Origin: an uncultured archaeon
GTDB lineage: Archaea > Asgardarchaeota > Heimdallarchaeia > Heimdallarchaeales > Heimdallarchaeaceae
DNA: 64,000 bases
Reading direction: 5' to 3'
Assembly: GCA_964549075.1 (NCBI GenBank)
Contig: CAZJUB010000005.1
Location: forward strand, 12,319 to 76,318
The notes beneath the pieces are model-generated. The model saw nothing but the letters and a program-made list of their open reading frames with translations. It searched no databases and was not told where the DNA came from. This document shows, in pieces, positions 1-64,000 of this stretch. Position 1 is the first letter of the stretch; every line of letters starts with the position of its first letter. The position numbers and the translations under genes were made by a program.

Positions 1-597
1 CAAGAAGTAATAGATGAAGGATTGCAACAAGTAGAAAAGAAATCAACAAAAGAATTAGTATCATCTAAATTACTTGTTAATAGAATTTTAGAAATAAGAA
101 AGAAAGCTGGACTAGCTCAAACAATTGGAACAGCAGGTAAGGTTAAAGCTCCCATCATTTTCGGGAAAGATGAATTCAAACAAAAACTTGTGCAAGAAAT
201 CTTAGTTATAGGAACAGAAGAGCTAGAACCTATAGGTTCCGCTATTACTATTATCAATTTAATAGATTATTTCAGAGAAACTCGACCTAATTGGAAAATA
301 AAGACTGGAGATATAATTGAGGTAATTAAGCAACTAGAGAAGAAAAAAGTGATTCCTCCAAGAGTTGATATTGGAGAAGATGAAGTATTAATCAGATTCA
401 AACCTATAGAATTATCAAATGATTTACAAGAAATTTTACGACTTGCTACAGGATTGCCATCTCTTTCTGTTGAAAAAGTTGCTTCACATCTGGGATGGCC
501 ATTAGAGAGAGCACAAAGTACTTTAACTCTGATGATGAAGATGGATTTAGCAGTTCTAGATGAAAGTTCTGGTGAATATTACTTCCCGGGAATTTGA
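1..597 (+). CDS. EAP30/Vps22/Vps36 (ESCRT-II) winged-helix family protein, 5'-partial
   Basis: Frame is open from base 1 (QEVIDEGLQQ...). The C-terminus PIELSNDLQEILRLA...LGWPLERAQSTL...DESSGEYYFP matches the Vps22/SNF8 pattern (ELNMDH..VL.LA...LKWE.ERA...YWLP). Confidence 0.8.
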   Translation, partial: QEVIDEGLQQVEKKSTKELVSSKLLVNRILEIRKKAGLAQTIGTAGKVKAPIIFGKDEFKQKLVQEILVIGTEELEPIGSAITIINLIDYFRETRPNWKIKTGDIIEVIKQLEKKKVIPPRVDIGEDEVLIRFKPIELSNDLQEILRLATGLPSLSVEKVASHLGWPLERAQSTLTLMMKMDLAVLDESSGEYYFPGI

Positions 598-714
598 GTC
601 TATAAGAAGTAAGTCAAGAGGTAAAAATTGTCAAAGCCAAAGACTAGAGGAAGTTTTATTTAATTTTCTTGCATTTTGCGAAGAATTTATAAGCATTGAT
701 GGTACGATTCACTT

Positions 715-749
715 GGTGAAATCTCACACTTGTTTTGCGAGATTTCACC
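715..749. terminator. Inverted repeat/hairpin between convergent genes; possible terminator or small-RNA stem
   Basis: GGTGAAATCTC (715-725) and GAGATTTCACC (739-749) form a perfect 11-bp stem, followed by a pyrimidine tract on +. Confidence 0.45.
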
Positions 750-782
750 CTCCCTCCCTCATTTTTCTTATCTTATAGAATT

Positions 783-1616
783 TTACAGCTTTCTATACCA
801 ATATTTCTTTCCAGTTTTCTTTTTCTTTTCATCCATTTCAGCTAATACCTTCACAGCATAATTTGCAGCTAAAATTGCTTCTTTTTCTCCTTTCACTCCA
901 AATTCATTTGTTACTCTATTTGCATAAACAGCACATATTGCACCTGTTCTTGCTCCAAAAATCTGTCCTAATGTAAAAATATGTGATGCTTCCATTTCCA
1001 TATTCACCACACCCATTTTTTGTAAATCAGGAACTATGAGATCTGTTTTTGATATTTTGTAATCGTTATAACCTGGTCTACCTTGTCCTACATAGAAACT
1101 TGATGAGGAAGCAGCTATTCCAACATGATACGTATAGTCCAACTCTTCACATGCTTCAATCAGAGCTAGGACTATCTCATGATTAGCAACAGCTGGAAAA
1201 CTTTCAGGAACGTAATGAATACTTGATCCTTCTAATTTTACAGCAGCTATATTGATGACTAAATCTCCTATTTCCATACCTGCTTGCAAAGCTCCACATG
1301 AACCTACTCTAATGAATGTATTACATCCGATGTTAAGTAATTCAGTAATAGCTATTTCACAAGCTGGAGTGCCTATTCCAGTTGAAGTTACACTCACAGG
1401 AACATCGTAAACTTTCCCAGTATAGGAATAATATTGACGATGAGCTGCAACTTCTTTGTACTCTTGCCAACTTTCAGCTATCCTCTTTGCTCTTTCTGGA
1501 TCTCCAGGAAGCATAACAGGTCCAAGTAAATCTCCAGGTTTACATTCTATATGATACTGCATTCCTTCCTCAAAGACTGGTTTATCAGCTTCTATTTTCT
1601 TTTTATTTCCTTCCAT
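783..1616 (-). CDS. udp: Uridine phosphorylase (PNP/UDP family)
   Basis: Motifs PGDPERA, STGIG, IRVGSCG, FYVGQGR, NMEME, ANR. Confidence 0.9.
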   Translation of the reverse strand: MEGNKKKIEADKPVFEEGMQYHIECKPGDLLGPVMLPGDPERAKRIAESWQEYKEVAAHRQYYSYTGKVYDVPVSVTSTGIGTPACEIAITELLNIGCNTFIRVGSCGALQAGMEIGDLVINIAAVKLEGSSIHYVPESFPAVANHEIVLALIEACEELDYTYHVGIAASSSSFYVGQGRPGYNDYKISKTDLIVPDLQKMGVVNMEMEASHIFTLGQIFGARTGAICAVYANRVTNEFGVKGEKEAILAANYAVKVLAEMDEKKKKTGKKYWYRKL

Positions 1617-1667
1617 ACATCTTTAATAAAAGGAGAGAATAAAAGTTTTTCACCTTTTTTTCTTCTC

Positions 1668-2312
1668 TTACTTCGATTTCTTAGAATATAAGAATAATAT
1701 AGTCAATAGTGCTAAACTAATTATAGAGCCGCTTATATTACAGTTAAGAATTGATGAAATTGCTCCCCAGTTCAAAGGAAGTTCCTCATATGAGTAATAT
1801 TCCCCAGATTTGTTTACTTGTAAATAAGTATGCAAATATTTTGCATTAATATCAGAATCGAATTCAATCCAGAAAGTGTAATTTCCGGAGGGTAAACAAG
1901 TGAAATTTTCAGGTAAAATTATTATGTTGAGTGAATAATTAACTTTAAGCAATCCTGATGGAATTATATAGCTATTTGAAGCTGGACTCTCTATTTCAGA
2001 GATCAAACCAAGATAGGTTTCATTTTCATATTGAGCTTCAAAACCTGTATTAAATAAACCAAAATTTCCTGTATTAACAGTTACATTTGATACTGAAGGA
2101 TTCCATATTTCTAGTTGAATTAAAAAGTGAAATTCTGTTGCATCAAAATCATTTCCCTCATAGCGGATACCACAATAGAAATAAGAATAATTCTCATTTA
2201 TTGAACTTATCCGAGTATAGAGCACTGTTTGTGCAGAAACTGAAGAAACACAAAACAGGGAAATAATGAGTACAATAAAAGATATTGTAATTATATTTTG
2301 TTTTCTCATCAT
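1668..2312 (-). CDS. Secreted, C-terminally anchored protein of unknown function (paralogue of 48688..49380)
   Basis: Signal peptide ending VSA, N-x-S/T sequons, C-terminal hydrophobic helix followed by KKSK; shares LPxGNYTxW with 48688..49380. Confidence 0.7.
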   Translation of the reverse strand: MMRKQNIITISFIVLIISLFCVSSVSAQTVLYTRISSINENYSYFYCGIRYEGNDFDATEFHFLIQLEIWNPSVSNVTVNTGNFGLFNTGFEAQYENETYLGLISEIESPASNSYIIPSGLLKVNYSLNIIILPENFTCLPSGNYTFWIEFDSDINAKYLHTYLQVNKSGEYYSYEELPLNWGAISSILNCNISGSIISLALLTILFLYSKKSK

Positions 2313-2349
2313 ATGAGATTATCTTATCTTTTTATAAGTTCTTTGAATC

Positions 2350-3609
2350 TTATTTATCTTCGTTTAAAATTTCTTTAGCCCTATCTACAGAAATATTTTT
2401 TTCTGCGACCATAATTTCAGCAATATTATCGATTTGCTCACCTGTCGCTCCTGCAGTAATAGCTATATTTCGTGCGTGTAGAGACATGTGTCCTGCTTGA
2501 ATCCCTTCTGAGACTAGTGCTCTTAATGCTGCCAGATTCTGAGCTAGACCAACTGCACCTAAAATCCCAGCAAATTCACTCACTTCAGAAATCGACATTA
2601 TCTTGAAAGCTAGCTGATAAATTGGATTTACATTAATTGCTCCACCTAATATTCCAACAAATGTCGGGAGTTCAATAACTCCCTTTAAATCTCCTTCAGG
2701 TGTTTTTTCATAATGAGTTAAGGAGATATATCTTCCATTTCTTGCTGCAAACGCATGAGCTCCAGCTTCAATTGCTCTCGTATCATTTCCTGTTGCCAGG
2801 CAAACTGCTATCACACCATTCATAACTCCCTTATTATGAGTGGTGCATCTGAAAATATCACTATTTGCGAAATCACAAGCAAGTAGAATTTTATCTACAA
2901 CTTCTTCTCCACCCAAGAGTTCCTTATCGAAAACAGCTGAAACCTTTACTGTTCTTTTTACAGCATAATTGGAAATAATTTTAAGTAATACTTGTCCTCC
3001 TGTGAGCTCTTCTATTTTTGGAGAAATTATCTCAAGCATTGTATTAACTGTATTAGCTCCTTGGACATCTTTAACATTGACTATCAAATGAACAACTAGA
3101 TAATCTGCTAATTGTCCTTCTACTTCTCTTACTTCTACATCAGTAGCACCTCCACCAAGTCCAACAAGAACTTTGTTTGTGGAATTTGCTAATTCTTTTA
3201 ATTCATCTTTAACATCTAGAATTTTCTCTGTAGCTTCTTTAGGATTAGAAACATTCAAAACTTGTATTTGTCCTATAGCAAAAGATCCAGAATAATGCGC
3301 TGTGAACCCACCTTTTTCTCTAGCTATTTTTGCCAAATAGCTAGCAGCTGCAACTACAGAAGATTCTTCTACTGCCATCGGAACAAGATAATCCCTGTTA
3401 TTGACAGTAAAATTAGTTGCAATACCTAGTGGGAGATTTACTCTACCTACTACATTTTCTATCATGTAACCTAAAATTTCATCAGAGATATTAGCACCTT
3501 CTAATGTTTTCAAATCTTGAGGTGATAAATCTAATAATGAAACAAGTTTAGCTTTTCTTTCTTCTATAGAGAGATTATAAAAATTCTCAATTCTAGAGCT
3601 TAAAGGCAT
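2350..3609 (-). CDS. hmgA: Hydroxymethylglutaryl-CoA reductase, class II (bacterial/degradative type)
   Basis: IENVVG, PMAVEESSVVAA, DVQGAN, THNKG, GHMSLH. Start moved to ATG 3609 (MPLSSRI) to avoid overlap with rps17e. Confidence 0.92.
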   Translation of the reverse strand: MPLSSRIENFYNLSIEERKAKLVSLLDLSPQDLKTLEGANISDEILGYMIENVVGRVNLPLGIATNFTVNNRDYLVPMAVEESSVVAAASYLAKIAREKGGFTAHYSGSFAIGQIQVLNVSNPKEATEKILDVKDELKELANSTNKVLVGLGGGATDVEVREVEGQLADYLVVHLIVNVKDVQGANTVNTMLEIISPKIEELTGGQVLLKIISNYAVKRTVKVSAVFDKELLGGEEVVDKILLACDFANSDIFRCTTHNKGVMNGVIAVCLATGNDTRAIEAGAHAFAARNGRYISLTHYEKTPEGDLKGVIELPTFVGILGGAINVNPIYQLAFKIMSISEVSEFAGILGAVGLAQNLAALRALVSEGIQAGHMSLHARNIAITAGATGEQIDNIAEIMVAEKNISVDRAKEILNEDK

Positions 3610-3655
3610 GAATATAAAATAGAGGAGGGGATTAAAAAAGATTCTTTCAAAAGAG

Positions 3656-3874
3656 CTATAGTTCTTCAAGAACTTGTATTTTTTGATCTTTAAATTGTCT
3701 CATAATACGAGTAACATAACCAGCAATCAGATTTCTCATCTTTTTGGACATGGTTGAACAAACTTCTTCTACAACATGTTTGTTATTTTCGAACTCTGTA
3801 TTTAATTGATCATGGAAATCTCGTACAATTTGCTTAGATAATCTCTTAACTTGACTTGTTCGTATATTACCCAT
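3656..3874 (-). CDS. rps17e: 30S ribosomal protein S17e
   Basis: MGNIRTSQVKR...FENNK...SKKMRNLIAGYVT signature; ATG at 3874. Confidence 0.95.
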   Translation of the reverse strand: MGNIRTSQVKRLSKQIVRDFHDQLNTEFENNKHVVEEVCSTMSKKMRNLIAGYVTRIMRQFKDQKIQVLEEL

Positions 3875-3937
3875 TTTATCTCTATTTGGTGCTTTAAACA
3901 ATGCATTTTAAATCTTGCTATCAAAGGCAAAATAGAA

Positions 3938-4657
3938 TTAGAAGTAAAATTGTTCTGTGGGGTAAACCTCTATACCATTCGAAGTTATTGCAAAAGGTCT
4001 TTCTGACATTTCATGCTTTAATCCTCGCATTTTTCTGATATTTAGACTTCGAATAGCTACATTATTTTTGTACTCATAATTTAGAACAATCACTCCTTGG
4101 CTCATAAACTCCTCTACACCAAATCTACTCACTATTCCCCCTCTCATCTCACTTGTTAGGATAGTAGTACATTCTAAAGAAGACATTACAGCGCTAAGTT
4201 TGAGAATTTGTCTTCTAATCTGTTGCTCAGATGCCATGGAGAGTGCTAAGGCTGTAATACTATCAATTACAACTCTTTCAGCTGATGTTTTATCTATGAT
4301 TTCAACCAGTTGAGTAATAAGCTCATCAACATCTACAGCTGTTTGATATTGTTCATTTGAACTAACACCAGCTCTTGGACTAAAACCATCAATGATGACC
4401 AGAAGATTGTCTTTTTCGATATCATTGAGATTCCATCCAAAGTTTAAGGTTTCTTCTCTTACATGTGTAGGATGTTCGTCAAAAGAAACGAATATACCAC
4501 TTTCTCCGCCAGAAACTATTCCATGATAAAGAAATTGCATCCCAAAAGTAGATTTTCCTGCTCCTGCAGGTCCAGAAACGAGAATTGTTCTACCTTTAGG
4601 TAATCCTCCGCCTAGGATTCCATCAAGTCCAATAATGCCAGTTTCTATTAATTCCAT
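3938..4657 (-). CDS. Single-domain KaiC/RAD55-family ATPase
   Basis: TGIIGLDGILGGG, Walker A GPAGAGKS, RVVIDS, C-terminal IRKMRG. Confidence 0.88.
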   Translation of the reverse strand: MELIETGIIGLDGILGGGLPKGRTILVSGPAGAGKSTFGMQFLYHGIVSGGESGIFVSFDEHPTHVREETLNFGWNLNDIEKDNLLVIIDGFSPRAGVSSNEQYQTAVDVDELITQLVEIIDKTSAERVVIDSITALALSMASEQQIRRQILKLSAVMSSLECTTILTSEMRGGIVSRFGVEEFMSQGVIVLNYEYKNNVAIRSLNIRKMRGLKHEMSERPFAITSNGIEVYPTEQFYF

Positions 4658-4714
4658 AAGTTCATGAGAACATTAATTATAAAAAGAGTTTCGGAAGTGA
4701 TAGTGACAAAATCA

Positions 4715-6514
4715 CTATTCAACTTTTCTTAACTCCCAACCACCTGGTGATCTAAACATTAGTGTATGTTCGGAGAGACTATCCATATTCAAGATCAGCT
4801 CCACATCGTGTTCTTTACGAAAGTATGAGGAAGCAAGTGTAATCTTGAATCTTCCGTTAATCAAATGTATGATATTTCCAAGATTTGAATTATCTGTAAA
4901 TTCATTATTCTCGTCAACAATAGCTATACGAGCCATAATACCCCAATTCATAACTCTAATTATAGGAGTTAACTTATTTTTTGTTCTCATTTGTCCAACA
5001 CCAACACAATATAATGCAGATTTGAAATCTATTGGAAGTGCTGAAAGATCAACAAAATCTGGAGTTATATATTCTTCCAAATCTTTCGGACGAGAAGTCA
5101 CCTGTAATTCAACCTTGTAGCTTGATTTTATTTCAGGGAATTTATCTACAAATACTTCATATAAGGAATTAATTTTGTTCTTTATTTGAGAATAACCAGA
5201 GAAATACAACCAGCTTAGATATTCTAGACTTGCAATACAGAGACCTCTATTTTTCGAATTTAAAGAGAGGTAGAAGGTTTGTTCAAACATCAATGATGCT
5301 TTTCTAAGCTCGTTTAATTGCATAAACTTGAATCCCAATTGATTGATAAATTCTATATTGTCTAAATCTAGGTCTTTGGCTTTTTCAACAGCTGCATTCC
5401 CTCCGATAACAACAGTAAGTAAAATTAAAGCTCTTATGACATTCACTACATCTGTTCTTTGATACTGATTGCACTCATCCTCAAAAGCAGGTGTAAAATA
5501 TGAATTTAGTCTTTGTATCTGACCAGATAAGAGGAGTATAATCATGCGCAGAAAATGTACATCTAAACCATATTCTTTGGATGCATCACTGCTTTGAAAG
5601 AGTATCATCAGTAATTTATCCATATATACTCTTGCTAAGTCCACTTTTCTATTTTCAATTAAACAGATACAGGCTAAATATTGTAATCTTCCCAATAGTA
5701 AAAGAGCTTCATTATAAATCACATGATCTTCTATCTTATCAACAGCTAATTTCCATTCTACTAAATAGTCAGTAATCTCTCTTACTCTAGAAAGCAATTC
5801 TCTTTCTAGTAATTTATATTGACCTTGCCTGAAGTCTTCATCTAATCCATGAAAATCGCTTTGAATTTCAGTTAAAAGCTCCTTAAGTTGCAAGGATTCT
5901 ATCGAAAAACCATCAACTTTCTCAAGATCAGTTCTACTTATTTGTGAGAGTTTTTCTTCATACTCAGATTGTATCACAGATACGGCAGAATCGATAATCT
6001 TTCGTATTCTTTTGACAGGATCATAACGATTAGTACTTTCAACCGAATACCTAATTTCAGCAGTAATTAACCTATTCTCTAGTTCCTTTAAGAATGATTC
6101 TTGAGAATGATCCTTGTTATCTGCTATGATTAATCTAAGGAAAGCACTGTTTGTTAATGTAGAAATACCAAGAAGTTCAGCTGTTTCGAGAAGTTTTAAA
6201 TCACTACTCACAACAGTCGCATTTAATCTATCAGCAACATGAATTACAGATAAATCTGGCTTTTGTGGAAGATTAGCTGTAAGTTTGAGAATCTTAGTGA
6301 TAAAATCCTGAAATTTGTGAGGATCTACTGCTTCTTCTTTTACATGAGGTAATATTTCTCTCAATAAAAAGAAACGCATCTCATTTTTAATTAATGAAGG
6401 TAAGAAAATCTCAACTTTTACATCTTTTATAGTTTTAGCAAATTTAGGGTATTTATTTGGTTGTGATTGAAAACCACTGATGTAGAAATTAGTATCTATA
6501 ACATAGCGAGACAT
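4715..6514 (-). CDS. PIN-domain protein with long helical (TPR-like) C-terminal region
   Basis: N-terminal VIDTN, later E...D(L)SVI...VVSSDLKL (PIN acidic residues); downstream helical repeats resemble TPR (inference). Confidence 0.6.
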   Translation of the reverse strand: MSRYVIDTNFYISGFQSQPNKYPKFAKTIKDVKVEIFLPSLIKNEMRFFLLREILPHVKEEAVDPHKFQDFITKILKLTANLPQKPDLSVIHVADRLNATVVSSDLKLLETAELLGISTLTNSAFLRLIIADNKDHSQESFLKELENRLITAEIRYSVESTNRYDPVKRIRKIIDSAVSVIQSEYEEKLSQISRTDLEKVDGFSIESLQLKELLTEIQSDFHGLDEDFRQGQYKLLERELLSRVREITDYLVEWKLAVDKIEDHVIYNEALLLLGRLQYLACICLIENRKVDLARVYMDKLLMILFQSSDASKEYGLDVHFLRMIILLLSGQIQRLNSYFTPAFEDECNQYQRTDVVNVIRALILLTVVIGGNAAVEKAKDLDLDNIEFINQLGFKFMQLNELRKASLMFEQTFYLSLNSKNRGLCIASLEYLSWLYFSGYSQIKNKINSLYEVFVDKFPEIKSSYKVELQVTSRPKDLEEYITPDFVDLSALPIDFKSALYCVGVGQMRTKNKLTPIIRVMNWGIMARIAIVDENNEFTDNSNLGNIIHLINGRFKITLASSYFRKEHDVELILNMDSLSEHTLMFRSPGGWELRKVE

Positions 6515-6549
6515 TAAAAGAAGATATGAAAAGGACTATTTTTATCTTT

Positions 6550-7485
6550 TTATGATGATTTATTTGTTTTTATATGGTTAAATAACTCTGTTAAACCATC
6601 ATTTAAGGTTACAGAAGGTTTAAAACCTAAGATGCTTTTAGCTTTCTCTATAGAACAATAGCTATCTCTGATATCTCCAATTCGTTCTTCCACATGTATA
6701 GGTGTGATAGTTTTTCCACTAATCTTGATAATCATGTTTGCTAACTCTATAATTGAAGTTCCTTTACCTGAACCAATATTGAAAATACGTTGAGGATCTG
6801 TATCTTTTTCTAGAGCTAACTTAATAGCAATCGCAGCATCACTAGCATGAATAAAATCACGTGTTTGAAGTCCATCTCCCTCAATTTGTGGAGGTAAGTC
6901 CTGTAGAACTGCATTTATAAATTTATAAATTACACCTGCATAAGGATCATCTTCTTTTTGAAGGGGACTATACAAATTAAATGGTAGTATCACAATCGAG
7001 TTCAGATTAAATAGATCAGCATAAAGAAGAGCATATTTCTCAGCAACATATTTGCTTAATCCATAAGGTGAAATAGGATTACGTGGGTGCTCCTCAGTTA
7101 TTGGTAAGAAATGTGGTTGTCCAATTGTTGCTGCTGAACTAAGGTAGATAAATTTCTTTACATTATTATTTTTTGCATACTCCAGCAAATTAAGGGTTCC
7201 CAAAATATTGGTTTGAGCATCTATTATAGGATCAATTACTGATTTATTGATACTTATTTGTGCAGCACAGTGGATAACGTAATCCACAGCTGGAATTGAT
7301 TTCAGAAATTCTGAATCTTCTATACTTCCTTTATGAAAAATCACGTTTTCAGGGGGATTAAACTTACTACTTGTCTCATTATCTAAGATATGGATTTTAT
7401 AGCTTCCTTTGAGAGATTGATAAAGAAAATAACCGATTTGACCTAGCCCACCAGTTATGAGAATAGCTTGATCTTTTATAGTCAT
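6550..7485 (-). CDS. NAD-dependent nucleotide-sugar epimerase/dehydratase (GalE-like)
   Basis: TGGLGQIG, SSAA, YGLSK, GDGLQTRDFIH, FNIGSG, RIGDI. Confidence 0.9.
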   Translation of the reverse strand: MTIKDQAILITGGLGQIGYFLYQSLKGSYKIHILDNETSSKFNPPENVIFHKGSIEDSEFLKSIPAVDYVIHCAAQISINKSVIDPIIDAQTNILGTLNLLEYAKNNNVKKFIYLSSAATIGQPHFLPITEEHPRNPISPYGLSKYVAEKYALLYADLFNLNSIVILPFNLYSPLQKEDDPYAGVIYKFINAVLQDLPPQIEGDGLQTRDFIHASDAAIAIKLALEKDTDPQRIFNIGSGKGTSIIELANMIIKISGKTITPIHVEERIGDIRDSYCSIEKAKSILGFKPSVTLNDGLTELFNHIKTNKSS

Positions 7486-7579
7486 ATAAAGTATTAAGGG
7501 TAAAACTTTTTAAAAGCATAACGTTCTTTTGCTCATTAGACTTACTAATATTTTATGAGTAAAGAATAAAGGTGAAGAA

Positions 7580-8662
7580 ATGTCGAAAAAGATTCGAGTT
7601 GCAATCGCTGGTTTAGGTAATTGCGCTTCAGCTCTAGTTCAAGGTCTAGAGTACTACAAAAATGCGGATGAAAACGATTTCATTCCTGGCATTATGCATG
7701 TTAAATTTGGAGATTACCACCTTTCTGATATAGAGCTTGCCACAGTATTTGAGGTAAATGCCATGAAAATTGGAAAAGACATATCAGAAGCAATCTGGCA
7801 AAAACCAAATGTATGTAAAAAATTCTCAGATGTTCCTCATAAAGGTATTGAGGTTCTCCCTGGTCCAATTAGTGATGGAGTAGCACCTCATATGAAGAAA
7901 TCCTTTCATTGCTATGATGAATCATCAATAAAAGCTGTTAATGTAGCAGAGATTCTTAAGGAAAAAGATGTAGATGTTTTAATCAACTTTTTACCTGTTG
8001 GAAGTGAGAATGCTACTAAAATTTATGCTCAAGCTGCATTAGATTCAAATGTTGCATTAGCAAATGGAATCCCTGCTTTTATAGCTTCAAATGAAGAATG
8101 GGGAAGAAAATTCACTGAAAAAAATATTCCAGTAGCTGGTGATGATATTAAATCACAACTTGGAGCGACCATATTACACAGAATGCTTGTTTCTCTAGCT
8201 CATGATAGAGGTATAAAAATGGATGAAACTTTTCAGCTAAATATCGGTGGAAATACTGACTTTGAAAATATGAAAAAAGAGTACAGATTAACTACTAAAA
8301 GGATATCTAAAACTGAAGCTGTCACAAGTATGATCCCTTATGAAGTACCAACAAGAATTGGACCTTCAGATTATGTACCATTTCTTGAAGATGAAAAAAT
8401 ATGTTATTTATGGTTGAAAGGTAAGAATTTTGGAGAACAACCGTTATCTGTTCAATTAAAATTATCAGTTCAAGATTCTCCAAATAGCGCAGGAGTAATG
8501 ATTGATGTAGTAAGATCTCTAAAAATCGCACAGGATAGAAATATTGGTGGACCTTTAATTGGTGTTTCCAGCTATTTCTTCAAACATCCTCCAAAACAGA
8601 TAAATGATTCTCAAGCTAAAGAACTTGTTGAGAAATTTATTAGAGGAGAGATAACTAATTAG
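7580..8662 (+). CDS. ino1: myo-inositol-1-phosphate synthase
   Basis: GLGNCAS, GDDIKSQLGAT, NIGGNTDF, SKT, DSPNSAG and FKHPP all intact. Confidence 0.93.
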   Translation: MSKKIRVAIAGLGNCASALVQGLEYYKNADENDFIPGIMHVKFGDYHLSDIELATVFEVNAMKIGKDISEAIWQKPNVCKKFSDVPHKGIEVLPGPISDGVAPHMKKSFHCYDESSIKAVNVAEILKEKDVDVLINFLPVGSENATKIYAQAALDSNVALANGIPAFIASNEEWGRKFTEKNIPVAGDDIKSQLGATILHRMLVSLAHDRGIKMDETFQLNIGGNTDFENMKKEYRLTTKRISKTEAVTSMIPYEVPTRIGPSDYVPFLEDEKICYLWLKGKNFGEQPLSVQLKLSVQDSPNSAGVMIDVVRSLKIAQDRNIGGPLIGVSSYFFKHPPKQINDSQAKELVEKFIRGEITN

Positions 8663-8670
8663 GTGATAAA

Positions 8671-9741
8671 ATGAAAGAAGATATCATAAAAATTGCAATT
8701 GCTGGTGTAGGTAATTGCGCTTCAGGTTTAATTCAAGGAATTGATTACTTACAAACTTATGAAGAAAAACGAAAGAAACTACTTCATCCTAAAATTAGCA
8801 GCTATGAGGTGAAAAATATCGAAATCGTAGCAGCATTTGATGTTGATAAAGAAAAAGTAGGAAAAGATGTTTCTGAAGCTATTTTTGCACCAATAAATAG
8901 TACTCCAAAGTTTATAGATGTTGAGCAAAAAAATGTGACTGTGGTTAAAGGGCCTTTAAAAGATGGACTCACAGGACATCTTCAAGAAGTTATCAAAGTG
9001 GCAGAAAATCCTGAAGCTGATGTTACAAAGATTCTTCAAGAATCAGGAGCTGAAATTCTTATTTGTGCATTACCGACTGGAGCAGAAGAAGCTGTAAAAG
9101 CATATGCTCAAGCTGCTTTAGATACCGAAGTAGCTTTTATCAATTGTACTCCTACTTTGATAGCGAGTAATCCTGAATGGGCTAGAAAATTCAAAAAATC
9201 GAATATTTGTCTAATTGGGGATGACTTACAATCTCTAGCTGGTGGAACTGTTCTCCATAAAGGTTTTCTTGACGTTCTTAAAGAACAAGGAGTTAAAATC
9301 AAAGACACTTATCAGCTAGATGTTGCAGGTGGTCTTGAAACACTTAATACTTTAGATGATGAAAGAAAGCAATACAAAAGAGAGGTTAAAGAAAGAACCA
9401 TACGAGAATCTTTTGGGAATGATATAAATTTAGCAAGCGGTACTTCTGATTACCTTGAATTTCTTGGGAATAGACGTATAGGCCATTTCTGGATTTTGGG
9501 TGAAGGATTTATGGACATGCCCATTAAAATCGATATTCGTTTAGAGACTCTAGATGGTCCTAATGCAGCAGGAACCTTAGTTGATGTAATTCGAGCGACC
9601 AAACTTGCCATTAACAGAGCTGGAAGTGGACCAATTAGTTCAATTTGTGCCTATGGATTTAAGGCACCACCAGTTACAACAGAAAGACATACTGCTCATC
9701 AATGGTTTAATGAATATTTAGAAGGAATTCGTTCTGACTGA
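8671..9741 (+). CDS. Divergent second myo-inositol-1-phosphate synthase homologue
   Basis: GVGNCAS and FKAPP retained, but GDDLQS, AGGLET and DGPNAAG replace the canonical motifs; AGGTGA ribosome-binding site upstream. Confidence 0.85.
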   Translation: MKEDIIKIAIAGVGNCASGLIQGIDYLQTYEEKRKKLLHPKISSYEVKNIEIVAAFDVDKEKVGKDVSEAIFAPINSTPKFIDVEQKNVTVVKGPLKDGLTGHLQEVIKVAENPEADVTKILQESGAEILICALPTGAEEAVKAYAQAALDTEVAFINCTPTLIASNPEWARKFKKSNICLIGDDLQSLAGGTVLHKGFLDVLKEQGVKIKDTYQLDVAGGLETLNTLDDERKQYKREVKERTIRESFGNDINLASGTSDYLEFLGNRRIGHFWILGEGFMDMPIKIDIRLETLDGPNAAGTLVDVIRATKLAINRAGSGPISSICAYGFKAPPVTTERHTAHQWFNEYLEGIRSD

Positions 9742-9756
9742 TGATCCTTCTTTTCT

Positions 9757-10728
9757 TTAAACATCAAGCATAGATGTGATAAACAATAATTTTTCTCTTG
9801 CAACACTCGGAGGAAATTCATCCAAAATAAGCTTTGCTTTTTCTAGGTAATCTGAAATTAATTCATTGGTTTTTAAAATTGCGCTAGAGTTTACTAATAT
9901 CGTCCTAATCGTTTCAATAGAATATTCTTTTTTCTCTACATAATACTCATAAAGAATCTGGTTTTTATCTTTAGGTAAAGTCTCCATGGCTTCGAGAACT
10001 ATATATGTTTGAATACGATTGGAAATGTCTGTTGTGACACCAGATTTCCCAAGATCATTTCCTTTGGATGTGAGAGAAAGATAATCATCCCTCAACTGAA
10101 ATGCTCTACCAAAATAGGTACCAAATGATTTCATTTTTTCTCTATTTTCTCTTGTTGAATTACCTAAAATAAAACCGATAACTGAAGCTGCTTCAAACAA
10201 GACAGCTGTCTTGCGATCAATCAGTTGCAAAGCTTCTTTTTTTGTCATTAATTTTTCTCCTTCTCTGAATTTTTGTTCCAAGAATAAAGAAGTAGATAAT
10301 GTTGAAATTGCATTAATAATCTCTTCTACAATTTCAATGGTTTCAGTCCTGGATGCTAAACTTAATGCTAAACTACTCATAGAATAAGTTAAGGATAAAG
10401 CTGAGAAAGTTGAAAATTTAAGATAAAAAGATTTCTCTTTTCTTCTGTAAATGTCTTTATCAAATATATCATCTATAATTAAAGAAGCATTATGTATAAT
10501 TTCTAAGGCGCAAGCTGCAGCTAGACTAGAGTCATCTCTGATTTTGTTTGATATCATTTCAAAAGACAAAAGACAAATCAATGGACGTATTCGTTTTCCA
10601 CTATTCTGTAAGATTTGATCGATCAAATCGTTAATTTCATCATCATATGGGCTATAATTACGTAAATTTGTTAAATAAGAGTTAATCTGTTCAACTTCAG
10701 TACTAAGATCAAAAACTTCTTTGCTCAA
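9757..10728 (-). CDS. trans-Polyprenyl diphosphate synthase (probably long-chain)
   Basis: GKRIRP, first Asp-rich motif DDIFD...RR, KTA.LF, FQLRDDYLS, GK. Confidence 0.88.
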   Translation of the reverse strand: MSKEVFDLSTEVEQINSYLTNLRNYSPYDDEINDLIDQILQNSGKRIRPLICLLSFEMISNKIRDDSSLAAACALEIIHNASLIIDDIFDKDIYRRKEKSFYLKFSTFSALSLTYSMSSLALSLASRTETIEIVEEIINAISTLSTSLFLEQKFREGEKLMTKKEALQLIDRKTAVLFEAASVIGFILGNSTRENREKMKSFGTYFGRAFQLRDDYLSLTSKGNDLGKSGVTTDISNRIQTYIVLEAMETLPKDKNQILYEYYVEKKEYSIETIRTILVNSSAILKTNELISDYLEKAKLILDEFPPSVAREKLLFITSMLDV

Positions 10729-10782
10729 TCAAATCAAGTAAAAACTAATTTATTCATAAAAAAAGTTATTGTCTAGTCCATT

Positions 10783-12285
10783 TTAAGAAAGTAAAAACAA
10801 AGAGATGAGAGAACAGAAATTTAGAATCTGTACAATCAAAATCATGAAAGAGATGATAATAACAAACATAATAATAGAACTAATTACTGTAGCAGGTTCA
10901 ATTCTTGTTAATTGCATCTGATATCTTGTTTCAGGTGAGAAAATTGATTTTAATAACCTAAAGAAATAAATTATTGATAAGACCAAGATGGTAATTAGAA
11001 GGATTGAAACGAAATACACCCTTGGGCTAAATGTAGAATTAAAAGAATATTTTTTCGAAATAATATAAACTGAAATAGGTACTAGAAAGAGCAAGAGTAT
11101 ATTTATTAAATTCACAATAAACTGAATGATAGAATTATGACCAATACTACCCAAGATAGATATTTCCTCTGATTTGAAACCCTTTGAAATTGAAGAGAAT
11201 AGTGAAAGAGAGAAAGAGAAAAGTATTATATAAATTAAAACACCAAAATTAACAGATTTAAGACTATCAAGAAGCATTTCTTGAGACAGTGTACTGGAAA
11301 ATACATCAGATAGAATCAGCATGAACATTCCAATATAAAACAAACTTATGTAATGAATAAGTTTCTGCAAACTATTTTCAGTGATAGCACCAAAAACTCC
11401 CCAAAGAGCATATAATGCTCCTAATGAAGTAAAAAGCCAAAGTAAAATGTTATTTATTTCAGAGCTTGCTATTGTACTGGAATACTTAATCAAGAATATC
11501 AAACTTAAACCTCTTTGAAACAGAAGGAGGATTGATGTAGTAGAATTCAGGTTTTTATTAACTGCTTTAAAGTACCAATTATGGAACGGTGGAACACCTA
11601 ATTGGATAAGTAAAGAAATAATAACAAAAATTATTCCTATATACTCCCATAATTGCCTGGTAGTATTTTGAATAGCGAGAATGAAACCATTTCCTGAAAA
11701 TGAGAGGCACGCAATACCTACAAAAAGTAAGGAAATAGACATACTAGACATTGCTAGATAATTTGTAATAACATCTTGAGATCCACTTTCTTGTTTCTCA
11801 TAAATTCCATGTATAAACATATTTGTGCTAATATAAATTAAAATGAAACCAAACAATATGTTAATCCAAGAATTTGAAGTAGTGATAAACCATGATGAAC
11901 CTTCCAACATTAGAAGTGAGATAAAGAGAAGGTAGTTTTTATTTGAATCCAGGTTTATTTCAACTATAGTTATAAATGAAACAATAACAGTAGCTATACC
12001 TATGGTAATATATGCTCCAGCTGCGAACTGCGATATTTGAGTGTTGAAATATACTAAGGAACTTGCTTCGAAAGGATTATAGATGTACCAAAAAGAGATC
12101 ATAGAAACAATGCTGCTAACAACTACCATATAACCGTATAGAATTCTCATTCTCGATTTCAAATAAGAAAATCTTTGAGTTATTCTTGTTGATAGTAATC
12201 CTGTAATGATTATAGTTATTATACCTATCAATAATATCTCAAGAGGGAAGAACATTTTAAGGAATAATACCGCATAGTGCATCAA
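10783..12285 (-). CDS. NuoN/MrpD-like antiporter-type membrane subunit (divergent)
   Basis: Highly hydrophobic, many TM helices; QLGVPPFHNW resembles KLG.VPFH.W; GAI.E.SLQKLI.YIS motif. Confidence 0.7.
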   Translation of the reverse strand: MMHYAVLFLKMFFPLEILLIGIITIIITGLLSTRITQRFSYLKSRMRILYGYMVVVSSIVSMISFWYIYNPFEASSLVYFNTQISQFAAGAYITIGIATVIVSFITIVEINLDSNKNYLLFISLLMLEGSSWFITTSNSWINILFGFILIYISTNMFIHGIYEKQESGSQDVITNYLAMSSMSISLLFVGIACLSFSGNGFILAIQNTTRQLWEYIGIIFVIISLLIQLGVPPFHNWYFKAVNKNLNSTTSILLLFQRGLSLIFLIKYSSTIASSEINNILLWLFTSLGALYALWGVFGAITENSLQKLIHYISLFYIGMFMLILSDVFSSTLSQEMLLDSLKSVNFGVLIYIILFSFSLSLFSSISKGFKSEEISILGSIGHNSIIQFIVNLINILLLFLVPISVYIISKKYSFNSTFSPRVYFVSILLITILVLSIIYFFRLLKSIFSPETRYQMQLTRIEPATVISSIIMFVIIISFMILIVQILNFCSLISLFLLS

Positions 12286-14237
12286 ATTACACCTCCTGAA
12301 TATAAGACGAGGATAATAGCTAATAATATTGAGAGCGAGATAAGAACAATCTGAAACTGAGTTCTTAAACCAGCAATCTCGAGTTTTCTTATGAATTTTG
12401 AGATAAGTTGGAAAGCAGCTACTATTTTGGGTACAATGATTTTAGTAATGATTCTTTTTAACCATTTTAATGTAAGAATAAGGAATTTCCATGTTTTTTT
12501 AATAATAATTTCAATTAAGAATTTCTTAATGATAATTTGCTCAAACCATTTTGAGAAAGGAACAATTATCCTAATCCAAAGGAATCTAACTGGTAAGAAG
12601 ACAAGATCAATTGAATAAACAGTTTCAAGTGATTGTTCAATTTTATTAGAGAATTCTATTATTTCTAACACTGCTTTGGAGAAATACCTGAGAATGACTA
12701 AATAGACTATTGAACCAATTACACAACCTGAGATAATTATTGAGAAAGGTATCCACCAAGCGTTAAAATTAGTAATTAATGGAAAAGTAAATGGATTGAA
12801 TAAATTGAAAGAAGGATATAGAAGACTACTGAACACTATAAAGAGTAATAATGAACTTAAATACACTATTTCAGCTACTGAAAACTGAAATTCTAATGAT
12901 TTCTTTATTTGATTCTTATAAATTTTAATAATGAGTATGAATATTCCAAACATAATTACAGTGAATAAAACAAACAAACCAACATTGAAAATTAATGTAT
13001 TTTGAAAGATTGTTTGAACTAAAATCAGAAAGGTGCTATTTAACGGTGCTATTCCTAGGAATAGCAAAGAGAGCACAACAAGACTAAAGAAATGAATTAT
13101 TGTAAAAGCTAAATTAAATCTCCTAGTTTCTTGAATTTCTGAATCTTTTTCTGTGTTCTTTATGAATAAATAAGGTATCAATCCATTTATCAAGATAGGG
13201 AACGTAATTAGTATCTGAAATCCTATAGCTATTTCTCTTAATCCTAAAACAGCCATAAAAATTCCAGACATTATCGTATTTATTAAAATCGAAATCTCTA
13301 GTTCTTTCTTTAGAAAAATAGAGAATACAACGCTCAATAGAGCTGTAATAATACCATACCAAAGGAAGAAATAAGAAATTTGCAAATGGAGTAGCAGAAA
13401 AAGTGGTGTAATAAAAAGTAATGAAAATGTTATCATAAAGTGTTTAGAAAGAAAAGTAAAAATCACATCTTTGTTGGACATGCTAATTTCCTTGAACCAA
13501 GTATGGAATGGGTAAAGAGAATTTTTTACAATTATACCTATTAAAAACAGACTCAAAATTAACTGTATGTCCTTACCTAAAATATCAGGTTGAGTTAAAA
13601 GTTTATTACTAATTATTTGAAAATCTAATGATTTAACTAATCTTGCAAGAATAATTAGAGAAGCAAGAAAGAATCCATTTCCGATGAAAAAGGAAGTTAT
13701 CATTTTTCTTAATCCATCTGGTATCCTTTTTTCTGATTTGAGTATAAGATTTTTAATCAAAGTTATGAGAATCAAATCAGATAAAAGCACAAAACTCATG
13801 ATTTGAAATAGATTAGATGAGAAAATAAGAAAATTCAAAGTTAAAGCATAGAGAATTAATCTTCCAGAGTGACTTTCTTTCCAATAAGGTTTTTTCCATG
13901 ATAAATACAAATTGGATAGAGCTAGTATAAACATAGATGTTAAATAAATGATAATTTGAGAAGAAGAAATCTGAAATCCTAAATCAAAAGAATAGGTAAA
14001 GAAGGAAAATAAGGGGAGGACTTCTTTGATATTAATTATTGAACTAGAGTAATATCGAGTCATAAATAATGAAAAGTTAATCAGGGCTATCACAAATAAA
14101 ACAAAGGAAGTTAAAGAGGAGAATATTTTTTTTCTATAGGTCTTTCTATTTTCTAGAAGTTCCATCATAATTCCAGTCAAACCAAAAACTAAAAACAATC
14201 CATTTTGAATAAGTAAACTGAGAACTATATCATTCAT
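12282..14237 (-). CDS. NuoL/MrpA-like antiporter-type membrane subunit (divergent)
   Basis: KNSLYPFHTWF resembles KSAQ.P.H.W; long C-terminal amphipathic helix plus final TM; ATG 14237 preceded by GGAGGG. Confidence 0.7.
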   Translation of the reverse strand: MNDIVLSLLIQNGLFLVFGLTGIMMELLENRKTYRKKIFSSLTSFVLFVIALINFSLFMTRYYSSSIINIKEVLPLFSFFTYSFDLGFQISSSQIIIYLTSMFILALSNLYLSWKKPYWKESHSGRLILYALTLNFLIFSSNLFQIMSFVLLSDLILITLIKNLILKSEKRIPDGLRKMITSFFIGNGFFLASLIILARLVKSLDFQIISNKLLTQPDILGKDIQLILSLFLIGIIVKNSLYPFHTWFKEISMSNKDVIFTFLSKHFMITFSLLFITPLFLLLHLQISYFFLWYGIITALLSVVFSIFLKKELEISILINTIMSGIFMAVLGLREIAIGFQILITFPILINGLIPYLFIKNTEKDSEIQETRRFNLAFTIIHFFSLVVLSLLFLGIAPLNSTFLILVQTIFQNTLIFNVGLFVLFTVIMFGIFILIIKIYKNQIKKSLEFQFSVAEIVYLSSLLLFIVFSSLLYPSFNLFNPFTFPLITNFNAWWIPFSIIISGCVIGSIVYLVILRYFSKAVLEIIEFSNKIEQSLETVYSIDLVFLPVRFLWIRIIVPFSKWFEQIIIKKFLIEIIIKKTWKFLILTLKWLKRIITKIIVPKIVAAFQLISKFIRKLEIAGLRTQFQIVLISLSILLAIILVLYSGGVI

Positions 14238-14511
14238 GCATTTCCCTCCCCTGGGGATCATCTCTCTGACCGTCCTTTAACTCATTTCTAAACGTGAATA
14301 GAAGAACAAGTGAGAGGATATATAAGCCTAAAATTATGAACAGAATAGTATCTGAGGTAATAACAGAGCTGGAGATAAGAATTATTCCAGAAAATACTAA
14401 AAAGAAATATCCAAACATTACAATCATTTTAGTTTTGGAAAAGAATAAGCATAGGAATCCTAGACTCAAACATACCAAAAAAAGAGCAACGATATAACTT
14501 ACGAAAACCAC
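14230..14511 (-). CDS. Small 3-TM protein, NuoK/MrpC-like
   Basis: 93 aa with three hydrophobic segments; overlaps both neighbours in the J-K-L-N order. Confidence 0.5.
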   Translation of the reverse strand: MVFVSYIVALFLVCLSLGFLCLFFSKTKMIVMFGYFFLVFSGIILISSSVITSDTILFIILGLYILSLVLLFTFRNELKDGQRDDPQGREMHE

Positions 14512-15179
14512 AGATCATCTCTCCTATGTTGGTTTCTATTCCTAAACTCTACTAGAAATATTAGAATTAAGATAACAAGCAAGACTAGAAAGATTATAAG
14601 AATTGCAATAGCTTCATAATTTCCTGAAAACAGAGAATATAGCGAAATTGGTTCAAATTTAATCATTTCATTTTGAGACATAAAAAGAAGTATATAGATT
14701 GAGATTGCTGGGAGTGCTAAAAGAAGAATAAAACTTGAAATCTGGGTTTTTCTTGAAATTTGAAAATCTAAACCTTCTATTTTGTTTTTATATAAGTAAA
14801 AAGCTGTAAAACCTATCATGAGGACATAAGTATATCCTACACAGATTACAAAGAATATTGTCTGACCTATCGATAGGAATACCAAAGAGAAGGAAATGAA
14901 ACTAAGTAAAAACCAAATTAAACTCACTCTATTAGTACTTATAATACCTTTAACAAGCAATCCTGCTCCAAGAAAACTTCCAAGATAATAATATACTTCT
15001 AAACTTGCGTTAGAAAAAACTATTACAAGTGTTATCAAAACTAGAAACAAGGCTAATTTAATACTTTGCCAAATTTTCTCCTTTAATCTGAAAATGTTGG
15101 GTAATATAATTGTTACAACTAATAATAAACTTAGAATTGAAATTATAATAGTTGAAACAAAATCATTTATGCCAAACAT
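14499..15179 (-). CDS. Membrane protein, NuoJ-like
   Basis: About 7 TM segments; C-terminal SLFSGNYEAIAILII resembles the NuoJ last helix; first gene of the module. Confidence 0.5.
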   Translation of the reverse strand: MFGINDFVSTIIISILSLLLVVTIILPNIFRLKEKIWQSIKLALFLVLITLVIVFSNASLEVYYYLGSFLGAGLLVKGIISTNRVSLIWFLLSFISFSLVFLSIGQTIFFVICVGYTYVLMIGFTAFYLYKNKIEGLDFQISRKTQISSFILLLALPAISIYILLFMSQNEMIKFEPISLYSLFSGNYEAIAILIIFLVLLVILILIFLVEFRNRNQHRRDDLWFS

Positions 15180-15240
15180 CTGAAGTCAGAAAAAATTGGA
15201 AAAAGAAAAATAAAAAGGTTTGGGAATCGAAATTAGATTT

Positions 15241-15981
15241 CTAACTCGTTTTCTTACTTTTTCGCCTTCTATAATAACTAAAAGTTGCGATTACAACAAC
15301 CACTGAAATCAAACCTACTGGGTTATCAAAGAATGAAGCTACTGTTAATTCAGGAATAGGTAAGTTAGCGGTGAAAAGTGGTATACTTATATTATATCCA
15401 GGAAAACTAGGCATATCAGGTAAGAGAGGATTTCCTTCACCAAAGGTGGTGAAATTCCCAATAGTATAATTCAATCCATAATCTATTCTATATTCAAGAT
15501 TGGTACCTAGAGCTTTTGTTAAATTAACATAATATATTGGTATATCATGCACTAAGTTTATTCTGATAGTTTCATATAAAGGATCAGGATAATACAGAAC
15601 TTCCCAGTGAAGAGAAGATTCTGCAGGAATCCTTAAACTCCACTTTGCGTTTAATTTTATAGTAAATAAATTATCTACAGAAGTGAAATTATAGTCAGTT
15701 AAATCAAATGATCCAACACCCCAAAAACCATAATAAGTATCCATTTCAATGTCGTTGTCTGTATCAAGACCGAGAACGTTCATGTAGACGGTAGGTTTTG
15801 TATAATTGCCAACTATTGGATCTGTTGGTGTATGAACAATATCTCTATAATCATCACTGGTTTGACGCATCACTCCAGAGAAATCCCAAGTTTCTTCGTC
15901 TTGAGCAGTAGAGACTGTACTTGACATAAAGAAGAAAGAAGAAACCATCAATCCAATTAGTAATAAAGTTAGTTTTTTCAT
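15241..15981 (-). CDS. Secreted, C-terminally anchored protein (paralogue of 15978..16850)
   Basis: Signal peptide, ETWDFSG, GNFTTFGEGNPL, TM followed by RRRKSKK. Confidence 0.75.
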   Translation of the reverse strand: MKKLTLLLIGLMVSSFFFMSSTVSTAQDEETWDFSGVMRQTSDDYRDIVHTPTDPIVGNYTKPTVYMNVLGLDTDNDIEMDTYYGFWGVGSFDLTDYNFTSVDNLFTIKLNAKWSLRIPAESSLHWEVLYYPDPLYETIRINLVHDIPIYYVNLTKALGTNLEYRIDYGLNYTIGNFTTFGEGNPLLPDMPSFPGYNISIPLFTANLPIPELTVASFFDNPVGLISVVVVIATFSYYRRRKSKKTS

Positions 15982-16850
15982 TTTTTCATCCTCCTAACCT
16001 TCTTTCCAAACTTCAGAATAATTAACGAAATTCCAATAGCTGCTAAAACAGAAACAAATGGGAAGTTAACCTCTATACTATGAGTCCTTGGTCTAGAAGT
16101 TCTAGATACATTTTGAGCCACAGTTATATTATAGGTGGGCCACCACTCATCCTCAGGATAAACAGTACCAGGTGGACCAGTAAATAGGGGATTGGTTGGA
16201 CCAAAGGTGGTGAAATTTCCATTGATAATAGTTTGATCTTTATTGATTTGTTGCCATTGTCCTACAACACCAGTTCGATTTACTAAATAAGCGATATGAA
16301 CTGGAGTGTTTAAATCTGTTCCAGAAAACAGTGAAGGAATAGCTATAACTTTAGCTTTTACTCTCTCAAAAATGAAGTAAATATCTTCGTTATAATAAGG
16401 ACTCGAACTATTAATTATTGGAGAATCTTTGGTAACATCTATCCACCCCATTCCTTCTTCATGAGAAACATTAAAACCATATTCAGCTCCTGGTGCAGGT
16501 TCTTCCCAAAATAATGAAGCAAACGGAGCATTCCTTATTTCGTTAATTCCATGTAGAGCTACTATAGTATCAGGTAGAATATCTGAATCTTCTAGACTGT
16601 CCAAAGCGAAGATAAATGTTCTGAGAACTTCGGGATCTGCTATGATTGATTTTGTTACACCATCTGCAGGATACTGAGGGATATATTGCAAACGATACCC
16701 TTGTTGGTTAATTATTCCTTTAAAATCCCAATTTTCTGCATAGTCTGATTGACCAGTAGTGGTTTTAAAACTATCGTTTACAAATGGGGTAAATAAAAAG
16801 GATATAATGATAGTTAAACAAATTATTTTTGGATATTTCACTATTTCCAC
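15978..16850 (-). CDS. Secreted, C-terminally anchored protein (paralogue of 15241..15981)
   Basis: Signal peptide, ENWDFKG, GNFTTFGPTNPL, TM followed by a basic tail; ATGA overlap with the next gene. Confidence 0.75.
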   Translation of the reverse strand: MEIVKYPKIICLTIIISFLFTPFVNDSFKTTTGQSDYAENWDFKGIINQQGYRLQYIPQYPADGVTKSIIADPEVLRTFIFALDSLEDSDILPDTIVALHGINEIRNAPFASLFWEEPAPGAEYGFNVSHEEGMGWIDVTKDSPIINSSSPYYNEDIYFIFERVKAKVIAIPSLFSGTDLNTPVHIAYLVNRTGVVGQWQQINKDQTIINGNFTTFGPTNPLFTGPPGTVYPEDEWWPTYNITVAQNVSRTSRPRTHSIEVNFPFVSVLAAIGISLIILKFGKKVRRMKK

Positions 16851-16973
16851 CAGAAATTCTATTCTACAAGAATAGTTAAAGTGACATTTATAACCTTTTT
16901 TGTTTAAAATTAATGTTTGTAAAAAACTGACATATAGTAATTTTTAAAGCGTTAAAAAAATTGTTTGAACCAG

Positions 16974-18791
16974 ATGTCTTGGTTAGAGGATAAAAAACGA
17001 ACTCATTCAATAAAGGAAATTGCAAAAGTTATTTGGCCTTATATTGCGAGAAGAAAAGGTTATTTGACTTTTGTTGCTATAGTTTCGTTTTTTGCTGCAA
17101 TAATTGGTTTAATTACTCCTTTACTAGTCAGACAAGTAATCAATTCAGCTATTCCTGAAAGTAATATTACTTTAGTATGGATAATAGGTGCTAGTATTCT
17201 TGCAGTTGCTTTGATTGGAGGAGTGTTACAATACATTTCGAGATTTTATGCAGCTAAATATGCTCAAGATGTGATATACGAATTAAGAAATGACATCTAT
17301 AAAATTTTACAAGAATTAAGTTTAGAATTTTATGATGAAGAGAACACTGGTCAAATTATGACAAGGGTAACAACTGACCTAAATGCCATACAAAGTTTGA
17401 TTAGTTTTACACTTCGATTAATTATGAATGGAGTCATCTATTTCATAGGTTCTTATATTGCTATGTTAGTTATGAGTTGGAGACTAGGTTTAATTTTAGT
17501 TGCTCTTTTCCCCGGTTTTATATGGTTAGTATATTGGTTTAGTACAAAAGTAAGACCTCTTTTCTATCAAGCAAGAAGACAATTTGGAGATGTAACTTCA
17601 ATACTCCAAGAAAATGTTACCGGTGCTCATGTGGTTAGAGGTTTCGCTCAAGAAGAAAATGAGATCAATAAATTCAATGAATCTAATATTATATATCGAG
17701 ATTTAAGAATCAAAACACAAGTTTATAGAGCAGTCTACTTCTCAGTTATGACTTTATTGATTGGAATAGGAACAACTCTCGTAATCATAGTAGGTGGAAT
17801 ACAAATTGCAAATTACCAACTACAAATAGGTGATTTTGTTGCTTTTCTATCGTATCTTGCATTATTACCAGGTCCAACAAGACAATTAACAATGTTAGTA
17901 GGTGTTTTTCAAAGATCATTAGCTAGTGGAGATAGGATTATTGAACTTATAACTGCAAAGAAAGAAGTTCAAGAAGATCCAGATGCGATATCACCGCCTA
18001 AATTCAAAGGTGATATTTCTTACACAAATGTTTGTTTTGAATATGAAAAAGGAATACCCATTCTTAAAAATGTGAGTGTCACTATCCCAAGCAGTCAAAA
18101 GGTCGTTATTCTTGGAGGAACGGGAAGTGGGAAAAGTAGCTTTGTTAATCTGTTATCTAGATTTTATGATCCAACAGAAGGATCAGTAAAAATAGATGGT
18201 CAAGATATAAGAAGATATAAACTCAAAGAAATGAGAAAACAGATTGGTTTGGTCCTTCAAGAAACATATCTTTTTAACGCGTCTTTGAAGGAAAATATTT
18301 CTTTTGGAAAACCTGATGCAACAGAAGAAGAAGTAATTGAAGTAAGTAAAATTGCCAAGATACATGATTTTATTTCAGTATTACCTGAAGGGTATGAGAC
18401 CAAGGTAGGGGATAGAGGAATCACGTTGTCAGGAGGTCAAAAACAGAGAATATCGATTGCACGTACTCTATTAACTGATCCATCAATACTGATATTTGAT
18501 GATTCAACTGCTTCAGTTGATGCTGAGACAGAAGCTCAGATTCAAGAAGCGTTAGATATTTTGAGTACAGGTCGTACAACCATCATTATCTCTCAAAGAA
18601 TATCTTCAGTTCATTATGCAGATAGGATTTTGGTTTTCGAAGAGGGCGAAATTGTTCAAGATGGTAAGCATGAGGATTTGATTAGCGCTCATGGATTATA
18701 TCAAGACATATACTATACATTAGAGAGAAGTTATGGAGAGATTGAACCTCGTATCATAGAATCTGAAACTAAACCAAGAGGTGATAACTAA
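16974..18791 (+). CDS. ABC exporter TMD-NBD half transporter (degenerate-site subunit)
   Basis: 6-TM domain, GGTGSGKS, LSGGQKQR, Walker B FDD, switch SQR. Start set at ATG 16974. Confidence 0.92.
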   Translation: MSWLEDKKRTHSIKEIAKVIWPYIARRKGYLTFVAIVSFFAAIIGLITPLLVRQVINSAIPESNITLVWIIGASILAVALIGGVLQYISRFYAAKYAQDVIYELRNDIYKILQELSLEFYDEENTGQIMTRVTTDLNAIQSLISFTLRLIMNGVIYFIGSYIAMLVMSWRLGLILVALFPGFIWLVYWFSTKVRPLFYQARRQFGDVTSILQENVTGAHVVRGFAQEENEINKFNESNIIYRDLRIKTQVYRAVYFSVMTLLIGIGTTLVIIVGGIQIANYQLQIGDFVAFLSYLALLPGPTRQLTMLVGVFQRSLASGDRIIELITAKKEVQEDPDAISPPKFKGDISYTNVCFEYEKGIPILKNVSVTIPSSQKVVILGGTGSGKSSFVNLLSRFYDPTEGSVKIDGQDIRRYKLKEMRKQIGLVLQETYLFNASLKENISFGKPDATEEEVIEVSKIAKIHDFISVLPEGYETKVGDRGITLSGGQKQRISIARTLLTDPSILIFDDSTASVDAETEAQIQEALDILSTGRTTIIISQRISSVHYADRILVFEEGEIVQDGKHEDLISAHGLYQDIYYTLERSYGEIEPRIIESETKPRGDN

Positions 18792-20707
18792 TGGGACACT
18801 TTATTAGAGCTATGGCTAGAGAGGAAGAACATCGTGAGAAGAAGTATTCTGATTGGGTTCTTTTCAAACGAATCTTTAGTGTATTTGGATACTATAAATC
18901 AGAAGCTTTTTCTGTGCTTACTATAGTAATCACTTTTTCTGTTTTTACAACTACAATTCCGTTATTATTAGCTAAAATTATCGATCTTTTTATCACACCG
19001 TTTGCAAAATCAAGCGCATATATTGTAAAATATCTCAATTCATTCACTTATTATAGTTCTTTACATAATTCGTTAATACAAAGTAAACTTGAGATTATAG
19101 CTCCTACTGCTTCACAACAAAATCTGAATGCTATTATAATAATTGGGAGTATGTACCTGCTATTTATGGTACTTAATTTTGTACTGATACTAGCAAGAAC
19201 TGTCTTCTTTGCTCGTTTAGGTCAAAAGATGATCTATAGAATAAGAAACGATCTTTTTTCTAAATTACAATATCTTTCTTTTGATTATTTTACTGAAATA
19301 GAATCAGGAAGAACCATTTCTAAATTAACAAACGATGTAGATGCTCTTGGAGAATTATTGACGACAGGAATTATAGATATTTTTGCAGATTTTGTTAGTT
19401 TAATTTGGATTTTAGCTTTAATGTTCATTCTTGATGTACAAATGACACTTTTTACTCTCACAGTTATACCAGTTTTGATAGTTATAGCATTTATTTTTCA
19501 AAAGAGAGTACGTTCTGCTTATAGAAGAACAAGAGTTGCTATTGCTCAAGTTACCGCTAATCTACAGGAAACCATTTCAGGTGTTAAAGTAACAAAAGCT
19601 CTTTCTAGAGAAGAGAAAAATATTCAAAATTTTAAAGGTTTAAACCAGGAGAATTATTCTGCTAATATACAAGCTGCGAGCGTTTCATCTTTATTTATGC
19701 CAATTATCCAGATTATTGCAGCATTAGGAAGTACTATTGTTATAGTATATGGTGGATATGCAGTGATAACGACAGGATCTATAACATTAGGAGTGTTGTA
19801 TGCTTTTCTAGAATACTCAAATAGATTTTTTATGCCAGTTATTAGTTTGTTTACATTTTATACTACAATACAATCAGGATTTGCAAGTGCAGAAAGAATA
19901 TTTGAGATTCTTGATGAAGAACCATCTGTTAAGAACGTTGAAAAACCTATTTATCCTGAGAAGATAAAAGGTCATTTGAAATTAGATAATGTCCATTTCA
20001 GATATACTGAAAATGTACCTATACTCAAGGATATCAATCTTGAAATTGTGCCAGGAAAAAGCATAGCTCTTGTCGGGCAAACTGGTGCTGGAAAAACCAC
20101 CATTACTAAATTACTTTCACGATATTATGATGTAACTGATGGAAATTTGTATGTTGATGGATTAAATATTAAAGATATAGATTTAGAAACTCTAAGAAAA
20201 AATATTGCTGTAGTTCCTCAAGATGTTTATTTGTTTAGCGGATCAATAATGGATAATCTGAAATTCGGAAAGAAGGATGCTTCAGATAAAGAAGTTTACG
20301 ATATATGTTTGATTTTAGGATTGCATGACTACATATTAAGACTTCCTGAAGGTTATGATACAGATGTTAAAGAAGGAGGTGCTAGGTTGTCACTTGGTCA
20401 GAGACAACTGATATCGCTTGCAAGAGCTGTTGTAGCAGATCCAAGTATACTTATTTTGGATGAATGTAGTAGCTCTGTTGACCCAATAACTGAAGCGTTA
20501 ATACAGAAAGGTATTAACTATATTTTGAGAGATAGAACTTCAATAATAATTGCACATAGGTTAAGTACCATTAAAAATGTCTCACAAATAGTAGTTCTAG
20601 ATGATGGAGAGATTGTTGAAATAGGTTCTCATAATGAATTGATGAAAAATAAAGGAAAATATCACGATTTATATGAGACACAGTTAACAAGCAATGTAAT
20701 AACCTAA
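18791..20707 (+). CDS. ABC exporter TMD-NBD half transporter (consensus-site subunit)
   Basis: GQTGAGKT, LSLGQRQ, LDE, AHRLST; coupled to the upstream half transporter (heterodimer type). Confidence 0.92.
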   Translation: MGHFIRAMAREEEHREKKYSDWVLFKRIFSVFGYYKSEAFSVLTIVITFSVFTTTIPLLLAKIIDLFITPFAKSSAYIVKYLNSFTYYSSLHNSLIQSKLEIIAPTASQQNLNAIIIIGSMYLLFMVLNFVLILARTVFFARLGQKMIYRIRNDLFSKLQYLSFDYFTEIESGRTISKLTNDVDALGELLTTGIIDIFADFVSLIWILALMFILDVQMTLFTLTVIPVLIVIAFIFQKRVRSAYRRTRVAIAQVTANLQETISGVKVTKALSREEKNIQNFKGLNQENYSANIQAASVSSLFMPIIQIIAALGSTIVIVYGGYAVITTGSITLGVLYAFLEYSNRFFMPVISLFTFYTTIQSGFASAERIFEILDEEPSVKNVEKPIYPEKIKGHLKLDNVHFRYTENVPILKDINLEIVPGKSIALVGQTGAGKTTITKLLSRYYDVTDGNLYVDGLNIKDIDLETLRKNIAVVPQDVYLFSGSIMDNLKFGKKDASDKEVYDICLILGLHDYILRLPEGYDTDVKEGGARLSLGQRQLISLARAVVADPSILILDECSSSVDPITEALIQKGINYILRDRTSIIIAHRLSTIKNVSQIVVLDDGEIVEIGSHNELMKNKGKYHDLYETQLTSNVIT

Positions 20708-20767
20708 CGATATCTTCATTTCAAAATCCTTTTTATAGTAACATTTTACACTATCCATGAATGTAAT

Positions 20768-22621
20768 ATGGCAAGAGTAGAAGAACTTATAGCTAATAAG
20801 AAGGGGAGGGTTCTTTGTCTAGGTAATGAGGCTATAGCTCGAGGAGCAATAGAATCAGGTGTCCAAATCTTCGCAGCTTATCCTGGTACTCCAAGTAGTG
20901 AAGTAAGTAATGCTCTTATTGCAGCAGCACCAAAACTAGGTTATTATGCTGAATGGAGTACAAATGAGAAAGTCGCATTTGAAACAGCATTTGCAGCTTC
21001 CATAACAGGAGTTCGAGCAATGACTGCATGCAAACATGTAGGAATAAATGTATTAGCAGATGCACTGTTTAGTGCTGCATATATGGGAACCACTGGTGGT
21101 TTTGTTGTTTTAGTCGCTGACGATCCTAATTGTTTTAGTAGTCAAAATGAACAAGATTCTAGGTGGCTTGGAGTTACTGCTCAAGTTCCAGTACTTGAAC
21201 CTTCCAATCCTCAAGAAGCTAAAGAATTTACTAAATTAGCTTTTACGATTAGTGAGAAATTTGAACAGATTATAATTTTAAGATCAACAACTAGAATTTC
21301 TCATGCTAGAGCTGATATTGAATTTAATGAATTTGAATCCAATTTCAGAGAAGGAAAATTTGAAAAAAGTTTGAGATATATATGTTTACCTGCTCTAGCT
21401 AGAGCTAATCATCCAAAACTTGTAGCAAAATTAGAAGAAATTAAGGAATGGATCCCTGAAAGTGGATTATCAATTATAGAAGGACCAGATGATAATGAAT
21501 ATGGTGTAATTACTAGTGGTATATCCTATAGTTATCTAAAAGATGCATTAGCACTTTTGGAGAAAGATATACCAATACTTAAACTTGGTATGATCGCTCC
21601 ACTTGATGAACAAACTATACTTGAATTTGCTAAAAACAAGAAGAACATTATATTTATTGAGGAAGTTGATTCATATCTAGAAGATCGAATCAGTGCGCTT
21701 CTTCTACAAAATGGCCTTAATCCAAAGATACACGGTAAATGTACAAATATAACTAATAGATACCACGAACTAAATTCTAGACTTGTAGCTGAAGCTTTAC
21801 AGGGAGTTATCGGAGGTGAATTAGAATCGGTTTCAGAGATCAACGCGATTTCTGAAGAGACTAAGGAATTTGTTCCTTTCAGACCACCACTTTTCTGTCC
21901 AGGATGTCAACACAGAGCAGCCTTCTGGGAACTATCCAAAGTTGTTAGAAAGAACAAAGGGATATTTGCTTCAGATATAGGATGCTATTCTTTAGATCCT
22001 TGGGTTACAGATACAATTCTATGTATGGGTGGTGGGATAAGCATGGCAAATGGATTTGCACGTGTTATCACAGATAAACCTATCTTTGCATTTATCGGAG
22101 ATAGTACCTTCTTCCACACTGGTTTGCCTGCTTTAGCAAATGCTGTTTATCAGAAAGCAAATATCAACATTTTAGTTCTTGATAATAGAATGACTGCAAT
22201 GACTGGATTTCAACCAAATCCAACTGAAATGTTAGATATAGCTGATGTAGCTAAAGCTTTAGGGGTTGAATACGTAGTAGAATTTGATCCTTACGATTTT
22301 GAGAAAGGTAAGAAAACATTTGAAGACGCTTTGAAGCATGAGGGGCCTACTGTAATTATAATGAGAAAGATATGTGCAAACGAGTGGTGGAGACAAACCA
22401 GAAGAAGAGGAGAAAAAATAGAAGTATATACCATTGATCCTGAAACATGTACTGCTTGTGGCACTTGTTTGGTTCAATATCAATGTCCTGCAATTCACTG
22501 GAGTATAGATACCAATTCTAAAGGTAAGAACTATTCAGTAATCGATCCATCAATGTGTACAGGCTGTGGTGTTTGCGCCCAGATATGTCCTTTTGAGGCT
22601 ATTTCAAAGGTGGTGGACTAG
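20768..22621 (+). CDS. iorA: Indolepyruvate:ferredoxin oxidoreductase alpha subunit
   Basis: GNEAIARGA, YPGTPSSE, NEKVA, SQNEQD, RPP.FCPGC.H, DIGCY, GDSTF, C-terminal 2[4Fe-4S] ferredoxin. Confidence 0.95.
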   Translation: MARVEELIANKKGRVLCLGNEAIARGAIESGVQIFAAYPGTPSSEVSNALIAAAPKLGYYAEWSTNEKVAFETAFAASITGVRAMTACKHVGINVLADALFSAAYMGTTGGFVVLVADDPNCFSSQNEQDSRWLGVTAQVPVLEPSNPQEAKEFTKLAFTISEKFEQIIILRSTTRISHARADIEFNEFESNFREGKFEKSLRYICLPALARANHPKLVAKLEEIKEWIPESGLSIIEGPDDNEYGVITSGISYSYLKDALALLEKDIPILKLGMIAPLDEQTILEFAKNKKNIIFIEEVDSYLEDRISALLLQNGLNPKIHGKCTNITNRYHELNSRLVAEALQGVIGGELESVSEINAISEETKEFVPFRPPLFCPGCQHRAAFWELSKVVRKNKGIFASDIGCYSLDPWVTDTILCMGGGISMANGFARVITDKPIFAFIGDSTFFHTGLPALANAVYQKANINILVLDNRMTAMTGFQPNPTEMLDIADVAKALGVEYVVEFDPYDFEKGKKTFEDALKHEGPTVIIMRKICANEWWRQTRRRGEKIEVYTIDPETCTACGTCLVQYQCPAIHWSIDTNSKGKNYSVIDPSMCTGCGVCAQICPFEAISKVVD

Positions 22622-23224
22622 ATGGTTGACACTTATCAAATGATAGTATGTGGTGTCGGTGGTCAAGGAATTCTTACAATAACTGATATCATCGTCATGG
22701 CAGCTCAAGAAAAAGGACTAAGAGTGTTAGGTTCAGAAGTACATGGAATGGCTCAAAAGGGAGGTTCTGTTGTAACGAACCTAAAGATAGGAAAAGAGTT
22801 GTACTCTCCTGTTACACCTATAGGTAGCTGCAAAGTACTCATTGGATTAGAACAGAATGAAACACTTAGATACTTAAAGTACCTGAAACCTGGAGGATTT
22901 GTATTAACTTCAACAACTGTATTGTTTCCAATTGTATGGAAAAAGGACAAGAAAGCAGCTCAATTAGCAAGAGAGAAAATAGAAGAAAACTTGGCAAAAT
23001 ATAAAGCAAAAATAGTTCGAATCGATGCTGAAAAACTAGCTATCGAAGCTGGTTTAGCATTAGCTCAGAACATAGTATTACTAGGAGCATTATCTCAAGT
23101 AGAAGGATTTCCTTTAACTGTAGAAGAACTTAAAGTAGCTCTAAAACAGAGAGTACCAGCTAAATATCTTGAAGAAAATATAAAAGCATTCGAGTTAGGA
23201 ATAAATGCAATTTCTAACTCCTAA
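22622..23224 (+). CDS. iorB: Indolepyruvate:ferredoxin oxidoreductase beta subunit
   Basis: GVGGQG, SEVHGMAQKGGSV, NIVLLGA, N.KAF..G. Confidence 0.95.
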   Translation: MVDTYQMIVCGVGGQGILTITDIIVMAAQEKGLRVLGSEVHGMAQKGGSVVTNLKIGKELYSPVTPIGSCKVLIGLEQNETLRYLKYLKPGGFVLTSTTVLFPIVWKKDKKAAQLAREKIEENLAKYKAKIVRIDAEKLAIEAGLALAQNIVLLGALSQVEGFPLTVEELKVALKQRVPAKYLEENIKAFELGINAISNS

Positions 23225-23281
23225 TTACTTTTTATCGTGCATGATAACTATTCTGAATTATTAGTTCGTATTAATAAGAAA

Positions 23282-23593
23282 CTATTTTTCCTCGTCTGGT
23301 AATTGTACAGGTTCAATTATCTTCTCACCTGCAACAGCCTCATCAACAGAATGTATGGAAGAGCCATAATCACGAAGTGTTTCTTGAATTTCATCAAATA
23401 CAAGGTTGTCACCTTCTATAGTAACATTGATCCCTTCTGTACTCGAATCAGTTTCAGTTCTAAAAATATTTACTGATACTACACCAGGTAATTCAGCAAT
23501 AGCAGAAGCCAAGACATCAATTCTCGGTTGATGAGGTTTTAAAACATCTAATACAAGTCTTCTTATCCGAACAGTTCTAGAGGGCGTAACCAT
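23282..23593 (-). CDS. DUF211 family protein
   Basis: IRRLVLDVLKPH.P...G.SIHSVDE..AG signature. Confidence 0.88.
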   Translation of the reverse strand: MVTPSRTVRIRRLVLDVLKPHQPRIDVLASAIAELPGVVSVNIFRTETDSSTEGINVTIEGDNLVFDEIQETLRDYGSSIHSVDEAVAGEKIIEPVQLPDEEK

Positions 23594-23795
23594 CTTTATT
23601 TCACAATTTGCGATAATTTAACTACTTGAATTTTTATTTCTTTAATTCTTAAACTTTTAGATACCTAAATTTAGACGTTTTTAATATAAAAAATCAGAAA
23701 CATTTTGATTACCATAACGAAAAACAATATTAATTATAGTAAAGAATAAGAAGTGGGAACTCCCAATAACTTTGTACAACAACGTGATGAGGTCT

Positions 23796-26700
23796 ATGTC
23801 AAAAAAATTTCCTTATGATATATGGATATCTGCAGGGAGTGATGCAGGTATCAGTTTTGCAACAATAGGACGTTTAGCAAAAGATTCAAGCATGATGCAA
23901 GGTATACTTCTTTCTCTACAATCATTGATGACAACTGAAGTTAATGTGAGTAATTCACAATTTATGACAGGAGAAAATGAATATGTAAAATTCGGTACAT
24001 TTACTCTTGCTGAACAAGTTGAAAATGTTGTTGTTCAATATGTTGTTAAATCAGATCAACCGAATAAATTAACAAAGGAAGACGAAAAATTAGTTCAAGA
24101 ATTGGCACTTTCATTCTGTAGATTTATAATTTTAACTCCTAAATTCCATCAGCATCTTGCTACAGGGAGAATGATCTCTCCAGATAATGTATCCAAAGCT
24201 TTTCTTAAAGCATGTACAATTGCAAAACAGAAAATTTCTGTTCAAAAAAATAATAAAGGATTGTTAGATTTAATCGATAAGAACCTCAGAGATTTAGAGA
24301 AAGATAGTATCAAATATCCAACAATTGCGCAATTGAGAGATCTGAGAGAGTGGATAGGAGAGGATGAAAATTCGTGGGAAAATGGGGCTTTAGTCACATT
24401 TAAACGACAATTACTTGTGCAAATGGTAGCACAAGATATTCTTAATCAAATCATCACAGAAGATCCGTTTGTTCTGATTGAATATGGAACACCTCGATAT
24501 GTTATTGAAGAGATTAGAAACCACATTGAAAAATATTTGAGAGGAAGAGAAATCAAACCAAAAGAATTGGTTGATCAATATCTAACTAAAAATCTGGATA
24601 AGAAGGTAAAAGCTCAACTAAAGAAGTTAACAATAGATGAGATTCATTCATCTAACTCATTCATAGCTCATAATTTAGCTAAAGAAGTGATATTCTCACT
24701 CTCTAAGGAAGATCCTATCTGTGCTTTAATTGATTTTAGAAATGTAGATCTTTACTCTACTATTAGAAATGAAATTGGGATAGCAACTGAAGTTCCAAAT
24801 CCAGGGGATTTAATTTGTAATGCACTGATAGAAGATGTAACACCTTTAGCTCTCCAAAGCGCAAGATTATTCTTTAATCAGCTGATAAAACCATTTGAAG
24901 GAAGAAGGCTTCCTAAAAGTATTTGGAATGTTATTGTAGATTTTTCGTTCTCTATTTTAGATGAAAAGAAAATAAAACCTGTCAAAAAGAAAAATGGTAA
25001 AGATAAGAGTACAGGAATAGGAATAAAAAGAGATTTAGTTAAAGAACGAGTATCAAAATTATCAGTTATTCAAAATGGATGGTTGAAAGAACTTGCAAAG
25101 AAATTTGAAGAAATGGGTATTGGAAAGCAATTACAGATTTCCAATGTTGAAGAATCTGTTGTTTTTGCTAGTGCACTTGAAAAAGCTATAATCACAACTC
25201 TTGAAAAAATTGTAAAAGACCAGCTATTCAACTCAAGCTTAGGTGATATCTTTGCATATATGGTAAATTCTTTCAAGGATATAGCACCTAAAACAGTTTT
25301 TGTGAATATTTTAGAAGGTATTATGGAAGATCTCAAAAAACGGAAATATGATACACCTACACAAATGGCACTAAACTCTAGAGATCTTATACGTTCAGCT
25401 TTAGAGGAAGGAGCCATAAAAGCACATGTAAATTCTGTTCCTGTTCAGCTGAAGAAGTCCTTCTTCAAAGGAAGTTACTTGAAATTTGATGGACGAAGAA
25501 TCTCTGCAGCTGAAATTATCCAAAAACAAGGGGTCACACTAAATATCGGTAATAAAGTAATGCCACTTAGAGATGCAGAGAAAGATGCAGAATTTCTAAC
25601 AACTTGTTTCTTAAACTCAAAAATCATGAAAAGATCATATCCAAAAGCTATTCTTCGTGGAATGATTGAATCTTATCTTCAACAGATGTTCCATTTTGAA
25701 GGTGAAGTATACAACCAACTGGACACTTTAATAACTGTCTTCAACAGAGAAGTCGCAACAAAACTAACACCAGCACATCGTCTTCCAGATATACAGAATA
25801 GTTTTCCATCATTTCCAATTATCAGAAATATTCCACAAAGATTTACAGGTAAGAATTTTCACGAGAGATGTCAAGAAAGTTGGAATATGTATGCGCCTAA
25901 AATTCACAAGGTACTTCAGGATTTACTTTCTGGTTTCTCATCTCTGAAATCTAAAGATTCCAATTACAAGAAGAAGGCAATGAAACTCTATACTACTGCA
26001 ATTAAGGAATTGAAAGATATTCGAAAAAACCTAATTAAAAATTGGAGTCCTTTGAACGATCAAATGACTAAAATGGTTGAAAACTGGTCTAATGAGGTAA
26101 GTGTTGATTTATCCTCTCATCTTGATACAGTCAATAAGAAAGCTCATACGTGGCTTGGAAATGAATTCAAGATTCAGAAGTTAGAATATGGCAAGTTTAC
26201 TATCTCTGAAAAGCAAGGTCTGAAAGAAATAATAGATACTGTAAATCAATTAAATCCTCATGAGATTGCTGATCTTCCTAAAAATTTCATGGAGATAGCT
26301 ATTTCTATATTACTTTATCGAAGAATTCCCGAATATGTGATAGATGAATCATATACACAAATGATTAGTGGTGAAAAAAAGGTTGCTGATTCAGTCTTAA
26401 AAGCTTGGAGTAGAAGTCGTTCAAGGAAGGAATTTGAGAACAATCTTTATCTTAACATGCGCTCACTTGGAAATACTTTTACTAAAATGATTAACACATA
26501 TGGGAGACTTACAAGTACTTTGTTTGTTGAAAATGATTTAGAACTTTCAAGTGACATCAATGGATATTATATCGTTTTAGGAAGCCTTCCTAAAGAGATC
26601 TATTCTACAAAAAATGGTGTTTTAGATATCATTAAATTCCCAAATGTTGAAGTCGCGAGTCATCCTAAAGATTGGGAAATAAGATTGTACTTAGAGCCAG

Positions 26701-26945
26701 GTTATAAAAGAGATATGGATGAATATAGAGACAAATTGATTGTGATGAGTGATATCATAGGTTTTGTAGCTAGAAAGAAGTTCGATGAAAATATTGGTCC
26801 TGTTCTTGAAGGAATAAAAGCAGTAATTTCATACCTAATTGAAAATGGTGAAACAAATGTTATAGACCTTACAGAGACAATAAAAGAAGCACTCTTTAGG
26901 TTGTCTGAATATCCAACTACAATTGCTGAAGAAAAAGAGAAATAA
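23796..26945 (+). CDS. Large (~1050 aa) mostly helical hypothetical protein, possible N-terminal longin-like domain
   Basis: Long uninterrupted ORF; N-terminal beta-beta-helix pattern MMQGILLSLQSLM (inference). Start uncertain (TTG 23772, ATG 23796). Confidence 0.65.
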   Translation: MSKKFPYDIWISAGSDAGISFATIGRLAKDSSMMQGILLSLQSLMTTEVNVSNSQFMTGENEYVKFGTFTLAEQVENVVVQYVVKSDQPNKLTKEDEKLVQELALSFCRFIILTPKFHQHLATGRMISPDNVSKAFLKACTIAKQKISVQKNNKGLLDLIDKNLRDLEKDSIKYPTIAQLRDLREWIGEDENSWENGALVTFKRQLLVQMVAQDILNQIITEDPFVLIEYGTPRYVIEEIRNHIEKYLRGREIKPKELVDQYLTKNLDKKVKAQLKKLTIDEIHSSNSFIAHNLAKEVIFSLSKEDPICALIDFRNVDLYSTIRNEIGIATEVPNPGDLICNALIEDVTPLALQSARLFFNQLIKPFEGRRLPKSIWNVIVDFSFSILDEKKIKPVKKKNGKDKSTGIGIKRDLVKERVSKLSVIQNGWLKELAKKFEEMGIGKQLQISNVEESVVFASALEKAIITTLEKIVKDQLFNSSLGDIFAYMVNSFKDIAPKTVFVNILEGIMEDLKKRKYDTPTQMALNSRDLIRSALEEGAIKAHVNSVPVQLKKSFFKGSYLKFDGRRISAAEIIQKQGVTLNIGNKVMPLRDAEKDAEFLTTCFLNSKIMKRSYPKAILRGMIESYLQQMFHFEGEVYNQLDTLITVFNREVATKLTPAHRLPDIQNSFPSFPIIRNIPQRFTGKNFHERCQESWNMYAPKIHKVLQDLLSGFSSLKSKDSNYKKKAMKLYTTAIKELKDIRKNLIKNWSPLNDQMTKMVENWSNEVSVDLSSHLDTVNKKAHTWLGNEFKIQKLEYGKFTISEKQGLKEIIDTVNQLNPHEIADLPKNFMEIAISILLYRRIPEYVIDESYTQMISGEKKVADSVLKAWSRSRSRKEFENNLYLNMRSLGNTFTKMINTYGRLTSTLFVENDLELSSDINGYYIVLGSLPKEIYSTKNGVLDIIKFPNVEVASHPKDWEIRLYLEPGYKRDMDEYRDKLIVMSDIIGFVARKKFDENIGPVLEGIKAVISYLIENGETNVIDLTETIKEALFRLSEYPTTIAEEKEK

Positions 26946-26981
26946 ATCATTTTTAAATACTGATAAATTATTTAATAGCAC

Positions 26982-27707
26982 TTATTTAGGATTTCTAGGG
27001 CCGAATATTGCTGTTCCAACTCTAATTAAATTTGAACCTTCTTCAATAGCAATTTCATAATCACTAGACATACCCATTGAGAGAAAACAATTATCTGTTT
27101 CAAGGGAATGTAAAAACTTCTTTTGATATATTGAATAGGTTTTTGAGAAAAATTTTCTTAGCCAATCAGGAGAATTTTCATATTGGAGAGGAGCTATTGT
27201 CATTAGACCCCGAACCTCGATAGAGGTGTATTTTTTTACTATTTCTAAGAATTTTAATAATTCTTTTTCAGTCAAACCTTTTAAATTCTCAACGTCACTG
27301 AAATCAACCTGAAAAAAAATGGGATATAATTTGTTATTACTCTCAGAGTATTTATTCAATAATGAAAGGATTTGTTCAGATTCTACACTTTCGACTAAAT
27401 CACATTTTTCAACTGCAAATTTGGTTTTATTGGATTGTAATTGTCCAATAACGTGAATAACAGTAGAAGGTTTGTGGTTTCGTATTGCACCAATTTTTCT
27501 TTTAAATTCTGTTCCAACTATCTCACCTATGTGAGTTAAACCACTATCAAGAGCAGGTTGAATTCTAGCCATTTCAATTCTTTTTGTAACACCAACAATA
27601 GTAATATCAGATAAGTCCCTACCAGAAATACTTGCACTTTTTTCAACCTTCCTAAGAACTTCTTGGTAATTTGATTTAACATCTATTTCATATGTAAAAT
27701 CTGACAT
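26982..27707 (-). CDS. yggS: YggS/PLPBP pyridoxal-phosphate homeostasis protein
   Basis: VGVTK, HVIGQLQSNK, GLMTI, LSMGMSSDYEIAIEEGS..IRVGTAIFG.R. Confidence 0.93.
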   Translation of the reverse strand: MSDFTYEIDVKSNYQEVLRKVEKSASISGRDLSDITIVGVTKRIEMARIQPALDSGLTHIGEIVGTEFKRKIGAIRNHKPSTVIHVIGQLQSNKTKFAVEKCDLVESVESEQILSLLNKYSESNNKLYPIFFQVDFSDVENLKGLTEKELLKFLEIVKKYTSIEVRGLMTIAPLQYENSPDWLRKFFSKTYSIYQKKFLHSLETDNCFLSMGMSSDYEIAIEEGSNLIRVGTAIFGPRNPK

Positions 27708-27743
27708 CTTGTAAAAGTTACAAACACATCAAAAAAAGGATTA

Positions 27744-28550
27744 CTATAGAGAGAGATTTTCTTTTTCAAATAATACTCTTCCTTCCATTCCTCCATGTAC
27801 CATTATTGTGTTTCCTGAGATGTGACCAGCTGAATGATCAGAGAGTAAGTACACTACTGCTCTAGCTACGTCTTCTGGTTTAGCTATTTTTTTCATGGGA
27901 ATAGTCTGAAGTATCTTTCTAACAGTTTCCTTATCTTCTAAAGATTTTTCTGCCATTTCTGTTAAAACCCATCCGGGAGCAACTGTGTTCACTCTTCCAA
28001 ATGGTGCGTAATTTACAATCTCATTCTTCCAAGTATTTGTTAGACCATATTGTAACGCAGCTTTAGTTGCAGAATAATCAGCATGTCCTGCTTCACCAAA
28101 CAATCCTGCAGTGGAACCGATTAAAACTAAAGATGCGTTATTATCAGGATACTTTTGTAGATTCTTGAAAAACGCTTTCACACAGAGAAAAACACCTGTA
28201 AGATTTACATCTAATGTATTTTGCCATTGTTCTAATTCTAATTCAGCTGTGAGTTTAGGAGAAGGTGACCAAACTCCTGCATTTGCTACTAATCCGTCTA
28301 TTCTTCCAAAGTGATTATTAGCTTTAGAGAATATTTCCAATACTTCCTCCTCTTCTCTCAAATCTCCTTTTAGTAAGACGACTTTTCCCTCAATATATCG
28401 ATTTTGCAGTTCTTGAGCCATTTTAATATTCTTATGATAATGAATCGATATTTTTGAACCTTCAAGAATTAAATGTTCTATTATAGAACGCCCAATACCA
28501 CCAGTTCCTCCTGTAACTAAAATATGTTTATCTTTAAGTTGTAAATCCAT
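27744..28550 (-). CDS. Short-chain dehydrogenase/reductase
   Basis: TGGTGGIG, ANAG, YSATK, RVNTVAPG. Confidence 0.92.
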   Translation of the reverse strand: MDLQLKDKHILVTGGTGGIGRSIIEHLILEGSKISIHYHKNIKMAQELQNRYIEGKVVLLKGDLREEEEVLEIFSKANNHFGRIDGLVANAGVWSPSPKLTAELELEQWQNTLDVNLTGVFLCVKAFFKNLQKYPDNNASLVLIGSTAGLFGEAGHADYSATKAALQYGLTNTWKNEIVNYAPFGRVNTVAPGWVLTEMAEKSLEDKETVRKILQTIPMKKIAKPEDVARAVVYLLSDHSAGHISGNTIMVHGGMEGRVLFEKENLSL

Positions 28551-28652
28551 GATTAAAAAAAGAGCTAGTGGATTTTAAATCTATTTGAGATTAAACTTAT
28601 CTTCAATAGTATATCTTTATATTCTTTCAAGTATCACAAATTAACGATTAGT

Positions 28653-30050
28653 ATGTCCAACGATTATATAGATAAAGCATTAAGTAAATTAGAAAAACTA
28701 AAGTTAACTTATGCTGATATTCGTGCAGAAAACTCTCTAATGACACAGATTCGAACGGTGAATGGAAAAGTCGAAACAAGTACCACAGGTATAGAATCTG
28801 GAATAGGAATTAGAATTCTAAACAATGGTGCATGGGGTTTTGCCTTTGGTCCTTTGGAGAGTTTTGAAGAAGTAATTGAAATGGCAATTGAGGCCAATAA
28901 ATTAAACTTGAAACATAAAAAACGAGATATTAAATTAGTTGAAATGAAAACTACAGAAGATTCTTTTGAAGGAGAGCAAAAAAAGAAAATCGATGATACA
29001 GGATTTGATGAAAAAATCGAATTTACTTTGGAAACAGACAAAGCACAAGAAAATGAAAAAATCAAATCGAGAACCACATTATATCGAGAAATACTCAAAA
29101 AAATGATACTAGTAACGACAGAAGGAACTAAAATAGAATATAAAGTTCCTTATGTTATGATGTATGCCCTCTCTGTTGCTCGAGAAGAAAGCGAAACTAT
29201 TGAAGGTTACAGTAGAATAGGTCATCTAGGTGGTATAGAACTCTTTGATTTTCGTAATCCTACAGAATTAGGAGAAAAAGCAAAAGAAAGAGCACTTGAA
29301 GGATTGAAATCACCTAAAGTAAAAGCTGGCCGATATCCAGTCGTTTTGGATGGTACTATTAATCATCTTTTCGCTCATGAAGCATCAGGTCACAGTGCAG
29401 AAGGAGATTTCGTTCAAACTGCAGGTGTTCTTAGAGGTAAGATTGGTAAAAAAGTAGGTTCATCTCACGTAAATCTAATCGATGATGGTTCTCTAAAAGA
29501 AACAGCTGGAATAAATTCCTTTGGTTACTTGAAATATGATGATGAAGGAATTCCTGGACAGAAAACATTCATCATCAAAGAAGGGATTCTTAAAACTTAT
29601 CTAAATGATAGAGCTTCAGCAGATTATTTTAATCAGAAAGCTACTGGAAATTCCAGAGCTCAAGCTTACAATGTTCCTCAAATTGTTAGGATGACAAATA
29701 CGTACATTGCACCTACTAAAACAGGTATGAAAGAAGAGGAATTGCTTGAGCAAGTGAAAAATGGTCTGCTTCTAATGCAAGGCGGTGGAGGACAAGTTGA
29801 TCCTATTAAGGGGACGTTCAACTTTGGAGTTTCTGAATTATACGAAATAAAGAACGGAGAGATAGGTCAAAGGTATAGACCTACAACATTAGCTGGAAAT
29901 ACTTTAGAAACACTAATGAAGATAACAGGTGTATCCGCAGAAATGGGGAATCCTTTGGATAGCATTGGTTTTTGTGGTAAAGATGGACAATCTGCTCCAG
30001 TTGGAGTAACCGCTGGATGGATGGCTGTAAAAAGCATAGTTGTAGGATAG
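28653..30050 (+). CDS. tldD: TldD metalloprotease
   Basis: GIGIR, HEASGH zinc motif, YDDEG, RMTNT, C-terminal CGKDGQ. Confidence 0.92.
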   Translation: MSNDYIDKALSKLEKLKLTYADIRAENSLMTQIRTVNGKVETSTTGIESGIGIRILNNGAWGFAFGPLESFEEVIEMAIEANKLNLKHKKRDIKLVEMKTTEDSFEGEQKKKIDDTGFDEKIEFTLETDKAQENEKIKSRTTLYREILKKMILVTTEGTKIEYKVPYVMMYALSVAREESETIEGYSRIGHLGGIELFDFRNPTELGEKAKERALEGLKSPKVKAGRYPVVLDGTINHLFAHEASGHSAEGDFVQTAGVLRGKIGKKVGSSHVNLIDDGSLKETAGINSFGYLKYDDEGIPGQKTFIIKEGILKTYLNDRASADYFNQKATGNSRAQAYNVPQIVRMTNTYIAPTKTGMKEEELLEQVKNGLLLMQGGGGQVDPIKGTFNFGVSELYEIKNGEIGQRYRPTTLAGNTLETLMKITGVSAEMGNPLDSIGFCGKDGQSAPVGVTAGWMAVKSIVVG

Positions 30051-30059
30051 GTGAAAAAT

Positions 30060-31517
30060 ATGGTTAAAAATAATCTAAATGAGAAAATCCAAAAAGCGCT
30101 TGATGTAGGATTGAAATATGCTAACAAAGCAGGTGCTAATCATTGTGAAGCTTTTGGTATTAATGAACGCTCTTTCAATCTAGAATTAGAAAAAGATAAA
30201 CCTAAACACAACATGGGTATTCTTCATGGTATATCATTCAGGGTCATAGCAAATAATGCAGTAGGATTTGCTTATACCTCGTCTTTTGCAGAAAAGGACA
30301 TTGAAATGACAGTGAATATGGCCATTCAATGTGCTAAAACAAAGAAAAAAGATCCAGATCTCTCTCCATTTCCAAAACCAATGAAGAATAAAGCTAAATT
30401 AAAAATGGACAAAAAACTCTATTCAGTTGACACAAATTCAATAGCAGAGATTTTTGAAAAGATGATGCCAGATGAGCTACCAAAGGACACCTTTTTCCTT
30501 CAAGCACTTGGATTAGTAGCAATGGGAGATTCTTTTCTAAAAACATCAGAAGGGATCGATTTAATTGAGGCAGATGCTGGTTATGGTCTCGGAATTGGAT
30601 TTTTATCAACACATGGTTTCCCGAATTATGATTTTCATTTTGAAGGTTCTCGAACCTTAGGGGGAATCAACCCTCAAGAAGTCACAAAAATAGCTTTAGA
30701 GAAAACTTTGGAATCAGCTAAACCTAAAACAATGTCTCTTGCTGGAAATTATCCTATTATTATATCACCAGAAGGATCATATGGTCTTTTCGGAGGATTA
30801 TTTGAAGTACTTACACAACTTTTGAAAGGAGATAAAGCTTCAAGAGGAGAAACCGTGTTTGCTGATAAAATAGGAGAACAGATTGCTCCAGACAACTTCA
30901 CTCTTATTGATGATCCGCTTCATCCTGATATGATTACTTCAGCTCTTTATGATGGAGAAGGTGTCCCCACTGAACGAACAAAACTAGTCGAAAATGGCAT
31001 ATTGAAGACCTATTACTTAGATAGCTATTATGCTGGAAAACTCAATATGAAGAGTAATGGAAAAGCTCAAAGAGGTAGCTTTCTTGGAGGTAATCCTGCT
31101 AAAACACCTCCAGTAATTGGTTCTTATGCTACCATTATAGAACCTGGAAATGTCTCTCTTGAAGAAATGCTTTCTGAAACAAAAGAAGGATTTATGCTGA
31201 AAAGTTTCATGGGAATACATATGTCAGATTTCAGTAGTGGTAGATTTGCTGTTACAGGTTCAGGATGGTATCTAAAAGATGGAGAGATTAAGTACCCAGT
31301 TCAAGATATTTCAATCTCCGGAACACTCCCTGAACTTCTTCTTAATATAGATATGATTTCTAAAGAGAGAAAGAAGGGTTTGAATAATGAGGTTCCATAT
31401 CTTAGAGTATCTGAATTAAGTGTGGCTGCAAAGAAACTTGACTTCAAGATAAGATTTGGTCTGAAAGTCTTGAAGACTCTTGTAAAACTAGGGATAATGA
31501 AAAATCCCTTTATCTAA
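30060..31517 (+). CDS. pmbA: PmbA/TldE family protein
   Basis: DDP, YDGEG, L.ENG.L..Y, SGRF; lacks HExxxH. ATG 30060 follows an AGGTGA ribosome-binding site. Confidence 0.88.
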   Translation: MVKNNLNEKIQKALDVGLKYANKAGANHCEAFGINERSFNLELEKDKPKHNMGILHGISFRVIANNAVGFAYTSSFAEKDIEMTVNMAIQCAKTKKKDPDLSPFPKPMKNKAKLKMDKKLYSVDTNSIAEIFEKMMPDELPKDTFFLQALGLVAMGDSFLKTSEGIDLIEADAGYGLGIGFLSTHGFPNYDFHFEGSRTLGGINPQEVTKIALEKTLESAKPKTMSLAGNYPIIISPEGSYGLFGGLFEVLTQLLKGDKASRGETVFADKIGEQIAPDNFTLIDDPLHPDMITSALYDGEGVPTERTKLVENGILKTYYLDSYYAGKLNMKSNGKAQRGSFLGGNPAKTPPVIGSYATIIEPGNVSLEEMLSETKEGFMLKSFMGIHMSDFSSGRFAVTGSGWYLKDGEIKYPVQDISISGTLPELLLNIDMISKERKKGLNNEVPYLRVSELSVAAKKLDFKIRFGLKVLKTLVKLGIMKNPFI

Positions 31518-31567
31518 TTTTTAAAACAAAATAAAAAGAAAAAGAAAAAGAAAAGTTGAGATAGTGT

Positions 31568-34369
31568 TTATCTCTTTTTTGTATATATTACTGCACTAGC
31601 AAGTGCTACTATTCCAAGGATTGTTACTATTGATACAACAGTATATTCGGGTACAGCAGGTAAGCCTGTCAAAACTGAGTACAAATCTGGAAGTGCTCCA
31701 AATGTACTGCCTATCATGATTTCCATGTAAGCTGATACAAGACCACCATTTGATCCGTAGTCAGGTGTTTGTGTCATTTCAAAGTCAAAACTTGTCTTTA
31801 ATCCTGCACCTAATAATACTCCAGTTGTTTCATCAATGCCTACCCAGATAGTTCCTCTAATCCAACCTTCATAAGTATCTGTCTCCCATTGATAATCTCC
31901 ATTAAGATTGGAGAATTCTAAATCAATAGCAGCATCTACTGATATGTAGTAATAGTTTATAGGACTACCAGTTCCAGTGTAATGGAATTTGTTTGCTTCA
32001 AGTGTCAAACCAAAATCATAAAGATTGAAGTTTGTGTTTTGAAGAGATAATGCATTGAAAGCGTCTTCAATGTAGGAAGTTGCACCGAATATTGAATTAA
32101 GAGTTGTCCAGACACCATCCAGCAATTCATAATCTGTTGAATATTGTGGACCTTGTGGTGAGAATATTAGCCATTCATAATCTCCTATCTCTGGTGCTTC
32201 TGAAGTATTTGAAGGATTATACAGCGTCATTTGTGCGTCTGCCCAAAGACCGTCATACCCAATCATATCTACACCGAGTAATGGATTACCGACTGCGTCT
32301 AATCCGTTATTCTTGAATTCAACTACTCCATCCACAAAATCAGGATTTGCGGTTGGTGGTAAATCAAAGTAGAATACGAAATTATTTATTGTATATAACC
32401 AAGAATCTGGAGTTGGCATTACAGGAGCAATATTATCAGCTCTTGAAGGATCTAATTCGAGAACAATACTAGCCCATACATCATCCATTGAATTGAAGCT
32501 AAGATCTAATGAAACATTTTGAAGATAACCTGTTAGAGTATTATAACACCATGTAACATTCATAGACAGTTCTGGTCCTCCATCATACATCTTAAGATCC
32601 ATATAGAATAGATTGTTACCAGCATCATAAGTAGTATCGACTTCTTCAGTACTATTGTCTTCGTCTCTGTATTTATAATAAGTATCCATGGATACCCAAT
32701 CAGTGTCTCCTGCATAGAAAGTTTGCATTGGTACAACGGGTTCATTGAAGTGTCCATAATCAAATGATCCCCAATCAAACTCCCAGTTTCTATCAACTAG
32801 TTCTTCGAGATCTGTTAACATAGTGTAACCCATCATAGGTGTTGGAGCAACAGAACCAGAATCTAGACTAAATGAGAAGTTTGGTAAGGTCATATAATAA
32901 AATGGTCCAGCATGCCACAGCCAATATAAGGCATTTGCATTGTTTGCGAGTGTTGCGTATAAGTAACCATTGTGATAACCATCACGATATTGATTATCAT
33001 ATATGAAATTAGCGCCTTGTTCATATGGATCGGTAGTAGAAGGTGAGTATGGTAAACTTGATGGAGTGTCATCTTCAGGATGACTAGCTAGTTTATCAGC
33101 TGCTCCTTCGGCAAAACCATCATAGTATGAATTCCACACATAATTTTGCAATCCATACATGTATTGTTCGCCTACAGAATATCCATATTGTCCATCGTCA
33201 TAACCTGATGAATAGCCTTGATAGGCACCATCATTATATCCATGTTCATAAGAATCTCTTGGATCATAGATTGGATCATAGAAGTTGAAAGGATTGCTAT
33301 AGTATCCAGTCCAATATCCAGACCAATAGTAGTTCTGGTAACCATCTACATAACCATACCAGTAAGTATTATGAGCGTTATCGTATAAGTCATTGTATAA
33401 TTCATTGCTGAAATCTACTTTAGCTGCTTCATATCTATAACCTCTGCTGTAGAACATTTCATATGTATTCTGATAGTTCATATACATACTGAAATCATAC
33501 AGATCAGCGGGAGCTGGAATTGTTCCTGGGTATCTTTTATCAGGTATTCTAGTAGTGTTGAAATCAAGTCTTCCACTGAGAAAACCTTCATCCCATGCTT
33601 CATGAAAACCGAAATAATAAGCATTTAAAGCTGTTACCCAATCATTCCATGCGGGATTAGCTCCACTTTGGAAGTATCCATCATATCCTATTCTATATCC
33701 TATGTAGTAACCTAAATCCGATGCAAACCATGTTATATCGTTTTCACTATAGCTATCACCGTAAGGTTCCCATGCACTGAATCCCCATCCTTGATCAGCT
33801 TCATACCATCCGTTATTAAATCCGGCATCAAATGAATTGTTGAAGTTAACCCAGAATGCGTCATCTATTGGGTCTACGAATCTTGCATATGGCCAATAGT
33901 CATGATAAGATGAATAGTCTGTGTTTCTAAAGTCGTCAGGGAATGAAAAATCAGAAGCATTTATTTCTACTCCTAATTCTTGATTTAATTTCAAGAATGA
34001 GAAGATACTCATAGCATTAACAGCTGTTTCATTTACGTAAGCCTGACTGTTATAATCATACTCATAAAGATTGATTAAATCAGTTTTAGCTATGTAAGTG
34101 ATTAGCTCGGAACCTTCTAATGATCCGATTAATCCCTTGCCAAATTCAGGAGCTCCTGTTTGACTTAATAGCATATCAAGAACTTCCCAAATTCCTTCAC
34201 CATATTGAAAAGTTGAGACGTTGTAAACTAGTTTATCACCATCTGCAACTGCATTAAGTTGAGGGGATGTGGGAACAGTACTATCTTGAGTAGCTCTAGG
34301 AGTTGCCGAATTTACAAAAGGCAGTAATAATATCAATAAGCCTATTCCTAAAAATATCTGTCTTTTCAT
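31568..34369 (-). CDS. Large secreted acidic surface protein with Gly/Tyr (GYxxG) repeat region and C-terminal VPEY-TM-basic anchor
   Basis: Signal peptide MKRQIFLGIGLLILLLPFVNSA from ATG 34369; repeats such as GYVDGYQ and GYNDGAYQGYSSGYDDG; ends VPEY, hydrophobic helix, KKR. Confidence 0.8.
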   Translation of the reverse strand: MKRQIFLGIGLLILLLPFVNSATPRATQDSTVPTSPQLNAVADGDKLVYNVSTFQYGEGIWEVLDMLLSQTGAPEFGKGLIGSLEGSELITYIAKTDLINLYEYDYNSQAYVNETAVNAMSIFSFLKLNQELGVEINASDFSFPDDFRNTDYSSYHDYWPYARFVDPIDDAFWVNFNNSFDAGFNNGWYEADQGWGFSAWEPYGDSYSENDITWFASDLGYYIGYRIGYDGYFQSGANPAWNDWVTALNAYYFGFHEAWDEGFLSGRLDFNTTRIPDKRYPGTIPAPADLYDFSMYMNYQNTYEMFYSRGYRYEAAKVDFSNELYNDLYDNAHNTYWYGYVDGYQNYYWSGYWTGYYSNPFNFYDPIYDPRDSYEHGYNDGAYQGYSSGYDDGQYGYSVGEQYMYGLQNYVWNSYYDGFAEGAADKLASHPEDDTPSSLPYSPSTTDPYEQGANFIYDNQYRDGYHNGYLYATLANNANALYWLWHAGPFYYMTLPNFSFSLDSGSVAPTPMMGYTMLTDLEELVDRNWEFDWGSFDYGHFNEPVVPMQTFYAGDTDWVSMDTYYKYRDEDNSTEEVDTTYDAGNNLFYMDLKMYDGGPELSMNVTWCYNTLTGYLQNVSLDLSFNSMDDVWASIVLELDPSRADNIAPVMPTPDSWLYTINNFVFYFDLPPTANPDFVDGVVEFKNNGLDAVGNPLLGVDMIGYDGLWADAQMTLYNPSNTSEAPEIGDYEWLIFSPQGPQYSTDYELLDGVWTTLNSIFGATSYIEDAFNALSLQNTNFNLYDFGLTLEANKFHYTGTGSPINYYYISVDAAIDLEFSNLNGDYQWETDTYEGWIRGTIWVGIDETTGVLLGAGLKTSFDFEMTQTPDYGSNGGLVSAYMEIMIGSTFGALPDLYSVLTGLPAVPEYTVVSIVTILGIVALASAVIYTKKR
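32955..33840 (-). repeat. Imperfect GYxxG / aromatic-xx-Gly protein-level repeats (boundaries approximate)
   Basis: About eight blocks with 4-residue Gly periodicity in the translation. Confidence 0.7.
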
Positions 34370-34524
34370 AATTTGAACCCCTTTGGTTCTAATAATATAT
34401 ATTGAATATACCCTATAAAAAGATGATGTTCGTTTTTCACTTATTAGAATATAAGTGAAATTACAATAGAATGCAATTAAAGGGTAGAAAGGCGAAGTTT
34501 TTTGATTCAAAAATAAAGAGAAAA

Positions 34525-34710
34525 TTAATCCAATTCTGCAGGTTGTTCGAATTGACTTCCAAAGAACTCAAAAATCTGGTAGCTACCGCATTCTTCACAA
34601 TAAAAGGTCAAACTAAAAGCTTGATCTAAGTTTTCTCCAACAAAAGTTTGTTCTCTTTCTTCCTCACAGAATTTACAATAAATTTTAAGCTTTGGTTTAT
34701 CTTCAGCCAT
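34525..34710 (-). CDS. Small zinc-ribbon protein
   Basis: 61 aa with CKFC...CEEC; ATG start, fills an intergenic gap. Confidence 0.65.
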   Translation of the reverse strand: MAEDKPKLKIYCKFCEEEREQTFVGENLDQAFSLTFYCEECGSYQIFEFFGSQFEQPAELD

Positions 34711-34771
34711 TAAACATCATCATTATTTTATCTTATATCTTTTTAAGTGATTTGGATTTTATAAGTTTTTA

Positions 34772-35929
34772 TCATAATTTAGTTCTTAATCGTTCAATAG
34801 CTTGTTCAATTTGATTCACGTTAACTGAACCAAAACTAGCTCTAACGTTATTTCTTTGTGTTGGACCAAATTCAGTGCCAGGAACAATTACTACTCTAGC
34901 AAGGTCAAATGCCTTACTTGAGTATTCTTCACAATCCGGATATTTGGTGCCTGAGATATCAGGATAACAATAAAATGAACCAGAAGGAGTTTTACAACTA
35001 ATTCCTTCTATAGAGTTAAATCCTTTAACTATTGCATCTCTTCGTTTTTGAAACTCTTCACGTATAAATTTCTGAAATTCCTTTGATTCACGCATTTTCA
35101 TATATTTTGCAATAGCAATTTGAGTCGGAGTAGTTGCATTTGCTACAACAAAACCATGATAAACAACTATAGGTTTCATCAATTCTGAAGCTGCAACACC
35201 ATAACCCATTCTCCACCCTGGGACTGCATATGTTTTAGAAAAAGAATTAGCAGTAATAGTCCTTTCATACGCACCATCAATAGCGCCTATGTGAATGTGT
35301 TTCTTGTTATCAAAAGTATAATATTCATACACTTCATCGCTTATAATAAGTAAATCATAATCTACAGCAAGATCAACAATTGCTTTTAATTCGCTTTTTT
35401 CCATCACTGCTCCAGTTGGATTGCTTGGAAAATTCAGGATAATAACTTTGGATTTTTCAGTTATTAATTCTTTAAGTTTCTCAGTATCGATTTTGAAATC
35501 TGATGTTGATGGGATCCAAACATTTTTTCCTCCTGAGAGAACAACTTGTCTTGGATAAGTAAGGAAGCAAGGATCTTGAAGCAAAACCTCATCTCCAGTT
35601 TTGATATAGGTTTGGAGTGCAGTATACAATAATTGGGCACCACCACTTGTTACAATCACACCATCTGAATCGCTATATTCGACTCCATACTCATTTTTGT
35701 ATTTTTCAGTTATAGCTTTTCGTAAACCTGGATTCCCAGGAGTTTGATCATAACTATTAAAATCGTTATCTACAGCTTCTTTGAGAGCTTCTTTTAACTC
35801 TTTGGGAGTATGGATATCGGGAGCACCTATTCCTAAAGATAAAACATCAGGAATACCTTGAGCTTTCGAAAATAAATCTCTTATACCACTTGGTTTTATT
35901 TTTGCTAGTTTTTCAGAATGAAAGGTCAT
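34772..35929 (-). CDS. PLP-dependent aminotransferase class I/II (aspartate aminotransferase-like)
   Basis: LGIGAPD, NFPSNPTG, SDEVY, SFSKTYAVPGWRMG, PG.EFG, R.SF. Confidence 0.93.
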   Translation of the reverse strand: MTFHSEKLAKIKPSGIRDLFSKAQGIPDVLSLGIGAPDIHTPKELKEALKEAVDNDFNSYDQTPGNPGLRKAITEKYKNEYGVEYSDSDGVIVTSGGAQLLYTALQTYIKTGDEVLLQDPCFLTYPRQVVLSGGKNVWIPSTSDFKIDTEKLKELITEKSKVIILNFPSNPTGAVMEKSELKAIVDLAVDYDLLIISDEVYEYYTFDNKKHIHIGAIDGAYERTITANSFSKTYAVPGWRMGYGVAASELMKPIVVYHGFVVANATTPTQIAIAKYMKMRESKEFQKFIREEFQKRRDAIVKGFNSIEGISCKTPSGSFYCYPDISGTKYPDCEEYSSKAFDLARVVIVPGTEFGPTQRNNVRASFGSVNVNQIEQAIERLRTKL

Positions 35930-36000
35930 CTATGGTCATACTGTTTTTATTTATTCCAAAATTAAGTTTTTTTGTTAAAACATGAAGAAAAATAACTTTT

Positions 36001-37062
36001 TTAAATTAATTGTATTATTTTGTCAGCAGGAGATTGAAGTTTATTCAAGATATCAGTAGTTTTTTGCCTATGTTGTTCTTTTTCTTCTATTTTAGATAAA
36101 AGCTCAAGAGCTCTAGTTTTAGCTGCTTCAAGTGTATATTCATTATAAAGAGGTATTCCAATGGATGAGATATATTCTAATACATCCACAGGTTCTGGAT
36201 AATACGATATTGAAGGGGTTCCGATCGCAGCACCTTCTCTCGCCATTGTTGCTCCACCTGATATACATAAATCAGAATAATAACAAAGTGAGAGAGTATC
36301 AACAGCTCTGGGTGGAATGATGATTCTATCTTTGAATTTTTTCTTGAGATATTGCTTTTGTTTTTCGTATCTCGGAAAAATTACTGCTCTTCCTTCATAA
36401 TTATTAAAAATTTCATCTAAAATCGCATCTAAAACTGTTTGATCTACCATGTCTCTATTCAGCATATAAGCTGCGTTGCTTTCTTCTGGTCTCCCCACTA
36501 TGAAACTATCATCTTGATGTAATCCAAGTAGGCCTAATACATCTTTATTTGGTTTGAAATTTCTCAGCCATGCTACTTCATCAATACCATCATAAGGTTG
36601 TAATTGATCTTCAACAGCTCCAAGTTTCAACCATTTTCTTTTGTCTATACATGAACTATATACCAAATATTTGGACAAAGGAGTAGTTAGTTTTCCTACT
36701 GCTACTGCATGTGGAGAGTCGTTTATAGTTATGACAGGTATTCCTAAACCAAATGCTACTCGTGTAGATTCAGGAGATGCAAAAGAAATATGATAATCAG
36801 GTTTGGTTTCAAGTTGATTGATATATTGTGCTAACAAAGCTATTCTCTCATTTCCAGCCATCAATTTACCAAAAAGCGTTCCTCCCCCATGTTTACCTAA
36901 AATTTTCACGTCTAAATCCAAAAGGAGGAAAAGACTTGCTACATAATCATAATCTCTACAAGTAAAAATAGCTTCATGTCCCAATTTTTCTAACTCTTTT
37001 GCTATTGCATTAAATAGTAGAGGTTCCTTAGCAGTAACAGCATCAAACCAGAATATCATCAT
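36001..37062 (-). CDS. DUF354 family GT-B fold protein
   Basis: IFWFD..TAK, G.HGG, SFASPESTRVAFGLG, ND.PHA, Y.GIDE, GATMAREGA..GTP.I. Confidence 0.85.
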   Translation of the reverse strand: MMIFWFDAVTAKEPLLFNAIAKELEKLGHEAIFTCRDYDYVASLFLLLDLDVKILGKHGGGTLFGKLMAGNERIALLAQYINQLETKPDYHISFASPESTRVAFGLGIPVITINDSPHAVAVGKLTTPLSKYLVYSSCIDKRKWLKLGAVEDQLQPYDGIDEVAWLRNFKPNKDVLGLLGLHQDDSFIVGRPEESNAAYMLNRDMVDQTVLDAILDEIFNNYEGRAVIFPRYEKQKQYLKKKFKDRIIIPPRAVDTLSLCYYSDLCISGGATMAREGAAIGTPSISYYPEPVDVLEYISSIGIPLYNEYTLEAAKTRALELLSKIEEKEQHRQKTTDILNKLQSPADKIIQLI

Positions 37063-37130
37063 ACTTCCTCTGTTTTAATTACAAAAAAATCTTGTGTTCT
37101 GTTTTAAGAAAAAGAGCGAAGAGAAAAAAT

Positions 37131-40100
37131 CTAATCGCACTTACTATATCCGCAACTTTTGCAAGTAAAACATCCTTCAGAGAGTTCTAACATCGCTCCA
37201 CAATCAGGGCAAGCTATAGTTCCATTAAATCTAACAATTTCTTCTCCATCAATATAGTTTTCCAAGACATGAGCTATTCCATCTGCACAGGATAATACTG
37301 TTTTACCTTGATAGAAGTTAGGATTAGGACATCGAATCCCTGCTAAATGCTCAACTATTGCTTCAAGTTTAACCCCAGAGCGGAGTGAGAGAGAAATCAA
37401 TCTACCTACTGCTTCACTTTGACTGGTGATACATCCACCACTTTTCCCTACCTGAACAAATACTTCACAAACTCCAGTTTCATCTCTATTAACTGTTACA
37501 TAGAGATTTCCACATCCTGATCTAATTTTATGGGTTCTTCCGAGAGTTACTTCAGGTCTTTCTCTTGGTTCCACTTTTTCAACAGCTCGGACTGATTGTT
37601 GAGCTTCAGTTTTCTCCTTTTTCTTTGTTGTAAGCACCTGATATTTGCGCGAACCATCTCGATATACAGTAATCCCTTTACATCCTTTCTGAAAAGCTAA
37701 TTGGTAAGCTTTGGCTATGTCTTCTCTTGTTGCAGAATTGGGAAAATTGATAGTTTTACTGGTAGCATTATCTATATACTTCTGGAATTCAGCCTGCATA
37801 TCTATATGCCATTCTGGAGAGATATCATGAGAAGTGACAAATACTCTTTTTTGTTCTTCAGGTATCTCTTCTACTTCTTGTATAGAGTTTTGATTTGAGA
37901 TTTTCTCAATCAGTTCTTCTGAGTATAAACCATTTTCTTTAAGATAATTTTCAAATATTGAATTGACATCAAAAAGTTTCTTTCCACCAAGAACATTACG
38001 AGTGAAAGCAATAGCGTAATATGGCTCAATTCCACTTGAACAACCAGCAATCAGTGATATAGTTCCTGTAGGAGCAATGGTGGTTACAGTTGCATTTCTC
38101 ATTGCTTCATAGTTAGATTTGAAGACACTTTTATCGAAATTGGGAAAATTACCTTTTTCTACGCCTAACCTAACAGATTCATCTCGAGCTGTCTTTTGGA
38201 TAAAGTCCATGATTTCTCCAGCAGTTTGAACACCTTCCTTACTATTGTAGGGAATGTTTAATTTAACAAGTAAGTCGGCAAAACCCATTACGCCTAATCC
38301 AATTTTTCGATTAGATTTGGTCATTTGCTCGATTTCAGGAAGGATGTAATCATTCTTGTCAATAACATTATCAAGAAAACGGACACCTTTTCTAACAGAA
38401 TCTTCAAGCAATTTCCAATTAATTTTACCTTCAGAAATGTGGTTAGAAAGGTTAATGGAACCTAAATTGCAGGATTCAAAAGAAAGCAACGGAGTCTCAC
38501 CACAATTGTGAGTATGAAAACCATTCGCAGAAAATGCATTTTTTAAAGGTATTTGGATATCATAAACTCTTTCCTTATTTACAAACACTATTTCTTTAAT
38601 TCTATGTGCAAATCTTTCACGATAAAATGGACGTTTATAATTTGATAATTTTTCTTCAAGTAGTGTTTGTTTGTCAGTGTCGCTGAATCCTACAATCTCT
38701 GCAAATATCTGCATATTATCTTTTGATATGATTAATTCATGTTGAGGTTTGATATGGTATTTTTTCATGCCTCCTTTTCCGTCAGGAAGTAGCTTCATTT
38801 GGGTTTTTCTTCTGTTTTTATAAATCCTTGATACAATTCCTAATCTATGAAGCATTCTTTGTACAGTCTCAAGAGTTCTAACATTTGATTGAGATAATCT
38901 TATAGATATTCCTTTATTTTGAAATCCTTGTACTGAACCATCTGCATCAAATAATCCTCTGATAAAGCCTATATGAAAATCATAACTTGTAGCTTCAAGT
39001 AATGGATTTATCTCTTTGAATCCTTGATACATACCATAATTGTTAGCTAAAGTGGTTATTTCAGCCAGTTTTAATCGATATTCATCTCTTATTAATTGTT
39101 TTCTAAATCCTGAAAAATCAGAACGATGAGGTAAATTATAAGCGTAATCTTCAACAAAAGAACGCATACTAATAGAACCTTCAGATTCTCCCCAAACTGA
39201 TAGTACTGCTTGATCTTCTGCAAATGTTCCATCTCCTAGTAGTAAACCTAAAACATATCCTTCTTCGAGTAATCCTTCACCTCCTATCCAACGAGTTCCA
39301 CGATTATTGCTTAATATTATTCTATCGTCTTTTTCAAGCTCTTCTAATGTTTTCCATTCTGTTTCTATCTCTTGTCTTGAGATTCGTTTAGCAACTTTAA
39401 ACAGATGGTCTTTGGTTGCTTTTATTGAATACCCACTTTGTGTTTTGATTTCAAAAACATCTTTTTCTCCTGTAAAGAAGAATCCTCTTATATCAGACTT
39501 TGTAAATTCACCATCTAATAGTAATTCTGTCTGCTTCCCTATTAAATCGAATATCATTTTAGGACCATCTAGAGTAGTTACCCAAGTATCTCCTGTCAAA
39601 CAAGGATTAGTTGACTCTATTTCTCCTACTTCTGGAGTAGGATTATCTTTGTTTATCCTATCTATAAAGATAATACCAGGTTCCCCATTCTTCCAAGCCA
39701 TTTCTACAATTTTATTGAAAACTTCTTTGGCATTTAATTTTGCTACAGGTTTATTCGTTCGAGGATTTATTAGATCATATTCTTCATTTTTGTTAACTGC
39801 TTTCATGAATTGCTCAGTAACTGCAACAGAGATGTTAAAATTAGTGAGCTTAGTTTGATCTTCTTTATAAGTGATAAACTCCATGATATCCGGATGGTCA
39901 ACACGGAGAACACCCATATTAGCTCCACGCCTTTTATTATGGACAAGTATACCATTTGCCACAAATTTGTTGGAACCTGATACTTCGATATCCATTGTAT
40001 AAGTTTTATCTTTTTCAATAGCTAGAACTTGAGAGTAATAATACTGTGGATTGATAATTTCTTGAAAATGCTGATCTTCCTTAAGAACTGGAAAAAGCTC

Positions 40101-43100
40101 AATGAGTTTTAGTAATCGTTTTCTTGTTAAGTTTCTTTTTCCTTTTGGATTTTCAGTGATGTAATGCTGAATAGCTCGGTAGAAAACCCTATCAGCACCT
40201 CTTTTTGTTCGTCCTTTACTAGTACCAGCACCGACATAATGATAAAGGCTCTTCATTCGAGAGCTTTGATTTGGGATATAATCGACATATTCGAAAGCTT
40301 TTGAAGGAAAACGATTAAGAAGAATCGTACTCTTTCTAGTTGAGCTGAAACCTATTTCATCTCTGAAAATACTTAAACTTCTTTCAGGAATGATTGAGAG
40401 GTTATAGATTGGTTTTTTGCCAAAACTATTATCTCTATTTGTATTTAGTGTAATAGAAGATACAATCCCTAAACCTAAGAGTAATTGCTGAAGTTGATAA
40501 ATTAATTTCTTTGAAATTGAGTAATATCTAGGATATCCATCCAAGTGTACATCACCATCACCAGAAAATAATCCTCTTACGAAACTTTTAGCTACTAAAG
40601 GAGAGGATTTGAATATTATCTCCGGTATAAACGCATCAGCAGATGAGGTCTTTTTCCACCCCATCTTATCAAAATATTCACATAGATCCCTTGAATAGAA
40701 AAACAGATCAGAATATGTTTCTTTATCATCAATAATACCTACTTCTAAACCAAAAGCGTTTATCATCAAATCTTGAATTCTCTGTATCAGATCTGAATCT
40801 TTGTTATTTATACTAAAAACTAATCTCCCATGAGTGCTTATACAACCATCAGCCATATATAAACCGAGAATTTCTCCAATTTCTGGAGTGATTTTTTCAG
40901 GAATAGTAATTTGGTTAGAATTAAAGTGTTGTTCCTTTAAAATTGGTAGATATTGATCAGTACCTTCATGACCACCGAGAGATACAACGAGCCAATCAGC
41001 CACTTTTAATTTCTCAACTTTTTTCCATTCAATATATCCATTTTCGCCTACTGTAGCAATTTGATGATTATATGTAGGTCTAATTACAATTCCTAAGTCA
41101 GTTGTGATTTTAATAACATCAGAAATCCCATTATCCATAGATAAATATGCATGATTAAAGTTATCTCCATCATAAACTAAAGATTGAGTAGGATTATCTT
41201 TCAAAGGAGGACAATTAAGTAAATCACCAATGGGAAAGGATCCCATATCTGTTCGGATAAGACTATCAGCTGCAATACATCCACCTTGTTTCACAGTATC
41301 AGTAGCTGCATTAAAAACTTCCATGAAAGAAAGGGGACCTGAATTTGAAACATAAAAACCACCTGCAGAAAGCATATTGACTTCTTCAACTTCTAGATTG
41401 TACACTTTTTCTTTTCCTATCCTGGTAATTTCTTGTATTTGAACAGGATATAGATTATCAAGCATTCTAATATATTCAAATTCATCACCAATTATATTGA
41501 AAGTTTCACTTTCTTCAATTAACCTTCTAAGAGCTCTTCTAGTTGTAACCTTGCTGTTATAAGGAATAATAGTTTTGGAAATCTTTGCTCTTTTCTTCGG
41601 ATCACTAATTTTTTTAAGTACGTTAAATGGATATGAAAACAGCCTATTCTTAGCTCCTTTTCTTAGAACATAATTTGCTAGTTTCACTGAATAAGGAGAA
41701 ATAAACTTGAAAAATCTTTCTTTAAAAATTGCAGTTGGTATAGAGATTCTATAACTAGGTTTTCTACCAACACCTCTGGTATCTATGGTTTTATCAAGAT
41801 AGAAAGTAGATAATACTCCAATTCTAGTTATTAGATTAGAAAAATCTTGAGCCATTTGCTCAGAGATTGTTTTAACACTAATTCTACCTTTCTTACCTAT
41901 ATGTCCATCACCATCAAAATAACCTGCAATAAACGAGCATACAACATTAAGCGGGCTTCTAAATATCTTATCTGGTATACTTATAAATTCACAATTCTCT
42001 TTGAGAAGTTTATTCTCATCTAAAAGTTGTACATATTTCTTACCATGGATTCTAAGTTCAACTTTGTTAATTTTTTCTCTTCTATACTCTCTTATTTCGT
42101 AATCAAATTTACTACTTGTGATTTGTTTAATTTTCTCAATAACTTTTTTTTGTTTTATATTCAAAGAGATATTTATAAAATAATGACGACCATTATTAGT
42201 GATATTTCCATCTGCATATGTTAAACCTAGAAAATATGCTAAATCTTCATCTAAATCCACAGAATATTCATTTGCGTCTTCTAATTGCGTTGCCAAAGTG
42301 ATAACACTAGGACTGTTTTCATTTGGTTCTTTTGCTAATAAGAAAACATAATCAGAGACATTGAGATCAGCTAATGGTCTTAAGACAAGATTATCGTTCT
42401 CAATTGTGAGAAACTTGTGATTCAAAGTCGTTTTTAGCTTGTAACCATTGGACACACAGGTTTCATAAACATCAGCATAACCATTGTCAAATTTGTTTAT
42501 TATATTACAATAATCCTTATGAGTTTGAGCTTTAATTTCTAAATCAGAATTTATTATATCTTCAAGCCGTAGAAGACCTTTATTAGTGTGAATGCGAACA
42601 GAAGCAGGAAAACAAGCTATTCCTCCTGTTGTTTTTACAACATCGTTCTTAGGTCTTAACTTGGAGAAAGCAAAACCTGTATTATGAATTGAAACAAATT
42701 GAGTATTTCCACCTAGATAATTATTATATCGAGGAACTGTAAAATCATAAAATTGTATTTTTTCTTTAATCTTCTTAATGGATTTCACTTTTATCTTCCG
42801 ATTAGAGAGTAACTTTGTTTTTCTGGGATTCTTTTTCGTAAACAAAAGTTGAGTATAACCTGTTGGGAACTCTATACTCCACCAAGATCCTTGGATTTTT
42901 CTATCTCTTTTATCCACTCTGAATCTTACTTTGCAGTTAATTCCAAGAAGAGACAAATGACGAACAATAAAATCTTTCATTTCCTTAGATCCAGTTGCAA
43001 TACCAGATTGATCTCTTCCTATCCAACCATCGGAATCTATTAATCCAGAAATCAAAGCTTTTGGATTTGGACACAAGAAAGTCTCTCTAGGAACCATTTT

Positions 43101-45398
43101 TTTATTTATATTATTCTGATTCAGTTCAACAAACCTTTTTATGAAATCTGCTAATTTTGTGTTGAAGTTTCCACTAAAATCACTATAACTCTCTCTCTGA
43201 TTGTACCTTGAAGTGATAGAGAGTGTTCTACATTCTGTTCTCTTATCAGTGCTAATGCTTCCAGAAATTCCATCAGTATATGAAGATATTATTGTAGAAA
43301 TCCGATTCAAATATTTTGAGTCCTTAGAATGAAATCTTAATCTTACACCATTCTTTGTAGTATCTAGACTTCCATCACCAAGAAAGAATCCATAAAGCCA
43401 CCAGAAATCTGGTTCTTCATTGACAAATAAGTTATCATGAAATGAAGGTGTAACTAGCCAATCACCAATTTCTAATTCATCAGCTCTTTTTGAGACATAT
43501 TCTCCTCCGCTTTGTTGATTAGGATATGGTTCGTAAACAATAAAAGGGTGCCAATCAGTAACTCTAACGAATCCTTCTGTTCCAAAATTTATTTGCAGAA
43601 AAGAATCCCTTTCGAATCGCCATAGATGCGAGACTTTAGCTCTTGTAAATGACTCAGTAGTTTCATCAAAGGAAAACACTGTAAATTGACTACAAGAGTG
43701 ACCTTTCTCATCAATTGGAATATCAGAAAATCCAGGAATATTCTCAATAGGAACAAGACCATATTCAACGGTTGGGATAACAGTTCCTGCGCTACAACAA
43801 CCTCCACCAGCTTGGTGAATTAATGCTGAAAGTTTTACTGCTTCAAATATTGAGGACATATCATCTTCTATTGGAAGCACAAAACAAGCTGAGAGCATCC
43901 CTAGAGCTGTTCCTGCATTCATTAATGTTGGAGAATTATGACTTACAAAACCATCAGCGAGATAGGTATGGTTTTTTGGAACCATCAGATCTCCAACAAC
44001 AACTTTTTCTTTCTTTTTTGTAATTGTTTTTACTTGTTGAAACACTAAATTTGAATCAACGAGTTCAGTTACAGGAGATGTTTTTAAACTAGGGAATTGT
44101 TTGGTGTAAAAGTTAAAAATCTCTTCTGAGATATCTTGTTTATATTTCCCTTTGATCATAAATCGCGCTATTTTTCTATACAAGTTATAATCTTTATTTT
44201 GGTGATACCAATCATATAATTTCTTTTGTTGGTTCGGGATTTTGTGAGTTCTATCATTCTTTGATTTTTTTATAAGCTGAAGTCTAGAATTTTTACGTTT
44301 ACTTAAAAAACCAATCTCATTTTTATAAATTAGTCCATCCCTATTATTTTTAATAGTGAGTCTAAATCCATCTACTCGCTTAGAAACACGTGAGCTTATA
44401 CCTAAACCAAGTAAAAGAATTTGAGTTTGTTTTATTAGTTTTTGTGAAGATGAAGCAAATTCTATTCCTCTATCACTGATTGAACCATCAGCTTCAAAAA
44501 GACCTCTTAAAAAAGATTTTATAACATTCTTATTAGATTTTAAAATTAATTTAGGAATTTCAGCTTTTGAAGATGATACTTTAATTAGATTGTTATTATG
44601 TAAGTAATTTGAAAGAACCACACTATTTAGTGAGACTTCATAAATGTTTGCTCGGGCCGGTTTTTGAATAGAAGGCTTTAGGTTGAAAAGTTTCATTGAT
44701 AAATTACGAATCCTTTCTAGTAAATCTTTGTCTTTTCCATAAATTGCAATTCTTAGATCATATTTTCTTAAATTACCATCTCCGATGTACCATCCAATTA
44801 ATTCTGCAAGATCTTCATTTAAATATTCAGGGAGGATTATAGATTTTGGAGGAGTGCCAACAGACTCTATTTTCTTATCTGTTTTTAAACTTATTAATTC
44901 ACAATGGTCTTTAATAAAATCTCTTCGCAAAGAAATCCAATCATTCTCTTTCAGATCTTTGGTTTGTTTCCAAACATAGTCTCCATTTTCATCAATAATT
45001 CGAAAATAATGAAGTGGAGTACATTGGACAGAATAACCATCTTCTGTTACAATCTCTACAATATTTTGAAAACCATTATTAAAACACAATTCAGCTTTTT
45101 CTATATCATTGTCAGAATATACATTCAAATCAATGTTACCAACTGGAATTTCATCCAAAGTAAGTATTCCTTGTGTTGTTGGAATCATTGTGTCTTCTGT
45201 TACACAATTTGGTAAAAATCTCAATGAAGTCATCATTTCAAGAAATTCCTTTCTTTCTTCTTCTGTGTCTCCAATATAATTCGCTACCCTCCCAAACATT
45301 TCTTCTATTGTTTCAATTGGTTTGTTATGTTCATCTTTTTGCAGATATCTTTTTTCTAGTACTGTTTTTGCATTTTCTGAGAGTTTTAATTCTGTCAC
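37131..45398 (-). CDS. nrdJ: Class II (adenosylcobalamin-dependent) ribonucleotide reductase with five inteins; about 720 aa mature, C-terminal TSCPD/zinc ribbon
   Basis: Exteins join as FLPN|SPTLMNAG, SACFV, GGG|TG, GGIA|SGP, QGG|KRRGANM, NP|CGE, CNLGSINL, TIAPTGT, KGITVYRDG; ends CPDC...CKSCGYSKC. Confidence 0.95.
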   Translation of the reverse strand: MTELKLSENAKTVLEKRYLQKDEHNKPIETIEEMFGRVANYIGDTEEERKEFLEMMTSLRFLPNCVTEDTMIPTTQGILTLDEIPVGNIDLNVYSDNDIEKAELCFNNGFQNIVEIVTEDGYSVQCTPLHYFRIIDENGDYVWKQTKDLKENDWISLRRDFIKDHCELISLKTDKKIESVGTPPKSIILPEYLNEDLAELIGWYIGDGNLRKYDLRIAIYGKDKDLLERIRNLSMKLFNLKPSIQKPARANIYEVSLNSVVLSNYLHNNNLIKVSSSKAEIPKLILKSNKNVIKSFLRGLFEADGSISDRGIEFASSSQKLIKQTQILLLGLGISSRVSKRVDGFRLTIKNNRDGLIYKNEIGFLSKRKNSRLQLIKKSKNDRTHKIPNQQKKLYDWYHQNKDYNLYRKIARFMIKGKYKQDISEEIFNFYTKQFPSLKTSPVTELVDSNLVFQQVKTITKKKEKVVVGDLMVPKNHTYLADGFVSHNSPTLMNAGTALGMLSACFVLPIEDDMSSIFEAVKLSALIHQAGGGCCSAGTVIPTVEYGLVPIENIPGFSDIPIDEKGHSCSQFTVFSFDETTESFTRAKVSHLWRFERDSFLQINFGTEGFVRVTDWHPFIVYEPYPNQQSGGEYVSKRADELEIGDWLVTPSFHDNLFVNEEPDFWWLYGFFLGDGSLDTTKNGVRLRFHSKDSKYLNRISTIISSYTDGISGSISTDKRTECRTLSITSRYNQRESYSDFSGNFNTKLADFIKRFVELNQNNINKKMVPRETFLCPNPKALISGLIDSDGWIGRDQSGIATGSKEMKDFIVRHLSLLGINCKVRFRVDKRDRKIQGSWWSIEFPTGYTQLLFTKKNPRKTKLLSNRKIKVKSIKKIKEKIQFYDFTVPRYNNYLGGNTQFVSIHNTGFAFSKLRPKNDVVKTTGGIACFPASVRIHTNKGLLRLEDIINSDLEIKAQTHKDYCNIINKFDNGYADVYETCVSNGYKLKTTLNHKFLTIENDNLVLRPLADLNVSDYVFLLAKEPNENSPSVITLATQLEDANEYSVDLDEDLAYFLGLTYADGNITNNGRHYFINISLNIKQKKVIEKIKQITSSKFDYEIREYRREKINKVELRIHGKKYVQLLDENKLLKENCEFISIPDKIFRSPLNVVCSFIAGYFDGDGHIGKKGRISVKTISEQMAQDFSNLITRIGVLSTFYLDKTIDTRGVGRKPSYRISIPTAIFKERFFKFISPYSVKLANYVLRKGAKNRLFSYPFNVLKKISDPKKRAKISKTIIPYNSKVTTRRALRRLIEESETFNIIGDEFEYIRMLDNLYPVQIQEITRIGKEKVYNLEVEEVNMLSAGGFYVSNSGPLSFMEVFNAATDTVKQGGCIAADSLIRTDMGSFPIGDLLNCPPLKDNPTQSLVYDGDNFNHAYLSMDNGISDVIKITTDLGIVIRPTYNHQIATVGENGYIEWKKVEKLKVADWLVVSLGGHEGTDQYLPILKEQHFNSNQITIPEKITPEIGEILGLYMADGCISTHGRLVFSINNKDSDLIQRIQDLMINAFGLEVGIIDDKETYSDLFFYSRDLCEYFDKMGWKKTSSADAFIPEIIFKSSPLVAKSFVRGLFSGDGDVHLDGYPRYYSISKKLIYQLQQLLLGLGIVSSITLNTNRDNSFGKKPIYNLSIIPERSLSIFRDEIGFSSTRKSTILLNRFPSKAFEYVDYIPNQSSRMKSLYHYVGAGTSKGRTKRGADRVFYRAIQHYITENPKGKRNLTRKRLLKLIELFPVLKEDQHFQEIINPQYYYSQVLAIEKDKTYTMDIEVSGSNKFVANGILVHNKRRGANMGVLRVDHPDIMEFITYKEDQTKLTNFNISVAVTEQFMKAVNKNEEYDLINPRTNKPVAKLNAKEVFNKIVEMAWKNGEPGIIFIDRINKDNPTPEVGEIESTNPCLTGDTWVTTLDGPKMIFDLIGKQTELLLDGEFTKSDIRGFFFTGEKDVFEIKTQSGYSIKATKDHLFKVAKRISRQEIETEWKTLEELEKDDRIILSNNRGTRWIGGEGLLEEGYVLGLLLGDGTFAEDQAVLSVWGESEGSISMRSFVEDYAYNLPHRSDFSGFRKQLIRDEYRLKLAEITTLANNYGMYQGFKEINPLLEATSYDFHIGFIRGLFDADGSVQGFQNKGISIRLSQSNVRTLETVQRMLHRLGIVSRIYKNRRKTQMKLLPDGKGGMKKYHIKPQHELIISKDNMQIFAEIVGFSDTDKQTLLEEKLSNYKRPFYRERFAHRIKEIVFVNKERVYDIQIPLKNAFSANGFHTHNCGETPLLSFESCNLGSINLSNHISEGKINWKLLEDSVRKGVRFLDNVIDKNDYILPEIEQMTKSNRKIGLGVMGFADLLVKLNIPYNSKEGVQTAGEIMDFIQKTARDESVRLGVEKGNFPNFDKSVFKSNYEAMRNATVTTIAPTGTISLIAGCSSGIEPYYAIAFTRNVLGGKKLFDVNSIFENYLKENGLYSEELIEKISNQNSIQEVEEIPEEQKRVFVTSHDISPEWHIDMQAEFQKYIDNATSKTINFPNSATREDIAKAYQLAFQKGCKGITVYRDGSRKYQVLTTKKKEKTEAQQSVRAVEKVEPRERPEVTLGRTHKIRSGCGNLYVTVNRDETGVCEVFVQVGKSGGCITSQSEAVGRLISLSLRSGVKLEAIVEHLAGIRCPNPNFYQGKTVLSCADGIAHVLENYIDGEEIVRFNGTIACPDCGAMLELSEGCFTCKSCGYSKCD
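38505..39602 (-). mobile_element. Intein 5 (366 aa) with LAGLIDADG endonuclease, active-site NP|CGE insertion
   Basis: Starts CLTGDT, block B ATKDH, motifs YVLGLLLGDG and FIRGLFDADG, ends HTHN; +1 Cys is the thiyl-radical cysteine. Confidence 0.94.
39936..41279 (-). mobile_element. Intein 4 (448 aa) with LAGLIDADG endonuclease, site QGG|K; non-canonical +1 Lys
   Basis: Starts CIAADS, block B PTYNH, motifs EILGLYMADG and FVRGLFSGDG, ends LVHN; next codon AAA (39933-39935, minus strand). Confidence 0.92.
41343..42614 (-). mobile_element. Intein 3 (424 aa) with LAGLIDADG endonuclease, site GGIA|S
   Basis: Starts CFPASV, block B TTLNH, motifs YFLGLTYADG and FIAGYFDGDG, ends YVSN (no penultimate His); +1 Ser. 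Confidence 0.92.
42681..43799 (-). mobile_element. Intein 2 (373 aa) with LAGLIDADG endonuclease, site GGG|T
   Basis: Starts CCSAGT, block B VTDWH, motifs WLYGFFLGDG and LISGLIDSDG, ends SIHN; +1 Thr. Confidence 0.92.
43935..45206 (-). mobile_element. Intein 1 (424 aa) with LAGLIDADG endonuclease, site FLPN|S
   Basis: Starts CVTEDT, block B CTPLH, motifs ELIGWYIGDG and FLRGLFEADG, ends VSHN; +1 Ser. Confidence 0.93.
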
Positions 45399-45727
45399 TT
45401 TAACCCCTTAATTTATTATCTGTAAATTGATTATTAAACCCCTAAGAGTTTCCTCAATCTTACTCTGTCTAATTTTCTTAGAACTAGACTACAATTCTTT
45501 ATTATGTGAAAAACTAAATAATATTTAAGCCTTTACAACACAACCGGCATGGTATAAAAAGTGATTTAAGTCGTTCCTGTTTCCGACAAAATTCTGTTGA
45601 AAAAAGTAGATTGATTTTAAATCTATTAAAAGCAAGTAAAGGTAAAACGGTTGCCTTACAAAAAAAATTGGCAAAAGAAAAATTACCATAAACTTTAATT
45701 TGAAGAAATTCATAGTAATGCCATACA

Positions 45728-46585
45728 ATGAAAATAAGAATGAATCGGAGAGCTATTTCTCCAATAGTTGCGGTAGTGTTAATGTTTGCTCTTATTACTG
45801 CTGCTATAGGAATTTCGCTCGTATATATGTTCCCTAATATTGCTAAATTTAAGGATAAAAGCTATAACAATAGCAATAATCTTTACTTTACTTCTCTCGA
45901 TTCAACAGTACAAGATTTAATTAAAGATTCAGCACCAAGTAGTAGTCAATTTTTATTTGTTCAAGAGGAAGGTACTTTCCAAATTGACACCAGGTGGAAT
46001 TTTATATTTCTTCTAAAAGATATCACGGGAGCTCAAACGAGTCTTTTATTACAAGATAATGTTTCAAGAATAACTCATAAAAGCACATCCATTGCAGATT
46101 ATGAGATAGGAGAACACAGATATATTGTTGGGCCACAAGACCAAAATTATCTGTTCTTGAACGGGAGCGAAAGATTATACAACGATATTGCAATAGTAAA
46201 TACCTCACGAGCGGTCTATGAATCTGGTTATCTAGAACTAGCTCTTTATTATAGATATTCTTTGATTACTGAATACGTTACAGCAGCTTCAGAAGAGATT
46301 TACTACTTAGACATAATTCATGTTACTTTTGTGCTAGAAGAATCCTCTCTAGTTAGTAATTCCCAGAAGTACATCAATTTGGAGTTGACATATTTGGGAA
46401 CAGAAAAACAACATCTTGGAACTTTTTCATACTTGCATGATTTACAAGGAGAAGTAACTCTCTTGAATCAGTATAATTTCCGTCTTTATGAATATCCGAT
46501 TTATTTTCCGGTAAATCCCAATTATATAGCACACGGAATTGAAGCCAATTTAATAAATATAATAGTAGGAGTATCACTTAGTTGA
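45728..46585 (+). CDS. Type IV pilin-like protein with class III signal peptide
   Basis: MNRRA^ISPIVAVVLMFALI is the archaeal prepilin pattern. Confidence 0.8.
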   Translation: MKIRMNRRAISPIVAVVLMFALITAAIGISLVYMFPNIAKFKDKSYNNSNNLYFTSLDSTVQDLIKDSAPSSSQFLFVQEEGTFQIDTRWNFIFLLKDITGAQTSLLLQDNVSRITHKSTSIADYEIGEHRYIVGPQDQNYLFLNGSERLYNDIAIVNTSRAVYESGYLELALYYRYSLITEYVTAASEEIYYLDIIHVTFVLEESSLVSNSQKYINLELTYLGTEKQHLGTFSYLHDLQGEVTLLNQYNFRLYEYPIYFPVNPNYIAHGIEANLINIIVGVSLS

Positions 46586-46595
46586 GGAATGAAAA

Positions 46596-47063
46596 ATGCC
46601 TAGCGAATACATAATGTATCTATCTATTCTTTTAGTAGGCTCGCTTGCAATCGCGGGAATATCAGTAACAATGATGTCTATAGATAATTCGATGGAGAAC
46701 CGATCAATAGAAACGAATCTCGAAAGTATACTGCAAAGCATGGCGGAATTAATTCATGATCTTAAAAACCAAGGAGAAGAAATGATAATTGGAGGAGCAA
46801 CGGAGTTTAATATTAGATTCGAATTAGGAGAACTTCCTCAAACAATACAACAATCAGAATATCAAATAGAAGTCTTATCTTCAGAAGTAACTTATTCACT
46901 CAAAGGTTTTTCAATAGATGATGAAAGTGTAGATGCAATTATTTCGCTCTTTATTGCCCCAGCTGAAATTACAATCTCTGGTACAATTTTAAGTGCAAAC
47001 CTTGCACCAAGTATTACATATATTTACGATGGAATAACTAGTAGCATAATTCTAAATTCCTAA
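46596..47063 (+). CDS. Pilin-like/pilus accessory protein
   Basis: N-terminal hydrophobic helix followed by an amphipathic helix and LPQTI...Y.I; directly follows the pilin gene. Confidence 0.6.
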   Translation: MPSEYIMYLSILLVGSLAIAGISVTMMSIDNSMENRSIETNLESILQSMAELIHDLKNQGEEMIIGGATEFNIRFELGELPQTIQQSEYQIEVLSSEVTYSLKGFSIDDESVDAIISLFIAPAEITISGTILSANLAPSITYIYDGITSSIILNS

Positions 47064-47327
47064 AATTTGTTAAATAGTTCATTTAAGTTTTCTTTTTCTT
47101 GCTAAATGAATTATACATATGTCAATTGTTCCTTTTATTCACTTAGTTATAAGGTTGATATCAAAGGAGATGTTTAAAGTCATTTTGGAGTAATAGTAAT
47201 AATTCTCATAAATAAAAATCGTAAAAAATGGTAAAAAAGCATAAAAATTTTACAATCTTGATTTAAAAAAATATTGCTTATATATCAATAATAGGAAGTA
47301 GTACATTAAGTTGGAATAATAAGTGGG

Positions 47328-48608
47328 TTGTTGTGTAGTAATGAATATAATAAACTTAAGAAATATTTTAAGAAAAAGAAAATATTGTTCCTTATTTGTA
47401 AGAGGGATTTCAAATTAAGGAAAGAAAGATATTTTTCACTGTGTGTAATATTATCAATTATATTATCACCTATTTTATGTAATAACAAATTACTTTTCAG
47501 AAAAAATGACTTAAATTATGCTGTTCCAGCTGGTGATATGGATGATCCTGTACCTAATCCAGCTGTAAATGTTGGAAATCTTCAAGATGGTGCATATACT
47601 TATACAGGTGCAGATATAGTGGTTTATGATTATGGTATTCATATCGATAGTTATGTTACAGTTGTTGTAATTGATGATGGTCTTCTTAAAAATGAATGGA
47701 AAGCATTAGAACAAAATCCTGAAGCTAATGTGAATATTATAGGTTTTGTTACTAATTTCACGTATGGTGGTGAAAATTGTACAGAATATATTACAAATCC
47801 CAATGATAGTTTATTAGAATATCAAGAGGAACATGGCCATGGATATGCAGTTATTTCAGCATTAGCTGCTGTTGCTAGAGATGTAAAAGTAATTTTCATA
47901 GATTTAAAAATTAAAAATGACATTTATGGATTTGAATATGGAGATTATAAGATTTGGGATTGGATTGATAATAATCAAGCTTCAAAAGATATTGATATTA
48001 TTTCATGGTCATGGGTTATGAGAGAAAACTTTACTGAAAACACGTCAATCCATCAAAAATGGGCTAGTTTGCTTGACAAAAATGTAATAATGCTTACAGC
48101 AGCAGGAAATTATTATACATATCTAAATGCACGATGGGGACATGAGTATAAGTATCAATCTTATTATTCTGAATGGTATTCTGTTGGGTCGATTAATCAT
48201 GAAACAAAAGGAAATTATGAATATAAGGACTATAAATCAGCTTTCTCAGCTTGGTATGAAGCCTCTACAGAAGGGAATCATATTGTTAATTGGCTTGAGC
48301 CTGGAAATGGTATACCAATATTAAATGATAGTTACTATGATACTCAAGAACAGTGTTGGAGAGGAGAGTGGATATATGGTGTAGGAACAAGTTTTAGTAC
48401 TCCTTATTTGGCTGCAATAGTCGCTCTGATAATTACAGGATATCATGCAGGTCTTACTTCATCCACCGATCCTTCTCTACAGAAAGTCATAGAAATCTTA
48501 CTTTACGCAAGTTCAAGGGATACATTTGATCAACAGATGAGATATGGATACGTTGATGCATATTCAGCTTATGGAAAAGCCTATTATGAAGGAGTGTTGG
48601 CTCGATGA
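47328..48608 (+). CDS. S8 family subtilisin-like serine protease (start uncertain)
   Basis: Triad motifs VVIDDG, HGHG and GTSFSTP, oxyanion AAGN, C-terminal YGYVDA. Confidence 0.85.
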   Translation: MLCSNEYNKLKKYFKKKKILFLICKRDFKLRKERYFSLCVILSIILSPILCNNKLLFRKNDLNYAVPAGDMDDPVPNPAVNVGNLQDGAYTYTGADIVVYDYGIHIDSYVTVVVIDDGLLKNEWKALEQNPEANVNIIGFVTNFTYGGENCTEYITNPNDSLLEYQEEHGHGYAVISALAAVARDVKVIFIDLKIKNDIYGFEYGDYKIWDWIDNNQASKDIDIISWSWVMRENFTENTSIHQKWASLLDKNVIMLTAAGNYYTYLNARWGHEYKYQSYYSEWYSVGSINHETKGNYEYKDYKSAFSAWYEASTEGNHIVNWLEPGNGIPILNDSYYDTQEQCWRGEWIYGVGTSFSTPYLAAIVALIITGYHAGLTSSTDPSLQKVIEILLYASSRDTFDQQMRYGYVDAYSAYGKAYYEGVLAR

Positions 48609-48687
48609 ATTTATATATTTTAATTACAATATTTAATATAAAAAGTACAGAAGAAAAAACGTTAAGATTACAAGGAGGTGGAAATTC

Positions 48688-49380
48688 TTGATAAAATCAT
48701 CAAATAAATTCTTAACAATAACATTAATATTTCAGATACTTCTCCTTCCCATTTCTTCAGTTAATGGATACCAGCCTGTTATAGCTAGTAGGGTATCTAA
48801 AATTAATGAGATCACACCTAATATTTCAGGTCCATACCAACCTAACAGCACTCTATTCGGAATTGAAGTAGAAGTAGAGATATTAAATAGAGATAATAAA
48901 AGTCAAACAGTAATTGAACTTACAGATCTTAATTCTTATGCGTTTATTAACGCATCATTTGTTAATCAATCATTACAACTTGACCTATTATCCTATGGTG
49001 CTGCCATAATTAGACAGTATTCCTATAAACCTGGAATAACTACTGAATACAACTTGATGAAATTCTACATTAATCAATCAGGTTTAACTTATTTACCAGA
49101 TGGAAATTATACTCTTTGGAGACCTATTTTATTCATAAATTCAAGTGGAAACATTACTGAAGGAGAATCCTTATCAACTATCATTTCAATCAATGATGGT
49201 AATATGAATATTACTTATGGTTCTTTTAATTACCAAGTACCTATTGAAGATGATAATAATTTAGATATCAATGATCAAACAACAGAAACAATAAACTCGC
49301 CTTTTACAGAATCTTTACTTATAATCTCACTTCTTTCTTGTGTTATTGTGATTTGGAGGAAAAAAACAAAGATGAAATGA
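48688..49380 (+). CDS. Secreted, C-terminally anchored protein (paralogue of 1668..2312)
   Basis: GGAGGTG ribosome-binding site before TTG; signal peptide; LPDGNYTLW; TM followed by RKKTKMK. Confidence 0.72.
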   Translation: MIKSSNKFLTITLIFQILLLPISSVNGYQPVIASRVSKINEITPNISGPYQPNSTLFGIEVEVEILNRDNKSQTVIELTDLNSYAFINASFVNQSLQLDLLSYGAAIIRQYSYKPGITTEYNLMKFYINQSGLTYLPDGNYTLWRPILFINSSGNITEGESLSTIISINDGNMNITYGSFNYQVPIEDDNNLDINDQTTETINSPFTESLLIISLLSCVIVIWRKKTKMK

Positions 49381-49641
49381 AAAAACCTTAACAAGTTAGT
49401 TCAAGAAATCATCTTTATTCTGTCCTTTTTTCAAAAAAATTAGAATAGAGTTAAAATAATTGAAGAGGTTAATATCTATTAATATTTATATAAAAAATCG
49501 AGTAAAAATAAATTGTTCTAAGAGAATATGAAAAAAGTGAAAAATTCTTAGTAGGAAAATGGATAAGACCAGATAGAATAAATATATAATTGAGCTAATA
49601 AGAAAACAATCTTTAAAAAGTGTTACTTATATTAATAATTC

Positions 49642-51177
49642 ATGCAAGAAGATACAAGCGAACCTTTTGTTGATACAGCTGCAGTACCTATTCTTGAAGA
49701 GACTTATCCAGTAAGTCCTCCATTTTCGTATGTTCTTATACAAACTGATCCAACAACAAAACGAACAATGTACATGGTAGTAGAGATACCATTAGATAGT
49801 AAGGAAACTGCTATCTATAACAAAATCTTTTCTATAATGGTTGATGAATTGGATGTCGATTTCACAGTTCTTAAATCAACTGAAAAAGCTGAAGAATTTC
49901 TCAAGAAAAAGATTGTAGATATCATCAAACGTTATAGAATCTCGCTGAATGAATCTCAATTTGAGAAAATAATGTATTATCTAACAAGAGATTTGATAGG
50001 TTACGGTAAAATCCAACCTTTTATGCTAGATCCTAACATAGAAGATATTTCTTGTGATGGAACTGGTATTCCTATTTATGTATGGCATAGGAAATATGAA
50101 TCTATTTCAACTAACGTATCCCTTGATACTACTGAGGAATTGGATAGTTTTATAATCAAATTAGCTCAGAGAGCTAATCGTCATATAAGTATAGCAAATC
50201 CTCTTCTTGATGCATCTTTACCTGATGGAAGCAGAATACAGTTAACTTATGGAAAAGAAGTCACACAAAGAGGTTCAACTTTTACAGTAAGAAAGTTTAA
50301 AGCTGATCCATTTACAATTACAGATCTTATTCTTTACAACACTATTGATCTTGATATTGCAGCCTATTACTGGTTTACAATGGAACACAATGTAAGTACA
50401 TTGATAGCTGGTGGTACAGCAGCTGGAAAAACCACTCTACTCAATACAATCGCTATGATGATTAAACCTGATATGAAAGTAGTTACAATTGAAGACACTG
50501 CAGAACTTAATCTAGCGCATGAAAACTGGATACCAAGTGTGGTTCGTTCTGGTTTTGGTGAATCAACTGAAACTGGTTATCGAAGAGGACAAATCTCAAT
50601 GTATGAATTGCTTAGAGCCGCTATGAGACAAAGACCTGATTACATTATAGTAGGAGAAATAAGAGGTGAAGAAGCTTACGCTATGTTCCAAGCTATGAGT
50701 ACTGGTCATAGAGGTTTAGGAACCATTCATGGTGATTCAGTTGAAGGAGTCATTCACAGACTTGAGAGTAAACCTATGAATATCCCTCGTTCCATGATGA
50801 AATCACTGGATTTAATTCATGTTATTCGTAAGGTAAGGTTACAATCTAAATTCGCTCGTAGAAGTCAATCTATAACTGAGTTAATTGGACTAGATCCAGT
50901 GACTGAAGAGATTTTAACAAACAAGCTATTCCAATGGAATCCACGTGATGACACATTCATTTACTTTGGTAGAAGTTATGTGTTAGAAAAAATAATGGAA
51001 AATACAGGGTTACAAGATCAGGAGATATATGACGAATTAGAAAGAAGAAAAACCATACTTAGATGGATGGTTAAGAAAAGGATACGTTACTTTGAAGATG
51101 TAGCTTCTGTGATTCAGGAATATAACTCTGATCCAGATAGATCACTTGAAAAAGCAAGAAAAGGTCTTAAAGGTTAA
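49642..51177 (+). CDS. Type IV pilus/type II-IV secretion assembly ATPase (PilB/ArlI/TadA family)
   Basis: DPNIEDISCDG, LPDGSR, GGTAAGKTT, TIEDTAEL, RQRPDYIIVGEIRGEEA, TGH...TIH. Confidence 0.93.
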   Translation: MQEDTSEPFVDTAAVPILEETYPVSPPFSYVLIQTDPTTKRTMYMVVEIPLDSKETAIYNKIFSIMVDELDVDFTVLKSTEKAEEFLKKKIVDIIKRYRISLNESQFEKIMYYLTRDLIGYGKIQPFMLDPNIEDISCDGTGIPIYVWHRKYESISTNVSLDTTEELDSFIIKLAQRANRHISIANPLLDASLPDGSRIQLTYGKEVTQRGSTFTVRKFKADPFTITDLILYNTIDLDIAAYYWFTMEHNVSTLIAGGTAAGKTTLLNTIAMMIKPDMKVVTIEDTAELNLAHENWIPSVVRSGFGESTETGYRRGQISMYELLRAAMRQRPDYIIVGEIRGEEAYAMFQAMSTGHRGLGTIHGDSVEGVIHRLESKPMNIPRSMMKSLDLIHVIRKVRLQSKFARRSQSITELIGLDPVTEEILTNKLFQWNPRDDTFIYFGRSYVLEKIMENTGLQDQEIYDELERRKTILRWMVKKRIRYFEDVASVIQEYNSDPDRSLEKARKGLKG

Positions 51178-51277
51178 GGATCTTTTCTAACACTCTTTTT
51201 ATATAATTTTTCATTAAATAATCGTATTTATATACATAGATGTGTGTCTTTTATTTGAAAGACCGAGATGAAAAATT

Positions 51278-51910
51278 ATGGATCCCGATGATGATAAAAA
51301 AAAGAAAAAAAAGAAAGATTGGTCAGAAGATGATGATAATCCGTTTGATTTTTTTGAGGGATTGGGAGAATTTGATATGAGTAAATTCATGGAAAATTTT
51401 GCACCGTATTTCAAAGGTTCATCATTTGGAAAGATGATAGATGAAATGATAAAGAATTTGATGAAAAATATTGAAGAAGGTGGTAAGGGTTCTAACTCAC
51501 TTGAAGATATGTTCAACAATAATTTTGTCTATGGATTTAATATAGGTATGGATCCAAATGGAAAGCCAGTTTTCAGACAATTCGGAAACTTAAAACCAAA
51601 AGGATACGGAGATCTCGAAACTTCTGATGTCCGAGAGCCTTTAATTGATGTTTTTAAGGAAGACAAACAAGTAAGAGTAATAGCTGAAGTACCTGGAATA
51701 AACAAAGGAGACATTAAATTAACAGGTACAGAGAGAACTCTAACAATCAAAGCCCATTCCCAGTCAAGGAAATATGAAAAATCTGTAAGTTTACCAGTTG
51801 CTGTAGATATCAAAACAGCTAAAGCTAAGTACAAAAACGGTGTTTTAGAAGTTGTAATTGAACGCAAACATTCTGATTCATCAGAAGATTATGCTATTGA
51901 TGTCGATTAA
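51278..51910 (+). CDS. Archaeal small heat shock protein Hsp20
   Basis: VYGF.I..DP.GKP, REPLIDV, AEVPGI.K.DI, AKYKNGVLEV. Confidence 0.92.
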   Translation: MDPDDDKKKKKKKDWSEDDDNPFDFFEGLGEFDMSKFMENFAPYFKGSSFGKMIDEMIKNLMKNIEEGGKGSNSLEDMFNNNFVYGFNIGMDPNGKPVFRQFGNLKPKGYGDLETSDVREPLIDVFKEDKQVRVIAEVPGINKGDIKLTGTERTLTIKAHSQSRKYEKSVSLPVAVDIKTAKAKYKNGVLEVVIERKHSDSSEDYAIDVD

Positions 51911-51930
51911 ACGACATCTAAATTTTTAAT

Positions 51931-52620
51931 TTAAGGTATTACTAAAGATAGAATAATGTTGTGAGGTAACACTGCAGTAACCTCATAACCAGAATCAAGA
52001 TCAGCTAGGTAACTACCATCACCCATATTTGAAACTGAGATACTTGGTATTATTGTAACTTCTGCATTATCTATCAAACTGATAATCCCATTTTTTTCTT
52101 TGTAAATAGTAATATAATTCTGATTTCCCACAATACTATCATATTCAAGATAATAAGAGGAATTCACATATATTACTGCGTCAAAAACTAAATCTAAACT
52201 ATCGATATGAATAGTAAATTCGGTTTCAAAATGTACTCTAACTGGATTAACAGAAGTACTACTATTTACAATTATAAGATTTAATGAATCAAATGATATA
52301 TTTGAAGGTAAATTATGATTATCTAAATAGTTATCAATTACGTTAATGCCAGAATCGATTATATCAAGTACATCATTTCTTGTAGCTCCTAAAGAGTATT
52401 GAGACATAGCTATATCTGATAGTTCGTCAATTGCAGCTAAACTATTATCCACATAATTTAATAATTGCTCACTATTTGGAGTAGGTTTAATATATGGACT
52501 TTGGGTTATTTGGTATACAGTTGAGGATAAGATAATCAGATAGATGAGGATAGTAATAGCTAGGAGTAAGAAAACTTGCCCTTTTCTATTCTTAATTAAG
52601 TTACTTTTCATATTCATCAT
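51931..52620 (-). CDS. Minor pilin-like protein, class III signal peptide
   Basis: NRKG^QVFLLLAITILI; ATG 52620 overlaps the upstream TGA. Confidence 0.75.
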   Translation of the reverse strand: MMNMKSNLIKNRKGQVFLLLAITILIYLIILSSTVYQITQSPYIKPTPNSEQLLNYVDNSLAAIDELSDIAMSQYSLGATRNDVLDIIDSGINVIDNYLDNHNLPSNISFDSLNLIIVNSSTSVNPVRVHFETEFTIHIDSLDLVFDAVIYVNSSYYLEYDSIVGNQNYITIYKEKNGIISLIDNAEVTIIPSISVSNMGDGSYLADLDSGYEVTAVLPHNIILSLVIP

Positions 52621-53081
52621 CCTTTCAGCCACACCTGTAAATGAATTGTATAAGGTGCATATTCACCATAAACCTCGGTAATCAAGTAATCAATACTCAC
52701 AACTGAATCTCCTGGTGTTAGGGGATTATTTATATAACTTCCACTTACGACAAGACTCGTTTGGAGATCTTCATAATAGAGCTTAAACTCGCCATGATCA
52801 GGTAATGCTCCGTAGATAGCTTGTGTTATAATGCTTCGATAATAGATAACATCTGCTGGAATACTATTAATTATAGAGTAGATGTAATCATCTAAAAATC
52901 CGTTGACATCAAGAGCTTCGAGAGTAGAATAGACTTCTATTTGGAACTGTGAATCAGCAGAAGGTTGAGTGGCTAACTGGACTTCATATAAGGCTGTTAC
53001 CATAATGATCATTACTGAAACAGCTATAAATGCTTCAATGATAAACAGTTGTCCCTTTTTTGATTTACTCAGTTTTCTCAT
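52617..53081 (-). CDS. Minor pilin-like protein, class III signal peptide
   Basis: KKG^QLFIIEAFIAVSVMII. Confidence 0.78.
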   Translation of the reverse strand: MRKLSKSKKGQLFIIEAFIAVSVMIIMVTALYEVQLATQPSADSQFQIEVYSTLEALDVNGFLDDYIYSIINSIPADVIYYRSIITQAIYGALPDHGEFKLYYEDLQTSLVVSGSYINNPLTPGDSVVSIDYLITEVYGEYAPYTIHLQVWLKG

Positions 53082-53085
53082 GTTA

Positions 53086-54255
53086 TCACCAATACCATAT
53101 TTGACATTTTAGAAGAATATTTCTCATCAATAGAGTTCTAGTTTGAGAAACATAGGATGTTTGTTCAGCAAAAGATGAATGTGCGAATATTTGACCATTC
53201 TCATCATCTTGAAACATAGGGATACCCATATATCCAGCTGTGTATGTAGTATCTGATCTATCATTAACAACTACTACTGCTAGACCATTTGCAGGAATAG
53301 GGATATTGGTCCCTTGATAGATGTCTGTTGAAGCCAAAGTTGTTTGTACTAAAGATTGGCTATAGGAAGATACACCTAAACCAGAAAATGGGAAGACGAC
53401 TACAGCAGTTGCTTCATCACTTAAAGATTCTCTTTCATAGTTAATATTTATTGCAGAAGTCAGTTGATTAGTAGACTTATATACAAATGGCCTAAAATCA
53501 AAATCAGCCATCTCATATTCTAGACCAAAGCTTTCTTTCACTAAACGAATCACTGTATAGCTTTGATATATTTCACCAACCTGTGCAAAAGCTACTATGG
53601 TATAATGGTCTGTTTCATCAGCATTGAGAACAGCTTGAAATTTAATGTCCCCAGATAAATTTTGAGTAGTTGTATAATTAGTTGCAACATTATTATTTTC
53701 ATCAATGGAAACAGCCCAAACATCAGCTCCTTCAATAGGAGTCATAATTTCTTTTACAACCCCAAATAATGTGATAGTACCAAAAGCAGCAGTAAAATCT
53801 TGGATTTCAATTGTTATTGGAGAATATATACTCACAGCAAAATCTCTTACAATACCATAAGAAACCTTGATATTAAGATAATTGAGTTTCCAATAATTAG
53901 ATATATCTGAAGTTAAGCGATTAATTTTTGTAAAATCGAGTTCAGAAGTACTACCCATCAAACCTAATTGAAAATCTGATAACCCTGCTGTGCTGGTTGT
54001 ACCCCAGTTTGTAGGATTACCTTGTGAATAAAAAATGTTGGTAAAAAGTTTGTCTACTTCTTTTTGTTGAGAGTAATTTTCCATCTGAACCAGTGATGGA
54101 ATAAGAAGATTTGAAAGAACAATAATAACTTGACTAAAAGCAATTATAAAAATCAATAAAGCAAGAGCAAAGTCAACTCCTCTAATTTGAGCTTTTTTGC
54201 TTTTTAAGAACGCACTTAGTTTCTTCTTCTGATTATTTTTCAATGTAAACTTCAC
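53086..54255 (-). CDS. Large pilin-like protein, class III signal peptide
   Basis: KKA^QIRGVDFALALLIF; G.P.NW and GL motifs. Confidence 0.78.
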   Translation of the reverse strand: MKFTLKNNQKKKLSAFLKSKKAQIRGVDFALALLIFIIAFSQVIIVLSNLLIPSLVQMENYSQQKEVDKLFTNIFYSQGNPTNWGTTSTAGLSDFQLGLMGSTSELDFTKINRLTSDISNYWKLNYLNIKVSYGIVRDFAVSIYSPITIEIQDFTAAFGTITLFGVVKEIMTPIEGADVWAVSIDENNNVATNYTTTQNLSGDIKFQAVLNADETDHYTIVAFAQVGEIYQSYTVIRLVKESFGLEYEMADFDFRPFVYKSTNQLTSAININYERESLSDEATAVVVFPFSGLGVSSYSQSLVQTTLASTDIYQGTNIPIPANGLAVVVVNDRSDTTYTAGYMGIPMFQDDENGQIFAHSSFAEQTSYVSQTRTLLMRNILLKCQIWYW

Positions 54256-54261
54256 CTTTAA

Positions 54262-54675
54262 TTAAGCATCATCACCTAATATACGCTCTTCAAGAAGGGA
54301 TTTAATCTCTGCAAGAGTTGCTTCTAATTCAATCATTTCCATACCTTTTTCAAGTAAATTATTAGCTCGTTCTTGTAACTCCTCAGCTTTCTTTATTCTA
54401 TCAGAGACTAATTGTTCAACTTGATTTTTGAGTAGTGTCATATCATCTTTGGTACTCATTGTTGTTTCAAGTTTCTCTATTTTATCCTCAATAGGTCCTA
54501 GGTCTACAGAAACTCCACTGAGAGATCCTTCTGAATCACCAGTTCCTGTGGATTTCACTCCTTTTTCTAATGTACCCATTATACGTACTACGTTGAAGCT
54601 AATTTGGTTTACAATCTTTTGTAATTCTTCTATTTGTTCCTTTACGCTTTTAACATCATCTTCGAGTTTTCCCAT
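54262..54675 (-). CDS. Small cytoplasmic coiled-coil protein within the pilus operon
   Basis: Heptad-rich helices flanking a G/S/T linker; no signal peptide; GGTGAG ribosome-binding site. Confidence 0.65.
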   Translation of the reverse strand: MGKLEDDVKSVKEQIEELQKIVNQISFNVVRIMGTLEKGVKSTGTGDSEGSLSGVSVDLGPIEDKIEKLETTMSTKDDMTLLKNQVEQLVSDRIKKAEELQERANNLLEKGMEMIELEATLAEIKSLLEERILGDDA

Positions 54676-54693
54676 TTACTCACCACTATCGTT

Positions 54694-55641
54694 CTATATG
54701 CTCAGAGAAAATATTGGGTTATCTGGTTGTATTAATATCTTGAAAGCGAACCATCCGATAAACATCAAAATTACTGAATGCATCAAACCTGCTTTGATAG
54801 TCATCTTTGACATCTTTCCAGCAACTAAACCTGAGAAGAAAGCTTGTATTGCTAACATATGCAAGAAGAGTACTTCTAAAACATTCAAATCAATATTTAT
54901 TAGAAACATTCCTGCAGTTTGTTCAGTAGATATGTTTGCTTGCCCAAACGGAATAAAGAATGTTTGGAATAGGATTACTACAACTAAGATAAAAATAATA
55001 TACGAAGCATAGACTATCCAGACATATGGTTTCATTGAACCTTCTCTTTCTTTTTTTAGATTCAATAAAGTTTGAACATGTTTCTCTGTTGCTTCGAAAA
55101 TTTCTTCAAGATTTCCTCCTGATCTTTCAGCTTCGAGGATTAAGACTGTTGCTCGTTGAGCAAGAGGAGTATCTATAGCATGCTGGAAATCTTCCATAGC
55201 CTGACTAAATGGAATACCCCAAGAGATTTTACTTGACATTTTTCTTAATTCAGGAGTAAGAGGACCATAGTGTCTTTTTGCTGATTCTTGTATTGCTCTA
55301 GGTAAACTCATACCAGTTCTTTGAGCATTGCTAATTTCACGCAACAAGTAAGGTAAATTCTCATCTATTCTTGCTTGTCTTCGCTCTTCTCTGTAAATGA
55401 TAAGAAATGTTGGAATACCAATGACAACTATAATTGCTAAAATAATGAAATCGTTAATATCTAAAATTGATATAAAATCTTTAACGATATTTCCTTCAGC
55501 ATCTCTTTGCGTTGATAGAAAATCAATAATTCCTAATGCTACTAGAATTACACCAGCTACTCCTGCTATAATCCAATAAATCATGTCTTGTGTAATTTGA
55601 AAACGTTTAACTTCAACTTCTACTTCGTCTTGTATTGCCAT
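54694..55641 (-). CDS. Type II secretion system F family pilus platform protein (TadC/PilC-like)
   Basis: IDENLPYLLREIS...GMSL..AI, YGPL..EL, SWGIPF, SGGNL, GLVAGKM. Confidence 0.88.
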   Translation of the reverse strand: MAIQDEVEVEVKRFQITQDMIYWIIAGVAGVILVALGIIDFLSTQRDAEGNIVKDFISILDINDFIILAIIVVIGIPTFLIIYREERRQARIDENLPYLLREISNAQRTGMSLPRAIQESAKRHYGPLTPELRKMSSKISWGIPFSQAMEDFQHAIDTPLAQRATVLILEAERSGGNLEEIFEATEKHVQTLLNLKKEREGSMKPYVWIVYASYIIFILVVVILFQTFFIPFGQANISTEQTAGMFLINIDLNVLEVLFLHMLAIQAFFSGLVAGKMSKMTIKAGLMHSVILMFIGWFAFKILIQPDNPIFSLSI

Positions 55642-55646
55642 TTTTC

Positions 55647-56510
55647 TTACATCTCCGGTTGCTGAGCGTCTATCAGCACAATTATTGCAAGTTCCGAAAC
55701 AGGGATAATAATATACACCAAAACTGCCATGAGTAGGTTAGGATTTCCAGAAGTACCTCCAAGCATCGACATCATAGCTAGAATTACTATGAAGAAGATA
55801 GGAGCTACTACGCCTAAGACCATAAACAATTCAGCCATTATTCCTAAAGACTCAATAAAGTTTCTTTCAGTCTGAACTTGATCTTTCATCAAGGTTTCTG
55901 ATGAAACTTCTAAATATCTTTGAAGTTCTCCTCCAGAGGTGAAAGTACCAACGATTCCTTCCAAGAAACTTGAATACTTTGCTGAAGGTGATCTCAAAGA
56001 GGCTTCACTTAATGCATGAACGATGTCATACCCGAACACTTGAATATCTCTTGAAATCTTCTTTGCATCTTTAACAATAGCCTCCCCTATTTTCTCTTTT
56101 GTTAATGATAGAAATATTCTATCAGGTGTAACACCAGCTGAAGACATTGCAGTCATGTAGCTTGATGCTGTTGGTAAAGCTGCTTCTAGTTTTCTTTTTC
56201 TTTCACCTACTAGATAACTTGGATAAACCCAAGTAAAAACAAACATACTTACTAAAACTAAAATTGGTAAAACTATAACTAGAATAACCGAAAATTCAGG
56301 TACAACAATCTTAACTGCTATCAGAACCACTAGAGAGACTATTGCGATTATCACGGCCCAAAAGAGTCTGACACTAAGATACATTCTTACACTTTTGTCA
56401 ATTCCAGCCTTTCTAAGTGTTAATTTTAAACCTTCGAACTCTGCTAGATAAGGTTCTATTATCCTCCCTATATATGAATAAGCGATTGATTCAATCATTT
56501 TTGAGCTCAT
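55647..56510 (-). CDS. Type II secretion system F family pilus platform protein (TadB/PilC-like)
   Basis: LRKAG, LP.A.SYM..MSSAG, FGYDI..AL, SPS, SGG.L..YL, AELF. Confidence 0.88.
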   Translation of the reverse strand: MSSKMIESIAYSYIGRIIEPYLAEFEGLKLTLRKAGIDKSVRMYLSVRLFWAVIIAIVSLVVLIAVKIVVPEFSVILVIVLPILVLVSMFVFTWVYPSYLVGERKRKLEAALPTASSYMTAMSSAGVTPDRIFLSLTKEKIGEAIVKDAKKISRDIQVFGYDIVHALSEASLRSPSAKYSSFLEGIVGTFTSGGELQRYLEVSSETLMKDQVQTERNFIESLGIMAELFMVLGVVAPIFFIVILAMMSMLGGTSGNPNLLMAVLVYIIIPVSELAIIVLIDAQQPEM

Positions 56511-56769
56511 TATAATATCCTCGAAGCTTGTGGATTTTATGTTCTACAACATTATATTGTATAAGGACTATTTAACATTTCCTCGTAAGGTAAATAACTT
56601 CTTTCTCTTTTGAAATTTGTTGTTTATGCAACCTCAAATCTTCATCAAAAAACTACCTTTTTACAGCACTTTCTGGCTTTAAAATGTTAAAATTCAAAAC
56701 TGAAATTAAAATCCTTGGAAACTATCAGTAACTATAAAAATGTAAACTCCTTTTTTTTATTCGAATTAT

Positions 56770-57486
56770 ATGACTCTTTATATTATTCAATCAACTGGTG
56801 AAATGACAGAGTGTTCAAATAAGGAAGTTGCACTAGCTTCAACAAATGTTTTAGTAGTAATTTCCCACCTACAAAAGAGGATCTATACTTGGATTGGAGG
56901 TCAATCTTCTCCTCATTCTAAATTTGCATGTGCGAGAGAAACAGCCCGATTAAGAATGGAATTAGGTTACAAAATTGTGAACCTAGAAGAATCTTCTACT
57001 AGTGATGAATTTCTTCAAGCTGTAGATGAAGCTTGTAATATCCAATCAGATACAGCTTCAAAACCAAAACCAAAACCAGTAAAACCTATAGCAAAATCCC
57101 AAACTCAACCTGAGCCAGTAATACCAGATCTCGAACCTGATCCTGAACCAAAAGCAGAGACAAAAACAATCCCTAAAAAAGAAGAACCAAAAGACACTAA
57201 AATCACTCCCGAGAGAAAGTATACTTCTAAGAAAGTTGAAACTTCACTTGTTGATATTGAACACATTATCACACAATTAAAAGCTTTACCACCTTTAGAT
57301 AATAGTATAAGAGATTATATTCTTGTTAATGATACGCTCTATATTGCTCCAGAAAATCTTGAAAATCCAGATACCGAATCTAAAGTAAAATTACCTAATG
57401 GTTCATTTGTGGCTGATGATTATACTCCAAGACTTTATCTAGAAGATGGTAAAATCATAGCAATAGAATTATGGAGACAAAATTAA
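56770..57486 (+). CDS. Gelsolin-domain protein with Pro/Lys-rich linker and extra C-terminal domain (Asgard 1DGelX-like architecture)
   Basis: LASTNVLVV....RIYTWIGGQSS..SKF..A.....L....IVNLEE....EF is a gelsolin-fold pattern; KPKPKP/PEP linker. Confidence 0.75.
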   Translation: MTLYIIQSTGEMTECSNKEVALASTNVLVVISHLQKRIYTWIGGQSSPHSKFACARETARLRMELGYKIVNLEESSTSDEFLQAVDEACNIQSDTASKPKPKPVKPIAKSQTQPEPVIPDLEPDPEPKAETKTIPKKEEPKDTKITPERKYTSKKVETSLVDIEHIITQLKALPPLDNSIRDYILVNDTLYIAPENLENPDTESKVKLPNGSFVADDYTPRLYLEDGKIIAIELWRQN

Positions 57487-58016
57487 GTTTCTTGCTGATC
57501 CATTACTTGTTTTGCAATAATAGTGTAAATATCAGTTACACCCTCACCAAGTTTTGCAGATGATTCAAGTACAGTATAATTTTTTCCTCCCCAATGTTCT
57601 TTAGCTTCTTTGTAAGTTATAGTTCTCTCATCCTCTAGGTCGGTTTTGTTTCCAACAATGATTATTGGGATATTAGGACATTTCTCCTCAACTTCCTTTA
57701 TCCAGTTTTGTATGTGATCGAAGGATTCACGTCTTGTAATATCATAGACAACGACTGCACCATGAGCCCCTGTATAATATCTTTTTCGAAGAGTAACTAG
57801 TTTTTCTTGACCTACTGTATCAAAAAGAACCAATCGAAGAGTTGTATCTTCATCAAATTGGATGAGTTTACTATAAAAATCAACACCTAAAGTCGGGAGA
57901 TAAGAAGTAGAGAATCTATTTTGAGTATATCGAATTGCTAAACTTGTTTTACCTACCCTAAAATCTCCTGCATTGATTATTTTTATAATATAGGTGACAT
58001 TTGGGGATGTAGTCAT
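57483..58016 (-). CDS. Rab-like small GTPase
   Basis: G1 GDFRVGKT, PTLGVDF, G3 DTVGQE, YYTGAHGA, G4 NKTD, G5 SAK; no C-terminal Cys motif. Confidence 0.93.
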   Translation of the reverse strand: MTTSPNVTYIIKIINAGDFRVGKTSLAIRYTQNRFSTSYLPTLGVDFYSKLIQFDEDTTLRLVLFDTVGQEKLVTLRKRYYTGAHGAVVVYDITRRESFDHIQNWIKEVEEKCPNIPIIIVGNKTDLEDERTITYKEAKEHWGGKNYTVLESSAKLGEGVTDIYTIIAKQVMDQQET

Positions 58017-58142
58017 TAGTATAGGATAATTTTGGCTAATATATATTAGTTGTCAAAGATGTAAAAGATTCTGAGTTTAAAATAACAATATAGACATTCG
58101 AAGCTCAATATTTTTAAGTACTAAAGCGATATAGTCTCAAAG

Positions 58143-58853
58143 ATGAATTCCCCTAGTAAAGCATTTTCTGATTTTACAATTATCATTCCTACTCTAAACG
58201 AAGAAAAATCGATAGGAGAATTATTAAGATTACTCGAAGAAATATCACCAAAAGTTAATGTAATTATTTCTGATGATGGATCTAAAGATAATACTAAAGA
58301 AATCGTAGAATCGCATAAAGGTACTGTAAATGCATTTTTCTTAGATAGATCAAAAGAAGATATTCATGGTTTAACAGCCAGTGTAGTGGATGCAATCGAT
58401 AAATGTGAGACTCCTTATTTCATGGTTATGGATGGTGATTTACAACACCCCCCTGAAGTAGTACCCGAGTTTCATACGAAACTCTCACAAAGTTTTGATT
58501 TAGTTGTAGGAAATAGAGCTGATGTAGCAGGAAAATGGGGGCTATATCGAAGAATGATGTCTTGGACAGCTATTATTCTTGGTAGAATAGCTCTAGCAAT
58601 AAGAAGGAGAAATAAAGTTAAGGATATAATGACTGGTTTATATGGTTCCAAAACAGAATTATGGAAAGAAGTCATAATAAACAACAAAAACAGCTTCATG
58701 TTGGAAGGATATAAGGTGTTATTTGATTTCCTGAAAATATATCCAGACAAACTAAAAATTACTTATGTAGATTACGTATTTGGTATTAGAAACTCTGGTG
58801 AATCTAAAATAACTAAAAGAGTAATATGGTTGTATTTTAAGTCTCTTTTCTAA
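58143..58853 (+). CDS. GT2 polyprenol/dolichol-phosphate mannosyltransferase-like glycosyltransferase
   Basis: IIPTLNE, DDGSKDNT, MDGDLQHPP, R.SGESK. Confidence 0.88.
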   Translation: MNSPSKAFSDFTIIIPTLNEEKSIGELLRLLEEISPKVNVIISDDGSKDNTKEIVESHKGTVNAFFLDRSKEDIHGLTASVVDAIDKCETPYFMVMDGDLQHPPEVVPEFHTKLSQSFDLVVGNRADVAGKWGLYRRMMSWTAIILGRIALAIRRRNKVKDIMTGLYGSKTELWKEVIINNKNSFMLEGYKVLFDFLKIYPDKLKITYVDYVFGIRNSGESKITKRVIWLYFKSLF

Positions 58854-58854
58854 C

Positions 58855-59547
58855 TTAAACACCTTTCAAATCATCTTTGATTTCATAAACAACTTGTAGG
58901 AATTCTTGCATCAATTCAGGATTTTTAATTCCAGTTACTTTTTCTACACCTGAAGAAACATCGATTGCATGAGGTTTTAATTCTGAAGCTATTTTTACAA
59001 CATTATTTACATCCAAACCTCCACCTATGACAAGTGGTTTTTGAACAGATTGTTGGATTTTTTTAACAATCTCAGTAATCTGTTTTTTCTTTGCTTCATT
59101 TTTCCAACTTTCACCTAGAGGTAAATTAAGATTGATTATTTCAACATATTGAGATAAGGTTTGAGCAGCTTTTATGGGATCTGGATTAATAATATTGGAC
59201 TCTAAAGTTTCTTTATTAAGAAAGATTGAACCTATTATTGGAATAGTTGCGATAGATTGAACTGCTATTAGATTATTTACATTGTCAAAAAATGTACCAT
59301 TTATTTGAATCATATTAGGTTGACATGTATCTTGTGCATCAAATATATCGTCTATTGTTTGTGGAAAGATTTCTGCAATAGTAATACAATGTTCAACATT
59401 AGCAAAGATTCTTCTTGCATCAAATTTGCTTACGGACCTTACATCGTTTATATTATCGAGGATAGCTCCAATTGCAAAATAGGATGAGACATCTACCGAT
59501 ATAGCTGCGTCAAAGTTAGTTACACCAGAGATTTTCGCAATCCACAC
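58855..59547 (-). CDS. Phosphoribosylanthranilate isomerase (TrpF)-like protein, divergent
   Basis: AKISGVT, IQING, IGGGL...NV, P.AIDVSSGVE...GIK. Confidence 0.75.
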   Translation of the reverse strand: MWIAKISGVTNFDAAISVDVSSYFAIGAILDNINDVRSVSKFDARRIFANVEHCITIAEIFPQTIDDIFDAQDTCQPNMIQINGTFFDNVNNLIAVQSIATIPIIGSIFLNKETLESNIINPDPIKAAQTLSQYVEIINLNLPLGESWKNEAKKKQITEIVKKIQQSVQKPLVIGGGLDVNNVVKIASELKPHAIDVSSGVEKVTGIKNPELMQEFLQVVYEIKDDLKGV

Positions 59548-59717
59548 TCTAATAACCTCAAGTGTTTAATTATGATGGTGTTTTTAATGTTTTCCTAATA
59601 AAATCAAATAATATAATAACTAGATGATATCTGGAATCTATCTGTGACTGGTCGAGTATAATTTCCGGATATTACAATATTACTTAATAGATAAATTGGT
59701 ACACTTTACTGAGTTAT

Positions 59718-60050
59718 ATGCGTACTAAAGATACTTATCTCACCTTCAAACTTGAGAAAGCTATTGCTAGAATTCAAAATAACAGCGGTTACAACAATTC
59801 TCCTATATTCTTAGAAATTTGTAACTGTCCAAGTAAAGGGGGTTCTCTCTTCTATGATACAAAGAAGGGAGTCTATTTCGGTAAAGGTTCATGTAATAAT
59901 GGATTGCTCTGCTCTAAAATTCAGATGGATAAGCATCAAATACTCATAAGGAGGAGTATTACTCAAAACATTGAGCAATTTGAAGAAGAAAGAATATTGC
60001 AAAGAGAACAAATATTGAATTACTCTCCCGAGATTATAACAGGAAGTTAG
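59718..60050 (+). CDS. Hypothetical protein with four Cys
   Basis: 110-aa ATG ORF filling the gap; CNC...CNNGLLC. Confidence 0.55.
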   Translation: MRTKDTYLTFKLEKAIARIQNNSGYNNSPIFLEICNCPSKGGSLFYDTKKGVYFGKGSCNNGLLCSKIQMDKHQILIRRSITQNIEQFEEERILQREQILNYSPEIITGS

Positions 60051-60138
60051 AGTTTCTAATATTTTCCTTCATATTCTAACGATAGGTTTTATAAAATACA
60101 GACATGTATTTAAAGTGGAAACTAAAGTTGAATTTAAT

Positions 60139-61860
60139 ATGGCTGATTCTGAGGACATAATCTACAAAGAAACCATGGTTAATGCATATAAATATGGATC
60201 AGCTGACGCTAAAATTGTTATGAAGAAAATTCTGTCAGGATACCCAGAATTAAGGAGTAAAGCAAAGGAAATTCAGAAGGTTTTAGGTAACATAGTAAAT
60301 GAAGTTAATAATCTTTCTAGAAAAGATCTCGAGAAAATTGTAGCGGAGAGATACCCCGAGAGTATTATAGAAAAGGAAACGAAAGAGAGAGATTATTTAC
60401 CAGAAATTGTAAACGCAAAAAAAGGAGAAGTAAAAGTCCGATATCCCCCAGAACCTTCCAAACATCCTCACATTGGTCAGATGTTATCGTTTTGCATTAA
60501 TCATTTAATTGCAGAAAGATTTGAAGGCAAAACTGTACTTCGTTTTGATGATACGAATCCTGAAAAGGTTCGGTTAGAGTTTTATGATAGTTTCAGAGAA
60601 GTTTTAACTTGGTTGAACCTAAGAGTAGACGAAGAAGTTTTAGCTTCTGATAAAATGGAAGTATTCTATGAAAAAGCGAGAGAATTAATCCGAAATAATG
60701 ATGCCTTTGTATGTCGCTGTGAAAGAAAACTTTTCACACAATTACGTGACGAACAGAAAGAATGCTTGTGTAATTTGAATAATTCAACTGAGCTAAATCT
60801 AGATTTATTTGAAGAAATCCTTGAAGGTAAATTTTCGCCGGGAGAAGCTGTTGTGAGATTAAGAGGAGATATGAAATCACCTAATTCAGTTATGAGAGAT
60901 CCTGTTCTTCTTCGTTTATCAAGCTATACTCATTGTATTCAAGGTGACAGATATATTCTTTGGCCAATGTATGACTTCGAATCACCTATAATGGAGGATT
61001 TAACTCAAGTCACTCACATATTGCGAAGCATGGAATTTGGTAAAATGAGACAAGAATTACAAACAACGATTGCAAAAAGGTTGAATCTTAATGTTCCAGA
61101 ATTCATGGAGTATCGTAGATACAATATTATTGGTGCGCCTACACAAGGAAGAGTAATACGAGAGCTTGTAAAAGAGAATATTGTTACAGGATGGGATGAT
61201 TATCGTCTCGTCACTTATCAGGCTATGAAAAAGAGAGGAATTCAGCCAGAAGTTTTCCCGGAGATAATTAAAAGAGTAGGAGCTACAAAATCCTCCACTA
61301 ATATTGATTTTTCATTGATATTTTCAATAAACAGAAAAATCATTGAACCCAAGTCTAGACATTGTTTCTTTGTTGAAGATCCAATAAAAATCTCAATTAT
61401 TAATCCAATTAAGAGATCAGTTGATATTGATTATCACCCGCATAACCAAGAACTAGGAAAAAGGAGAATAAATGTCGATGATGTAATTTATCTAAGTGGG
61501 ACTGACAAAGAATTTCTCAATGTTAATTCAAATGTTAGGTTGAAGGATTTGTATAATATCAGAATAACAGAAAAAATAGCAGAAAAAGAGTTTAAAGCTG
61601 AAATAACAGGGATAGAGCTGCAATCTGACTACCCAAAAGTACAGTGGGTTTCTGAACCTGTTGAAGTTGAAATCGTCAAGCCAGAAATGTTATATTTAAA
61701 TAAGCGAATAAACAAAGATAGCTTGAAGTATATTCAAGGTCTTGGAGAAAAAAGCCTAAGAAAATTAGAAATTGATGAAATTATTCAACTTGAAAGGTTT
61801 GGATATACGAAAGTTAATAAAATTAACAATCAAATTAAAATGAATTACATACATGGATGA
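60139..61860 (+). CDS. gltX: Glutamate--tRNA ligase, archaeal type (start 60115 or 60139)
   Basis: RYPPEPS..PHIGQ, LRFDDTNP, CRC, RDP, WPMYDF, GWDD.RL, QLERFGY. Confidence 0.9.
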   Translation: MADSEDIIYKETMVNAYKYGSADAKIVMKKILSGYPELRSKAKEIQKVLGNIVNEVNNLSRKDLEKIVAERYPESIIEKETKERDYLPEIVNAKKGEVKVRYPPEPSKHPHIGQMLSFCINHLIAERFEGKTVLRFDDTNPEKVRLEFYDSFREVLTWLNLRVDEEVLASDKMEVFYEKARELIRNNDAFVCRCERKLFTQLRDEQKECLCNLNNSTELNLDLFEEILEGKFSPGEAVVRLRGDMKSPNSVMRDPVLLRLSSYTHCIQGDRYILWPMYDFESPIMEDLTQVTHILRSMEFGKMRQELQTTIAKRLNLNVPEFMEYRRYNIIGAPTQGRVIRELVKENIVTGWDDYRLVTYQAMKKRGIQPEVFPEIIKRVGATKSSTNIDFSLIFSINRKIIEPKSRHCFFVEDPIKISIINPIKRSVDIDYHPHNQELGKRRINVDDVIYLSGTDKEFLNVNSNVRLKDLYNIRITEKIAEKEFKAEITGIELQSDYPKVQWVSEPVEVEIVKPEMLYLNKRINKDSLKYIQGLGEKSLRKLEIDEIIQLERFGYTKVNKINNQIKMNYIHG

Positions 61861-61866
61861 AGACTT

Positions 61867-62781
61867 ATGGATTATGGACTGCTTATCTTCTTAGTTTTCC
61901 TTGCGGTTTCGTTAATAGTGATAGCTAGAGCCGTAGTTAAGAATAAGCAGAAGAAAGAAGCTCCTAAAAGGAGATACAAACCTTATCAACCAATCACAAA
62001 AACACAAGATTCTAGACCTAGTTCCACAGTATATGAAATGCCAATACAAGATTCAGAATATATTACAAGTTCTAATTCTGAATCTCGAGCTTCATATGCC
62101 AGTGCAGATGAATATTTTCGAGCTGGGATGTATGATAGAGCTAAAGAAGAATATCTAAAAACTGGAAGAGTTTTTGGTGCTGCAAAATCTGTTGCTGCAA
62201 AAGGTAGAGAATTTGTTCCTGATTCTATTCAGATTATTGCTAGATACGCTCCAGAAAGAGAAGAAGAAATGGTAAGAAATTTGTCAAGATATTTTTATGA
62301 CAGTGGGGAAACAGAGATTTCTGCCTATATACTTTATGCAAAAGGTTTAGAAGAAGAAGCTGATGCAGTTTTAGCAACAATAGGAAAAACAGTAGAAGAT
62401 ATTGCTCCTGCAGGAGTTGTCGAAGTAGCTGCTATTGATCAATCTTATGAACTTGAAGAAGAAAAAACTTTGGAAGATTTGGAAGAAATTGCTTCTGAAA
62501 CAGCTGAAATAGAAGATGAAGCTAAAGGGGAAGAGGAAGTAAAAGCTATTGAAATTAAAGAAAAAATTCCTAAGGTTCAGACTCTAAAATCTGCAACTGC
62601 TGAATTAGATGAGAGATGCAGCGTATGTATGTCCCCTATAAAAGCTGGAGAGAGTTTCGTTAGATGTCCATACTGTGATGTACCATCACACTATTCCCAT
62701 ATTGTAGAGTGGATAAAAGTAAAACCACAATGTCCAAATTGTCGTAAAAAACTTGTCGCGAGAATGTTCCAGATAGAGTAA
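61867..62781 (+). CDS. Membrane-anchored RING-finger protein (putative E3 ligase)
   Basis: N-terminal TM helix; C-terminal CSVC...CPYC...HYSH..EW....CPNCR. Confidence 0.8.
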   Translation: MDYGLLIFLVFLAVSLIVIARAVVKNKQKKEAPKRRYKPYQPITKTQDSRPSSTVYEMPIQDSEYITSSNSESRASYASADEYFRAGMYDRAKEEYLKTGRVFGAAKSVAAKGREFVPDSIQIIARYAPEREEEMVRNLSRYFYDSGETEISAYILYAKGLEEEADAVLATIGKTVEDIAPAGVVEVAAIDQSYELEEEKTLEDLEEIASETAEIEDEAKGEEEVKAIEIKEKIPKVQTLKSATAELDERCSVCMSPIKAGESFVRCPYCDVPSHYSHIVEWIKVKPQCPNCRKKLVARMFQIE

Positions 62782-62813
62782 AAAGTTAAAAGTGGTTTCG
62801 CTATTTTACAAAC

Positions 62814-63299
62814 ATGACAATGCTCCCCCCTTATAAAGACCATATAATCAAAGAATACCTAGATGCGCATCTACAAACACAGATAGCAGGTTTCGATTTA
62901 ACAGCAAAAGATATCTTAACGTTGAAAGATGGAGGAATCATTGATTTTGATAATACAGAGAGATTTATTCCTGAACACGAAACTCTAGAATCTACAGATT
63001 CGAAGTGGATTCTAGAACCAGGAGGTTATTTGGTTCGATATAATGAGATTGTAGAAGTTCCCCTCGATGCTATAGGAATCGTCCTTCCTAGGTCAACTCT
63101 AATGAGGATTGGTGCGACGCTTTGTTCTGCTGTCTGGGATCCAGGATATAAAGGCAGAGGGATTGGATTATTACTAGTTAATGCAAAGATCACTGTTTAT
63201 AAAGACGCTAGGATTGCTCAAATTGTTTTTATTAAAACACAAAAACAGTTAGAAGAAGGGTACTCAGGCACTTATCAAAACGAGAATATTACTAAATGA
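62814..63299 (+). CDS. dut: Trimeric dUTPase (dUTPase/dCTP deaminase family)
   Basis: GFDLT, PRSTLMR.G, AVWDPGYKG, RIAQ, Y.G.YQ. Confidence 0.85.
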   Translation: MTMLPPYKDHIIKEYLDAHLQTQIAGFDLTAKDILTLKDGGIIDFDNTERFIPEHETLESTDSKWILEPGGYLVRYNEIVEVPLDAIGIVLPRSTLMRIGATLCSAVWDPGYKGRGIGLLLVNAKITVYKDARIAQIVFIKTQKQLEEGYSGTYQNENITK

Positions 63300-63389
63300 A
63301 TTTGGTTTTATGGATAAAATTGTTAATTTAATAGCACTTTTTAAATATACAAATCTAAAATATTTAATCAGCAGTTGGAATGTGAAGTT

Positions 63390-64000
63390 ATGTCAAAGAA
63401 GGAAGAAAGTTCAAAGAAAACAGAAGAAAAACAACCTGAAATTAAGAAAACTACTACATCAAAGGCAAAAACACAAGTAAAGAAAACAAAGACTGTAACA
63501 CAAGATTCAGAGGATTGGATTGAAGAGATTTTACCTAAACAGAAAACTCAGCCAGCGAAGAAAACAAAATCTGAGGACTTAAGTGATGTTGCGGTTAATC
63601 AAATTCCAGGTATTGGTCCTGCTGTTGCAGAAAAATTAATCTCATCAGGATACTTAACATTAGAAGCAGTTGATCACGCCTCTCCCGTAGAACTTGTGGA
63701 ACACTGTGAAATTGGAGAACAAACTGCAAAGAGATTGATTTCTGCATCGAGAAGTCAAATAGGAATCGGTTTCACAAATGCAAAAGATCTTTTAAAGGTT
63801 AGAACAAAATTAGAAAAAATATCAACGGGGAGTAATTCATTAGATACTCTATTAGCAGGGGGGATTGAAACAAGTTCTTTAACAGAAATTTCTGGAGAAT
63901 TTCGAACTGGAAAAACTCAGATATGTTTTCAGCTATGTGTAACAACTGCTATGCCTAAAAGTTTGGGTGGATTAGAATCTGGAGTGATTTTGATAGATAC
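63390..64000 (+). CDS. radA: DNA repair and recombination protein RadA, 3'-partial (not in the ORF track)
   Basis: Manual translation from ATG 63390: IPGIGPAVAEKL (HhH), GFTNA, ISTGSNSLDTLLAGGIET, GEFRTGKTQ, GGL...VILIDT; runs off the window. Confidence 0.92.
   Translation, partial: MSKKEESSKKTEEKQPEIKKTTTSKAKTQVKKTKTVTQDSEDWIEEILPKQKTQPAKKTKSEDLSDVAVNQIPGIGPAVAEKLISSGYLTLEAVDHASPVELVEHCEIGEQTAKRLISASRSQIGIGFTNAKDLLKVRTKLEKISTGSNSLDTLLAGGIETSSLTEISGEFRTGKTQICFQLCVTTAMPKSLGGLESGVILID

What the first reader, a model, noticed from the sequence alone, without database searches (positions are those of the whole stretch)
39933..41279. Intact-looking intein followed by lysine: no +1 Cys/Ser/Thr nucleophile in a ribonucleotide reductase
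Seen: intein 4 ends ...GILVHN and the minus strand continues AAA AGG CGT GGA GCT (K-R-R-G-A). The joined extein QGG|KRRGANM is a normal NrdJ motif. Cys1, the block B TxxH, the block F Asp, the terminal HN and both LAGLIDADG motifs are intact, and the other four inteins have S/T/S/C at +1. Established: canonical splicing needs a +1 Cys/Ser/Thr, although some bacterial intein-like Hint domains without it show splicing or cleavage. Inference: this could be non-canonical splicing (aminolysis by the freed alpha-amine, or an isopeptide via the Lys epsilon-amine), programmed cleavage giving a two-chain RNR broken in the specificity loop, an off-switch, or a one-base ACA>AAA error or mutation.
Basis: partly seen in the sequence, partly recalled or inferred. 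Interest (0 to 1): 0.85.

Follow-up and report, generated by a model that had tools for sequence, protein, structure and literature searches.

The report
Intein clade lacking the +1 nucleophile
The only ribonucleotide reductase gene of this Asgard archaeon carries an intact-looking intein followed by lysine instead of the Cys/Ser/Thr that protein splicing is taught to need, and the same oddity marks a whole old family of archaeal inteins, so it is real and probably works by an unusual route.

Summary
Intein 4 (window 39936-41279, minus strand) of a five-intein class II ribonucleotide reductase (NrdJ) ends in His-Asn and is followed by AAA, Lys.

It is not an error:
- Contigs from other sequencing runs read the same letters.
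- All 10 relatives with this intein have Arg at +1.
- Of 173 homologous inteins at this QGG|x site, 64 have K, R, I, M or V at +1.
- These form one well-supported clade, sister to the canonical Thr/Ser inteins at the same site.
- At other intein sites in the same proteins, 242 of 243 junctions have Cys/Ser/Thr.

K/R is the host's native loop residue: 20 of 20 intein-less alleles have it, and it aligns to Arg206 of Thermotoga NrdJ. Cys1 and the terminal His-Asn are kept in 64 of 64 clade members. Two single-contig relatives have no other reductase gene.

Best reading, inferred (0.5): Cys1 thioester plus Asn cyclisation, then direct attack by the freed alpha-amine, as proposed for type A bacterial intein-like domains.

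Main rival (0.3): cleavage only, giving a two-chain reductase.

A Lys-specific isopeptide is disfavoured. No report was found in print.

The parts
37131..45398 (-). nrdJ: class II (B12-dependent) ribonucleotide reductase precursor. It is 2755 aa, of which 720 aa are extein and 2035 aa belong to five inteins.
   Evidence: Pfam hits: Ribonuc_red_lgC E 3.9e-115, Ribonuc_red_lgN, TSCPD. It is the only PF02867 locus in the genome.
39936..41279 (-). Intein 4: 448 aa with a nested LAGLIDADG homing endonuclease, inserted at QGG|K in specificity loop 2.
   Evidence: It belongs to the 64-member clade without a +1 nucleophile.
39933..39935 (-). +1 codon AAA = Lys, the first C-extein residue. It aligns to Arg206 of Thermotoga maritima NrdJ.
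   Evidence: Contigs of runs X1, X6 and X8 show no other letter here.
41277..41279 (-). Cys1 of intein 4, the N-terminal nucleophile.
   Evidence: Kept in 64 of 64 clade members.
41280..41288 (-). N-extein QGG, with Gly at position -1.
41064..41075 (-). Block B TxxH (TYNH).
   Evidence: In the clade, Thr is kept in 64 of 64 and His in 56 of 64.
40842..40871 (-). First LAGLIDADG motif of the homing endonuclease.
   Evidence: The acidic residue is kept in 58 of 64.
40551..40583 (-). Second LAGLIDADG motif.
   Evidence: Asp is kept in 62 of 64.
39957..40001 (-). Block F with its Asp.
   Evidence: Asp is kept in 53 of 64 clade members and in 108 of 108 of the sister clade.
39936..39956 (-). Block G, NGILVHN, ending in His-Asn.
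   Evidence: His and Asn are each kept in 64 of 64.
43935..45206 (-). Intein 1 (424 aa), +1 Ser.
42681..43799 (-). Intein 2 (373 aa), +1 Thr.
41343..42614 (-). Intein 3 (424 aa). It ends in Ser-Asn and has +1 Ser.
38505..39602 (-). Intein 5 (366 aa), +1 Cys, the Cys of the NPCGE motif.

Best explanation
Intein 4 belongs to an old, mostly archaeal lineage of genuine mobile inteins with a HINT splicing domain and a LAGLIDADG endonuclease. The lineage sits at the QGG|x site of NrdJ specificity loop 2 and has given up the C-extein +1 Cys/Ser/Thr. Instead it lives in front of the host's own Lys/Arg. SHOWN: the lineage is real, monophyletic and derived from or sister to canonical Thr/Ser inteins at the same site. 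It keeps Cys1 and the terminal His-Asn without exception. It interrupts what is, as far as the searches see, the only ribonucleotide reductase gene of its hosts. INFERRED: Cys1 makes the usual thioester with Gly-1 (step 1). With no +1 side chain to take the acyl group, Asn cyclisation cuts the C-junction directly (step 3). The freed alpha-amine of Lys+1 is held next to the unhindered Gly thioester by the intein pocket and by the folded reductase barrel. It attacks the thioester and forms the normal QGG-K peptide bond, giving an intact NrdJ. This is the route proposed for type A bacterial intein-like domains.
For: Reality of the codon:
- Runs X6 and X8 each have a contig over 39933-39935 with 0 other letters.
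- P0004, 97% identical and from another source, also has K.

Recurrence:
- Of 262 proteins from two searches, 173 were parsed with an intein at this site: +1 was T 85, K 42, S 24, R 18, I 2, M 1, V 1.
- All 10 intein-bearing relatives' loci have Arg.

One clade:
- IQ-TREE on 113 inteins put all 48 non-nucleophile rows on one branch, SH-aLRT 99.
- FastTree on 172 distinct inteins gave a clade of 64 (support 1.0) holding all 63 non-nucleophile rows plus one Thr row. The other 108 rows are all T/S.
- Depth is large: median pairwise identity inside the clade is 0.43 and the minimum is 0.20.

Site-specific control:
- At other intein sites in the same proteins, 242 of 243 junctions have C/S/T.
- In the window's own genome the figure is 9 of 9.

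Selection for chemistry:
- Cys1, block B Thr, penultimate His and terminal Asn are each kept in 64 of 64.
- Six members show a paired swap, block B His to Glu/Asp together with block F Asp to His. This looks compensatory.
- Against a 95-99% variant (run X10), 14 of the 27 listed differences in the intein are synonymous.

Host need:
- The window's genome has one PF02867 locus, no NrdD and no NrdB (89.7% complete).
- Single-contig genomes G027 and G030 have one PF02867 gene, the one with this intein and Arg at +1, and no NrdD.
- In G030 the intein lost 67 residues of its endonuclease part but kept an open frame and both junctions.

Native residue:
- 20 of 20 intein-less alleles read QGG[K/R]RRGANM (3 K, 17 R).
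- Lys+1 aligns to Arg206 of the solved T. maritima NrdJ.

Mobility:
- Within the window's genus the intein is present in 4 genomes (G000, G002, G005, G008) and absent from the site in the 16 checked.

Precedent for the chemistry:
- PMC4031507 (passages read) describes the type A BIL mechanism of thioester, Asn cyclisation and attack by the free amino group.
Against: - No experiment or proteomic datum shows a ligated product.
- The same conserved residues are needed for cleavage without ligation.
- The reviews read say type A BILs give mostly cleavage products (PMC4031507; PMC7664689). From recall, canonical inteins mutated at +1 cleave rather than splice.
- No residue or motif was found that would explain a switch in how the steps are coupled. 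The clade-specific differences (a hydrophobic residue instead of Ser/Thr three residues before the junction, and a looser block B His and block F Asp) are suggestive only.
- Genome completeness is 89.7% for the window's genome and 92-93% by marker count for the single-contig relatives. A second reductase of an unmodelled type is therefore not strictly excluded.
Confidence: 0.5

Rival explanations
1. Cleavage without ligation. The intein cuts itself out at both junctions by thioester hydrolysis or thiolysis plus Asn cyclisation. The reductase then works as two non-covalently associated chains nicked in loop 2 between Gly and Lys.
For: This is the default behaviour expected when the +1 nucleophile is missing; BILs are said to give predominantly cleaved products (PMC7664689; PMC4031507). 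It needs exactly the residues that are conserved: Cys1 and His-Asn in 64 of 64. The anomaly is confined to this one site, 70 of 188 junctions against about 0 of 242 elsewhere. That pattern would fit a host loop that tolerates a nick.
Against: Loop 2 transmits allosteric specificity (PMC6459318, passage read), and the nick would fall inside it, next to Arg206/Arg207 of the T. maritima numbering. A damaged sole reductase should be costly. Yet the clade is old, widespread, and held in single-contig genomes as the only reductase gene. Single-site confinement is also expected for any clade bound to one homing site. No natural gene split at this site was looked for.
Confidence: 0.3
2. Isopeptide splicing. 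The epsilon-amine of Lys+1 attacks the thioester and the N-extein ends up on the Lys side chain.
For: Lys is the commonest +1 residue in the clade, 42 of 64, and an amine can attack a thioester.
Against: Arg (18), Ile (2), Met (1) and Val (1) fill the same position in clade members with the same conserved junction residues. All 10 close intein-bearing relatives have Arg. K/R is dictated by the host, as shown by 20 of 20 intein-less alleles. The product would be a branched loop 2.
Confidence: 0.03
3. No processing. The reductase tolerates the 448-residue insert, or the gene is a decaying pseudogene while dNTPs come from elsewhere.
For: The genome is 89.7% complete, so another source of dNTPs cannot be excluded outright.
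Against: An 8.3-kb frame stays open through five inteins. Catalytic junction residues are kept in 64 of 64 across sequences with a median identity of 43%. The extein motif is conserved. The gene is the sole PF02867 gene in two single-contig genomes. Half of the listed differences to a near strain are synonymous.
Confidence: 0.05
4. Sequencing or assembly error, or a private mutation of a Thr codon.
For: AAA is one base away from ACA.
Against: The letters are the same in contigs of runs X6 and X8. P0004 has K. Relatives carry CGN Arg codons at +1. The clade has 63 non-nucleophile members.
Confidence: 0.01
5. Another chemistry or a helper: an unrecognised internal nucleophile, a trans-acting factor, or splicing that is conditional and serves as a switch on dNTP supply.
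For: Block B His and block F Asp are invariant in the canonical sister clade (108 of 108 each). They are loosened or swapped in the clade (56 of 64 and 53 of 64), so the active site has been re-tuned in some way.
Against: No Cys/Ser/Thr in the splicing domain is conserved specifically in the clade. The clade-specific conserved Cys and Ser lie in the endonuclease part. Nothing in the neighbouring genes suggests a helper.
Confidence: 0.1

Closest known systems
Canonical class 1 inteins with a LAGLIDADG endonuclease, in particular the Thr/Ser inteins at the same QGG|x site of NrdJ (the sister clade; e.g. P0037, P0055, P0078)
   Same: Same insertion site. Homologous over the full length, with a median identity of 30% between the clades. 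Same blocks A, B, F and G, with Cys1, TxxH and His-Asn. Same nested endonuclease. Patchy, mobile-looking distribution.
   Different: The +1 residue is Lys/Arg/Ile/Met/Val instead of Thr/Ser. The residue three positions before the junction is hydrophobic (Val in 56 of 64) instead of Ser/Thr (105 of 108). Block B His and block F Asp are no longer invariant. By the names the sources give (available for only a few members of each clade), the hosts are archaea (Heimdall-, Loki- and Odin-type Asgard, Micrarchaeota, Aenigmarchaeota) rather than mostly bacteria.
Type A bacterial intein-like (BIL) domains
   Same: N-terminal Cys, C-terminal His-Asn and no +1 nucleophile. The mechanism proposed for them (thioester, Asn cyclisation, attack by the freed amino group) is the one inferred here (PMC4031507, passages read).
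   Different: The present element is a mobile intein. It carries a homing endonuclease at a conserved site of an essential enzyme, and its removal restores the host motif. Its nearest relatives are canonical inteins, not BILs. At E up to 1 it matches only Pfam Intein_splicing among the HINT families. That BILs lack endonucleases and sit in variable bacterial proteins is recalled, not tested here.
[quoted passage not shown]
   Same: They are natural inteins that dropped one textbook nucleophile and still splice (PMC4031507).
   Different: They lack the N-terminal nucleophile and keep the +1 nucleophile. Here it is the reverse: Cys1 is kept and block F has Asp, not the class 3 Cys.
Thermotoga maritima NrdJ (PDB 1xje and related entries)
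   Same: The extein motif after the junction aligns to residues 206 onward, with Arg206 at the place of Lys+1. K/R is therefore a normal residue of this loop.
   Different: No intein. That this stretch is loop 2 with the residue range 203-211 is recalled from Larsson et al. 2004 and was not checked.

Membership tests
Intein (canonical class 1) | HINT splicing domain recognisable by sequence | tested here: met
   Pfam Intein_splicing at 40.1 bits against a cut-off of 35.8 on intein 4 with flanks.
Intein (canonical class 1) | In-frame insert at a conserved host site whose removal restores the host sequence | tested here: met
   Removal gives QGG-K-RRGANM, which matches 20 of 20 intein-less alleles and T. 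maritima NrdJ from residue 206.
Intein (canonical class 1) | N-terminal Cys/Ser nucleophile and block B TxxH | tested here: met
   Cys1 and TYNH are present.
Intein (canonical class 1) | C-terminal Asn, usually His-Asn | tested here: met
   The intein ends ...VHN. Kept in 64 of 64 clade members.
Intein (canonical class 1) | Cys, Ser or Thr as the first C-extein residue (+1) | tested here: not met
   Lys, codon AAA at 39933-39935. K/R/I/M/V in 63 of 64 clade members.
Intein (canonical class 1) | Demonstrated excision with ligation of the exteins | not testable with these tools
   No expression, proteome or RNA data. No RNA run was listed.
Class 3 intein | No N-terminal nucleophile and a Cys in block F (WCT motif) | tested here: not met
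   Cys1 is present. The block F position is Asp here, and D/H/E across the clade.
Type A bacterial intein-like domain | HINT domain with N-terminal Cys, C-terminal His-Asn and no +1 nucleophile | tested here: met
   The definition is taken from PMC4031507.
Type A bacterial intein-like domain | No homing endonuclease; located in variable regions of non-essential bacterial proteins (recalled definition) | tested here: not met
   Two LAGLIDADG motifs, LAGLIDADG_3 at E 2e-21. The host is the conserved loop 2 of the sole NrdJ of an archaeon.
Type A bacterial intein-like domain | Common descent with BIL domains | tested here: not met
   The nearest relatives are canonical Thr/Ser inteins at the same site. 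No BIL sequences were put in the tree, so this rests only on the close sister relation.
Class II ribonucleotide reductase (NrdJ), the host protein | Reductase barrel, N-terminal helical domain and C-terminal TSCPD Cys-rich domain | tested here: met
   PF02867 E 3.9e-115, PF00317 E 7.9e-18, PF12637 E 4.2e-21. B12 dependence was not tested.

The most novel reading that the evidence does not exclude
A fourth mechanistic kind of natural intein: genuine, mobile, endonuclease-bearing inteins that excise and join their exteins with a normal peptide bond without any side-chain nucleophile at +1 (Lys, Arg, Ile, Met or Val tolerated). They arose once from canonical Thr/Ser inteins and have been kept for a long time in the essential reductase of several archaeal phyla.
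Probability: 0.45. Interest if true: 0.9.

Novelty: new variant of a known kind. Interest (0 to 1): 0.82.

Why it matters
The need for Cys, Ser or Thr at +1 is part of the definition of an intein. It is also the main practical limit of intein-based protein ligation, because the product keeps that residue as a scar.

This natural lineage has Lys, Arg, Ile, Met or Val at +1 in the sole ribonucleotide reductase of its hosts. If it still yields working enzyme, there are two possibilities. Either splicing without a side-chain nucleophile is efficient enough for an essential gene, or a class II reductase works when nicked in its specificity loop.

The first would give a starting point for truly traceless protein splicing. 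It would also link inteins and bacterial intein-like domains by a second, independent loss of the +1 nucleophile. The second would be news for reductase allostery.

Both can be tested directly with one expression construct.

Tried and rejected
- **Sequencing error or private mutation:** rejected.
- **Shifted intein boundaries that would give a nucleophile at +1:** rejected by the junction letters and by the intein-less alleles.
- **A new clade-specific Cys/Ser/Thr in the splicing domain:** none found. The clade-specific conserved Cys and Ser lie in the endonuclease part.
- **A second reductase:** PF02867, PF13597 and PF00268 were searched in the window's genome. PF02867 and PF13597 were searched in G005, G008, G025, G027 and G030. 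Nothing was found beyond the intein-bearing gene. NrdB was not searched in the relatives.
- **RNA evidence:** no RNA holder was listed.
- **Run X10:** its contig covers the +1 codon with 28 other letters in the piece. No difference at 39933-39935 is among the rows shown, but 13 rows were not shown, so this run is not counted as support.
- **Viral carriers:** The search for related loci with the single protein in viral contigs found no relative. That query reaches close relatives only.
- **Neighbouring genes:** an aminotransferase, DUF354, a subtilase and unknowns give no hint of a helper. The antisense ORF 39307-39858 has no family.
- **Literature:** seven full-text searches found no report of inteins without a +1 nucleophile in ribonucleotide reductase or in archaea. 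Dassa et al. 2004 and Aranko et al. 2013 are not held and are known here only through the reviews. InBase could not be consulted.
- **Not done:** structure prediction was not run, because the tool returns no coordinates to measure the junction geometry. A search for natural gene fission at this site was not run.

Full report
**What is there**

The window holds a minus-strand ORF at 37131-45398, 2755 codons long. Pfam reads it as a ribonucleotide reductase with a barrel domain (E 3.9e-115), the N-terminal helical domain and the C-terminal TSCPD domain. It also finds repeated Intein_splicing and LAGLIDADG matches.

Five inteins interrupt the gene, leaving 720 extein residues:

| Intein | Window coordinates | Length (aa) | +1 residue |
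|---|---|---|---|
| 1 | 43935-45206 | 424 | Ser |
| 2 | 42681-43799 | 373 | Thr |
| 3 | 41343-42614 | 424 | Ser |
| 4 | 39936-41279 | 448 | Lys |
| 5 | 38505-39602 | 366 | Cys |

Intein 4 starts with Cys after ...TVKQGG. It has block B TYNH, two LAGLIDADG motifs, a block F Asp, and ends NGILVHN. The next codon is AAA, Lys, followed by RRGANMG.

**Is it an error?**

No. Four lines of evidence reject an error.
- Contigs assembled independently from other public runs cover the codon. X6 (record 7) and X8 (record 16) do so with no other letter. X1 may be the source sample, so it is not counted as independent.
- A 97%-identical protein from another source (P0004) also reads HN|K.
- In 10 loci from related genomes that carry the same intein (57-76% identical), the +1 codon is Arg, written CGT, CGC or CGG. 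These codons are not one step from a Thr codon.
- Run X10 holds a 95-99% variant. Of the 27 listed differences inside intein 4, 14 are synonymous. This is a rough sign of purifying selection. It is only rough because 13 further differences were not shown.

**How wide is it?**

Two database searches returned 262 proteins: one with the intein region of the whole protein and one with the intein plus 30 flanking residues against cluster representatives. In 173 of them an intein could be parsed at the same QGG|x-RRGA site. The +1 residue was T 85, K 42, S 24, R 18, I 2, M 1 and V 1. In the first 120 alone, 113 were parsed: T 61, K 31, R 15, S 4, I 1, M 1. Of the 7 not parsed, 4 have no intein at the site, 1 lacks the N-junction, and 2 have a variant motif that was parsed later as Ser.

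I also built an HMM of blocks F-G and ran it over the same 262 proteins.
- It found 188 C-junctions at this site, 70 of them with a non-nucleophilic +1.
- It found 243 C-junctions at other intein sites, with C 105, S 69, T 68 and one V.
- By its flanks, that one V (P0164) is this same site with a variant extein motif.

In the window's own genome the HMM found 9 other intein C-termini, all with C/S/T. It missed intein 2, which has Thr. The anomaly is therefore specific to this site and is not noise of gene calling.

**One lineage**

An IQ-TREE tree of 113 inteins puts all 48 non-nucleophile rows on one branch (SH-aLRT 99, length 0.52). This branch sits next to a branch of 62 T/S rows. A FastTree tree of all 172 distinct inteins gives a clade of 64 (support 1.0) with 63 non-nucleophile rows and one Thr row (P0204, next to P0201 with Lys, both on long branches). 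The remaining 108 rows are all T/S.

Inside the clade K, R, I, M and V interchange several times. Median pairwise identity in the clade is 43% and the minimum is 20%.

For the few members that the sources name, the clade members come from Heimdall-, Loki- and Odin-type Asgard archaea, Micrarchaeota and Aenigmarchaeota. The named T/S members are mostly bacteria. Its closest named homologues are labelled Heimdallarchaeaceae.

**The host's own residue**

I fetched 20 intein-less alleles from relatives: 16 from the window's genus, 1 from the same family and 3 from the same class. All 20 read QGG-[K or R]-RRGANM, 3 with K and 17 with R. In the solved T. maritima NrdJ the aligned residue is Arg206. 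That this is specificity loop 2 is from recall of Larsson et al. 2004. The role of loop 2 is stated in PMC6459318 (passage read).

The intein therefore sits in front of a residue the enzyme wants, and it has not imposed a Thr on its host. Within the genus the intein is present in 4 genomes (G000, G002, G005, G008) and absent from the site in the 16 checked. This is the patchy pattern of a homing element.

**Is it under selection to do chemistry?**

| Residue | Non-nucleophile clade (n = 64) | T/S sister clade (n = 108) |
|---|---|---|
| Cys1 | 64 | 108 |
| Block B Thr | 64 | 107 |
| Block B His | 56 | 108 |
| Block F Asp | 53 | 108 |
| Penultimate His | 64 | 102 |
| Terminal Asn | 64 | 108 |

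The two LAGLIDADG acidic residues are kept in 58 and 62 of the 64 clade members.

Six clade members show a paired change: block B His becomes Glu/Asp and block F Asp becomes His. The Ile/Met/Val members and one Lys member have Glu in block F. I read this as an active site that is still used but has been re-tuned. No new conserved Cys/Ser/Thr appears in the splicing domain.

**Is the gene needed?**

The window's genome (3.2 Mb, 217 contigs, 89.7% complete) has one PF02867 locus, no NrdD and no NrdB. Five relatives with the intein have one PF02867 gene each and no NrdD. Two of these, G027 and G030, are single-contig assemblies, and both have Arg at +1.

In G030 the intein is 381 residues, having lost part of the endonuclease region, but it keeps an open frame and both junctions. 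A dead gene is very unlikely.

**Mechanism**

The following is shown:
- The residues for the N-S acyl shift and for Asn cyclisation are kept.
- There is no +1 side-chain nucleophile.
- The host depends on the gene.

The rest is inferred. My preferred route (0.5) runs as follows.
1. A thioester forms at Gly-1/Cys1.
2. Asn cyclisation cuts the C-junction.
3. The freed alpha-amine of residue +1 attacks the thioester and makes the normal peptide bond.

This is the mechanism proposed for type A bacterial intein-like domains (PMC4031507, passages read). Two features of the site would help it. An unhindered Gly thioester reacts readily, which is general chemical knowledge and was not tested here. The two ends are also held together by the folded reductase barrel as well as by the intein.

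The main rival (0.3) is cleavage at both junctions without ligation, giving a reductase of two chains nicked in loop 2. It needs the same residues, and it is what BILs mostly do (PMC7664689, passage read). Against it stands the expected cost of a nick in the specificity loop of a sole reductase, set against the age and spread of the clade. That argument is soft.

A Lys-specific isopeptide is unlikely because Arg, Ile, Met and Val serve equally. Sequence analysis cannot separate ligation from cleavage.

**Comparison with known systems**

The element works like a type A BIL, but it is not one. It has a homing endonuclease, sits at a conserved site of an essential enzyme, and is the sister of canonical inteins at the same site. 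It is an intein by every defining feature except the +1 nucleophile, which was tested and is not met. [quoted passage not shown]

**Novelty**

I found no report of such inteins in seven full-text searches, or in the passages read of PMC4031507, PMC7664689 and PMC4760082. The primary BIL papers are not held and InBase could not be consulted, so prior notice cannot be excluded.

**Verdict**

This is a real, recurrent, monophyletic variant of a known kind of element, with a mechanism that is inferred but directly testable.

Noticed in passing
window 37131-45398 (-): Five inteins sit in one nrdJ gene and make up 2035 of its 2755 codons. Homologues of 1550-2839 residues with several inteins are common in Asgard and DPANN-type archaea.
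   Followed up: partly
window 41343-42614 (-): Intein 3 ends in Ser-Asn rather than His-Asn, so it has no penultimate His. Its +1 residue is Ser.
   Followed up: no
proteins P0054, P0082, P0087, P0096, P0138, P0139 (clade members): A paired swap: block B His becomes Glu/Asp together with block F Asp becoming His. It is seen only inside the non-nucleophile clade; both positions are invariant in 108 of 108 sister-clade inteins.
   Followed up: partly
proteins P0031, P0040, P0127, P0128 (clade members): The members with Ile, Met or Val at +1 all have Glu instead of Asp in block F, and they group together in the tree.
   Followed up: no
proteins P0201 and P0204: This long-branch pair lies inside the clade, in a reductase with an RRGAQMG motif. 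One has Lys and the other Thr at +1, which may be a reversion to a nucleophile.
   Followed up: no
L014 (G030, single-contig genome): The same intein is shortened to 381 residues by a loss in the endonuclease region. The frame is open and both junctions are intact.
   Followed up: partly
genome G000, contigs C47, C27, C22, C156, C14, C2: There are many further inteins in other genes of this genome: 18 Intein_splicing matches in all, including a 2305-residue frame with several.
   Followed up: no
window 39307-39858 (+): A 183-codon antisense ORF lies inside nrdJ with no family match. It is probably spurious.
   Followed up: partly
window 31568-34510 (-): A 980-residue ORF downstream of nrdJ has no Pfam match.
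   Followed up: no
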